Origin: Octopus sinensis
Lineage: Eukaryota
Reading direction: 5' to 3'
Length of the DNA: 64,000 nucleotides
Assembly: GCF_006345805.1 (NCBI RefSeq)
Contig: NC_042998.1
Coordinates: forward strand, 44,082,001-44,146,000
The translations under genes were made by a program, and so were the position numbers. Positions 1-64,000 of this stretch are shown here, piece by piece; the stretch's first letter is position 1, and each line of letters begins with the position of its first letter. A model generated the notes under the pieces. That model had not been told where the DNA came from, made no database searches, and saw only the letters and a program-made list of their open reading frames with translations.

Positions 1-34
1 ATATATATATACATGTATATATACATATATATAT

Positions 35-80
<46 letters not shown>

Positions 81-139
81 CATATATATATGCATATATA
101 TATATATACATAAACATATGTGACATATATATAAATGTA

Positions 140-211
<72 letters not shown>

Positions 212-222
212 ATATACACACA
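1..222. repeat. (TA)n/(CA)n compound microsatellite
   Basis: Direct reading of dinucleotide runs. Confidence 0.97.
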
Positions 223-360
223 AAAGATGAAGACACGAAGACAGGTGTATGGACAACAAGCAAGTGTTTCGGTTTGACGCTCGGGTGAAATGGAGGTCAT
301 TTACGTTTCGAGCCCACGCTCTTCAATAGAAAGGAATAAGAGAAATTAAAATTAAACAGA
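223..360 (-). mobile_element. Penelope-type terminal-repeat relic with degenerate minimal hammerhead motif
   Basis: Minus 334->299 reads ccttt-CTATTGA-A-GAGC-gtgg-GCTC-GAAACGTA-aat: perfect 4-bp stem II and ACGT palindrome, but a variant core. Loosely similar to 61940-62140. Confidence 0.5.
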
Positions 361-494
361 TAACTTGTGTGTGTATTTAATAGATATACCTGCATTACCA
401 TAAACTGTACAATTTTCCGTCATAGAAATTAGCTATTCCATAGCTAAAAAGATGTGTGCTGCTATAGTTTTTTGCATATTCAAATTAAAAGCTA

Positions 495-910
495 CACGCC
501 AATCTTTCTGAATTGAAATGTCAGTAAAAGTTATGGAACGAATTGTTACAAAGAAACTGATAATGGTCCTATTTATCAATACGCAGCATGACTTCTGTCC
601 AGGGTGAAGAAGCCTAACCCAGCTTTCACTGCATTATGACTGGCTTTGAAGCAACTATTTGGCCATTTAAATGTTGATTAGATATATCTTGACGCCGCAA
701 AGGCATTTGATAAGGTGGGTCGTGGCAGGATATGTCAAAACCTGCAAAGCCTTGGAAAGCTGGTAAACTGTGGAATTAGCTGTATTACTTCCTAAATGAT
801 AGAAGTCAGCCAGTTGAGCAAATGGTGCCCTGTCTGAGGAAAACACAAATTCATCGTGGCAATACCCAGGGAACCGTCTTGGTGCCATTGCTGTTTATAG
901 TAGCTCTATT
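495..910 (+). pseudogene. Degraded CR1-group LINE reverse-transcriptase fragment
   Basis: Manual translation gives KVMERIVTKKLIM..TQHDF..LTQL..HYDW, NVD*IYLDAAKAFDKV and QGTVLVPLLFIVAL, colinear with the RT of the LINE at 15513-16190. Contains stops and frameshifts. Confidence 0.85.
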
Positions 911-1024
911 AAACGTATACATATACTGTAAGGGTGGTTTGTTAGCAATTATTTTACCGAGAGGCAAAAAAGAATATACGCCACTAAAGCTTTATTCAGC
1001 ACCAGTATTGCTTGAAATAAGGTA

Positions 1025-1406
1025 AGCTCTCTAAGCACCGGGCAAGGCCAGATCACCACTGATTTCGCATTTACATTAATGCTCGTCAATGGCTCTTACC
1101 AGAGCCTTGGGATAAACTCAACTCACCTTGTTAGCTTATAAGATCACCGTAGAAATCATACGCTGATTTCAGTCGCTTTAGTGATATACATATTGTTGGA
1201 TCTCAGTTGAAAAATTGTTAACAAGCTACCCTTATGTATAATTTACATCTTTGCCATTTATGAAATCAGCGTATAATTTCTACGGTGATCCTATCAGCTT
1301 ACTAGGCGAGTTGAGTTTAACTAAAGGCACCGGTGAGAGCCACTGACAAGCATTAATATAAATGCGAAATCACTAGTGATCTGGCAATGCTCAATGATTC
1401 GAGAGC
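1025..1406. mobile_element. Fold-back MITE-like element with ~145-bp imperfect inverted arms
   Basis: 1025-1171 is the reverse complement of 1261-1406 (roughly 80% identity by eye), with a ~90-bp spacer. Confidence 0.75.
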
Positions 1407-1849
1407 ATGCCTCCCTTGACAGTCAATCAGATGGTGCTTATTGTGGCTATGAGTTGCCTTGACTCTTATTTCTAGCTGTACTGGTGCTGACTAGCCCTCT
1501 CAGTCGCTTTATATATATGACGGGGTGGTGGATATACACATATATACTTATGCACAGAGAGATGCATACAGATATTTGATACACTTATACACTTGAACAC
1601 AGACAGGTATACATAGACTCATGCGTGCAGATATCTCCACACATAAATACTTAAACACAGACAGGCAAAATAATGAACACACGTTTAATGTTATTTTCAT
1701 CGGTTTAAATTAATTAGATTTTGTGCTTACTAGCACATATTTATTCACTTTTCTCTTGTCATTTCAGTGTAATACACTTTAATAGTGCTATTATTGAGAT
1801 ACTAGTTCTTACTAATTCGATATGTGCCTGGACATTTCATCCCACCTCT

Positions 1850-1852
<3 letters not shown>

Positions 1853-1891
<39 letters not shown>

Positions 1892-1969
1892 GCATATATA
1901 TACATATACATATTATCCAAATATATATACACGTACAACGTTTACATATTCAGTATATACATACATACA

Positions 1970-2030
<61 letters not shown>

Positions 2031-2095
2031 TGAGTGTGTATGTGTGCGTGTGTGTATGTATGCGTGTGTGAGTATGTGTGATTGTGTGTGTGTGT
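1853..2095. repeat. (TA)n/(TG)n microsatellite
   Basis: Direct reading. Confidence 0.95.
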
Positions 2096-4494
2096 AATTG
2101 AAGTATATACGTACAGATACACATTCTTAGACACATAGACACTCAGCCACACACCAGTACACCTAGACGTTTTTATACACAAAACGTATATTGACGCTAT
2201 ATAGAGAAAAAAGCTGATATTATCAATAATAGGAGACATAATCGTTTCACTTGAAAAGCGTTACATTATTTTTGATGTATGGTTACGGTGTTAATTCTCA
2301 TAATTTTCTAGTTCTGAAGAAAGATGCCATGTAGTTTGGTAGCTGTTTTTAACATCGATTTTAATCAAATTTTTTTGAATAGAATTCAAAATTTGTGCAA
2401 ATTCTATTCAGACATGAGATTATCCTTTAATCCTTGGATTAAGTTATTATCCACTAGTATTATTCATAATGCTTCGATTGTGCAAAGGCTATGTTTTTTT
2501 TTCAGTTAAAATTATATACTTGACCTTTGGACACAATATTCCATTGCAATTTCAAATCTGTGGCCTTTGTCTTTAAAATCCATATTTATTCCTTTAGTGA
2601 TGTTAATTCTCTCATTATTTGTTAGAAAGGGTATTTTTGTTCATATTATAGCATTTCTTAAAGATATTCAATGTGGAACCCCTATCATGCCCATAGTTAA
2701 CTTGCGTAACGACAATTAATTTCAATATGAAGCACAGATATTTTTGTAGAGAGTGTATAGAAAGCAGTCTATGCACTAAAGCCAATCCTTTTTAGCGTTA
2801 CCTCTTTTATATTTTTCAAAATCATTCAGATTTTTGCAGTATTCATTTGAATTTTGGAAGAGTAAGATTCGTAAATACCCCTTCAGGGTTTTTTGACATC
2901 CGTTGCCTAATGTGCAGGATGAGGTAATGTTGCTGATTTGCGACGGAATTGGCATTCAGATAAACGTCACAAGTTTGGCGTTTTATTTTATCTTCGTGTC
3001 TAGCGTTATGTTTTGTACGTATTTACCTTAGTGTTGTATTGTGTTGTGAGAATTGTTTCCAATAATAATTGTCTAGTTTTATTAAGAACTGTGACGGGTA
3101 CAAATGTGTTGTCCACTAATGACTTTGTATTCCATTTAGTTTTTGATGTGTAGTGCATTGCAAAGTCTCATTGTATATATGAGGACACTGTTCCACCGCC
3201 TCACCATGCATGGTGAGACACTATGATTATCTTGTATTTGTAAGACCAATGAAACAATTCGACCCATGAAAATTAGAAATTCTAGGTTTTCAAACTTTAT
3301 TATGAGCAATATTTGTCACCAGTAGCTTGTCACAGCTTTACATATTTCCAATTTATTTAACCTTAGAGTTTGTATATATTATTGTCGCTGAGATGTCTTA
3401 TTTTACGATATTTGGTTTATGCAATTTATCTAACCTATAATTAGAATACATTTATGTAATGCATTTTTATGACTGATTGTATGTTCTTAATAACTTAATT
3501 ATTATTCTACAGCTCTGTGTATGAGTTTGTTAGAAAATGTTAAATTATTTAGTGTAATTTAAAAGACAAAAATTTAATTTCATTCTTCCATTTACTGAGG
3601 GGAAAGTTCTTCCATTTAGTGGCTTTACTACGGCCATTTTCTGTTTATGTGGTTATCGTCTGCCTCCGTCTTACTGCACGTATATATCTGTACCGATGGT
3701 GTAATGTATCTGCTGCTCCCTATCTGAACAACTATGTATAAAAAAAAACACTAAATTATGTATGAAAAGTAACAGTAAATTACAATCCTTTTTACTAATA
3801 ACCACCAACAATCATGTAAATGTACAAACACGCAACTAATGATCCATGTAATTTATAAATTCGATTCCGAACATGGAAGTTGTAGGCGACATAATTTTGT
3901 TATTTTCAACATTCAGGTACGACACTCTTCAGTCAGCTCACCATAGACTTACAACATCGCAATTCTTTACAGTACAGAACACAAAATAAAACTAAGTATG
4001 AAAAGTATTAATGGTCTATGAATTTAAGCCGCACAAAATCTCTAATAAGATATACAACAATGATGGAAATTATAAGCAGAGCACAACGCAATTGTAAAAT
4101 AAATGCATTGAGGCCTAATAAACGTTTTGTAGTCGTTGCATCAATCTGGAAATTTAAGTACGCGAATTCCGGCGGTAACGTGAGATTTGTATAATCTTTA
4201 GAGATATGCATACCAGCATTACTTCAAACTGAAGACGAGACTGTAAACGCCTGGAAACGTTGGTTAAGGAATAAGGCACATTACTCTTTCATAAATGTTC
4301 GTAAGAAGCGCATTCAGAATTATAAAAAAAGTTCCTGAAAAGATATGTAATAAACTTGGAACCGTATTGTAATATTTGTGTGTGTGTGTGTGTGTATAAA
4401 TACATACATACATACATACATACATACATACATACATACATACATACATGCATACATACATACATACATACATACATACATGCATACATACATA

Positions 4495-5085
4495 CAATTT
4501 TCTTGCAATGCCAGTACTCATGCCAACATTTGGGCTGATTCACTGGACGCTTGATGAGATCCGAGCTATTGATGTGAAAACCCGGAAAATACTAACAAGC
4601 ACACATAATTTCCACATAAACAGTGATGTAGACCGCCTCTACCTAAATCAAAAACAAGGCGACAGAGGCTTGACATCAATCCAAAATGCCTTTGAATATC
4701 TATCATATCCATTCGGCAACATCTTTTAACTACGAAGTGTCGAAGTGCATCCTTTGACCAAGTTTGCATTAATGTAGCTGATAATATCACAAGACTTGGA
4801 AGGCAGATGCTTGAGCAGCATTCCTTGTCTGATGACCTTAAATACATGCCCAAAGAAGTCGTACGTATCATCAAATGAAAGGATGAGCATATATGAGCAG
4901 AAGACGTGGATATGTTGGTAGAAAACTCCGAAATAATAGTAGCATTGATCATCAAAGCAGTCTATCATGTACTCATAACCGTATTACTACTTCCCACTTT
5001 GAAGAGTATACGTTTGCAATCTAGGAACAGGAAACATTAACCAAATACCTGATACACAGAAGGGATAGTGATGCAGGAATGTAAA
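4495..5085 (+). pseudogene. R4/Dong-clade non-LTR retrotransposon fragment (post-RT region)
   Basis: LAMPVLMPTFGLIHWTLDEIRAIDVKTRKILTSTHNFHINSDVDRLYLNQKQGDRGLTSIQ and later SHFEEYTFAI*EQE resemble the R4/Dong D.KTRK.L...SDVDRLY.....GGRGL and EGF..AIQEQ motifs. Confidence 0.8.
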
Positions 5086-5089
5086 CCTA

Positions 5090-5355
5090 GGATTGGTTTT
5101 ATAGATGACCAAGAGTCACCCATGCATACCGGCCTCCCCTCGCCACGCCACCAATTTTATCCAAGGAAAAGGCAAAGGCCGATACAGCTGGGTACCAGTG
5201 ATGTCACAACTCATTTCTGCAGCTGAGTGAACTGGAGGAACGTAGAATAAAGTTTCTTGCTCATGAACACAACACGCAACCCGGTCCGGGAATCGAACTC
5301 ACAACCTCGCGATCGTAAGCTCGCCCTCTAAACACTGAGCCATGAGCCTTCACAC
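5090..5355 (-). mobile_element. tRNA-derived SINE (family C)
   Basis: Minus-strand head GTGAAGGCTCATGGCTCAGTG (A box) ... GAGTTCGATTCCC (B box), followed by a non-tRNA body (gtgttgtgttcatgagcaaga...). Confidence 0.8.
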
Positions 5356-5420
5356 TGATATACATAGGTAAATACATAGGTAGTAGAAGGAATAGATAGT
5401 AGAAGAATATATACATATGT

Positions 5421-5817
5421 GGCGCAGGAGTGGCTGTGTGGTAAGTAGCCTGCTAACCAACCACATGGTTCCGGGTTCAGTCCCACTGCGTGACATCTTG
5501 GGCAAGTGTCTTCTGCTATGGCCCCGGGCCGACCAATGCCAGTGGATTTAGTAGACGGAAACTGAAAGAAACTGTCGTATATATGTATATATATATATAT
5601 GTATGTGTGTGTGTTTGTCCCCTAGCATTGCTTGACAACCGATGCTGGTGTGTTTACGTCCCCGTCACTTAGCGGTCCGGCAAAAGATGCCGATAAAATA
5701 AGTACTGGGCTTACAAAGAATAAGTTCCGGGGTCGATTTCTCGACTAAAGGCGGTGCTCCAGCATGGCCGCAGTCAAATGACTGAAACAAGGAAAAGAGT
5801 AAAAGAGGAAAAGAGTA
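5421..5817 (+). mobile_element. tRNA-derived SINE family A, intact, with internal microsatellite
   Basis: GGCGCAGGAGTGGCTGTGTGGTAAGTAGCCTGC...GGGTTCAGTCCC head, internal (TA)/(TG) tract, 3' CCAGCATGGCCGCAGTCAAATGACTGAAACA and (AAAAGAG)n-like tail. Homologous to 20594-21062. Confidence 0.92.
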
Positions 5818-6809
5818 TATGTAAATACATAGGTAGTAGAAGGAATAGAGAGATTTGTGTATATTTATATCGTGTAATCTAATAAAATAAAGCGTGAGCA
5901 ATTGATCGCTTTGAGAGAAAAGAATTAAGAAACTCGCTTATATAGCAGTCTACTATTTACACATTCCACTTCTATTTGCTTATTCCTTTGGTGGGATTTT
6001 TGTATTTTTAGATTCATATTTTTCATCATTCATTTAACAGAATGCACAAATTGCAAAATCAACAAATGTCTATGACACATATTGGTAACTTGAAAGCGAA
6101 CTCGTAGTATTATTTCTGTCAACAACTTCCTGTCTGTATCACGAAGAGAAAAGAAATGCTTTATTGCCGATTGCCTGAACAGCACGACCGCATTTAATTT
6201 TCATCTCTATACCAATATCACCTGACACCTGGAATTGCAAAGCATAGATACGTGCAAAAGAAAATTTAAAATATTCAAGAGGAAAACGAAATCATCGATA
6301 AAACTATTTATATAAAATTTTTCAGATATAACTTCTCAACTTTATCAACAAATTTATATTCCAACAGAATGTTATGGATTGCTGATCACTTAACGATAAC
6401 TTGCTCTCATGATGCTCACAGTTTGTTGTTTTTTTATATACAAAACAAATTTACTTTGCAACCATTCGATTTAATCGCAATATCTTACATGTATTAATTT
6501 TATTGAATCCGTTAATATGTAAATCATGTCAATCTAGATCTATCCATCAAGGCAGATTTTGAAAGTAGTGATGTTAAAGAGAAAATAAATTCCAGTGCTT
6601 GTGCTAACATTATAGTTCCATTTTATTTGATATTATTATTTTACGAAGAGACATAATCAAAAACCTTGCTCATTCATTAGAATTAAATTAGACATGATTC
6701 CCAACATAGAATTTTTATCAATTGGATACCTTTACTGTCGATGTTGTTATGCATATATCCTTACTGCCTCTCGATCAGCTTCTACTTACTGAAACTAATA
6801 CTCTTTTAG

Positions 6810-6989
6810 GCTTTTAGTTGTTTCAGTCAATTCACTGCGGTCATGCTGGAACACGACTATTTGTTGAATAAATCGACCCCAGGATTTATTCTCTGTTTGC
6901 CGAACCGCTAGGTGACGGGGAAGTAAATACACCAACATCGGCTGTCAAGTCATGGCGGGGGACAAACACAGACACAAACAACAAACAAA

Positions 6990-7064
<75 letters not shown>

Positions 7065-7210
7065 TATATATATATACGACGAGCTTCTTTGAGTTGGCGT
7101 CTACCAAATCCACTCACAAGGCTTTGGTCAGCCCGACTCTATAGTAGAAGACACTTGCTCAAGTTTCCACCCTGTGGAACCCGTAACCATGTGGTTGGGA
7201 AGCAAGCTTC
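6810..7210 (-). mobile_element. SINE family A, 3' part; head interrupted at 7210/7211 by an insertion
   Basis: Minus strand starts GAAGCTTGCTTCCCAACCACATGGTT at 7210 and continues through the body, (TA)/(TG) tract and CCAGCATGACCGCAG tail. The first ~25 nt of the head are absent. Confidence 0.9.
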
Positions 7211-7765
7211 TTTATTTCATTAAATTAGCTATAATGGCTTTACATAGAAAAAGAAGTAATCTGTGGGCTGGACACAGATATAATGTTATATGAGATGAAA
7301 AACGAAAAGGATGATTAATGGGGGAAACAGACAATGCCCGCCGATTGTTGTTTCCCGAAAACATTGTTCTCTTATTTATCATACATGATGCAATAAAACT
7401 CTTACAATTGTTCATAATTGATAATTAAAACACAAAACTGAGGCACTTCGCCTCGTACCTTGGTTAAAAACAGAATGAGGTTTCAAACCTCTTATGAGTT
7501 CACAATATCGAGGCTTTCCAACCTCTTACCCATAGTCCTCTTCAGTATCGCTTGTGACCCCGTACCCCGCCATTTTCCACGCCTCACTCAAGCTCAAAGC
7601 GGATGGCGTGTCGGGGCCGCCCGACTACAAGCGATATTCCTCATTGAGCTTCTTAAGCCTTTGCAACACGTGCAACGTTATGACCTCCACAGCTACCTGC
7701 GGAGGCCATTCGGGATCCCGTGTGCAGGTCATAATTACTTCCTGAATTATGCTCGTGGGGCCCAC
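7211..7765 (-). mobile_element. 3' portion of ORF1-only L1/Tx1-like element (copy B)
   Basis: Minus translation TRDPEWPPQVAVE matches TEDLYWPPQVTAE of 39535-39720 (tggcctccgcaggta vs tggcctccgcaagta). The 3' UTR shares aatgttttcg..caacaatc.gcgggca, cagcccacag and terminal aatgaaataaa with 39870-40020. Confidence 0.85.
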
Positions 7766-7832
7766 TGGCATGTGACGTAGTGGTTAAGTGTGCGGCCTAC
7801 TAACCTCAAGATTCCGAGTTCGATTCCAAGCA

Positions 7833-7874
<42 letters not shown>

Positions 7875-7896
7875 TAATAATAATAATAATAATAAT

Positions 7897-8029
7897 ACTG
7901 CACACATCCTACGCAGAACACTTTCCATACAATAACCATCAGAGCATCACAACAAATCACAGCACATATCCAAGGCACACAGAGCTGCGCTCGGTAGTGA
8001 AGTGAAAGCACGATATAAAAATAAAACTA

Positions 8030-8032
<3 letters not shown>
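7897..8032 (+). mobile_element. 5'-truncated R4/Dong 3' end nested in (AAT)n
   Basis: 7897-7935 encodes TAHILRRTLSIQ*, resembling the R4/Dong C-terminal GTAHILR motif, followed by a ~100-bp 3' UTR. (AAT)n lies on both sides. Confidence 0.75.
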
Positions 8033-8097
<65 letters not shown>

Positions 8098-8147
8098 CAT
8101 TGAAAAAATACCTTAGGAATAAGAACCCTGATTCGAAATTTACTCAA

Positions 8148-8193
8148 GGCACCTGATGAAGGCTGGATGGTATATTAGCCGAAACGTTGTTTT
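8148..8193 (+). ncRNA. Minimal type I hammerhead ribozyme motif
   Basis: GGCAC-CTGATGA-A-GGCTGG-atggtata-TTAGCC-GAAACGTT-GTTTT: core CUGAUGA...GAAA, 6-bp stem II (two GU pairs), palindromic ACGU stem III, and stem I GGCAC/GTTTT (GTGTT in the sister copy). Confidence 0.75.
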
Positions 8194-8299
8194 AACAATA
8201 AGCAAGATTAGGACAAATATCCGTCAACTGTAAATAATGTACATAATATTTCTTCTTATAAAGGCAGAGAGCGGCATTACGCCCTTCTTTTTGAACTGT

Positions 8300-8440
8300 A
8301 TTCAAATGCCACCAAGGTCGACTTCACCTTTCATCCCTTCGAGGTAGATAGAATAAGTAGCAGTTGAATACTGCGGTCGATGTAATAGATTTAACCTCTT
8401 CCCGAATTTGCTAGCCTTTAGCTATAATTTGAAACCGATA
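8300..8440 (+). mobile_element. SINE family B fragment
   Basis: AGGTCGACTTCACCTTTCATCCCTTCGAGGTAGATAGAATAAGTAGCAG core, shared with 12690-12920. Confidence 0.75.
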
Positions 8441-9624
8441 TTTCTTGTTATAACTACGTGGGAAAAACTAAATTTTCTGCTTATTTCTTTACAATCTGTG
8501 ATTTCTCTAATTATTTTTATCGTGACCTAATATTACTGTACGGCATGACACTGATAATAACCTGTATCAATTGCTTATATGGTATGTACTGGTCATCTAT
8601 TCACAATCTTATACTCTTTGTTTTATAAAACCCTTTCGTCCGTAAGACAAATCACAATATATTTAGGATATCTAACCTGATATAGATGCGATCGTGTATT
8701 TCCCAGATATTTACACGGAAGGAAGATATAGCCTTTTCTGTATTTTCTCAATAATATATTGGTGTTAGATATAAAAAATACTCTTAGTATTATTTGTTTT
8801 ATATTTTATAGCATGGAGATTTAAAATATGGCTATATCTTTAAATTTTACGTTTGTATTTTTTTTCTTTGTGAATTTGTACAGAACTATTTCCGTATGAT
8901 ATGTTTAATCTAAGTATTTCATAAAAGATTTATCAAGTTATGAGTGAGTCTAAAATATCTGTTTCAAATTAATATAAAATACAAACATTTAGTAAAAGAA
9001 TTTTCTATACAGGCCCAGATATAAGAAATAATATTGGCTTATCAGTTTGCTTTTAGCTGAATTAGCTTTAACATGAAAGTCAAACAATGCGTCTAATACC
9101 TTTGAGTATGTGAAATGAAGTCTGAATAGTAAAAACATAGCAAGAAAGAAAACAAAGCAAGCGTTTACTTATTTAAAACATTGTTTACATGTTTCGTCCT
9201 TTTTTATCGTTTTTTGTGGTGTCCTTTACATTTTGTCTCATTTGTAATCGACTGTGAGATCTCTGTAAGATAAAACAAGAAATTGGCGGAACAAACAGTT
9301 GGAGAATATATAAATGTCGCCTGATGCAAGAGTGTTTTATTTATTTTAACTTAAAAGAACAAATTGTTTCACCATAGTTATGTTTTTAAAAGCAACAACA
9401 CTTGAATGAGAGACAGTGGCAAAATCTTAAGATTTCTTGTTTAAATGTTTCATTGTCAACATGAATCGCCTTGATATGTACCCAACAGTAAGTAATATGA
9501 AATTGGGTTTTTAGAAAATGTCTGTTTACTTAGTCACAATATTTTCTTTAACCCTTTCACTTAAGAACACTAGATTTGTGGCTTTTCAAAAAGTTATTTT
9601 AATTTCGATATTTTGAACGATGTT

Positions 9625-10050
9625 AAGGCGGTGGTATGGCCGAATCGTTACCACGCCGTGAACCATGCTAAACATCATTTTGTCTGTCTCTACGATCTGA
9701 GTTCAAGTTCTGTCGAAGTTGACATTTCTTTTCATCCTTTCAGAGGTCAATAAAATAAGTATCAGTTGAACACAGAGGTCAATGTAATCAACTCATTCCC
9801 TCCCCAGATGGCTGGCCTTGTGCCAAAATTTGAATCCAATATTTTGAACGATGTTCCGTTGGCGCATTAGCATAATGTTTAGATTAACATTCAATATGCA
9901 CTGGTTCTTTACGTTCTGATTTTCAATACCATCGGGTACAAGTTTGCTTTTCATTTTAGAGAGGTCGAAAAACTAAGTATCAGGTAACGGAGTCAGTGTA
10001 ATTCATTGTTCCCTATCCGAAATCTGAGGCTGTTACAAATGAAAATTATG
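9625..10050 (+). mobile_element. Two adjacent degraded SINE family B copies
   Basis: tctgagttcaa...ttttcatcctttcagaggtcaataaaataagtatcag motif, repeated in more degraded form at ~9905-9990. Confidence 0.7.
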
Positions 10051-11188
10051 AGTACTAGCTTATTATATCTATATGTAAACTCTTGGGTGATTCAAGATCG
10101 AGAATTTCGTTTCTTTACCAAGTATATCTAAACCTATGTTCCAGTTAATCTATGCAAAACAAATCAATATGATGTACTCCATTAAAGAACGATTTGATCA
10201 TAATATAAGTGGTAAGAAAAATGTAATAAATCGACTGTTGTATCTTGTACAGCAATCTTTATTTTCTGTAGGAAAATGAATTTATTATATTACGAAGTTA
10301 TATTATAATATCAAACATTCACATTTTTTTATAACTTACATGGTACATAGCTCTTGAGATATAAGTTCGAGTATTCCAGATTATTCATCTAATATTTAGT
10401 ATTTGCATTTCATTAACGATCGATATATATTTTTATATTCTCCCTGCCTTCCAATATTGTTGAATTATTTTATTTTTGGTCTTCATATCAACGTAATATT
10501 ATCCAATATTTCATCGTTCACTGACATGTTATTTTCCAGATGATTGGATGAAGACAACTGTTGATGTACCTATGTTCCTTTGGATAATTGAATACGTCTT
10601 TTTTTATTTTATTTTGTAGCTAACGTAATACACTACCCGCTCTTTATCCAACTTTTTTCATACTTATGATAGTTACAGTATATATTAAATTATGTACAGA
10701 AATATATTACTAACATCTAAACATTTAATGCAGTTATTCATAACGAAAGAGTGGTGTTGTTGGACTTCTGCAGAAGATACTATTATCAATTTCCTCTCTT
10801 AACCTTTCTCATTTGTACGACAAGAGTATGGGTAATATATAAATCCATCAAGTCTATTCTTATCAGCCTTTTCAAATAGTGATATTGTACATATATATAT
10901 ATATATATGTGTGTATGTGTGTGTGTATGTATATACATAAGAGCGTTGTAGTTCGCTTGAAGCATTGTAGTATCGAAGTAGGTAAAAAGAGGCTAAATAG
11001 AAAGTTTCTGACGATGCAGAAAGTTTAATAAAACCTCTATTTTTCAGGTGAAAAGGCCCATCTTCAGAAGAAAAAAAAACAAAAACATATATATATATGT
11101 ACACACACACGCACACACACACATACGTATGTTTATTATGTATGTATGTATGTATGTATGTATATACGTGTTATGTTCACACATTTAA

Positions 11189-11437
11189 TGCTGTGCATGC
11201 CACAGGGTTTGCAAATCTAACAGAGGCCCGAAAAAACATTTTGTGATCCACAAAGATCAGAACTTAACTGCAGCTCTTGCTGGTCGAAATCAGATATGTA
11301 ATCTATGTGGGTGTGTTTTCAAAACACTCTCTGATTTAAAAAGGCACATCAGGCGCCATGATGAATCTAAAGTTTAAGTACAAGATGTAGTCAGACTCTG
11401 CATGAGGAGCGGACAACCACCACCAGCATGTATGTAT
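11189..11437 (+). mobile_element. Probable RTE-type LINE 3' end encoding two C2H2 zinc fingers
   Basis: 11189-11377 is open for 62 codons: CCACHRVCKSNRGPKKHFVIH-KDQNLTAALAGRNQI-CNLCGCVFKTLSDLKRHIRRH-DESKV*. It is followed by a short UTR ending caaccaccacc and is flanked by (ATGT)n. Confidence 0.6.
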
Positions 11438-12637
11438 TTATTGGTTTTTAGCAAAAATAGGCGAAAGAAGAATACTTTATAACCATTCGAAATTCGAAAA
11501 TTAACCTGAAGTAGTTAATGTCATTGCTAAAAACAATTTCCGCTAAATGGATTATCTCGAAATACGCATATTTGAAAAGTTGCACAACGAAAGCACTTGC
11601 ACAGAATATAAAAATGTCATTCAAAATTATTCATATCATTCCATTTTTCCCAATTTTATTAAGTAATATTTTTTAAAGAAAATCTTTATACATATATACA
11701 CACACACGCTTGCGCGCACACACCCACGTACACATATATACAGAGAGAGAAAGAGAGGCAGACAGACAGACAAACAGACATACAGATAGAGTGAGGGAAG
11801 GAGAGAGGGGAAGAAAGGCTGAGACAGACAGACAAATAGACAAACAGACAGAGAAAGAAAGAAGAGAGAGAGAGAGAGAGAGAGAAAGGTGCAAATTAAA
11901 AAGTAATAGTCTTCACAAACGTCTTTGCGTGTGATCTCAGTATATTAGTCATTTATTTGAGACGATGAATGTGGGCAACAATTTCAATAGAGCCCTGATC
12001 GGCTTCACTACAATGTTATCGTATTTAACTCGTCTGTAAATGTATGCTTTCTAATAAGAATAGTAAAATATTCTAAAAATTTAAAGCATTTCGCCATGTG
12101 ATCTTTTCTCAGCTAATTATTATCGAAGAAATATGGTGTTAGTAAACTTCATAGTGATATAGTTCTATACAATCACCTGACTATTTGTTTCAGGATATTT
12201 GAAGAAGCTCTAAATCTAGTTTTGATATCATCGAACAATGGAAAACATTTTCATTGAAAAGAGTAAACAAATTATTCAGTTCTCATCCGCAGAACACTTG
12301 ATGTACTACAAAATTATTCGTTTTTATAAAATATCTTTACAATACTTTGAAATTGTAAAAACTCCTATTGCTCAAATTTTTAACTGATTACAAATTGTCA
12401 TGTACTTTCACACTGTTTCATTCACATAAACACTAGATAAACCTGTCTTAGCATGATAAGCGCCAAGCATTAACAAATTGTGTGGAATGGCAACCAACTA
12501 GAAAATTGTATCTCTTTGACAGAAGCAAGATGGTGGCAGTAACAGCAATGGAGTTGATAAGTAAAAGAGAGAAGCATAGATAACTAAGATCTCTTTCCTA
12601 CAAAATGTTTGTCATTTTATCAATATTTCATTGCCCA

Positions 12638-13060
12638 TTAAGACGACGAGTTAGCAGAATTGTTAGCACGCCGAACAAAATGCTTAGAGGCAGCGAGCTG
12701 GCAGAAACGTTAGCACACCGGGCGAAATGCGTAGCCGTATTTCGTCTGCCGTTACGTTCTGAGTTCAAATTCCGCCAAGGTCGACTTTGCCTTTCATCCT
12801 TTCGGGGTCGATAAATTAAGTACCAGTTACGCACTGGGGTCGATGTAATCGACTTGATCCGTTTGTCTGTCCTTGTTTGTTCCCTCTGTGTTTAGCCCTT
12901 TGTGTGTAGTAAAGAAATAGGTATTTTCTACGTCTTTACGTTCTGAGTCCAAATTCTGTTGCGGTAGACTTTGCTTTTCATCCTTTCGGGGTCGATAAAA
13001 TAAGTACTATTGAGCACTGGGGATGATGTAATCGACTTAGCCTCTTGTGCCAAAATATGA
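12638..13060 (+). mobile_element. SINE family B nested inside an older family B copy
   Basis: The old head (12638-12688) breaks at gcttag|, a young complete copy follows (~12689-12920), and the old copy resumes at ggtattttctacgtc with a second core. Confidence 0.8.
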
Positions 13061-13939
13061 AATAATTAATTGCTCACTCAATTCGTTAGCGTATAGATTG
13101 GCAAATGTTGTCCGTTACATTATAGATATTTATTAGAGAAGGGATGAAAACAATCTTAGAAAGAAGTGTAGATGTATCGCCATGATACATTAATCTAAGT
13201 TAAGAAATATTTCACGATTCACTACTATTTAACTATTGAATCTCCCTTAAAAGCAACACGTTTTAATAGCTTAACGAATAGCAATATCCCTATGAATAGG
13301 AAGTATATAAATCCATTAAAATAGTGTTAATACAAATGTATATTTCTCGGTACAGTAAATTTCGAGAAGGAATGGAACTCCCACAGAAAACAGAGGAGAG
13401 GAGGCTTGCAACAGAGATTTATTTATAGAATACTCACGAGAAATATCCATTATCTCCTAATAATTTCATTAGAAGTGTATAGAACTCAAAGATGGTCAGC
13501 TCTTCCAAAATACTTCCTGCACTTTCTACATAGATTTTCATAGAAAATAAGTCAATCACTAGCGGCAGTGTCAAAGTAAAATCTTATTTACAGGGAAACA
13601 GATTTGTTAGTCTGTATGAATTTTTTTGGTTCTGAGAAGAAATATTTGTGCACTTTGTCCCTTCATAATGACCGAGTTATCGTTGTATTTAGATGAAAAG
13701 TTAAATTACTTTATGTGTAAGTGCAAAGTTTTACAATGTGTAGTTTCTCTCGCCGAAAAGTTGATTATCTAGCCAGAATCTGAATATTAAGCATACTCTT
13801 CGGCATTATTTAACATGCTAGGGATGTGTGAGCAGTAAATCATTCCAAAAACAAACTGCATCAGAAAAATGGCTTATGATTATAGGTACATTAGTTATTT
13901 TAATATACATAACACAACGTATATTCTTTCCGGCACTTC

Positions 13940-14145
13940 GCACAAGACCCGAAATTTTGAAGGAGGAGGCCGATTGATTAGATCAACAACTTTACGCAAC
14001 TGGTACTTAATTTATCAACCCCGAAACGACGATGAAAGGCAATGTCGACCTGGGTGAAATTTGAACTCAGAAAGTAAAGACAGACCAAATACTGCTAAGC
14101 GTTTTGCCCAGCGTGCTAACGTTTCTGCCAGCTCGCCGCCTTATA
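13940..14145 (-). mobile_element. SINE family B
   Basis: Minus GGCGGCGAGCTGGCAGAAACGTTAGCACGC...TTCTGAGTTCAAATT head plus core. Confidence 0.85.
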
Positions 14146-14288
14146 ATACAACATATATTGAAATACTGACTGCAGTGTTGAGATAAATTTTCTTTTATTT
14201 TCATGAGTTAACACTTTGCTTTAACGATTTGTCAAATATTTATGCTACTTATTGACGAAGAACGTAGAATACTCGTATCCCTGCTGCT

Positions 14289-14545
<257 letters not shown>

Positions 14546-14839
14546 ACATATATGTGTATCTGTGCGTGTATTTCAATTCGAATATTTAAGTATCAATGCA
14601 TACAAATCATTACCTCAATTTTAACGCTTTATTTTTCGAATTCCACTTAGACGTTTTCCCTGATTTTGTTAAACTTATTTTAGCATTGAAAATCTATTTT
14701 TAATATAATCTGTTTTTCTTTGGAATTTACATTTCACTAAAGCCTCTTCCTTTATGCAGATATAAATCCTTAAATCCTTAAAAATGTTTTAGCCCGAAGG
14801 CCGCGGCCATGCTGGGGCACCACCGCTAAATGAGCTACA

Positions 14840-17800
14840 CTAGTTTGTGAATCCACCTCTGATACGTGGCACTTGATCAACAAGGGAGTTCGATGCTGCT
14901 GCCGCATCCGTGTCTCCTGTCGTGAGGTAGGTTCACCTGGGACTCCCAACAAGAAGAGATCCAGTTTAGTTTTAAAGAAACCCACATCCACACCATGTAA
15001 GTCTCTCAGGCATTTAGGGAGGATGTTAAAGAGCTGTGGTCCTCTGAAACCCAAGCTGTTGCAGTATCTGGACCTGTATTTTGATGGTGATGTTGGAATC
15101 CTTGGCACCACGCAGCGGCGCCCCGTTCTGCGGATGGAGTAACTTTGAATGCCAAAGTTTGGGACAAGACCCTCCAGGATTTTCCAGATGTATATCACTG
15201 CATATCTCTCCCGCCTCCACTCCAGGGAGAAGAGGTTTAATACCTTCAGTCTTTCCCAGTAGCTGACATTTTGCATTGAGACGATTTTCTTTGTGTAGCT
15301 TCTCTGAGTTGCTTCGAGTTCTGCTGTTTGTTTTATATTGTGTGGTGACCAAAGTTGGGAGCAGTAGTCCAAGCGGCTGAGGACAAATGTTTTCCATAGG
15401 ACCATCAGTGTCTCCTTCTCTCTTGTTCTGAAAGTTCGGAGAATCCATCCAGCTAGCCGTCTGCATTTTATCACCAGATTAGCAATATGCATTTGGAAAG
15501 ATGCATCATTGCTCATGTCAATGCCCAGGTCACGCACTGATTTTGACTCAGGGATTGCAATTCTTCTGGGCCAGTGTATCCAGTCTTCACGTCATTTACC
15601 TTTGTGTGCCAGTAGCGCAGGGCCTGGAACTTACCTGCATTAAACTGCATGTTGTTGTCCTCAGCCCACCTGTATATTGTGTCCAGCTCATGTTGCAGAT
15701 GCGCAATATTTTCAGGGTTTTGTATTGCGTGGGAGACTTTTGTGTCATCTGTATAGCTAGCAAGGGTGGTCATCGTAGCAACTGAAGGCATGTCTGAAAG
15801 GGCCACTATGAACATCAGTGGCCCCAAGACAGTGCCCTGTGGGACACCGCTTGTTATTTGCGTTTCCCTGGAGGTGGCTCCATTGCTCACAACTGCCTGT
15901 TTTCTGTCTTTTAGGAAGTTGTGCAGCCACTCTCCAAGTTTCCCGCCTATGCCGAGAACACGCAGTTTGTGACAGATCATACCATGGTCGACTTTATCAA
16001 AGGCTTTTGCAAAGTCAAGATATATTACATCCACATTTGAGCCATTTAGTAGCTGTTTCAACACCCAGTCATAGTGTTGCAGGAGCTGTGTTAGGCAGCC
16101 TCTACCTGGTCGAAATCCATGCTGGGTGTCAGACAGTAAGTCATTTTCTTCAAGGAACATGATTAGTTTCTTACGGACTATTCGTTCCATGACTTTGCTG
16201 ATGTGTGAGGTCAGAGAGATAGGCCTATAATTTTTAGCATCTGCTCTGCTACCTCCCTTATGGATAGGGCATATTACCCCTCTTTCAGTTTGACTGGGAG
16301 CTTACCACTTGCAAGAAAGCTCTGAAAAAGAAGCTGTAGCGGTTTTGCAAGGGCTCGTTTGCACGATTTGAGAAGGATCGCTGGGAATCCATCAGGTCCA
16401 GCAGCTGAGTTTGTGTCAATCTCATCAATGGCTAGTGTGATATCATCTTCTTCGATGTTGATGTACTCCTTTTTTGTCTCTTTGGCCGCTGGTAAAGTGG
16501 CAAAGAATTCTTCTGGGTTGTTTACTTGCCTGTGTCCTAGAGGTGTAGTGAACACACTTTGGAACTGTTCGTTCAGTATTTCACATATCCTCGTGGGATT
16601 TCCTGTGAGAGAGCCATCTTTTTGGAAGAGAGGTCCTATTCTCTGGTGCACTGTGGCTGTCTCTTTGGCAAACTTAAAGAAAGCTTTAGGGTTTGATTTT
16701 ATATTTTCTATTACCCAAGCTTCTTTATCTGCTCTCTCCTTTTCATGGGACTGATGTAGACTTTTCTCAGTTTCCATTAGCATTCTTTCGAGCCGAGACT
16801 TCTCACCACTTTTGGTGTGCTTGCTCAGGCGGTTTTCAATCCTTGTCCGTCGTCTCATAAGAATCCTCCTTTCTCTAGGGATCCTGTTTTTGTTCTTGTG
16901 TGTGCTGGCCCTGCACATTGGGACATATTTGTCACATATGGCTTGTATTATGGACATGAAGTGTTTGTGTTTCATGTTTATGTCCGGTGTGGAGAGACAT
17001 TCAGGCCAATCCTGTTTGAGGATCTCTTTCTCAATCGACTTCCAGTTGGCTTTATGAAAGTTTAAGTTGGAGAGATGGTGGGTGCTTCGTATAGGCTGTG
17101 TGTCTGCGGGGGCTTTTGTTCCATACATAGACAGCTCTATTATGTTGTGATCCGAGATCATTGTCGGCATCACATTAACATTATGGATAATATCCATATT
17201 GTTTGTGAAGCAGAGATCCAGTATATTATCTGCCCTTGTTGGTTGCAGAACTATTTGCTCCATGAAAGAGGCATTTGTGAGATGGAGCAGGGACTCCACC
17301 TGTGCCTGCTGATGGTGTGTCATCCCTGGGAGCATCTGCCCCCAGGCCATTCCACATTGGGGAGGTTAAAGTCACCCATGAAGAATACACTGTTGTGCTG
17401 TTCAAGGTTGGTGAGGACTTCTCCTATTTTTGTTAGGCAGTCTTCAAACATGCCTGAGTGTTTTGGGGCATCTGGTGGGCGATATGTAGTGCATATGACG
17501 ATATTCAGTTGTCTTATGTGTACAATTTGAGTTTCACATACTGAGTTTGAATATGACAGCAGGACCTGGGGCGTGAGGTCATCTCGGATGTACATTGCAA
17601 CTCCACCATGGCTCCTCCCTTTTCTCTCTGTGCGTATGACTGCATATTGCGGCATGTGTATTTCTGCATCACCTATATCGGGTTCAAGATGCGTTTCTGT
17701 GAGTGCCATGCATATAGCTTGATTGCATGTCACAAGGTCTCTCAGGAATGAAATTTTCTTTTTACAGTTTCCGCGCAGCAGCCCTCCTACATTCAGTAGA

Positions 17801-17847
17801 AATATTTTTGTGGTGTGTGTGTTGGTGTTGATGTCTGTGGTGGCCAT
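14840..17847 (-). pseudogene. LINE ORF2 (APE endonuclease + reverse transcriptase), split by four -1 frameshifts
   Basis: EN motifs LNVGGL, ALTETHL, GGVAMY, MGDFNLP, ILDLCFTN, SDH. RT motifs GPDG, QHGFRPGR, YLDFAKAFDKVDH, GVPQGTVLGP, YTDD, DLGI. Restoring one G at each of four sites gives 3012 nt = 1003 aa + stop, ending AAASNSLVDQVPRIRGGFTN*. Confidence 0.93.
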
Positions 17848-17869
17848 CCTGCATCTGTTGGAGGTGGCC

Positions 17870-18694
17870 TTATGTGGTGGTAGTTCCAGCTTTTGCTTGT
17901 AGCCAGGTCAGCTGCTGAACAATTTTTTGTGCCATGCACAAAAAAGACTCCTGTTCAGCTGCCGCCCTTCTCACATCTGGGTGAAGCTGGCCACCTGTTG
18001 GGTTTCCGCGCACCACATCTGCATACCGTCTTTCAGTAGTGGTCAGTGCGCTTTTTTCCCTTCTTTTAACTTTTTGTTTTTGTTTTTGTTCTCCCTGAGG
18101 CAGGGACCTCTGTCTCGCGTCCGTGCGGTTTTGGTAGGGCCTCCGATGTGCAAAGCGACCGTTTGCACCTTCAACGCCGTACCAGCAGTCCCCCCTCAGG
18201 TAGAATTTGCAGGTGTTTCTTTCCCTGCCCTTACAGTTTTTGCTGGGGTCCCTCTGCTTTCTCTGGACAGGGCTTCCTTTAGCCTTGATTCTGTCACCTT
18301 TTACCTCCTGCTTCCCATCAATTCCAGGGTGCCTTTCCTTTCTTGCGGCCATCGCACCACTTTGGTCTTCAGTTGTGGTGTTGGAAGCTGGACATGTGTC
18401 ATCGTTTCCCTGTGTTCCAGGCTTCTCCATTTGGCTCTGGATGCTTTCCTCATCCTTTTGGCCCTCCCTGCTGCCGTCACCTCCCAGGATGATGTCCAGT
18501 GTGTCCACATGTTGCCTGATTAGAGCGTACGAACGGATAACTTCTCTCTTCTTTCGCTCTATCTGGGCGGTGGTTCTCGAAAAATTGTTGCTTTTCAGCG
18601 CCGCAGCAATAATGTCGTTCGGCGAGTCGTCCTCAGCGATCCTCCAAGCGCGGACGAACAATTGCACCTCTCTCGCAGACCAGTTTCTTGCCAT
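17870..18694 (-). CDS. LINE ORF1 protein, 274 aa: N-terminal Myb/SANT (trihelix)-like domain and degenerate CCCH zinc finger
   Basis: Intact ORF ending 22 nt before the ORF2 ATG. WSAREVQLFVRAW...RTTAQIERKKREVIRSY and CKFYLRGDCWYGVEGAN(G)RFAH. Confidence 0.85.
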   Translation of the reverse strand: MARNWSAREVQLFVRAWRIAEDDSPNDIIAAALKSNNFSRTTAQIERKKREVIRSYALIRQHVDTLDIILGGDGSREGQKDEESIQSQMEKPGTQGNDDTCPASNTTTEDQSGAMAARKERHPGIDGKQEVKGDRIKAKGSPVQRKQRDPSKNCKGRERNTCKFYLRGDCWYGVEGANGRFAHRRPYQNRTDARQRSLPQGEQKQKQKVKRREKSALTTTERRYADVVRGNPTGGQLHPDVRRAAAEQESFLCMAQKIVQQLTWLQAKAGTTTT

Positions 18695-18700
18695 TTTCTT

Positions 18701-19881
18701 CTAGTGAAATATAGGAACAGAGAGAGAGATAGAGAAGGAGAGATATGGAGAGGGAGAAGAGAAAGGAGAAAAGCCAGGGGGGGGATAGAGAGAGCCGAGG
18801 GGATTGTCCTGAGAGAAGAGAGAAAGAGAGAAAATAAGAGGGAAAAAAGAGAAAGGTGAAAGAATGGCAGGTCAGCAGGAGGAGAGTGAGCGGGATAGAG
18901 GTGTAGTAGAAAGGGACAGGGTGGAAAAGTGAGACAAGAGGGTGGACCCTAGGGGGAGCAAGGAGAAGAAAGGCGGAGAGATAAAATGGAGAGGAAGAGA
19001 GAGATGAAATGGAGAGGGAGAGAGAGAGAGGGCAGGATAGAGGTACCAGGGAGTGAAGTAAAGGGACAGAGAGGGTGGTGTGGAGGAAGGAGACAGAGAG
19101 AGGAAAAAAGAGACAGGGGGGGTGAGCCTTAGAGGGAACAGGGAGAGGAAAGGTAGGAAGAAAAAAGGGGGAAGAGGAAGAGAGGGGGCACAACAGAGTG
19201 TAGTAAAGGGACAGGGAGGGTGGTGTAGAGAAAGAAATAAGGGGACAGAAGGGGAAGAGGAAAAGGGGTTTCACCTGTGAAGGAGCGGAGAGGAAAGAGG
19301 CAGAGAGAGGGAGGGGGAGTAACAGAGAGAGAGAGAGAAAGAGGGCGGTATATAGATACAAGAGAGAATGAGTGAAGTTGAGGAACTGAGAGAGGGGGTG
19401 AGGTGAGAGAAAGTTGATCTGAGAGAGATGCAGAAAGAGAAACGATTGCAGAGGGAGAGAGAGGGAGGAGGGGAGAGTGAGAGCGGAAATAGAGGGTCTG
19501 GTGGATGGGGAGACAGATAAGGTATAAACTGTATGAGAGAGATAGAAATAGAAATGTAAGAAAGAGAGGGAGAGATTATAAAGATAGAATAGCGCGTATT
19601 TTTATATCTTTTTAATTATTATTTTCTGTTTGAAAGAACACTAATGATAACAAATAATAAAAATGTATGAGAGAGATAGAAATAGAAATGTAAGAAAGAG
19701 AAAGAGAGAGTGCGTGGCAGGCACGGAGGACGAAATTATAAAGATTATAAAGATAGAATACCGCGTATTTTTATATTTTTATATCTTTTTTTTTTTTTTT
19801 TTTAATTATTTTCTGTTTGAAAGAACACTAATGATAACAAAATAAATAATATCTTACCTTACCGGCTGAGAGAGTACTTAC
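18701..19881 (-). other. Predicted 5'-UTR intron of the LINE containing a ~850-bp CT-rich tract
   Basis: Donor-like GTAAGT (19881), GTAAGG (19862) and GTAAGA (19857). Polypyrimidine tract + ttcacTAG acceptor (18702-18701) 6 nt before the ORF1 ATG. Confidence 0.55.
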
Positions 19882-20593
19882 GTGATTCCTTTTTATAAGA
19901 AAGGAAGATAGATAGACAAGACAGACCTTTTATATTCCCCAAGCGCACTTTGTAAACAAAAGGGATTTGAGTTTCGATTTAGCACATGCAACAGTTTGAC
20001 GATACTTTCTGTATTTTCCTAAGCGATTTGGTATTAAGCAGCAAATTTTTCAGAGGCTTTTTTCAGAACACGCAGATATACATCAAAAACGAAAATATCC
20101 TTCTCAAAAATACTGTGTCTTGTTGATTCACAGACGAAGAATAAAATTCACTTCGATTTCGGGAAGTAACACACGTGCGTTTTAACACGTGTATTCGCGA
20201 GTATGTTCTAGTTGCAAATACTATATCAAAAGCGAAAATATTCTTCTCAAATACAGTGACTTGTTGTACTATCACTTATATTCGCTTTGCAGACAATTTC
20301 GCTTCTGATAACATCGATCTCTGGAAGGACTTCTTTAATATTTAGGAGAGACACGTTAACACACTTGTTGTTAGTTCAGCGCCATCTTGATATATCTTGA
20401 TATATATATTTGAATTTAGGTTGAAAATATCTCTAAAATTCTGCATTGAAGTCTGAAATATACTATTGGCAACAATATTTTCAATATTGAAATTGCATAA
20501 CGCTAGCAAGTATTCATTATATAGAAAGAGTTGATAAGTAAATAATACACAGCTTATCAAATTTAATATACATGTACGTATATAAACATACAC

Positions 20594-21062
<469 letters not shown>

Positions 21063-21789
21063 AGAGATTACGTATATTTAAATACTTACATATAGAGACG
21101 CATATATGGGTTCTTGTGTGTGTGTGTGTACATTTATGTATGTTAGCCTGAAAACGTTTTCCGATTTAAATCGGTTGTACTCAACGTTTTATCAATGAGA
21201 TAGCAAGCCTAATAGATTTGACACGGACGGTCTAAGTTTCGAGAAAGAAATCTAATTGGGTTGCTGATTATCAATGGGTGATAAATTAATTTAACCCTTA
21301 ATAGTCAGTTTCAGTCAGGATTTTGAATTTTGCAAGAAAACTTTTGGTCTTATGTTCACATAGAGGCAACTTTGTAACCAGCATTATAGATCTTAACCAG
21401 TAGCAAAAGTATACATGCGCACAACCTTTTTACCAAGCACCTGCATAGAAATACCGAAACCAATCTGTTTCCTTCCCGAGTCTTCAATTCCAAAACAGCC
21501 GTTTCAACGTGGACCGACCTTTGCTCTATTTGGAAGCAACATGAAATTGTACACGGCGTTCATTGCCAACAACTTGAAGGGAATGTTCATTCAGTGTTTG
21601 CATTTATATAGAACCAGAGGCAAAGAAAATTAACACCGCTATCCCACTTTATCTGAAGACTTTTGGACTAGTAAAGTGTCCTGTCATAATAATCTGGAAT
21701 ATAGTTGACATGGTCATTCGCTATGTACCCGAATCTTCTAACGGCCCCATTCTCCCTCTGAGAAAATACAAAAAGCAAAACTCCTTAAC

Positions 21790-23170
21790 AAGAAAACACA
21801 GCTTTCAGGCTGCTGCATTCAATGTAGGAAACTATTAGCTAATTTAAAGCCGTTAGAATTTTTTGTGAAATCAAACGAGACTACTGATGTATATTGCATT
21901 GGAGTTGCTGCCTTTTCAACACACATTATAAAACCTAGCAGTCGCCCGAGTGGCTCGAAGTTCTATAGCGGGAATGATACATTGTTTGTTTTCTGAAGTG
22001 TCACATGGTGCATGTAAAGTAAAGGTTGAGTAATAATAGCCTACTTTTGGCTACACAATCATGATCTTTGAAGTTATCTTTCCATAGGTTGTTGACACTC
22101 ACGTTCTACTGTATAAGTTCTGTACTGTCTTTAGCTCCCAGTGATGTTGGAATCATTATATTAACACCATAAATTATTCTAATGAGGTTGAAGAAGATTC
22201 TCATGTCATACATTGAGATATTTTTTCTCTATTTCCAGTACTAAACAGATTTATTTGATATACCAATTAATTTTTATTTTTCAAGTGTTTTTATCAGCTA
22301 GGAATTACTTTCCATTGCACGAGTACTTTTTCCTGGATAGGAGCCATTGCTTATTGGCAGACGTTCCTTTTGCACTCATTAATAGACATGAAAAGCTTTT
22401 CCCCTTCTCTAGCAGCTGCGAAATTTAGGTGTTATTCTCGTCTAAATATATTTATTGCTATTTTACTCTTTTTAGACAAGTTGGCTTCTTGAATGCATTA
22501 TGTGTAATCAGTGGTGTCCCATACACCATGCTAATGTATTACTGATTTTTACCTGCGAATATCTTGAATACCTTTGCTTTTGTTGAACCATAGTGAGAAA
22601 TACTTCTGTTTTTCGCTCGATGACATTTATAAGTATAACACCGCTCTTTAGTTAAATTGTCACGAAATGCCATAGTAGTTGCTAGTCTCTCCAGCATTGT
22701 ACTCCTATCATGGTCTATTTTTGATGAACAACCTTGATATAATAAAAATATACCTTTCATTTGATTCCAGAATTTGTCAGGGACACTTGCATTTGTTGCA
22801 GTAGCATATTGCTGATTGCCACTTATATTCTTTGCATATAATTAGAAACAAATCTCCATACTCAGCATGTTCTAAAGTTTTCGTCTCAATTTATATGTTC
22901 CAGGTCTTCAAATATTTGTTAGATTATTCAGGAAGGTAACTGATTATTCAATTCTCGGGAGCGAGCAATCTAATTTCACGTAAATTCCTCTGTGTCATGT
23001 GTAAGCGCAAACTCACTGATGTCTGTCATTTAAATGTTGAAGTCTCCAATATCTAAGCCAAGAGATACAAGTTGTACATTGATGCGAGTAGTTAGGTTAT
23101 ATAATATAGCAAACGTATTCCTGTGAAATCCCTTTCAAAAGAATATTTATCCGTCACCTTGTCTCTTCAG
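21790..23170. pseudogene. Highly degraded RTE-like LINE relic, apparently with an internal inversion
   Basis: Plus strand FQAAAFNVG and TDVYCIG resemble an EN N-terminus (21800-21910). A GDFN motif lies on the minus strand near 23040-23055. Heavily decayed. Confidence 0.35.
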
Positions 23171-23372
23171 CTGTCTCTGAGAAGCTAATCTCTTCTGTAC
23201 AACTGTGCATTATCGGTATGGGTTCATACACTGATGTTCAGAATGCGAAACTACTACACCGAAATTCTCAGTTCCAAATGTGCATACAGGTGTGTATGCA
23301 CATTTGTGTGCACATATGGGTATGTATATGTAATACATGTATATATATATGTATCTCGGTATATATAATTGT

Positions 23373-23407
<35 letters not shown>

Positions 23408-23450
23408 AATATATTCATTCTTAAATATGGTGTGTGTATGTCTATATATA

Positions 23451-23483
<33 letters not shown>

Positions 23484-25929
23484 TTTTTAATTAGGAATGT
23501 ATGTAAATATGTATGTGTACATTTGTATGAATGCAGATATATGTATACACACGTACATATAACACACGCGCACATATATATATATATATATATACATACA
23601 TATATATATATTTATATATACATGTATGTATATATATGTATATTTATATCTGTTCGTTCATGTATATTCATATGTATGTATAATAGATATACAAACACGG
23701 TATACATAAATCAATATGACAGTATAACTTAATAAAATTTCCGAGAAGCATAACGAGTCGCTTCGTGATATGACAGTTACGTAATTCACCCTTCAGATGT
23801 GAACTAACTTTGCAACCACCTTCACTGGAGTAGAATTAGCAGACGTACGGGTGCTTGTAGATTGATAGATATATCTAAATCAATTAACGAAAGGTACTTA
23901 CAAATACTATTCACCTGTGTGTAACAACTGTAGCATTTTAGTCAAATTTTGGTATCCATGTATATATAAGCAATTGATGGTTCAAAACTACCAGGCATGT
24001 ATAATTTATCCTTTCTACTACTGGCAAAAGACCTGAAATTTTGAGGGGAGGGGACCAGTGGATGGGATTGACCTCAGTACTGGTACTTAATTTATTGACC
24101 CCGAATGAATAAGAGGCAAAGATATAAATAAGAACATGTAAATTCTGGGTTGACGAGCCCTTTCGGATTAAACAATTTCGAAGGATAATATTTATAGCTT
24201 TATGTGTGTGTTTGTAATAATTATGAACAATTGCTTCATATTGTCACAAAGGGTTATATAATTCTCACTCACTCTGACACACGCATATATATATAACATG
24301 GACCTTACTACTGTTGGACAGAGAAGACGGCCCCGTAGCATCTTACTGAATAACTTCAACGATGGTCAGATTATAGTAGTCAAATATTCGTCTTTACTAC
24401 ATAAACAAACTCCCACCATGTAATTGAGATTACCTGTATTGAACCACAAATGTGCGACATGTCAAATATCGGGATTCTAACATGATCAGAGCCAGGCCAT
24501 GCAGTTTCATTTATGGATGGATGGATGAATGGATGGATGGATGGATGGATATATGTATGTATTGGTAAGTCGGAGGTTAATGGAGAGAAGGCTTTTTCTA
24601 AATTGTCCCGCCGTGGGTAGAAAACGAAACCACGATTCTTTGATGTCTTAAACACATATCAATGCTGACAGCTAATAAGTAGTATAATGGTCCTTTATAG
24701 AATAAATACACACCCACACATATATAATACACAAACAAACACACATATTATTATACATATATTTATATAGACTCAAATCTCACATACATATGCACACAAC
24801 TTATATGTGTGTGTGTATGTGTGGTTGATTATGTGTGTGCGTGTGTGAATGTATGCATGTTTGTGAATGTATATATGTCCATCTATACCCACGGCATTTC
24901 GCACACTCACACATACGATGGAAACTGTCACCGCATAATTCGTTTCTTATAAAATAAACTGCTCTTCTCTCCTAATTAACAGAAACATCAACTTCAATAA
25001 GACAAGAAAATTCAATTCTCAGCTTCAAATATATATGTACAGAGACAGTTTAAGAGATTTAATGCAATTTATTTCTGAAATGTTCTGTATTAAGTGGTGC
25101 TATTTGTATTAATATACCCTAAAACTGTTTTCACTTTTTATTAAACTATTTTGATATTTAACAGTCATAATGTCTCAGATATAAGAGAAGTGGAACGGAT
25201 TATTCCTTGTGACATATACGCCTGTCTCCAGGCTATAGATGACGTACACGGAATCAAGTTTAAGTCTGCGTCAGCGAAAGTAATCCAATCGAAGTTAATT
25301 ATAATGAAATAATCTAAAATCTGTAAGTTAAATAGTGTAGAAAAATAAAAAGAATTGTAATGAATATTACAGGTATACACAATAGTTATTAAGACAGAAA
25401 AAATAGTAATTAAGAAAGGAAAGAAAGAATTATTTATGTTTTATTTCTACAATTCGTGGCGGTAGCGTAAGTCTAGTGAAATCACTTAAGAATTTTAAAC
25501 CGTTACCAAAGCTTCACGTAGTTTTGGCCTCACGGTACACGTCACAAGTAAGTAAATATTTCCTTTCCAGAGTCATATCTATGGAGCAGTGTGGATAAAA
25601 AATGAGTGTGAACTGCTAAAATTTCTAGTCAAAGCCATTTTCACCAGAAGCGGTTCTTTGATGTCTTTAATAGGAAATAGAGGTCACGACTTGGAATCAG
25701 AGCACCGAGATGGGTTTAAGTTTTCAACATTTTTATATTTTATTTTTGGCTGATTCTCTAAAATTGTAATGTAGCTGCAATGAACAAAAAAGATACAGGG
25801 CTGCACAACATATTTCAATGAAACAAAGTCAGTGAGATAACAAAGGCAGTATCAATAACAGTACATACAACACCAAGTAAACTAGTGATGATATATAGCT
25901 ACTACACAGGGTGCTATATGTATTGTTAC

Positions 25930-26074
25930 TACTACATCTACTGACGCTTTTATTGCTGCTGCTGCTGCTACAGCTACTACTGCTTGCGCTACTGCTACTG
26001 TTAATATTACTACTAATGCTACTGCTGCTACTACGACTACTATTACTACTACTACTACTACTACTACTACTACA

Positions 26075-26125
<51 letters not shown>
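25930..26125. repeat. (CTA/CTG)n followed by (AAT)n
   Basis: Direct reading. Confidence 0.95.
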
Positions 26126-26667
26126 TACCAGGCAGTGGCTCTCATGGCTTCTGATCTTAACTGATTGGAAGTGTTATCATGTACATTGTTTTGTCTTGGT
26201 ATAAAAGATGGGCTACAGCAAATATTCTGCTCAATACCACAGATTTGCTTGTCAGTTGTTTGACCATAACCAGTTGAGCATGTCCCTTAGTGGCTGACGA
26301 TATGTGCATCTCTGATCACGAGCAGAAGTAGTGGGGGAGCATCATAGCCATGTGTTGAGAGGGATTCTTTGGGGTTTGAATAGTTCACCTCTGGAAACAT
26401 GGGTGGTTCTTTCAACATCCTTAAACAACCCTTATTCAGGGACCGTTTGAGCGGGATGGGCTACTCAACCTGAAGAAAATTCTAACTGGGCCCCACCTGC
26501 AAGGTCATGTGCTGTTTATCTTGATATGAGATCACCATGTCGCGCACATATGGTTGTGATGCATGTGCCTGGTGTACCTTTATCAGACGGGTAGTCATGA
26601 TGGGTATATTGGGCTTCGTATATTTTACCCCAGTGTCACTTTGATGGCATGAACTGCTCTCTCACTC
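26126..26667 (+). mobile_element. ~540-bp non-coding interspersed element embedded in (AAT)n, copy 1
   Basis: Flanked by (AAT)n on both sides; 26247-26667 is repeated at 26689-27093. Strand inferred from truncation polarity. Confidence 0.75.
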
Positions 26668-26688
26668 AATAATAATAATAATAATAAT

Positions 26689-27093
26689 GCTTGTCAGTTG
26701 TTTGACCGTAAACAGTTGAGCATGTCCCTTAGTGGCTGACGATATGTGCACCTCTGATCACAAGTAGAAGTAGTAGGGGAGCATCATAACCGTGTGTTAA
26801 AGGAATTCTTAGTGGTTTGGATAATTCACGTTTGGAAACATGGGTGTTTCGTACAACACCCGTAAATAATCCATTTGAGCAGGATGGGTTACTCGACGAA
26901 GAAAATTCTAACTGAGCCCCACCTGCAATGTCATGTGCTTTTTATCTTGATATGAGATCACCATGTTGCGCACATATGGTTGTGATACATGTGCCTAGTG
27001 CACCCTTATCAGACGGCTAGTCATGATGGGTATACTGGGCTTCGTATATTCTACCCCAGTGTCACTTTGCTGGCATGCACTGCTCTCTCACTC
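26689..27093 (+). mobile_element. Second, truncated and diverged copy of the 540-bp element
   Basis: Same 3' end ctctctcactc(aat)n; lacks the first ~120 bp; many substitutions relative to copy 1. Confidence 0.75.
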
Positions 27094-27139
27094 AATAATA
27101 ATAATTTCCAACAAAACATGTTGAATTCACTCAGACCGA

Positions 27140-27375
27140 CAAGTCGGACTAAATACCGCTAAACATTTTGCCCAGCGTGATAGCCACCTAGATAATAATA
27201 AATTCAAATTTTGACACGAAGCCCTCAATTTCTGGAGAATGGGTAAGTCGTTTACATCGACCCCACTTCTCAACCGGTACTCATTTTATCAACCTTGAAT
27301 GAACGAAAGGCAAAGTAAACCTCGGCAGAATTTCAACGCAAACCGTAAAGACAGCATGCTAGCGACTCTTCAAGC
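27140..27375 (-). mobile_element. Degraded SINE family B pieces
   Basis: Minus-strand ctgccgaggtttactttgcctttcgttcattcaaggttgataaaatgagtaccgg core, and a head-like segment at 27150-27190. Confidence 0.6.
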
Positions 27376-27729
27376 TCGCCGCCTCCATAGTATTGGTGAT
27401 GATGATGAGGAGGAGGAGGAAGAGGGGAGAGGAAGGTGGGGGAGGATGCAGATAATGATAATGATAATGATAATAATTCCAAAACATATGAAACAAAATA
27501 AAAACAAAACGAATTGCCCCAAGCGAGCAAAAAAGGAGCAAATAATCACTGGGTTTAAAACATCCCTAAACAGTTATGCCCAGAAATATATCTACAAAAA
27601 AATGATAATAATAATATAGAGGCAAATTTCGATCAATAAGCCTCATGCGATCACGATATGAGAAATATATCCCTTGAAACAACTCGGAAGCAATGTTCAG
27701 TCGAATATAAAATCCAAACATACATACCC

Positions 27730-29530
27730 GTTTTCTAATGTCAACGTGATGTCTTAACCATAAGACAAAATTCATACAAGATCAGTCATCGCCAGGAACA
27801 ACAAGGGCTGTATTATCCTGCTGCTGGAATTAACTCTCCAACAGAAAAAAAAATCATCTAGCAGTTAACCAGGACCAGGAGAATTCTAATCGTACACATG
27901 TAGCAATACTGGATAGGATCACCATCAAAAGCGAAACTCATAAAATGGGCTAGAGAGGATTATAGAGATGTATTGGAAGCTTTCTACAACGACCAACAAA
28001 ACTCAAATGATAACCTCATTGTACAAACTTACACTTTAGCAGGTAATAATGTACGAAGCTACATAGATGCAAATAAATTAAGCAAAGTACGTAGAATTAT
28101 CATTAAGAACAAAAGACTAACAAAAGATGAAATTGACCAAATTAGGACACAGATATGTCATGGGAGACCAAATAAAACCAGCTGCCATATAGATGAAACA
28201 CAGAACCTATTGTAAGAAAAGCATTGTGAAGAACAGAGAAGCTGAGCAAAGAGCAGCGTTGAAAAGAGATGCAGAAAAAATAGGAATATGTAGAATTACC
28301 GCAAGAATACTAAACTAGCCATGACACATATGTTGAGGTTAATTATAAGGAAAAAATTGCAAAAGTAAAAGACATTATGGGTGAATTCATAACACTGAGT
28401 TTAATTTAGAACCGCTGCCAAAGTTTAGAAGCGGCACAAAGAATAACTACAAAATCATGATATATAACATTGGCTCGAAGACAGATTTTAAGAAATAAGG
28501 AAATTGATATAACGATCTAAATTAATCTTGTCTATTCCATTGCTCTAATACTTACTGCTCACCTAGGTATTAGATGACAAAGAAAAACATCAGATATGTC
28601 GATAAACCTTCTAGTGAAAGACAAAAATACAAATAAGTAATTACATCTCTGCGGGCGGATGTATCAGTTCTCGGTGAAATTGTTACAGGAGTAAATATTA
28701 AAACAAGAAAGTCTAGAAAAATAAAACAATATCAAACCAGAGATCTTATAAACCTCCGTGCTATTAACTAACTATTGAAATAGCGTATACAGTTAAAAGC
28801 CCAACGGCTTAGAAGATATGATGAATGAAACAAATCTTAGCGACAAAATAAAATGTTCAAAACAGGCGCAAAGTTTCATAGGTAAATTGGAAAAAGTAAA
28901 ATAGAGGTGAAGGATCGACAAATTGGATGAGTTCTAGAAGAAGATGTGGAGCAAAGAATAAGATTATAATGCTGACGTTTACCGAATAGAACATGAGGAG
29001 AAACTGTATGAAGTTGAAGAACAGAACTGAGTGGCAATCAGAATAGATCTAACGTGGTTTATTAGGTACCACAAACGGAAAGCTCCTTAACTGGCCCGCA
29101 TCGCTAACTTCTGGCTGAGATGTTTGACAGAAGTACATCTCCAAATTCTTACGAAATAACTTGATCTCTTTTAAAACCATTGGATGAGCAAATACAACAG
29201 CATCAACATCAAACGAGGCCTCTCTCAAGGTGAGTCCTTCTCCTCATTACTTTTTCGCATGGCGCTGATCCCACTCTGAAATTCATTGAAAAACACCGGA
29301 TATGAATACAAAACTCTTACCAAGAGAATAAACCAACTGTTTTACATGAACGATCTAAAGCTATTTGCAAGAAATGAACAAGAACTTGAAGAGCAGCTAA
29401 CAACTGCTGAAGAATTTAGCAATTACATCGGGATGGGTTTTGGTCTCGTTAAATGTGCTAAAGCAACTTTCATAATAAATAAGCTCAGGTACACAGCATT
29501 TATTAAATTATATATCGACACTACCATCAA
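27730..29530 (+). pseudogene. Degraded, internally deleted R4/Dong-clade LINE
   Basis: KLIKWAREDYRDVLEAFY (N-terminal), RGLSQGESFSSLLFRMALIPL, and INQLFYMNDLKLFARN...FSNYIGMGFGLVKCA (RT motifs). Confidence 0.8.
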
Positions 29531-29559
29531 GAACCTTGATCCACTATTAAAAATAGAAA

Positions 29560-29779
29560 TACCTGAGAATATTATTTATATTATGTACGTTCGATGGATA
29601 TTTGTCCTCATCTTTTTTGCTGTTAACACAACGCTTCTTGGGGAAATTTCGAACCTGGGTTCTGATTCCTAACGTATTTTTCGATGTTTTTATTATTATT
29701 GTTCTGGTCAGTGCTTGGAATCGAACTCAGAATCTTGGGGTTAGTAACCCGCGCTGTTAATCACTGCACCATATGACCA
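29560..29779 (-). mobile_element. tRNA-head/(AAT)n/hammerhead-region unit at the 3' end of a Penelope ORF (core deleted)
   Basis: Minus TGGTCATATGGTGCAGTG...GAGTTCGATTCCAAGCA head; body homologous to 8090-8250 but lacking ~33 nt of the ribozyme core. Confidence 0.85.
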
Positions 29780-29795
29780 TCGTTAGTTTTAGGAC

Positions 29796-30560
29796 TTATA
29801 AATCTACTATTTTTCTATCCTCCCTTAATATTGGTTCCCATATGCTGCTCATATCTGCACTCAATCTGCTTAGGCGGTTGCTGTGTCCTAGCATATGTGC
29901 TGCTTCTTTTAGTTTTCGTATTTCCAGTGGTGTTCTCTGTCTATTATTTTAACTTCATCCCACAGGGGGAGGTGGTTTCCGTTTTTCCATACATGATCAG
30001 CTATACCCGATTTATCAATATCTCCCCGTGTCACAAATTTGCGATGTTCGTTTACCCTTATTTTGCGTGGGGGAGCATGTTTCGCCTTTGTATAACCTAC
30101 CACAGCTGCATGGGATAGAGTACATGTAGTCTTTGGTCATATTCTCTTCTATTGGTGGTTTTACTCAAAGGAGATATATGTGAAGTGTTGTATTACTATT
30201 GAATACTGTCCTGATGCCATATAGGCATGTTCAATCAATACCATGTTCAACTGTGTTGTCAATGCTATTACATCACTTGACAAAGTTATCTTACAGATTT
30301 TCTATAGAAATCATATCCAGCACTGACTTTGTTACGACGTATTGTATCCGAGACGCTTCATGCGAACAAACAATAAGATCGAAGATGGAAAATGGGTAAT
30401 GGCCCAGTCTGTATTTTAGCTTTGCTATCTCGTCGGGCATATGGTACTATAACTTTCGGATAACTTAGGGGACGTGAGTAAGCACGAACAAGGTAACTGC
30501 CGTGCTGGGTGTCTTCCCTTATGCATAGGCTAGTCCATTTCATTCTCTCATCAATTTTTG
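29796..30560 (-). pseudogene. Penelope-like element C-terminus with GIY-YIG endonuclease
   Basis: GIRTVFNSNTTL..VKPP..TKDYMYSIPCSCGRLYKGET..RKIRVNEHRKFVTRGDIDKSGIADHVWKNGNHLPLWDEVKIIDREHHWK, ending SSIWEPILREDRKIVDL*. Confidence 0.88.
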
Positions 30561-30899
30561 TTTCTCTGACTTGTTCGTAAATGTAAGTAGCCTACTGAAA
30601 CTGCTATTCTTTATAACACAAATAATGAAGTGGTATATTGAATAGTTGTACTCATTAGTTCCTGCTTAACTAGCTCAGTAATTCACACACTATAGAAGGT
30701 TTTGTGACGAAAGCGTGTTGTTTTACTTTTACTATCATATACTAGCTTAGATCATATATATCTAAATTGGCCATAAACAGCCTAAAAATTGATCTCTGTA
30801 AACCAGTTGTTGTATCCCTAGAATATTCATTTCAACTTAACTAATAAATAAATATCTATATACAGCGAAGTTGGTGTAATTTGTCTGCATTGGTGTATT

Positions 30900-31560
30900 G
30901 GGAAAATTTATTAAATATGTCTCAGACAATTTCAAACGTGTAGGGCATTTAGAAAGGTTTCACATTGACATGATATTAGGATGCATTTATGACACAATTC
31001 TATTTCACAAACGAGTGGGATGTTCCCATGACTATTACCAAATAGCGAAAAATTTCGATTTATCCTGGCGTATCAGAATATAGATATACACCAACATCTA
31101 GGAATCCCATTTAGGTTTTCTCTTTCATCAGCACCCATCCAACCCATTAATCATTTACAAATTTATTAAGTAAAAAGCCACTAAATATCGCAAAGGATTT
31201 GAAACCTCATTCGTATACTGTGGCCTATAAATTTCAGGAAATCTAACCTTGCACTTCCTCCAGATTCACAAATAGAGGTCTATAACATATAAATCATAAT
31301 ACCGAAAGAGAATCACAAGAGCCACACTGTTTCTTCATACGAAGTAACATTTGAAACTGTGCTTGTTGGAACACAATGCTGAGACCCACAACTGCATTTG
31401 AATTGCAGAAGTCTCTTTTGAGACGAATGAGGTGCTCTACATCTGTATTTTGTTGGGTTGCTGCCATAGGCTCAAAAGTCCGCTGTCGTTTACCAATTCG
31501 CATCACGAGTGCCGACGATTCAAATTGCCAACTTCTACAGCTGTCTTGCAACATTATAAA
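30900..31560 (-). pseudogene. Possible older Penelope N-terminal/RT relic
   Basis: EHLIRLKRDFCNSNAVVGLSI loosely resembles the Penelope N-terminal HL.FL..C motif; a frameshifted G..MG-like motif lies near 31030. Weak. Confidence 0.3.
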
Positions 31561-31834
31561 CTTGGAAATCTCTACAGCGTCTCCTGTTCAGTAATTTATT
31601 TTGTTTGTATTCGGTATTATATATTTTAAATTCAGTTATCATAGTTGTTGCTGATGATTATGATGTTGCTATCCTAGGTGATTGCCGTTCTCTCTAAAGG
31701 CTGACTTCATTCACATGATCTTGATGGCAAATGAAGTATTTAATGTGAATCCCTTCATATTCGTCTCGTCTAATGCTTGCTCTTCCCGATACTTGGAGAT
31801 ATGCATACATACACACGCACACACATACATATGT

Positions 31835-31894
<60 letters not shown>

Positions 31895-34800
31895 TCTTTC
31901 GCTCATAAACATATATACGAGAGAGAGAAAGACCCAGACATACAAAGACAGGGAGTGTGCAGCATGTTCTATCAACGTAGTAGAAAGAAGTTTCAGTAAA
32001 TATATAGAAGACAAAGAAAATATAGATCACGTCTCTCAGCCAGTATTTGCGAAAGGTCAGTAAAGCGGCATATTACCCGACAGTAACAACGAACCTTAGT
32101 CTTTAGAGTGAAGTGTCGCTAATGCAATTTATGTGCTCGTTAGGGATTATGATAAAGAGTTAGTAATTTTGAGAGACTTAATTTTGTAAGAGCATGAATG
32201 CTTGGTGCGTATTCTCGATATATTTATCAATTGTCAAATAGAAAATATCTATGTCTGTTTTTAAGGAACCTGTAACATCAGGTGTCTAGTTTGAATACGA
32301 ATTGCGTTGACGCCTAAAGCTGTAAAGAAAAGAACAAATGAGTATTTCATCAACTTCGGTGTATGCATAAGTTGAGGCCGAAAATTGGAAGACAAGTTAG
32401 ATTGCACAAGAAATTGCTTTGAGGTATTCATTCTGGGTCTCTGATCCAAATTGAAATACCACTGAGGCCAACATTTTATATGTTTGGAGTCGACGAAATA
32501 AAGCACCTGTAACCAAGTCTAGGACTATCAGGTGGTCATAGGAGGCATTAATGGAGTACAAACATCCGGATTGGTTCTCTAGAATTCTTTTCCTTTCCTA
32601 AGTGTAAAAGACAACTGTTGCAGTTATAGATCATAATAAATAAAATCAAGAATTCAAGAACTTTCTTATTTCCACAAGGTGATATAATATAGGTCGAAAA
32701 GTGTCATGTTAAGTTCAGACTACAATGGAATAGATTCATAGTAGCTTACTTCAGAGAACTGTCATGCCAGACATTCAAAACCTTACTGATGTGAATTGGA
32801 ACAGGATTGCTCTGCTGAAATTCTAATGACATTCTTCAATTTCTTACTTCTCTTTTAAATACAACGCCATATGAATTCTCGAAAATATGCATTATTTATG
32901 AACATATATCAGTTTGTGGCAGCAAAAACGCATATTTCTAGAAGTAAAGTTCATACATACTTGAAAATATAGATAACTGTAAAAGTAGGTGAGTAGTACA
33001 ATGAGGATAAAAAGAAAAACAATAACAACACTGTATTATAAATGGCATTTGATAAACAGCTGTATTTTGAAAAATTTATATTGATGATCTAAGCTTATAT
33101 TTATTTTCTTACTGTCATAAATAACGATTTCTTAGCCAAGGACACTGGGAATTCAGTACGTTCGCAAATTTCACAAGAGAATTAGTGACGTAGTGAAAGG
33201 AATCGATTCCTATCACAATATGATTTCTACAAATGATTTCATGACAACAGAAAATGGCTTATTTTAAAGTATGGGATTCCAGAAAACCATTATAAAGAAC
33301 GAAAGAATATTTAAAATCGATGTTTTTCTAAGGCCTTCCATGACAAATATAACTTTATTTCTAAAATTAAGCTTCATTCAACGAGGAAGATATAAACGGC
33401 TATCAAAAGATTAAAAGTCCTACAGAATTCTTTTGTAAACGAAAATATCTGTGGAATATATTTCCAAAGGAAAATAGGCTGCTACTCAAGGCCCAATTAC
33501 ACCTAGTTAGAATAATAAAGACTGCTTTCCCGGCGGTTGTGGTGGAGTGGATTCGAAAATCTAATTTTACATTTAAAAATAGTGAAAGATTTACTTGTAT
33601 AAAGTTGAAAATATAACATCGCAATTATTTAAAGTTTACTGGATCAGAAGAAATGTAACCTTTGGAATTTTCCAGCTCTTGTTCAAATTCAAATTTATTA
33701 TGCTAGGGATGCTGAAAACTTCCTGGCTTTAAGGCTATTGAAAAAGGCGTAGTCAGAGGCCTAAACTTTCGAGTTATTTTACAGGGTTTAGAAAAACTGA
33801 AGGACTGCAGAAACAGATGTGGGAATATGAGGGGAGATTATATTGAATAAAATCAAAACTAACAGATCTTGTATTTTCTTTTACCCAAAGCAAGAGAATT
33901 TCAGCACCCCCACGTAGAATTATAAATTGCGACACATTTTAACTCTAACTGTACACCCCAAAACATTTTTACTGGTTTGATAGATGAAAGGTGACAATAT
34001 TTGCATGGTTTTTACCTACCGAGTTAAGATTTTGTCGTAATCGAGTTTGCATTCTATTCTCGGTCGTTACAGCTATTATCATTTGAGTACTGATATAACT
34101 CTGAACAATGACAACCACCTCTTTTGTTTGAACTCCACGTACCTACGCTAGATAATATTTTAACATTTTTAAGGGTTACTATATACGTTCGTTTTCAAAT
34201 GTGAAGATTTATTCAAATGAACTGAGAAGAGGCATTTCGTTCTTTTGTGTAAAGTTACTTTATTATGTTACTTCAAATGAATAGTGTAAGGAGGACTTCA
34301 AATGAATCAATTGAGAGTGTTTTGATCTCCTAATCAAAGATATCGTGTATATCCAACTACATCCTAACATCTCCTTAGAAAATCCAAGTGTCAGTCCTAA
34401 ATCCCAGTCGTATAAAAACATCCGATTTCGATCTTAAAATGTCTGCAGTTTTGAGTATATATTTCCTCGGGCGCAATCGAAAATGTAATTTTATATAACT
34501 TTCAAATTATTATCCTATCAAAATAAAGACTAATTTTATGTTCAAATCCCGTTAGCTAATAGTTAAATTAAACAATTATTTTTTAGGGTTTGAGGCGAAG
34601 AAACTCTGTTCGTGGTGTATGTATCGAAGGGAGGTGTTGCAGTTGGTACTATTCTCGGAATACAGATGCTTACATCTGAGGGGAAAGTTGGTTGGAAAGC
34701 TTTTAGTAAAGATTTTGAAGGGTCATGCAGTAGAATAACAAGATAAAGAGAGAAAAAAAACCCACACATACGCATACATATACATACATAGAAGCAAACA

Positions 34801-36958
34801 AACAGATGTGTGTGTTTATGTGTGTATGCCCATATGTATATGTGTTCATACACATACATACATACATGTATTAACTTTCACATGAAAAGGTACAGGAATG
34901 TATTCTTTGCTTTTCTGATTGTAGGTCATATGTGTTGGTGTGGTGGACAGACGACTCATGTGAGATTAGGTGTTCACATCCCTTTTAAATAGCGTCTTCT
35001 TTTAGCCTGTGATATTTGAGGGTTGTATACGTTGGTTGAGTAAAGAAATGTGGAGGAGGACAAGCGTAGGAGAATGCCCATGGCTCAGCGCTTACGTGTT
35101 TGATTTGCGTCCGACATCAACAACATTAACTGCATACTTCTCCAGGGTTCCACTTTTGATTTTATGTCCCCAACGTTTCAGGGATGAGGGGTTGTTTCCC
35201 AGCGTAACTACTCAATGCATATTCTCATGCTTTGGTAGTTGTCTGAAGAAAGCAAATATATCATTATGATAACTGGTGCAAGAAGTTCTAAATAAAGAAA
35301 GATTTTCCAACAGTATTATCTCTGTGGGATGAGTCTGGGAACCAATACAGTGTGCATATAGAAATCAACAAGGATGACAACACAAAGTTTAATATGTTGG
35401 GTACAATACTTGACTACGTCGAGGAAAATGATTAACTGTCACGACAAAAATAAAAAGCAAAGCAAGTGAAGGAATCTTCTAAATGTTTAAAATTATTATC
35501 AGCGCTCAGGAGTAATTAAATAAATTGTTTCCCTGTACATTTACAGTTAATCATTTGTAATATATTTTACGTCGTTTGCAAGATTCTTGATGAGATCTCC
35601 TGTGCTGAAACTTATTGTTGTATCTCGAGAGCGTCATTATGCTACTAATAGGCTCACACACTCGTAATATTTCGTCCTTACTATTTATTTTCTAAATTAG
35701 TTAACTATTTACCTAAATGATTGATTAACCGAATGATTAATGAAGCACTCGAGTAGTTAACTGAATAAATATCTAGCAACTGACAAATAAATAATTAAAA
35801 AGTGAAATACAACCAACGCGTGTGCTTATTATTGGTGTAATGACCCTTCCGAGATATAAATAGGGAATATTATTAAAGGCTTCTAGAAAAAATTGGCTAA
35901 TGAGATAAACATATATACCAGTGTCCATTATGTTACTCAGAAATAGAAGTTAATCAGTAAAACAACAGTAATGTCGCTCTGGGATAAGTAAATAAACCAG
36001 TGTAATTTATGGGAATTGAAGTGAATAAAGACATGATTTAGGGAGAGAACAATGAATGAAATATGTATCCTAAATGCTCCATCAAATCTAAAGTATTTTA
36101 ATGATCTGTGAATAAAACTAAACGTAAAAGAGAAACTTAGAGCCAAAATAGCTGAAATTGCTGATTTCCAGCGGAGTTGGGTAAGTTGATACGACGTAAC
36201 TGAAGCAACAACCTTTTAGAACGCAGGTTGAATAACGCGCGTAGATTGTAGAGTGGACGAGCATAGACAGATGTAATGCGAAAAAGGAGTTTCGTTGATA
36301 TAAACTTTGCATGAGATTTCAGTGTAGTTTCCATTAAGATATTATATTTTATTATAAATATTTGAAAGATGAAGTGTTTTAATAAAGAGAAATGACATCT
36401 TATGTTAAAAGGAATTTTATTATTTTTATGTTGGGTTTCCGTTAAAGTATTCCTAACTCTCCACAAACGAAAGTACTGAAAATCCAATCTTTAATTTTTC
36501 AATATTTTACAAAAAATCATCGTCGTCGTCATCATCATCCTCATCATCAAATACAACATCAATGACGTTGTCGTTGTCAACGCCGTCACTACTACATCAT
36601 TCTCAACAAACTATGTATAGTGCGTCATTACTGAGAGGATAAAAATTAACTTCTTGGGGCGAATACTTGACAATGCCAGGAGAATGATTAAATGTCAAGA
36701 CATTCTCAAGATAGAAATAAAATGCAAAACTAAGAGAAGAAATGTTCTAAATGAGTAAATAATTAAATCACGACACGAAAGCGATTACACAATCTATTTT
36801 CTTGTAGATTTATGCTAATAATTAGGAATATCATTAAAATATATAGGAAAGGAATCTTGGTAAATGAAGAAATTATTTCAAGCATTTATAGCAGCATTCT
36901 TTATGCTACCCATTAATAGCTGACTGTAAAGTTAAGGTATCGATTGTAAATTCACAGC

Positions 36959-37412
<454 letters not shown>

Positions 37413-37960
37413 TGGATAAATTGTACAAGGTTTATAAACGTATGATGATTAGAGCACCGGCACAGTTTCGATTACCTTCGTAGATAGATAGAAATATACA
37501 TACATACATATATAAATGTGTGTGGGTGTTGTGTGAGTGTGTGGTGTGTGTGTGTTTGTGTGTGTGTGTGTGTTTGTGTTTGTGTGCAACAGTGCTGTTT
37601 TAAACCATGGGTACACTTGGCATTTGTCGGGACCCCAAGCATCTAGGGTGCCAATTCTGTTCTATGTATATTTTGCCATGAAGTCAATGAATAAATACTG
37701 AATGGCCCAGTACATTGATTTGCTTAGAGGCCTATAATACTGCTAAGATGGCTCTGGTGATTTACCGATGATAGCAGTGTCAAACGCTCTCATTCACAAA
37801 ATAAACCAAGATTCAGGATAAAACACAAGCACGGGTGGTAATATGAAATTATATCACCCAGAAGAAACACACTACAGAAGAGGTCTGTGGAAAAGGCAAA
37901 AACTCACGATGATGCTCCAGATGCGTGAGTTATATATATGTATATATATATATATATATA

Positions 37961-37993
37961 GGTGCAGGAGTGGCGGTATGGTAAGCAGCTTGC
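37961..37993 (+). mobile_element. SINE family A 5' stub (A box plus left TSD)
   Basis: GGTGCAGGAGTGGCGGTATGGTAAGCAGCTTGC matches the first 33 nt of the family A head. Confidence 0.85.
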
Positions 37994-40020
37994 GTGAGTC
38001 TGTTGTTTTTGCACTGAATGCTGTCAAGACGTGCTTTCGCAGCGCGCTTCAACTGAAAAACGTCGAAGGCGCGACTGTAAGGTAGGTATCTGATTTTGAG
38101 GAGATTTAGCGGGGTTTGTTATTTGATATTGTTTTGCTTTTTGTAAATAAGAAATCTTCACCGGGTCCCGGATATTTGTCTGCCTGTAGACTCGCGCTAA
38201 GTGACTCACTTAGCTGTGAGAATTATTGTTTTGGGGGCGTGTCTCACCTCCCAAAAAATTGTGGAATTTTAACAAAAATTGTGGATTTTACCAAAACTTT
38301 GTGATACTCGTACCGATTTTGTGGCCCTGTGTTCCTGCTCGTGGATTACCCTAGGCCAGAAGTACTCTCGGCCGGAATTGTGCTTTATTTTGCTGTGTTT
38401 TGAACTACCTTCCTTCTTTCTTCTATCTTCTTTTTGTTTAGACTTCGGACCTTTTTTTGAACTTAGGTTTGAACTTTTTTTGCTCTCAATATGGCAAAGA
38501 AAGATAAGGTGCTGGAGTGCGAAATTGTGCTACCCAAACGGTGGATAAAAAGTCTTGAGGAGAGGACGGTGGTGCTGCGAACGTACTCCAAGTCGCTCGA
38601 CACCATCGCCCTCTTTATAAAGACCGACATAGAAAGAGAGTTGGCGGAGTATATGCCAACTATAAAATTTATTTCCAGGGGTGTCAAATATGCGACGGTG
38701 TGGCTGCTATTTGACACTTCTGAAGAGGCTCGCAATTTTGCAAGTCAGCCCTTAGAGGGCGAGGATATATTGTTTCTTCCCACTTATTGTGGGACGAAGT
38801 TGATTAGGGCTTGGGTCTACAGTTGTCACTCAGGATAGAACACGAGTGGATAGAAGACACTATCCGCCGGGGTCTTGGTGGCAGCGGAGCCAAGCTCCTC
38901 AATGACAAAATTTTGCCTGCGCTGGTTGAGTGGTATCAAAAGCGGTTTTGACCCTGTGGACCCAATCAGCCAAAAATCTGGTGTTTCAAGAATTTCTTAA
39001 AATGCTGGTTCTAGGTATACGGTGATTCTCGAGGGACGCCCTCCGTAAGTATTACCTGTGCCTGGAAGCGGGGCATAATAATAAGAACTGTACCCTAAAT
39101 AGGGGCCTGGAGCAGTTAATATAAGTAGCGGCCCCCGCTTCACCTTTGGGGGGAGGAGATGAAGGTAGTCGAGGAGGTGGAGGCCTCCTCGAAAAAAGGA
39201 AAAATAAAAGGAAGAAGGTGAGCAACAACGGTTGCTCACCGAAGGAACTTAAAGCTGCAGGAGAGAGGGAAGATCCTCCGAATAAAGCAGAGGTACAACA
39301 ACCTCCCGTAGCACAAGGGTGAAAAAAAAGAAAAATACAAAGTATGGGACATTGCCGACGGTTGGTACTGCACTGCCAGCATGTCCTGAAACCTCGTCGG
39401 TGGGAATTGTGCCACCGACGGAGGAAACTGTGGCTTCCTCCAAGTGCTATGACGGATGATATTGTGATCTTCTTCCATAAGGGAGGGGCGATACAGAGCT
39501 TCGTAAAGAAGCTGGAGGGCCGGAGGGAGGGACCTTGCCCTGGACTGAAGATCTGTATTGGCCTCCGCAAGTAACTGCGGAGTCGCTAACGGAAGTTGGA
39601 ATGTTCAGGGTGATGGACTCCTTTCCGAAGGAACAGGATAGCTTTGCTTTTTTGCGCACCCACCTGGAACTACAGGAGTGCCTGCAGGAGGCATATGGCC
39701 TGATTGGAGAGAAAGGATAAGAGGTCTTAGTGCCTCAATTTTCATTGTTTATATTGTTTGTATTCTTTGGTAAGATGCTCAGCCTCTCAATTTGTAAATA
39801 CGATTATGTCAAATATTTTTGAACTGAGGTAAGATGTTTGGTGCCTCATTTTGTTTTGTTTTTAAATAAAAAGAGCAATGTTTTCGAGAATGCAACAATC
39901 AGCGGGCAATGCTTGCTTCTCCCATTAACCATTTCTGTCATTTCATCATCATCGTGTCCTCGTCTAGCCCACAGCTACTACTTCTGTGTAATGCCTTAAT
40001 GGCAAATCGAATGAAATAAA
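37994..40020 (+). mobile_element. ORF1-only L1/Tx1-like non-autonomous retroelement (copy A) inserted in a SINE head
   Basis: Bounded by (aa)gcagcttgc 37983-37993 and (aa)gtaacttgc 40019-40029. ~500-bp 5' UTR, decayed ORF1, ~300-bp 3' UTR ending AATAAA. No EN/RT sequence. Confidence 0.85.
38491..39720 (+). pseudogene. Frameshifted ORF1/gag-like protein (RRM-like region, CCHC knuckle, charged linker, conserved C-terminal domain)
   Basis: KFISRGVKYATVWLLFDTSEEARNFA (RRM-like). VILEGRPP followed by xYLCLEAGHNNKNC (C-x4-H-x4-C, first Cys lost) at ~39020-39095. Ends WPPQV...LQEAYGLIGEKG*. Confidence 0.7.
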
Positions 40021-40355
40021 GTAACTTGCATACCAACCATATTGTTCCGGGTTCAGTCCTACTGCGAGGCACCTTGGGCAAGTGTGTTCTACTATAGCTA
40101 TGGGCAGATCAAAGCCTTGTGAGTGGATTTGGTAGACGGAAACTGAAAGAAGCCGTCGTATATATATATATATGTGTGTGTGTGTGTATATGTATATATG
40201 TTTGTGTGTCTGTTCCCCCACCATCGCTTGACGACCGATCCTGGTGTGCTTACGTCCCTCTAACCTAGCTGTTAGGTAAAGAATGAGTGCTGGGGTCGAT
40301 TTGTTTTACTAAAATAAACCCAGTATGGCCACAGTCAAATGACTGATACAAATAA
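40019..40355 (+). mobile_element. SINE family A, remainder after the insertion
   Basis: AAGTAACTTGCATACCAACCATATTGTTCCGGGTTCAGTCC..., body, microsatellite and CAGTATGGCCACAGTCAAATGACTGATACA tail. Confidence 0.9.
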
Positions 40356-40402
40356 AAGAGTAAAACAGAATATGTGCGTGTGTGTGTGAGGGGGCGCTTG
40401 TG

Positions 40403-40433
<31 letters not shown>

Positions 40434-42834
40434 TGTGTGTGTAACATTCTTTGATATAAAGAAATAATATTTCTACATATGAAAAGTTGCGATAACCGAA
40501 TGGAAAATATTTTGACTACTCGGTAAATATCACGAATTTGTCTTCAAATTCTTTCACTGACACAGAATTTTGCTCTGATGCAAACGACAGAGCGAAAAAC
40601 AATTTTACCGACAAAGAATATTAAATTTCCCACTGACACTATAACGATATTTCGATATATCATTGAACCTAATGGGAAATACTGAGTAATTTTGTTTACT
40701 TATAGTATTGCGTTCGATCTTCCACGCACGGAAATAGAAATTGTATGCGTATGCTATATTCTATTAAACTGTAAACAGTTATGAAGTGACTACATCAGAA
40801 ATATATAACATTAAATTAAGCCTTGCATAGTTCAATGCTTTTAAATTCCATCCTCCAGGTTCGATAGAATAAGTAGCAGCTATGTACATGCGTCGTGTTA
40901 ATTAACAGAGCCAACCCAAATATCATGTGGCATTCTCCCAAAGCAACAAATCAATATATAAGAATCGTCAAAGAATCTCAAAAAACATTCAATCATGAGA
41001 AATAGTGGAAATCTTCGCAGTACACAGTAATGATATAAATATGTACGAATTTATTGCATGCGCGCATACATACTGACTGAAGAATAAATACACTTATGAA
41101 CGCAAACATGTGATACCAGTGACTTTCACATAAAGGTGTGTACGTGTTCACTTAGTAATAGTTACACATTAATACAATCATAAACAAACACAGAGTTACT
41201 GATAAGATTCCATGCAACTCGGGGCATTTGTGAAGCAGGAGAATATTAATAACAAATATTCGTGTTGGATGTTAAGTGTAACCTTTTATGTTATTTTCGT
41301 TCTTTCGCTAAACATGTGAAATCTTTTTGAATGAATCAAAGTACTGCAAGCATTATTTATGCAGTGATGATATTATTATTTAAAAATAAGAAAGAAAACG
41401 TACTTCTCATTTCCTGTATTTCAAGGAAGCATTAGTAACGGTTCCTACACTTTATTATATCCCACTTAGTCACATTGTACCTATGTTTTAATCACTTTTA
41501 TTACCGACATATGTAACAATATTCCGGGTATCCTTCACCAGTTTTTCAACACAGTGTCCAATATTTTGAAGATCTTTGCCTAAAGGAACAAAGTTTTCTT
41601 TTATGTATGTTTATAAAACAACTATCTTTAATCACTATCACTGTTTCCTATTAACTATTAGTAATACGAAGCCAAGATTACCTCCGAAGCAATTTTAAGT
41701 AAACTACTTAAGACGAAAGCAAGTAGAATTTCAATAAATCTTTCATGTTAGAGAAATGCTTAATCAACCAAGTATCTAACCTCGAAATCTTCGAATCTCA
41801 GAAATATATAAAGCTTCAGGACAATGTCTATAAACATAAATTTCAAAATCATAAAACGAAGTTACTATTGAAGGACAAGAAGAGAAAAAAGGATGTAATT
41901 TCCTCTTAAAGCAAAATAAATAAATAAATAAATAAAGTGATCTGAATAAATGCTTAATTCTAATCTTCCTATATAGATAGATAATTAGCTATAAAAACAA
42001 GATTTTAAAACAAATACGTCTTCATAAACACTGGGAAAATCACTTCAGTGCTATCAAAAGAAATACATTGTTAATGAATGTAGAATAATTCAGTAGTAGC
42101 TAGTTGATTAAATCACTGCTTTTGTTGTACTTTAGCCCTAGGCAAATATGATTAGTAGATCTATAGTAAATAGGCAGACCTCCGAATGAGTAGTTAAGAT
42201 CCACAAACCAATTGCTTCAGATATAATATACTTTAGTTTCGTTAGAGTCTATATAACACATTCTGTCATACAATGGGGATTTGTATGTTAGAGAGTAATG
42301 AAGTTTGCGCATATAATTCTATTCTACTATTTCTGAGCATTGCAGATGTGTTTATTTGTTATAGGCACATCTGCACTATACTTTGCATTGTTTAACATTA
42401 TGCTTGCGAGTGTGATTCCTATGTGATGCTTATGCTTTCTTTACTATCTTCTATGTACACTGTAAATATTGTTCAATCATTGTATATAAGTATTACAAAT
42501 TTACTTTTGTGTCATCAGCATGTTTTATTGTTGTATATGGTGTTCTCCCGTTGTTAATAGTAAGAAAGAATTATCTTGAATTGCAGCGCGATTCATATAT
42601 AGATGGAGGGTTCTGGGTAGAAGCGGAAATTTAATAGCATGATGTAATCCGCAGATGAGATTGTGTATGAATTAAGGTGATTTATAAATGTTGTGTCGTA
42701 TAAGTATAGGTTAAAATGAATGGCTTTGGTAAGTGTTACACTCGGAAATTATAGATATTGCAGATAGACGTAGGTTGATAGCCAATGTATCGTATGATTT
42801 CGTATGTATATGATACATAGCTGTATGGTTGTGC

Positions 42835-42869
42835 AGGTAGATAATTGGTAGGTTGATAGGTAGATAGAG

Positions 42870-42902
<33 letters not shown>

Positions 42903-43143
42903 TATAGATAGATAGATAGATAGATATACAGGCAGGCAGACAGACAGACAGTATAGATAAATAGGTAGATTGATAGATATATAAATAGATAGATGAATAG
43001 ACAGACAGACACACAGACACACAGACAGATATACATAGATAGATATACAGACAGACAGTAAGTAGGTAGGTAGATCGATAGATAGATAGATGGATAGATA
43101 GGTGGAGAGACAGACAGACCGACATACAGACAGGGAGACAGAC

Positions 43144-43205
<62 letters not shown>
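42835..43205. repeat. (GATA)n/(GACA)n microsatellite
   Basis: Direct reading. Confidence 0.95.
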
Positions 43206-43910
43206 CTATAAAAACAAGAATTTAAGACAAACATGTATTCGTGATGATTGAGAAATAGAAAACTAAATGCAACAAAAGAAATCCTAGCTTAGTCAACATA
43301 AAAGTATCAAAAATGTTATGCGAAAATGGAACATGATCTTTTGCTAACATCAACGGTAACTAGCAGCGCTTTTTTCTTTTAATTGTCCTAGTTGACAGTT
43401 TGTGAGTTGAGTTATGTATCCCTGTGATCATCATAACAAATTTTTGTCAATATTTTTCGAAAGACACTTGATAAGTGTGTTTACCTGTTGCTGAAATTGG
43501 TATATTTATAGGGGAAATGTTGTGGTCATTTTTAAAATTTTGCCTTGCACTTAATTACATGTTTTGTATCTTAATTAAGTGCCAATGTCACTGGGTAAAG
43601 TGCTAAGCTACGCGCTTCTTAACTATGTGTGTAAAATCTGAATTTAAAGAGTTTAGTTTGATGCGATGGTGTCACTCTAATTAGTTTCTGTATTGTTCTC
43701 GCGCCAGGATATTTTATGAGCATCGAAAACTCTCGTTTATCATTCTGCATAGTAACGTATTAAGTTAATGAAATTAGCGTCTATAACGTGAACGGAATGG
43801 TAGTGATATTGGACACGAGATGCTTGTGTGTGTGCCTGTACACAGTGTAGCCCAGTATACAGGCCAACTGTACAGGAGTAACTAAGACTAAGACGAAGTG
43901 AGTATAGGTC

Positions 43911-44201
<291 letters not shown>

Positions 44202-45876
44202 TACTTAAATTTTCCTCAAATGAGGCTTTTACATGCCGAAGACTACTTGGTGTAATTGATAATTATTCCAAATTAATTAATTTCACCCTTCATTATTACG
44301 GATAGATAGATAGATAGATTGATTGATACAGAGATAAGCAGGCAGATATGCACACACGCACATATACAAAATATACGTGCCTTATGTTAATGCATTTTCT
44401 TCTGATGGATTCTATCTTTGAATATTTGCATATTTCGTATGTTACTGAGCCCTGTTGTATGTGATATCAATATTACTGTTTAAATGATGTTATGCATATC
44501 ATGAGGGCTCCTCTGTGCTCTGGGCTGTCCTCGTTCAGAGAAGTATAATTCCAGATGTTCTACATTAGATCTCTGCTTTTCATTTGTAATAACAACATGA
44601 ATGTAAAACGTAATGCTTAAATATTTTAGTACCACGAACAATTTCCAAGCCACTCCATATGTATAGCAGAATATTTGGACCGCTTCTGCTTGATGTATGT
44701 GATACTTGTTGGGGATCTACCTTTATTCTGGTACATTTTGTGCATTAACTGATTGTAGTTAATATTCTGTGCGGCACTACGAATGTGCGAGTGAAGATAC
44801 GCCTAACATTTTTTTTTTTTGCTTTGTTCTATTGTTTAGAATTTCTTTGGTATTTAGCGTTGTCTGTATGTGTGTGATTATATTTTACTATATCTTACTT
44901 CGCTACTAAATATTTTGTTTCGCATTTCATACAACTATCATCCCCTGTCTTATTCCACTACTGATTTTTAAGTATTTATTTCCCTGATGTTCATCAACTG
45001 TTTTTATCTGAATATCATGTTGCTTTTTTCAAAATATCTTATTTGAACTCATACCCGGTTTAGTCCGTAATTTTTACGATATTGAAAGTAAAGTGAGAAA
45101 AATTAAGCTCCTATTTTCATTTGATGTAGTTACTGCATAGTATATTCCTCGTTGCCTTATTGAAGATGCGAAAGAATTTTCAACGTTATTTTAACTTTTG
45201 TAGTGCAATGAGTTTTATGCAGGGAAAGCTTGTTCTTTATCATTTTCCTTAATTGATAACGATAGAAATAGCAATATTCCTGCAGGTTTATAAATTATCC
45301 TGGTGCGTGCCGGATTTAAGATGAGAATTTATTTGGAATAAATCAACCCTGTCACTATGGAACGAACAGGAGATTTAAGCAGAATTAGAAAGCTATCAAC
45401 ATTTATATAGCAGTTTTAAATGCGGTCTTTACATTTAAAGAAATAATCCACAAGTCAATAACTGAAACTTCTGTATTAAATAATTTCTTGAATATTTATT
45501 TCAATTTCAACTAATCGCTGCCTTTTTTGCATCACGAGCGATTATTTGGCAAATAAATATGCTAGTGTTTTTACTGAAATTAACAATGTTACTCATTCCC
45601 AATTTCTGTGAAATCCTGGGTAACTATTTAACATAACCTCAATAAGAAAAGAAATTGAAAATCCTATGCAACAGTATAACTTTTAATAGTTCTATTCGTC
45701 AATATATCTTGTTCTTTGGTTGGCCTCTTTCTCTCGTATATGGTTGTATTGTAATTTGAATTTGGTATCAGAGAGTATAGTTGAGTCTAGTTTTAAGATT
45801 GTGGGCGTGTGTGTGTGTGTACATCGTATATAATTATATATATATATATATCGTATATAATCATCACCATTATCTA

Positions 45877-45908
<32 letters not shown>

Positions 45909-45935
45909 GTTATAATAATAATTATTATTATTATT

Positions 45936-47945
45936 GGCAAGCCCTACTTTCACTAAGAACGACAGTATCAATATTATATGAGCCTTTGCAAGTTGTGCTT
46001 TTGCTGTTCTATAGGTTCGTATATTCCAACAACTAAAGACTGACATTTTCGTGTTATCTTCCTTTACCTTAACTGCAATAAAGTGAATAGTTAAACATCT
46101 GGCGTCAATTCCAATGTTATTGAAGACGACACACTGTTTAAGATTCTTTTTCTCACCCGCCTCCGATATTGGAGAAGCAGAGCCATGCCTAAATAGGACT
46201 TCCACACCGGAGGATGCCTTCGGATTCTACAAAGAGATGGCCATCATTCTCTGTGCTGTATGTTTGTGAGTTTCTGGCTAGAAACTTTCAGTAACGCATC
46301 TTGCCTATTTCCGTCGCTATAGAAGCTTCATCTCACCTTCAGAATACCTCCACAATGCATTTGTTTTAAGTAATATGGGCTTGCGTTAGTCGTAACATTC
46401 ACCGGTCCAAGAAGCTTTTTAATGCAAAAACACAGCTTTTCAGCAGGCAGATAAGTATAAAAACACATGGAAACATCTCTGATCTGGTAACTGGCAGAGG
46501 CTGGACTACATCATAATTAAAAAAGCAAAGATTGCAGTGATGTTAGATTAACGAGAACTCACAAAACTGCCGATTACTGAATGGTTCGCTGTAGGCTACT
46601 GGCTAAAGCATATACAAAGAAGTCATTCCGATCCAATATACCTCCGACAATAAATGTGTCTTTAAAAAAGAATCCTGAGGCGCGAAAAGATTTTGAAACA
46701 CACCATAATTCAAAGCTGAAGTTTCGTGGCATAATATTCGTGACAACATCCAATCATCTGCTGAGGAAGTTCTAGGATTTGCCAAACGCAGTCATCAAGA
46801 TTAGTTCGATGAAAATGATTCTCAAATCAAATCTCTCTTTACAATTATGCCCAAAAGACACATCACATGGATCTAGAACAAAAACTCACCTTTACTCAGA
46901 TACATCTTCTCTAAGAAATGTGCTAAGAAAGAATTGTGTGAGATGAAAATTTCTTGGTGGACAAAACAAGCCCAAGAATCAGAACAGGCTGCTAACTCTC
47001 ACAATTTGAGTTCATTATATAATTTCAAATGTTCAAGTCGGTCCAAAACATGGCTGTATGGATCGTATTCTTTCTAATGATGTGTCAAAACTCTCAAGTA
47101 GCAAAGATAGAATACGGAAAAGGTGGGCTGGACACTTTAAATTCATATTGACTCAAGAATAACCGAATAAATGTGATTGGGGAAGATCTCCAGATGTTCA
47201 AAATTCATCTAGGGGGGTTGCAGAGGAACTGGCATGGAATTGCCAGCGACGGTGAGCAGTGGTAGACCTGGGCTGTTCTACGCATGAAGCCGCCATCAAG
47301 CAAAGCACGGAATTATCAGCGATGGGGAGCAGTGGTGGACCTGGCCAGTTCTATGCATGAAGACTCATCAGGCAAGAGCATGAATCACCAAGACGGTATT
47401 GCCATAGAAGCGTACAAACATGGTGGTAGACAACTTGTAAGAAAGCTGCACAAATTGATCGCTTTGATTAGGGAATAGTGTATGTGACAATCACAAGGGA
47501 ATGTTTTTTTCTTTTTGTGCATAGCTACAAACATTATTGCGAGGGTGATTCTTCACCGCATCAATAAATGTGTAGTAAACATCATATATCCTAAAGGCCA
47601 ATGTAGGTTTTAGGTTCGGAGGTTCAAGGAAATGCACATGAGCAAAATACTACATGCAGGTGATTCTTATCGATTTGATTAAGGCCTTTGATATTGTGAA
47701 TTGTGAGTCGCTCTGGAAAATTGCATGAAAAGTTAGTCTTCCTGATAACAAGATAAGGATAAAAAAATTTTTGCACGAAAGAATGATGGCAACAGTGATA
47801 TCTAACAGTCAATGTTGAGAGGCATTTTCTGTTGCCACTGGAACTAAACAGGGCTGTGTTTTAGTCCATGTACTTTTTGCCATATTCCTTTCAGTGATGC
47901 TCCAACATGTTTTAGGGATTACCATGATGGTGTACAATTTCAGTT
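45936..47945. pseudogene. RTE-clade LINE relic with inverted 5' segment
   Basis: Minus 46260->45936: MSVFSCWNIRT...AHIIDTVVLSESR (EN start). Plus 46430-47945: QADKYKNTWKH, LDYII, DGIAIEAYKHGG, IDLIKAFD, GTKQGCVL. Confidence 0.8.
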
Positions 47946-47949
47946 TATG

Positions 47950-47950
47950 A

Positions 47951-48028
<78 letters not shown>

Positions 48029-48035
48029 CATCATT
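47950..48035. repeat. (ATT)n microsatellite
   Basis: Direct reading. Confidence 0.95.
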
Positions 48036-49251
48036 ATTTACTATCTACCCCGTTACTCTTTCTTTTCCTTTTATTTAAATGGTGTTTAACCTCTCGAAAT
48101 GCGCTAAAACACCCACTTCGACTCACGGGGCTCGCACTTGCGGACAGCCATCTCCGCCCCGATAGCGATGAGCAGGGATATTGTCCAGGAGACAGGAACA
48201 CCGGTGGCCTACCCTACCAACACTTTTAGTTGAAATTCTCTTTAAAATATTTATTGTTTTCATTATGAAGTAAAATAGGAGGGAGAATATGCGAAACAAT
48301 TAAATATCAAAGTCAACCGGCCAGCTAGGACGGCCGACCCATATTGAAAGCACACACACAGTACCGATGAACCTAAGCTCACAGATTAGATGCAGTGTGT
48401 AAGTCACCATATCTTAACTCGTGTGACGAAAATGTTGACATAATACAACAAATAATAAACGTCAAAGTGAAATTAACAGATTGTCTTTGGATGTCTCAGG
48501 TTAAAAATTTACCTCCAAAAATTTTCTAAAACGTTGATCGTTTGCAAAGATATATTCTTCACAATTCAATTTATTTTTATTCGAGATGTACTCAATAGAT
48601 TTAAGACTCGTGGCATATTAATATCATGAAATATCTTATAGCTGGTAGAAAAATCGCAATCTTCAATTACGTGACTGTCTTACTTTAAAATTTTGAAAAC
48701 TGAAATCATGATTATATACTCTAAGTATGGTAAATTGGAATGATTTTCCAAGACTTGAGCACATATTTTTGAGTTTATCATATATTGTTGATGATAAATT
48801 ATAATTAGGTGCAGTGAATAAAATCTAAATCTATTAAGCAAGTCAGATAATAAAATTAAAATTTCTACCAAATAATTATATTTTTGTTAAAGAAAATTAG
48901 GCAAATTATATCTATCTATCTCTTTATATATGTATCAAATGAAAAACAGGAGGCAAAGGATTTTGCGGTACATATGTTTCGGGCTTTATATTGAACACCT
49001 TATTCTTATATCAATGCATAATTGATATAACAGATAGATCAAGAGCCTTCTTCAGCCGCATACAATTACCACACCAAAGGCATGTATCACATTATAACAG
49101 GTTTGAGAAAAAGCTTGAGAAAAAACAGGTTTCTTTGGGAAAGTAAATCCTCATAGGCGTACATGGTATTGCCAGACTCCAAAACAAATCGTCCATACCG
49201 TTTTTTCACTCGATAAAGAATGAATACTGGGTATCTCTTTATATATATATA

Positions 49252-49508
49252 TTGGGTTGGTGCATAATTATTGCGGGTTTTTTATCAACAAATTTTATTT
49301 AACTATAACTATAACAATATTTAACAAAAATGTCTTCAAATGACGTTTTAACTGTCTGCCAAGTAAATAGGAAGCAGTAATTGGAGCAGATGGTGAATAT
49401 GCTCCGGAATAGTCATTTAAAGATGTTTTTGCTACATGTTGTTAATGTTTTTGTTGAATAAAATGCAATAATTGTTGAATAAAATGCAATAATTATGCAT
49501 CAACCCAA
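49252..49508. mobile_element. Mariner-type MITE (~257 bp)
   Basis: 23-bp TIRs ttgggttggtgcataattattgc / gcaataattatgcatcaacccaa (1 mismatch); TA on the left, CA on the right. Confidence 0.85.
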
Positions 49509-49844
49509 CATATATGTATATATTTATTTAATAAAGCTTTTCTTTGTTATACTTCGAACGAAGCAAATTTTAGAGATTTCATTTAGAAAATTAATTATTC
49601 CACGAATAATCTTTGCAATTTGGCAAACGTGAATGAATGAATAAGCACCAGATTTTCAAAGTAAGTTTTGGGGTCGATTTTGCACAAAGTAAGATATAAA
49701 AGATAAAAAGCTAAGGCTGTTACACAAACTCAGGCTTCGCTGAGTGGTCATAAGCTTGGTTGCTAAGCAGCGGTTCTGGGTTCAGTCACACACCGTGATA
49801 GTTTGGGCAAGTGTCTTCTACTATATATCCGTCTTTATATACTG

Positions 49845-49985
49845 AGTTCAAATTTCGCCGAGGTCGACTTTGCCTTTTTTCCTTTTGGGGACGACGAAAC
49901 AAGTAACAGCTGAGTACTGGGTTCGATGTAATCGATTTACCCCCTCCACCAAGTTTCTGGCCTGGTTCCTATAGTAGAAAGTATT
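49845..49985 (+). mobile_element. SINE family B fragment, preceded by a family-A-like head relic
   Basis: ctgagttcaaatttcgccgaggtcgactttgcctttt core; gggttcagtc...ttgggcaagtgtcttctacta at 49775-49825. Confidence 0.7.
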
Positions 49986-51149
49986 ATTATTTTTATTATT
50001 ATCAAGATCATCATCTTCGTCATCACCATCATTTTCATCATCATCAGCAGCAGCATATTTATTATTAGTTGATTGAATAAAAAGTTTTCGATAAACTCCT
50101 ACACCAAAATAACTTCGAGACATTAATTAAAAATACTCACGTTTCCAACAAATTACCGAAAGCATATGCATCATGCTGGCTGGTTAATATATCACACAGT
50201 TCAGTTTTTTGAAGATTACATCCACATATGTTGCAGCGAAGCATGCTACAATTGTTAAAATTCCTTTATCATACCTCATACGTCTTACTATAACAAATTA
50301 TATTCTTAAAGAACAACATTGTTCACAGCATGGTAGTGAATGACATTGGTCCTATTAGAAGTTTAAGATAACCCCTATTGTTAATTCTGAACACGCTACT
50401 ATAGAGCTTACTATTGTTGGGGATAGCGACCTTAGAACAACATTTTCATTTTGAAAGCGACATAAGGAAAATAGATTCGACGTTAACCGCAGAGAAATTG
50501 CAAATTTAAGATTAAAAAAATAATACGTGTGTATTCACAACATTTCATTTGTCAAAACCTCAAGTTCTATTGAAATAGAATAATTTTAAGTTAAAAACAT
50601 TATTCAGAGAATTGGATTCTTTGTATTTAAATCTTCGGCCAAAACAATACGATGACAGTGTTTGGATATAAAACACACCAACGGTCCAGATGAGATATTG
50701 CACATTCTCAAAATCCAATATAAAATGGTCTTCTATTCGCACTAAAACTGTAAATACTGACTGTCAGGAAGTATTCATTGGTATGACAGTAGGTATTCAA
50801 CTCATGCTCTCGCAAAACTCTCATGGAACTTCATAAATTCTTTTTACATCAAATGAGCCCCAGCATGCAAAATTGTGGTAGTGAATCGATCGAACATTAT
50901 TTTACTAAAGTTTCTGGGCACCAGAATTAAACGCTGACAAACGTTAATTTTACTATATTTCTGAAATTTTGTAGAGGAGGTAGGCTGGGTTGCATGTAGT
51001 TACATCCCTCATATTTCATATAACTATAGTATTACAACAAATAATCTGTGCAACTATGATTACTTGTGCAGAATATTTATAATGCTCCACTTAGCTTCAA
51101 TCTACATAACGTTGGCCACGCAACTTCAGAACTATGAACAGAATTTGAC

Positions 51150-51300
51150 ATTTTTATCCCTTGACAGAAATATCGACTATCTTTATATGAATTTTCACAA
51201 TGGTTTTGATTATGTGGACCATCGGATTTTATACGACAATATCAAAACCATTAACATAACCAGACAAGCAGGAACCAAATGTTTACAGTTAAGAGCAAGG
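51150..51300 (+). pseudogene. Very degraded CR1-type RT fragment
   Basis: NIDYLYMNFHNGFDYVDHRIL resembles NVDVIYLDFAKAFDKVDHGM. Confidence 0.4.
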
Positions 51301-52834
51301 TGGCAATAAAGTCTGTAGTCGTTTTATATCCATCAAAATACACATCTCTTACATTCATTTTTCTATTCTTCCACATGCCTTGAAGGATTGTATCTGCGAG
51401 ATTAGTCAGTGAGATGTTATTCGATGGTGATATGGCGAATTATATAAAATATATACATTGAGACCAAAATTCTAATAAAATATGCCCTGTATTCATTTCA
51501 CAGAACTGCAAGCAGGGCCAATGCCAAACATACATGTACTAAATAACTCGAAAATCATAATATATGTTCTATAACACTGACTTCTAATACCTGTAAGATT
51601 TTGTTAGCCACTTCTAAAGCTTATCAGAAGTGTCTTCACAAGGGAGGCAGCAGCATTGTTAACGATATGCCTGATCGAATACATTTCTTCTCATGATAAA
51701 AATTCCCAATATTTAGATTTCCCAATAATATAATACCTCTTTGAAATCTAAGTCGCTCGATAAGGCCTTGAAGTTCAAATCTGCAATATGCAGAAGTGAG
51801 CGAGATGTCATAGTTAAAAGTATTCCTGATATTTCGCTAGAGAGCATTGTATAATTCATCAGAATGTCATGAAACAGAAATATGTTATCACCAAACGGAG
51901 GTTTTATCAGCTCGCCGTTCAGTGCAAACTCTATGTTACAAAGCTTTCAATGGATCCAACTAGTAAAAACCATTCAGAAACTATATATCATATGGTGTGT
52001 ATTTAAGACTCTCGTTGACATGTTTAACTTCAACGTCATTTAATAAGTCTCTTCAACCGGATATAACCAGTAAGATCAACTCATTACTACATCGACTTCC
52101 AAGATGGACAAACATTGAAAACTTGAAAATACAATGTAAAATGTAAATGAATGAAGATCCCGAAGATTAATTGGTGCTGTTTCATCTAGAACATTATTAT
52201 AACAAACAAATGGACAATTAACAATTATATCGGATTGGTAGAGTTGTCAGAGCACCTAAAGGGTTTTTACAAATTTTAGTTCTAGTCATTTTATAGATTC
52301 CAAATTCTTGCGAGATCAACTTCATATTTTATGGGTTTGACAAAACCAAATACCAGGCAATAAGGGTATAATTTAATTGACTTACCACTTTTCCCAACCC
52401 TGTCCTTGTGTTTGGCTAAGAAATTAATATTATAATTGTAGCGATAGTTAACTGATATTCAGTTGAACTTCATTCGAAATACCTTCTGGCCGAGTTTAAT
52501 ATTACCGTATATCTCTTGAGGTTCGACAAAATTACGTGGCCAGTTAAATGCATTTCTTGATATAATCCACTTTACTCGTTCCCAGAGGCGAGGCCCCCTG
52601 TGCATGTTAGAAATCAATAGTTGACTGAATTGTTTGTGTCAGACACCGTACTTTGTGGCATTTAGTCACGGACGTTTATTTTCTGTCAAGAGAATTCAAA
52701 TCTGCTTTTTATCCTCCCATTGTGAATAAAATTATGTACTATTGAAGTAACTAATAGGATCGATATAATCAACTAACCCCACTCCCTACATCTGAAGCCT
52801 TGTATTTATATAAAATTAATATTTTTAGAATTGC

Positions 52835-53050
52835 TAAAACGGTGAGCTGGTCAAATCATTAACGCGACACACAAAAGATTCTTGGTAACATTTTTGTCCG
52901 ACCACATTTTCGTTTTCAGTGTATTTTCCGTCGAGGTTGACTTTGCTTTTATCCATTTGGAACAGAAAAAATAAGTACAAGTTGAGTACTGAGGTCGATG
53001 TGATAGACGACCTGTTCACATCAAAATTGCTTACTTTGTGTCAAAATTAG
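52835..53050. mobile_element. SINE family B, degraded
   Basis: gtcgaggttgactttgcttttatccatttggaacagaaaaaataagtacaagttgagtactgaggtcgatgtgat core on the plus strand. Confidence 0.65.
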
Positions 53051-53844
53051 AAAAGGATATTATTAAAATTTCTGCAGTGATGATTTGGGTTGCGTGGAAA
53101 ATACAGTAAAATGTTACATATTTTTCTAGTCTCAGTTCAGAAATGTACCTTTATTTCTCTGGGCGATGAAATAAATACGAAGTAAGCAGTTTACAAATAC
53201 TCGATGTACCCAACAAAATTTTTTACAACTTTCTGTTTAACATTATTGTGATTAATCGCAATTAAAATATTCATTGAAATAATGGGACGTGTTTAATAGA
53301 AAAAAATCCCCATATCTTATTTAGATGCTATAGTCTTCCTACGGATTTACATATAACAATATGTGCATATTAGCAGTTGTAGTGGTGACGATTGGAGAGC
53401 GGATAATGCTTGACTTATTCTGCTTGGTAGCTGTCATGTTCGATATTAAAAGTAGATATTTTTCATCAGGAAAACTGAAGGCAACGCATCTTCATTATCG
53501 AGAAGTAGACTTGCTGCAGGCGTTCGTGATGAAATATACGGAATAGTTCTGTTATTGCTTTCTAAAATTTTATTTGTGTTTTGTTATTCAGGTTGTTTTC
53601 TTTTAAAATATTGTAAAGTATCTTCAATTTTTTTCTTTTCATGTCTTTTAAGTAATTTTTTTTTTGTATGGTATTCGTGTGAGATGATAATGATGGTGAC
53701 GAGGTAAACAAAACTTGTAACGGAATAGTCATGTCGTTGATATTTATTAATTTATAATACAGCTTTGTTATTAATGGGTATAGATGATACAGATGATCGG
53801 CATAGAAAACTATTGATTTTATTCTAAATTCGTCTGAATATTCA

Positions 53845-53882
53845 ATGAATTATTATTATTATCATCATCATTATTATTATTA

Positions 53883-53944
<62 letters not shown>

Positions 53945-53956
53945 CATCATTATTAA

Positions 53957-53990
<34 letters not shown>

Positions 53991-54290
53991 ATTAAAATAC
54001 ATAAACGAATATCATAATCATCACCAGCAATTTTATTAAATACATCATCACCATCACCATCTTCATACTACTACTACTACTACCACCTATACTACTACTA
54101 CCACCTCTACTACTACTACTACTACTATACTACTACTAATACTATTACTACTATTATTATTACTAATACTACTACTATTACTACTCTTACTACTACTATT
54201 ACTACTACAATTACTCCCACCACTACTACTACTATTACTACTACTAATACTACTACCACTACTACTACTACTAATAATAATAATCATTCC
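53845..54290. repeat. (ATT/ATC)n and (CTA)n microsatellites
   Basis: Direct reading. Confidence 0.93.
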
Positions 54291-55181
54291 TGACAAAACG
54301 TGTTAAAGGTAGCACATGTTCAACTTACAATTTCATCTAAGAATTGGATGTTTATTTTTGTTTCGTGTCTTCAGCTGCTGTATATATAAAAATATAAAAA
54401 AGGTGATAGGATTGCTTTTTGTGAATTTGGTTTGTCAAAAGGTGAGTGAAGGCTTTTTTGAACATGGATTTTTTTCCATGTTCACGTTTCTTGCATGTGG
54501 TTACAAAACATAGACAACATCTTTCTGATAAAATAGAGTAGCAGCTACACTAAAAAAAAAGCAGAATAAAAAAAAAAAAGAATATTTTACAGTAAGACAC
54601 TTTCAAAGGATTTTACGGACAATGACACTAGCGTAAACAATACTAGTAAGTCGTTTTGTCATGTCAAAACAACAAAAGCAGCAGCAATAGTACTTATATA
54701 TACACACGTATATTTTCCAAATAGAAATTCTGTAAATGGCGTTAATAGCAATGGAAAAGGTTGTGCTGATATTATTTGTCCCCTCTGTGTTTAGCACCCT
54801 GTGGGCAATAAAGAAATAATTATTGGTCATAAGATGGCATTTGTAATGCAACGGATCGCGGCAATTCTAAATATATCGTTTCCATAATTCCTGACATTAT
54901 ACTTATATTTTTGATGGTTGTGATCAGTCATAATTTTCTATGTATATGTTTTGGCCTATGAATCAAATATTTGCTTCCTTGAAGCATCTTATACTGCATA
55001 CGCTTGCTGATACATTTTTTATTCCAATTATTTTCATTTTTTCATGATATTATACATTGTTTTTATTTGGATTTCTTTTCTTCTTCTTTTTATGCGTCGA
55101 CCGCTCATTTTCCATTTGGCAAACAAGGTAAGTCTTTCTTAAGTTTTCAATTTTATGTGTTGCGTTTTATTTCCTGGTAGC

Positions 55182-55219
<38 letters not shown>

Positions 55220-58200
55220 TCTGTTTGTGAGGTGTGAGTTTGGTTGAGTGTGACACGATCAGAATCAAGCCCTTTTTTCCCCTCCTCATTGCTAGTGCAT
55301 CCGAATATACATCATTCTGTTTGTTGACATTCGAGTAGTTTGTTCCAGTGAACAGAATTACTTGTGGCACTTTACGTTCATATACGTTCTTAAAGTAGCT
55401 GACTTGTACGTAGCAGGTCAAGCAGTTATGTTGATCCAGATCCATCGAATTCTTTATGTTTTCTTGTATTGTGTATTGTTTCTGTTCGGTCTTCCATGAC
55501 ATTACCTCGTGTTGGTCTGTTGTGATGCTTGTATTTTAATCCTGTTCGTTTCCAAATGCAAAGTCGAAGAAAATTGAATATTTGGTTCAACCGCTCTATA
55601 GGGACTTTATACATTTCATGTTGTATTTTATATGCTACCGTTTTAGCTTTGCTACAATTCCTTGTTTGTGATACTGTAGTGAGTTCCGTTGTATTTTCTG
55701 TGTGTATTGCGTACTTATTTATTGCGTTTGGCTTCTGTTCTATTGTTGTCTGTGCTCTGTGGATACTTATGTGATGCGTCTGTGGTAATTCGTGATAAGA
55801 TGCTGGTTTCCATAGGTCGTTTCTTGTGTGACTAATCCGTTGCTTTGCAATGTTTACATTATATTCTTTGTGTTCTATCTTCTCAGTTTATTTTTTGATA
55901 TTGTTATTTTATGTGCAACGAAATGTTCAATACAATATTTTTTCCCTACAGCATATTGTTCCTATTTAATGCATATATATCTAATGTAGTGCGCTGATGT
56001 CTAACGTAACACTTCAATGTTGTATTCATTGATATAGCTTCCTGTTTTAATTTCCATTTTATTTTAGAAGCTAGCAATAATAGATAGGCCTTTATTTTGG
56101 ATGTTAAGCATATGATAGGAGACAGTGAGCTTGGAGTTACATTGCATTTACACCGAACTTACATTAAACTCACATTAATATATCCATCAAACCCGGCCGA
56201 CAATGTTTTGTTGCTTATTGACTTAGTCATAGTTAATATTATTAAGCAGTGTTGACTTCGTTGTAAGTTCGTTTCTACTATTTGTCGTCAAATGCTCTTT
56301 ACATTTTTGATATTTGCTTCATAGCTTTGCGTATGTGTACTATTACTTGTATGGTAACCATTTGTAACATCTATAATACGTGTAAGAGTGTATCAAGCGT
56401 ATGTACTACGATCATTTCGTTTTGTTTCTTTGTATTCGATTTCAATCCACTCTATTTTGCATGACACGCAGATTTATTTTCGAAGATGAAAATTATTTCA
56501 AAATAATGTAATCAATATGATATAATATAATCACATGCAATATATACAATAGACTAACTTTGTACTTACTTGAGTACTCAAGAAATTGTTTTAAGTTAAT
56601 TTATTTTTTTTTATTTCGGTTATATTCTCGGATATATTTCATTTTAAAAAGATCTTTATTGTCCATGCTCTTGGCGATGTTGCAAAATCATCAGGCTCTG
56701 ATGCTTAGAACTTCAGACAAAAAGCCTTGCTGTACTTCATCAACTCATTAACTTCTGGGTTCAAACCTTCCTGAAGTCGGCTTTGCTTTTCATCCCACAG
56801 AGATATATAAAATAAAACACTAGTGGAGAACTGGAGTCGATTGGATTGACTTGTTCTACCCCGTCAAAATTGCTGACCTTATGCTCACACTAGAACATCA
56901 TCATCATCATCATCATTATTATTAGCGAAGTAGATCATACAAAAGAAGTGTCCACTAAGCTACCTTTTACTTCTGATCCATTTTTCTTATTTGGCTCAGC
57001 AACTGGTGTAGTAGTTTAGTATGTCTAAAATATAGCTATAGTTGATGTGATTTATTTGTTACCTTGAACGTCTGTAATTTAAGTCGTCTGTGTACAAATA
57101 AAATTAGCATGATGGAAAGTCCTGAAGGCTGAAGGAAGGATTGTGTATAAGTTTATCAGTTGTGAGACAGAGTAAGGGTAACCTGAGGTTGTTAGGCATG
57201 ATTAAAATGATAGTATTAGGCGGGTTGAGATGCATAAACTATTATATGAAAATTAAACAAGAGAGAAAAAAATGTTGCGTCTGTTGACTACTCATTGGAG
57301 AGTGGAACTTTGCCAATCATTTGAATAAACCCTCAATTAGATGCAGTCTACAGTCTAGAAAGTTTGAGCGCGTGACAGCAGTTATCAACTATTGGTCCTG
57401 CTTCGATCATGTAAAAGATCATCAATTAATTGTAGCGGATGTACTTTTCTGTCACTGAAACGAAAGCTAATTATCGTAATAGATTTTTAGTGATGCTATG
57501 AATGTAAGATCGGAAAGAAATTTTACTAAAAGTTTTTAGGGAGAGAAACTTCCAGCAGTTTTGAAGGATTTAAATGCTGCTCAACGCCCGAAAGTATGAG
57601 ATACAAGAGTGTTTAGTGATATGAGCAGTAATTATGTCTTTTTGCCATTTAATGAACTAAGATTTCAATGATCTCATTAGAGAATGATTCTATCTATATC
57701 ATCAGAGGGGGGTGTATTGTTATTAAGTGATATCTAGATTGCAAGCAAATAACTTTTGTATGCAGAAGATTAAAAGGGATAAGGAGTTCATCTAAATAGG
57801 AGCGAGTGTTATTGAAACCGACAACTACAGTAAGCATGCTGTTATTATTACGGGTATGTGTGAGACGTAACAGAGACTATTAGCATATAGACGTTGATAT
57901 AGCGTAGTTCATACCTTTTGATATTGGATTTGAGAAACGACAATTGGATGATGGCCGTAGGTGAGTAACTTAGTTTAAAATATTGCCATACCAGGTACAG
58001 TCTGATATATCGACTGAAAAGACATTGCTTTCGCTAAATTTCTCAATGAGAAAGAACTATTTCTTAGCGATACAAAGGAATGGGGTTTTATTATTGTTTT
58101 ATCTCTTAATTAGATATCTTTGCCAGACGTTTTAGATGTGATTTGAAATGTCAGGTGACCATTATATTCTTATAAGAAAATAAAACCATCTTTTTTTTTA

Positions 58201-60420
58201 TTTTCATTATAAGAAAGGTCTGAGGGAAGTTAATTTTCAGATACATAAATTTTATACCCCTTGCGTCTGAGTGCAGCACGAGTGAATTTAATGCCCTGGA
58301 TTTCTTTTAATTTAAAGTGCAAAAAATAATACAAATTCCTTATATTAACACTTATTCGATCGATACTTGTGACATGAAATACAATCTTCTCTGGTGCCGT
58401 TTTTACGCACAACATTAGTGGATATAAATATATGTCATATATTATTTCATCCCTTACTAAAGCCGCCCTTCTAAATAAAAAAAAATTATAACATTTCAGC
58501 AAAGCAATTAAGAAGAGATGCTACGGTATTTTTTCTGTTTAGAGGATGGTATATTTTTTCTAAGATTTGATTTAGGAAATTAAATGAAAACAGGATTTTA
58601 AATGAAAACCATTTAATGAAAACTATGCAATGAAAACATTTAAACATAAAAATGTCCGTTCCATTGTTTTATTTTATGGCACTAAGATAAATCTATTCTC
58701 ATGATGTTAAAACAATAATTATTTGTGAAGTCAGTCATTTATATTTAGTTTACGTCGGTGTGTCGGCGACAAAATAAATTGATGTAGTTTCACAATGTGA
58801 ATGCTTCTATAATGGCGCATAGGAGTGGTTGAATGCATTTATCGCAGTATACTGGTAGATTTGTTGGTATCAGATGGAATGATTCGCAGTATTTGTTTTA
58901 TCTGCGCTCTGAGTTCGAATTCTGCTAATAACAATTTTGACTTTCGTTATGCCGGAGTCGATAACTAGGATACCGGAACCAAAGAAATTGTTAGGAGGTC
59001 GGGCAAGTTTCCTAGATATATTTTTCCGATTCATCGCAAAAATGAAAATAACGTTTGAAAAGACACTTGTACGATGCTGTATCAGCCGATGACTTGGGGC
59101 GATACAGCTTTTCAACACTGAATAATCTTTGGTAGCGTGAAGGGGGTGAAGAGGGGAGCTTTACATGTAGTGGCAACTGTTAGTCTTTCTCAAAAAATCT
59201 TAATCTTGCCTCAGCCTACCCATAAATCTGCTGCTGTATGGTCAACCTTGACCAAAGGAGGCTTAGAACATCAACGTTCTTCTGAATGACAGTCAATTGA
59301 TCAAACATACATTAAATCTTAACTGATAGAACAAAATGTATCGTCCAACCCGACCCCTTTGTGGAGTCTATTCTGTTGGGAGCATTCGAAGCATACTCCT
59401 AGTTTTAAGGATAATTTCTTGCTACCAGTCTCGAAATCTCTGAATCGTGATCATAGGTATTCAGACGATAGACTAGGATGTTTGCCGTATCTTGATGGTT
59501 AATATCGTGTAACTCAATGCGATGGCGTGCGAAATATCGTGTATTTTTCATATCGTCTGACACTTTGTTGATTCATTTTATGAACGACAGTTGAAATAAA
59601 TATGAAATATGGCGCCAACGCATTCTTTGCTTCTTTATTTATTTAATTATATATTTATGCAATTATATCATAATGACTGAATGTGGAACATTTTTCTATG
59701 TAGACGTATGAAGCTATATTTATCATATGGTATATTACATAGTGAGTGTTATCTAGCATTGATCTTATACATACTTATATTGTACACCACTTTTATTGTC
59801 ATGGTAAAACTTCATAAGACTCATATTTTCATATGAATATTTTGTCATATTTAAGTCGCCAATTTGTAATTATGGCATATTTCGTACTATTAGAAGAAAC
59901 AGTTTAAATGAAGCCCCGAACTTTCTTGATAAAATAACCAATTTGCAATAAACTTGCTGTAAACGATTACATACTATTTCATGCACAACTATGAGATTTT
60001 CAGATATTAATTTTATTTTGCTATAAGCATAGAAAACACCTGAGCGATTTTTTATATCATAATTTTTTAACAATGCATTCTTGTTTGAGACGATCGGTAA
60101 ATTTGATAGTTAACTTATTTGTATCAAACTTCACGTGATACCACTATGTCAGCTCAATAAATCCTAGGTTGAAGGTATTTCTCCTCGTGTTGTATTTTAT
60201 GGTACAATCCAGCCTTTAAGTTCTATTTTGGGGGATCCATATATTAGCAGTCAATATCGTCCCGTAAACGTAATCTGTACATTTTATTGACAGCTGCAAA
60301 TGGCACATTCTCAGCAGTATCATACACCGGACGAGACGTGTTTTCAATATTCTACATCCTGTCAGCCCACCGTAAGTGTACCCTCTCCAAGTCACGTCAA
60401 TATCCACTTTCCACTAGGTA

Positions 60421-61017
60421 TTAGGTCGTCAAGTATGAAATTTGTAGAAAAGTAAAAAGTTTGCTAATGTTTTACAAATACAAGGAATAGTTTTATTCAT
60501 CAAAGTATGCATCCATACTGTGAATACACTTTTGCCATTTCAGCGGCAGCTTGCCCAGCCCGGAACTGTAAAAGAATGGCAATCTTAGAGTCAATAAAAT
60601 CTTGTAAAGCCTGCTTTACAGCATCATTGGAATTAAATGTTTTTCCTATCAAAAAGTTATCCACATTCTCGAAGAAGTGGTAGTCAGTGGGGGCAAGATC
60701 AGGTGACTATGGTGGATGACAGAGAACTTCAAACTCCAAATACTCCATTAATATTTCGAGCTGTCTGTGATACTGTATTTCTAAGAAAGCACTCGTATTT
60801 CAAAACTGTACGAATTTTCGACTTATCCATCTCTAAAACAAATTAGCAAAAAACGATTTATAAATACTTTATAAAGCGCAAAATGAGTTAGAATAATGAA
60901 ATAGATGTGTCAGCTTTCTAACAAAAAATAAAGATTGTCAAAATATAATGGCGCAAAATGAGCTGCTATCAAAATTTACCATATACCTTACTACAAATTT
61001 CATACCTGACGACCTAA
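60421..61017 (-). mobile_element. Internally deleted mariner transposon (597 bp) with TA TSD
   Basis: 27-bp TIRs ttaggtcgtcaagtatgaaatttgtag / ctacaaatttcatacctgacgacctaa (1 mismatch); TA at 60419-60420 and 61018-61019. Minus strand encodes PYSPDLAPTDYHFFENVDNFLIGKTFNS. Confidence 0.93.
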
Positions 61018-61939
61018 TATTACAGCTCACTTAACTTTAACAGCTATCTCAATTGTGTCAATAATCAAATCTTTTCACAATCAATCGAACGGCTAAATAT
61101 AAAGCGACAGCTTATTGAAATCAAAGTCGAAATCTTGCAGATGAAAAGAGATATTCGGTATTGTGGTTCTAGATATACTATGATTTAAACAAAGACGTGA
61201 TAATCATTGCTCGGTAGGGGAAGTTTGACTTGGGGCTAAACAAGGACAACGTACCTCTTAATTGAATGGTGTTTATCTCTTCAACAAACCATAGCAGTCT
61301 CAATTTGAAAACAAAAATGCTTTAGGCTACTTGCTTTTATGTCTTCAAATCTGTTTGTAGAAAAACTTATCTGCGACAGAAGGACATTATACCTACCGGC
61401 AAAATTATCACCCATTCTCTTAAAGCCAGGGAAACCTAAGATAAGCAGGAAGACAATAGATATTGAAGAATTATTTAGAAGCTAAGTAACGATTGTTATG
61501 GAATTCCTATTATTTTTTTATAAAATACAAATGTTTTTGTGAAAGAGATAATGTCTTTGAATTTGAATGTGTGCGTGTCTGTTGTTTATGTACTTGTAGT
61601 TCTGTGTTTAATTATGTGAAAGAGTGACGCATTGAATATCATATACAACGATTTTTAATTAATCAAAATCCTCTGCTCAATGAAAGTAAGAAAACAAAAT
61701 ACCTTGTGGTAATTGTGAGCGAAACGCAATGACAAGAACGGTTAATTTCAAGAAATTTAATAACATTTTTTCAAGTTAATATAGATGATTCAGGAAAGAC
61801 GATCATTAGATCAGACCAGCACAAAAGCTACTTTTTACAGATATCCATCGCTGTTTATGGGCGCGTCTTTCTTTCTCAGTATCCACTCTATAGAGGCCCA
61901 TACACACAAATATATATATATTATATTATATTATAATAA

Positions 61940-62140
61940 AACGCGGTTCGTTGACAATTTCTTCTCCTTCTTTGCACATTTCCCTTTCTCCTTTCCGACG
62001 AAGAGCTGTACTCGAAATCTCAAACTCTCTGTTTTTACCGATCCTTTTACCGAGCATCAACCTAATATATTTCTTGTGCATGGCCTACCCCACGTTCGTT
62101 CCTTTTCTTGATTTTTACAATTTTAATCCATTTACTGGAA
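61940..62140 (+). mobile_element. Penelope-type terminal-repeat relic with degenerate hammerhead motif
   Basis: 61991-62024: cttt-CCGACGA-A-GAG-ctgta-CTC-GAAATCTC-aaa, followed by ccgagcatcaacc, similar to ccgagcgtcaaacc in the 223-360 relic. Confidence 0.45.
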
Positions 62141-62161
62141 TTGTTTGTTAATTGTGTTGAT

Positions 62162-62215
<54 letters not shown>

Positions 62216-62424
62216 TGTGAGTGTCTGTGTGTCTGTATGAGCCTGTGCGTGTATATATGTATACACACATGTATACATGTTTCCAAACTTGAACCCCCAT
62301 AAATCCTAAATTCTATTTTAGAATTTATGGGATCGACTGTCTTTGATCCCATAAACAGCCAACAACTGATGAATGGTCCTTTTCCTATGTTAACTTGTCC
62401 TGGTGATGTTCTGTACCCATATGT

Positions 62425-63271
<847 letters not shown>

Positions 63272-63899
63272 GATTATGTTGGCGTCATTTTTAGTATGTG
63301 CCAAATGTTTCCACACTGAGTAAATATTTTGACACTATTGCATGCCGAATAATGTTGACCATACTTCCGAAGTAATTATTCTACAGAACATTGTATTCTT
63401 CCATTTTCCATATCAATAATATTTCTGCTAAACATAATAGAATCTTAATCATACATTTGAATTTCCGATATGATAACTACTATCAAAATATTTTCTTTCA
63501 CCGTTTTCCCCGTTAACTTTTGCTTGCACAAAACGAATTCCGCGAGCATCAATATGAAAAGTATTCACTATCCGAGCAACTGAATATTAACTGCAGAAGT
63601 AACAAACGACTACAGCGTTAACAGAAATGTATCGCCAATCTCTTGTTCCGAATTATATCTTGTACACAATATTATTTTTGGTACTTTCGTGTGAACGACA
63701 GCCAGTTTTTGATTGATCAGAAGATTTGTAAATAAATAATTATACACTTGAGACGGGTGTAATAGCCGATCGGCTGCTATTTGGATTAGTTTTCCCTATC
63801 TCATGAAGAAAGGAAAGGACGAGCAATTGGCTGAGCGATACCTTCTGTAAAATAATTTGCCCAAAATATTTTCGCTTTTAAACATATGCTCCTTTATTT

Positions 63900-64000
63900 C
63901 ATGTATGTATGTATGTATGTATGTATGTATGTATGTATGTATGTATGTATGTATGTATGTATGTATGTATGCATGTATGTATGTATGTATGTATGCATGT
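63900..64000. repeat. (ATGT)n microsatellite
   Basis: Direct reading. Confidence 0.97.

What the first reader, a model, noticed from the sequence alone, without database searches (positions are those of the whole stretch)
37961..40355. Retroelement family that appears to target one exact site in a SINE's tRNA-like head
Seen: intact family A heads read GTGGT-AAGTAGCTTGC-TAACCAACC (20594; 5421 has one variant base). At 37994-40020 a 2-kb element splits a copy, duplicating (aa)gcagcttgc / (aa)gtaacttgc as a 9-11 bp TSD. A clearly diverged relative on the minus strand at 7211-7765 ends at the identical junction: aatgaaataaa|GAAGCTTGCTTCCCAACC versus aatgaaataaa|GTAACTTGCATACCAACC. The site lies between the A and B boxes. 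Known: Tx1-clade LINEs often target specific multicopy sequences such as small-RNA genes and microsatellites. Inference: two diverged copies at the same base within 64 kb imply sequence-specific targeting of a SINE, a parasite-of-a-parasite system that uses a very abundant safe-harbour target and breaks its Pol III promoter. I know of no description of this in cephalopods.
Basis: partly seen in the sequence, partly recalled or inferred. Interest (0 to 1): 0.92.

Follow-up and report, generated by a model that had tools for sequence, protein, structure and literature searches.

The report
Retroelement that inserts into a SINE
A 2-kb octopus retroelement that has no reverse transcriptase of its own is found, in every copy I could reach, at the same nucleotide of an abundant SINE, so it most likely targets that SINE; transposon-targeting retroelements are already known, but a SINE target is not one I found reported.

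Summary

- **In the window:** a 2027-bp element (37994-40020) splits a SINE-A copy with an 11-bp duplication. A diverged 3' fragment (7765-7211, minus strand) abuts SINE-A at the same base.
- **Elsewhere:** two more copies, found only by ORF1 protein similarity in Octopus sinensis (L067, L068), each have a complete SINE-A head directly upstream. That makes 5 of 5 readable junctions in 4 unrelated loci.
- **What the element is:** not a full LINE. It has a 5'UTR, an ORF1 (RRM fold plus zinc knuckle, dN/dS 0.10-0.18), a short second frame and a 3'UTR. It has no endonuclease, no RT and no poly(A).
- **Site-specific or composite:** site-specific insertion using enzymes supplied in trans is favoured at about 0.6. 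A composite copied by descent is less likely, because the host SINE parts stay near the SINE consensus while unconstrained element segments are close to saturated.
- **Caveats:** copy 2 lacks the upstream SINE half and may be a read-through product that was retrotransposed elsewhere. Tx1 membership could not be tested, and no genome-wide count was possible.

Verdict: a new variant of a known kind. Interest is moderate to high.

The parts
37961..37993 (+). SINE-A head, nt 1-34, upstream half of the split host SINE (copy 1)
   Evidence: BLAST to an uninterrupted SINE-A, 85% identity over 33 nt. Read directly.
37983..37993 (+). Left copy of the target-site duplication, AAGCAGCTTGC
   Evidence: Read. 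Matches the right copy at 9 of 11 positions.
37994..40020 (+). Copy 1 of the 2.03-kb element. No LTR, no TIR and no poly(A). Ends ...AATGAAATAAA; the last two A are ambiguous with the SINE.
37994..38490 (+). 5'UTR. It starts about 15 nt later than in the L067 and L068 copies, and a T5 run lies at 38006-38010.
   Evidence: Alignment A3.
38491..39322 (+). ORF1, decayed. The first 115 codons are open, followed by frameshifts and stops. It has an RRM-fold domain and a zinc-knuckle remnant at about 39059-39091.
   Evidence: 72% identical to the intact 281-aa P0001. RRM fold. dN/dS 0.10-0.18.
39344..39720 (+). Short second coding region (..DDIVIFFHKGGA.. to ..WPPQVTAE..), with one frameshift. It shows no similarity to any APE or RT.
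39721..40020 (+). 3'UTR. It has repeated GAGG-N(5-10)-CCTC hairpins, a conserved last 150 nt, and AATAAA at 40015-40020.
40019..40029 (+). Right copy of the target-site duplication, AAGTAACTTGC
40019..40361 (+). SINE-A nt 24 to the end, downstream half of the split host SINE (copy 1)
7211..7765 (-). Copy 2: a 5'-truncated, diverged relative consisting of the end of the short second frame plus the 3'UTR
6811..7212 (-). SINE-A nt 24 to the end, directly after copy 2. No SINE-A head lies upstream of copy 2.
7764..8455 (+). A later insertion of a different SINE (SINE-B) next to the 5' end of copy 2, with possible flanking repeat CGTGGG
6792..6798 (-). TTAGTTT directly after the SINE-A 3' end. The same 7-mer lies at 8465-8471, just upstream of copy 2 once SINE-B is removed. 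This is a possible duplication enclosing [truncated element + SINE 3' part].
   Evidence: Weak: 36% of shuffles give a 7-mer match somewhere in the compared stretches, so only its position is suggestive.
5420..5800 (+). Uninterrupted SINE-A copy (empty target)
20591..21057 (+). Uninterrupted SINE-A copy (empty target)

Best explanation
This is a family of roughly 2-kb non-autonomous non-LTR retroelements. Each has a 5'UTR, an ORF1 with an RRM fold and a CCHC knuckle, a short second reading frame, and a structured 3'UTR that ends ...AATGAAATAAA with no poly(A) tail.

**Integration.** The element most likely enters by target-primed reverse transcription at one fixed site in the head of SINE-A, in the same orientation as the SINE.
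- The bottom strand is nicked at SINE nt 23/24.
- The top strand is cut 10-14 nt further on.
- The result is a 9-11 bp duplication, possibly 15 bp in some copies.

**Shown here.**
- The anatomy of the element.
- The duplication in copy 1.
- The same SINE position at all 5 readable junctions in 4 loci.
- Purifying selection on ORF1.

**Inferred.**
- The endonuclease and RT come in trans from an autonomous relative that I did not find, probably an APE-type LINE like the distant ORF1 relatives seen in O. bimaculoides.
- AATAAA sits at the very 3' end, so transcripts probably end inside the downstream SINE. That SINE tag could pair with a freshly nicked SINE to prime cDNA synthesis, as I recall being described for R1 and R2.
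- Copy 2 is a by-product: a transcript that read through to the SINE's own 3' tail and was then retrotransposed elsewhere by the SINE's partner LINE.
For: 1. **Copy 1** has both junctions and an 11-bp duplication.
2. **Copy 2** ends at the identical base. Chance expectation for the junction pattern is 0.
3. **An unbiased test.** L067 and L068 were retrieved only through ORF1 similarity. In both, a complete SINE-A head ends at ...TTGC directly before the 5'UTR.
4. **Unrelated loci.** Sequence upstream of the three heads is unrelated. Similarity starts at the same nucleotide at which uninterrupted SINE-A copies start.
5. **Divergence contrast between copy 1 and copy 2.**
   - Unconstrained element segments are almost saturated: 55-56% identity over all columns, against 50-51% for shuffled sequence.
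   - The attached SINE bodies are 79% identical to each other.
   - Each SINE body is closer to uninterrupted SINE-A copies (81-87% and 76-83%) than to the other.
   - So the SINE parts were acquired separately and are much younger than the split between the element lineages.
6. **Old, functional lineages.** ORF1 comparisons give dS 0.8-1.6 and dN/dS 0.10-0.18.
7. **5' junction.** The SINE side is fixed, while copy 1 lacks about 15 nt of the element's 5' end and has a TGC microhomology. This is expected of separate integration events.
8. **The head is unlikely to be transcribed with the element.** T5-T6 runs within 130 nt of the junction would stop Pol III.
9. **Retroelement type.** There are no LTRs or TIRs. 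Distant ORF1 relatives are followed by Exo_endo_phos and RVT_1 domains.
Against: - Only four loci could be examined, and no genome-wide count was possible.
- Copy 2 has no SINE head upstream, even after the later SINE-B insertion is removed. A clean 5'-truncated site-specific insertion should keep the head.
- The host SINE parts of copies 1 and 2 share a 30-bp deletion and three other derived states. None of the five uninterrupted copies has them. That fits a composite lineage as well as it fits an older SINE subfamily.
- No autonomous partner with the same 3' end was found, and no endonuclease has been shown to cut this site.
- L067 and L068 have lost their 3' parts, so their 3' junctions are unknown.
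- The 15-nt difference at the 5' junction could also be a slippage deletion between TGC repeats.
Confidence: 0.62

Rival explanations
1. Composite by descent. One ancient insertion into one SINE produced a [SINE head - element - SINE body] unit. That unit then multiplied as a whole, recognised through the SINE's 3' tail by the SINE's partner LINE. On this view the shared junction is inherited, not chosen.
For: - Copy 2 is a headless [truncated element + SINE 3' part] with a possible flanking TTAGTTT repeat.
- The element has no RT or endonuclease of its own.
- Both host SINE parts share a 30-bp deletion and other states absent from five uninterrupted copies.
- A LINE in the window (14770-18694) has a 3' end resembling the SINE-A tail, so machinery for the SINE tail exists.
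Against: - SINE bodies attached to copies 1 and 2 are 79% identical and lie nearer to ordinary SINE-A copies than to each other. Unconstrained element segments are near saturation. Parts that diverged together should be about equally diverged.
- All three full 5' ends begin at the SINE's own first nucleotide, with unrelated upstream DNA. A composite would need its transcription start to fall exactly there.
- Pol III would stop at T runs close to the junction.
- The element side of the 5' junction differs between copies.
Confidence: 0.15
2. Non-specific hotspot. The SINE-A head is simply a favoured cutting site for LINE endonucleases in general, so unrelated retroelements would land there too, and this family has no specificity of its own.
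For: None directly. The SINE is abundant, and the nick lies in an A-rich step (GGTA|AGT).
Against: All five junctions belong to one element family and use the same base and the same orientation. None of the five uninterrupted SINE-A copies or the other repeats examined carries a different insertion at this site.
Confidence: 0.05
3. Spread by recombination. An occupied SINE passes its insert to empty SINE copies by gene conversion between the flanking SINE halves, without any retrotransposition into the site.
For: Both flanks of the insert are repeated many times in the genome. The junctions would be identical by construction.
Against: - The 5' homology is only 34 nt.
- Copy 1 has a true 11-bp duplication of the site.
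- The element lineages are deeply diverged and under selection, like replicating elements.
- The element's 5' end varies at the junction.
Confidence: 0.04
4. Segmental duplication or assembly artefact produced the repeated junction.
For: None.
Against: Flanks beyond the SINE are unrelated. The copies are 67-79% identical, not near-identical. The junction recurs in an independent assembly, GCA_006345805.1, on two chromosomes.
Confidence: 0.01

Closest known systems
Tx1-clade LINEs that target other transposons: Xenopus Tx1L into Tx1D; crocodilian Tx1-Mar into Mariner-N4_AMi; others into LTR elements and Harbinger (PMC4494074)
   Same: A non-LTR retroelement sits at a fixed position and orientation inside another, abundant mobile element, flanked by a short target duplication. 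L1-Tx1 LINEs are present and recently active in octopus (PMC13282606, PMC8967140).
   Different: The target here is the head of a SINE; I found no report of that. The copies seen encode no endonuclease or RT. Clade membership is untested.
SINEU-3 and other non-autonomous elements mobilised by Tx1-Mar (PMC4494074)
   Same: A non-autonomous element that shows its helper's target specificity. About 90% of SINEU-3 copies lie in Mariner-N4_AMi.
   Different: SINEU is short and non-coding. This element is 2 kb and keeps an ORF1 under purifying selection.
LINEs specific for multicopy RNA genes: R1 and R2 (28S rDNA), Keno and Utopia (U2), Mutsu (5S), Dewa (tRNA-Leu spacer) (PMC4494074, PMC3706591, PMC4640811)
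   Same: A multicopy, Pol III-type or small-RNA-like sequence serves as a safe landing site. The 3' junction is precise and there is no poly(A).
   Different: The target is itself a parasite rather than a host gene, so insertions cost the host nothing and disable a competitor.
HAL1 ('half-L1') ORF1-only L1 derivatives of mammals (recalled from memory, not checked here)
   Same: A LINE-derived element that keeps ORF1 but has no ORF2 and relies on a helper.
   Different: As far as I recall, HAL1 is not site-specific.
SVA-type composite retroelements
   Same: They match the rival reading: a mosaic unit carried by another element's machinery.
   Different: The divergence pattern and the complete SINE heads argue against this for the full-length copies.

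Membership tests
Non-LTR (LINE-type) retroelement | No LTRs or terminal inverted repeats; flanked by a short target-site duplication; 5' truncation occurs | tested here: met
   No LTR or TIR. An 11-bp duplication in copy 1. Copy 2 is 5'-truncated. Copy 1 is about 15 nt shorter at its 5' end than L067 and L068.
Non-LTR (LINE-type) retroelement | ORF1 with a nucleic-acid-binding domain (RRM and/or CCHC knuckle) | tested here: met
   In the AlphaFold model of P0001, residues 12-100 form a confident beta-alpha-beta-beta-alpha-beta fold, and the best Foldseek matches are RRMs. L068 has a canonical CX2CX4HX4C. Pfam zf-CCHC is below its cut-off in P0001.
Autonomous LINE | ORF2 encoding an endonuclease and a reverse transcriptase | tested here: not met
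   Copy 1 and L068 run straight from ORF1 through about 130 codons to the 3'UTR. That region has no similarity to the APE or RT of distant relatives. Relatives with about 30% ORF1 identity do carry Exo_endo_phos and RVT_1.
Tx1 clade | RT and APE group with Tx1 in a phylogeny | not testable with these tools
   The family has no RT, and no reference set of LINE clades was available.
Target-specific retroelement (criterion of PMC4494074: the same sequence in more than 20% of flanks) | The same target sequence, position and orientation at independent copies | tested here: inconclusive
   5 of 5 readable junctions in 4 loci. The sample is tiny, copy 2 lacks the 5' half of the target, and no genome-wide count was possible.
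Target-specific retroelement | Independent insertions rather than inheritance of one junction | tested here: met
   Upstream flanks are unrelated. Host SINE parts are far less diverged than unconstrained element parts, and each is nearer to ordinary SINE copies than to the other. This is indirect evidence based on four loci.
tRNA-derived SINE (the target) | The head is recognisable as a tRNA, with A and B boxes | tested here: inconclusive
   A-box-like and B-box-like motifs about 45 nt apart, read by eye. ARAGORN and Rfam find no tRNA.
SINE with a LINE partner (the target) | 3' tail shared with a LINE | tested here: inconclusive
   The LINE at 14770-18694 shares a core of about 26 nt (GGTGCCCCAGCATGGCCGCGG) with the SINE-A tail. 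The local score equals the best of 200 shuffles.

The most novel reading that the evidence does not exclude
An RT-less lineage that keeps only ORF1 has survived under purifying selection for a long time (dS around 1) as a dedicated hyperparasite of a SINE. It would use the SINE twice. First, the SINE head is its exact landing site, possibly with downstream SINE sequence in the transcript priming integration. Second, the SINE's 3' tail occasionally gives it a ride on the SINE's own partner LINE, which disperses it to non-SINE sites. The element would then depend on two different LINE machineries and on a third parasite as its habitat.
Probability: 0.2. Interest if true: 0.8.

Novelty: new variant of a known kind. 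Interest (0 to 1): 0.6.

Why it matters
If confirmed genome-wide, it would add SINEs to the list of safe-harbour targets used by site-specific retroelements. It would also show a three-level parasitic chain (LINE, SINE, and an element living inside the SINE) in a genome where SINEs and LINEs each make up more than 10% of the DNA (PMC13282606).

It would give a natural example of a sequence-specific integration system whose target has very many near-identical copies. That is useful for studying how endonuclease specificity and 3'-flank pairing set the insertion point.

The long-term conservation of an ORF1 in an element with no RT also bears on what ORF1 proteins contribute in cis.

Tried and rejected
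- **Protein search with the window's own 115-aa ORF1 fragment** found nothing. The all-against-all HMMER search was needed to reach P0001 and P0002.
- **A concatenated ORF1 plus second-frame query** was swamped by low-complexity words and returned nothing.
- **A metagenome scan** with a conserved 18-mer from the 3'UTR gave 66 loci, all chance matches with no extended similarity.
- **The remaining contig look-ups** gave distant LINE relatives in O. bimaculoides and short Logan contigs from another species. None held a further copy of this family. The look-up with the LINE ORF from the window found no record.
- **RT or APE remnants** in the element: none found.
- **Continuation of copy 2 upstream of SINE-B:** none found.
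- **The lost 3' parts of L067 and L068:** only microsatellite matches.
- **tRNA identity of the SINE head:** not detected.
- **A shared subfamily as evidence.** I first took CTACTATAG and CAAAGCC to mark a shared host-SINE subfamily. They also occur in uninterrupted O. sinensis copies, so I dropped them. The 30-bp deletion and three other states remain.
- **An intron-like reading.** Copy 1 starts GTGAGT and ends AG, which looks like an intron. L067 and L068 start TTCC, so I rejected this reading.
- **Whole-3'UTR folding energy** is not exceptional in copy 1 (z = 0.02). Only the local hairpins are conserved.
Full report
**1.

Uninterrupted SINE-A copies lie at 5420-5800 and 20591-21057. Their heads read ...GGTAAGTAGC(T/C)TGCTAACCAACC....

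At 37961-37993 a SINE-A head stops after ...GGTAAGCAGCTTGC. An unrelated 2027-bp sequence follows. At 40019 the SINE resumes with AAGTAACTTGCATACCAACC and runs to its normal end at 40361. So nt 24-34 of the SINE are present on both sides, matching at 9 of 11 positions.

On the minus strand, 7765-7211 is a diverged relative of the last 550 nt of the element. It is about 67% identical by BLAST, and 72% over the last 150 nt. It ends ...AATGAAATAAA|GAAGCTTGCTTCCCAACC, the same base of SINE-A. The 29-nt junction pattern has two matches in the window and none in 100 shuffles.

**2. What the element is**

- It has no LTRs, no inverted terminal repeats and no poly(A) tail.
- **ORF1.** After a 5'UTR of about 500 nt comes an ORF1 that is broken in copy 1. 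It is 72% identical to an intact 281-aa protein, P0001, annotated only as an uncharacterised Octopus sinensis protein.
- **ORF1 fold.** An AlphaFold model of P0001 gives a confident beta-alpha-beta-beta-alpha-beta domain at residues 12-100. Its best structural matches are RRMs. A CX2CX4HX4C knuckle follows; it is canonical in L068 and degenerate in P0001 and copy 1.
- **Second frame.** Downstream lie about 130 codons (..DD[IL][VL]IFF.., ..WPPQ[VI]..) and then a 300-nt 3'UTR.
- **3'UTR.** It carries three or four GAGG-N(5-10)-CCTC hairpins and a conserved terminal 150 nt ending in AATAAA.
- **No ORF2.** In copy 1 and in L068 nothing lies between ORF1 and this region. It has no similarity to the endonuclease or RT of distant relatives. 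The family as seen is therefore non-autonomous.
- **Distant relatives.** ORF1 relatives at about 30% identity in O. bimaculoides are followed by Exo_endo_phos and RVT_1 domains. The ORF1 type therefore belongs to APE-type LINEs.

**3. Copies elsewhere give an unbiased test**

P0001 and P0002 were found by protein similarity only. Their loci are L067 and L068, on two O. sinensis chromosomes in GCA_006345805.1. Each holds a copy whose 5'UTR is directly preceded by a SINE-A head:
- L067: ...GCTGAGGCATGGCTGTGTGGTAAGTAGCTTGC|TTCCTGTGCATG...
- L068: ...GGCGCAGGCGTTGCCGTGTGGTAAGAAGTTTGC|TTCCACTGCGCATG...

. Both copies have lost their 3' parts.

Together with the window this gives five readable junctions in four loci, three at the 5' end and two at the 3' end. 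All are at the same place and in the same orientation.

**4. Site choice or inheritance of one junction?**

Chance and segmental duplication are excluded. The 150 nt upstream of the three heads are unrelated, and the copies are only 67-79% identical. The serious rival is a composite unit that multiplied as a whole by way of the SINE tail.

Several results argue against the composite.

(a) *Divergence contrast.*

| Compared between copy 1 and copy 2 | Identity over all columns | Shuffled sequence |
|---|---|---|
| Weakly constrained element segments | 55-56% | 50-51% |
| Attached SINE bodies (nt 24-150) | 79% | 50% |

Each attached SINE body is also closer to uninterrupted SINE-A copies than to the other host: 81-87% for copy 1 and 76-83% for copy 2. 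The SINE parts are therefore much younger than the split between the element lineages. Each element lineage picked up a near-consensus SINE separately.

(b) *Old, functional lineages.* The ORF1 lineages are old and under selection, with dS 0.8-1.6 and dN/dS 0.10-0.18. The three heads are still 85-88% identical to the SINE consensus (read).

(c) *Complete heads.* All three heads begin at the nucleotide at which ordinary SINE-A copies begin. That is automatic if a full SINE was hit. For a composite it would need a transcription start exactly at that nucleotide.

(d) *Pol III would not read through.* T5-T6 runs within 130 nt of the junction would stop Pol III, so the head is unlikely to be part of the element's transcript.

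(e) *Variable element end.* The SINE side of the 5' junction is fixed, but copy 1 lacks about 15 nt that L067 and L068 have, with a TGC microhomology at the join. This is typical of separate integration events, although a slippage deletion could mimic it.

Other results favour the composite.

- Copy 2 has no SINE head upstream. A different SINE (SINE-B, 7764-8455) was later inserted beside it. Removing SINE-B exposes only unrelated sequence.
- A 7-mer, TTAGTTT, lies just upstream of copy 2 and again just after the SINE-A 3' end. This is weak evidence of a duplication enclosing the composite: 36% of shuffles give a 7-mer match somewhere, so only the position is suggestive.
- The two host SINE parts share a 30-bp deletion and three other states not seen in five uninterrupted copies.

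I read copy 2 as a by-product: a read-through transcript carrying the downstream SINE, retrotransposed by way of the SINE tail. I read the shared states as marks of an older SINE subfamily. Both points remain open.

**5. Likely mechanism**

I propose target-primed reverse transcription at a fixed site:
- a bottom-strand nick at SINE nt 23/24 (ambiguous by two A);
- a top-strand cut after nt 34, or after nt 38 if the TTCC in L067 and L068 belongs to the SINE, as the TTCC variant in copy 2's host suggests;
- a resulting duplication of 9-11 bp, or 15 bp.

The endonuclease and RT must act in trans; this is an inference. AATAAA sits at the extreme 3' end, so transcripts should end inside the downstream SINE. 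That could help pair the RNA with a new SINE target, as I recall being described for R1 and R2. This too is an inference.

The insertion separates the A-box-like motif from the B-box-like motif by 2 kb. That should silence the SINE copy, but I did not test it.

**6. Comparison with what is known**

- Tx1-clade LINEs are known to target other transposons at fixed sites: Tx1D, Mariner-N4_AMi, LTR elements and Harbinger. Non-autonomous SINEU elements share their helper's target (PMC4494074).
- Others target small-RNA genes or, in the case of Dewa, a tRNA-Leu spacer (PMC3706591).
- L1-Tx1 families are present and recently active in octopus (PMC13282606 and PMC8967140).
- In five literature searches I found no report of a SINE as the specific target, and none of this element. 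The library is incomplete, so this is not proof of novelty.
- Membership in the Tx1 clade cannot be tested without an RT. The autonomous-LINE criterion is not met.

**7. Verdict and limits**

- The finding is a new variant of a known kind.
- Confidence in site-specific targeting is about 0.6.

The sample is four loci. The decisive genome-wide tabulation could not be run with the tools available.

Noticed in passing
window 14770-18694 (minus strand): A nearly complete LINE of another family. It has a 274-aa ORF1 with a CX7CX..H-type motif, an Exo_endo_phos endonuclease and RVT_1. Its 3' end shares a core of about 26 nt with the SINE-A tail, so it may be SINE-A's partner LINE.
   Followed up: partly
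window 7764-8455 (+) and 29790-29568 (-): A second SINE family (SINE-B). It has a tRNA-like head, an internal (AAT)n block that is expanded and split by 150 bp in the first copy, and a tail module shared with other repeats.
   Followed up: partly
window 12764-12855, 13997-14065, 27241-27336, 49829-49945, 52934-53007: Several repeats share a tail module (..AAGTACCAG..GGGGTCGATGTAATCGAC..) that resembles the ..AATAAGT.C.GGGGTCGA.. core of SINE-A. This suggests a SINE superfamily with a common core.
   Followed up: no
window 5372-5396 and 5825-5849: A perfect 25-bp direct repeat (ATACATAGGTAGTAGAAGGAATAGA) flanks the uninterrupted SINE-A at 5420. It is offset by about 23 bp on the left, so it is not a simple target-site duplication.
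   Followed up: no
SINE-A copies, e.g. window 20746-20860 and 40155-40212: Every SINE-A copy carries an internal (TA)n(TG)n microsatellite whose length varies widely. The younger copies also carry a 30-bp internal duplication that the two element-bearing copies lack.
   Followed up: partly
L070 10001-15030 and 15737-18390 (O. bimaculoides CM046605.1): Two copies of a distant relative LINE (ORF1, APE, RT) lie head to tail. Tandem arrangement is common among site-specific LINEs. I did not examine its target.
   Followed up: no
L068 10001-36638: The annotated gene model P0002 is a chimera. It joins the first 45 or so residues of this element's ORF1 to an integrase (rve) core from another retroelement further downstream.
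   Followed up: no
L067 10001-10846: ORF1 is fully intact (281 aa) in a copy that has lost everything 3' of about nt 1500. It is annotated as a gene, LOC115225585. It could be recently active, expressed or co-opted.
   Followed up: no
window 37925-37960: The split SINE-A of copy 1 is directly preceded by a (TA)n run like the SINE's own internal microsatellite. This may be the remnant of another SINE-A, or a preferred SINE landing site.
   Followed up: no
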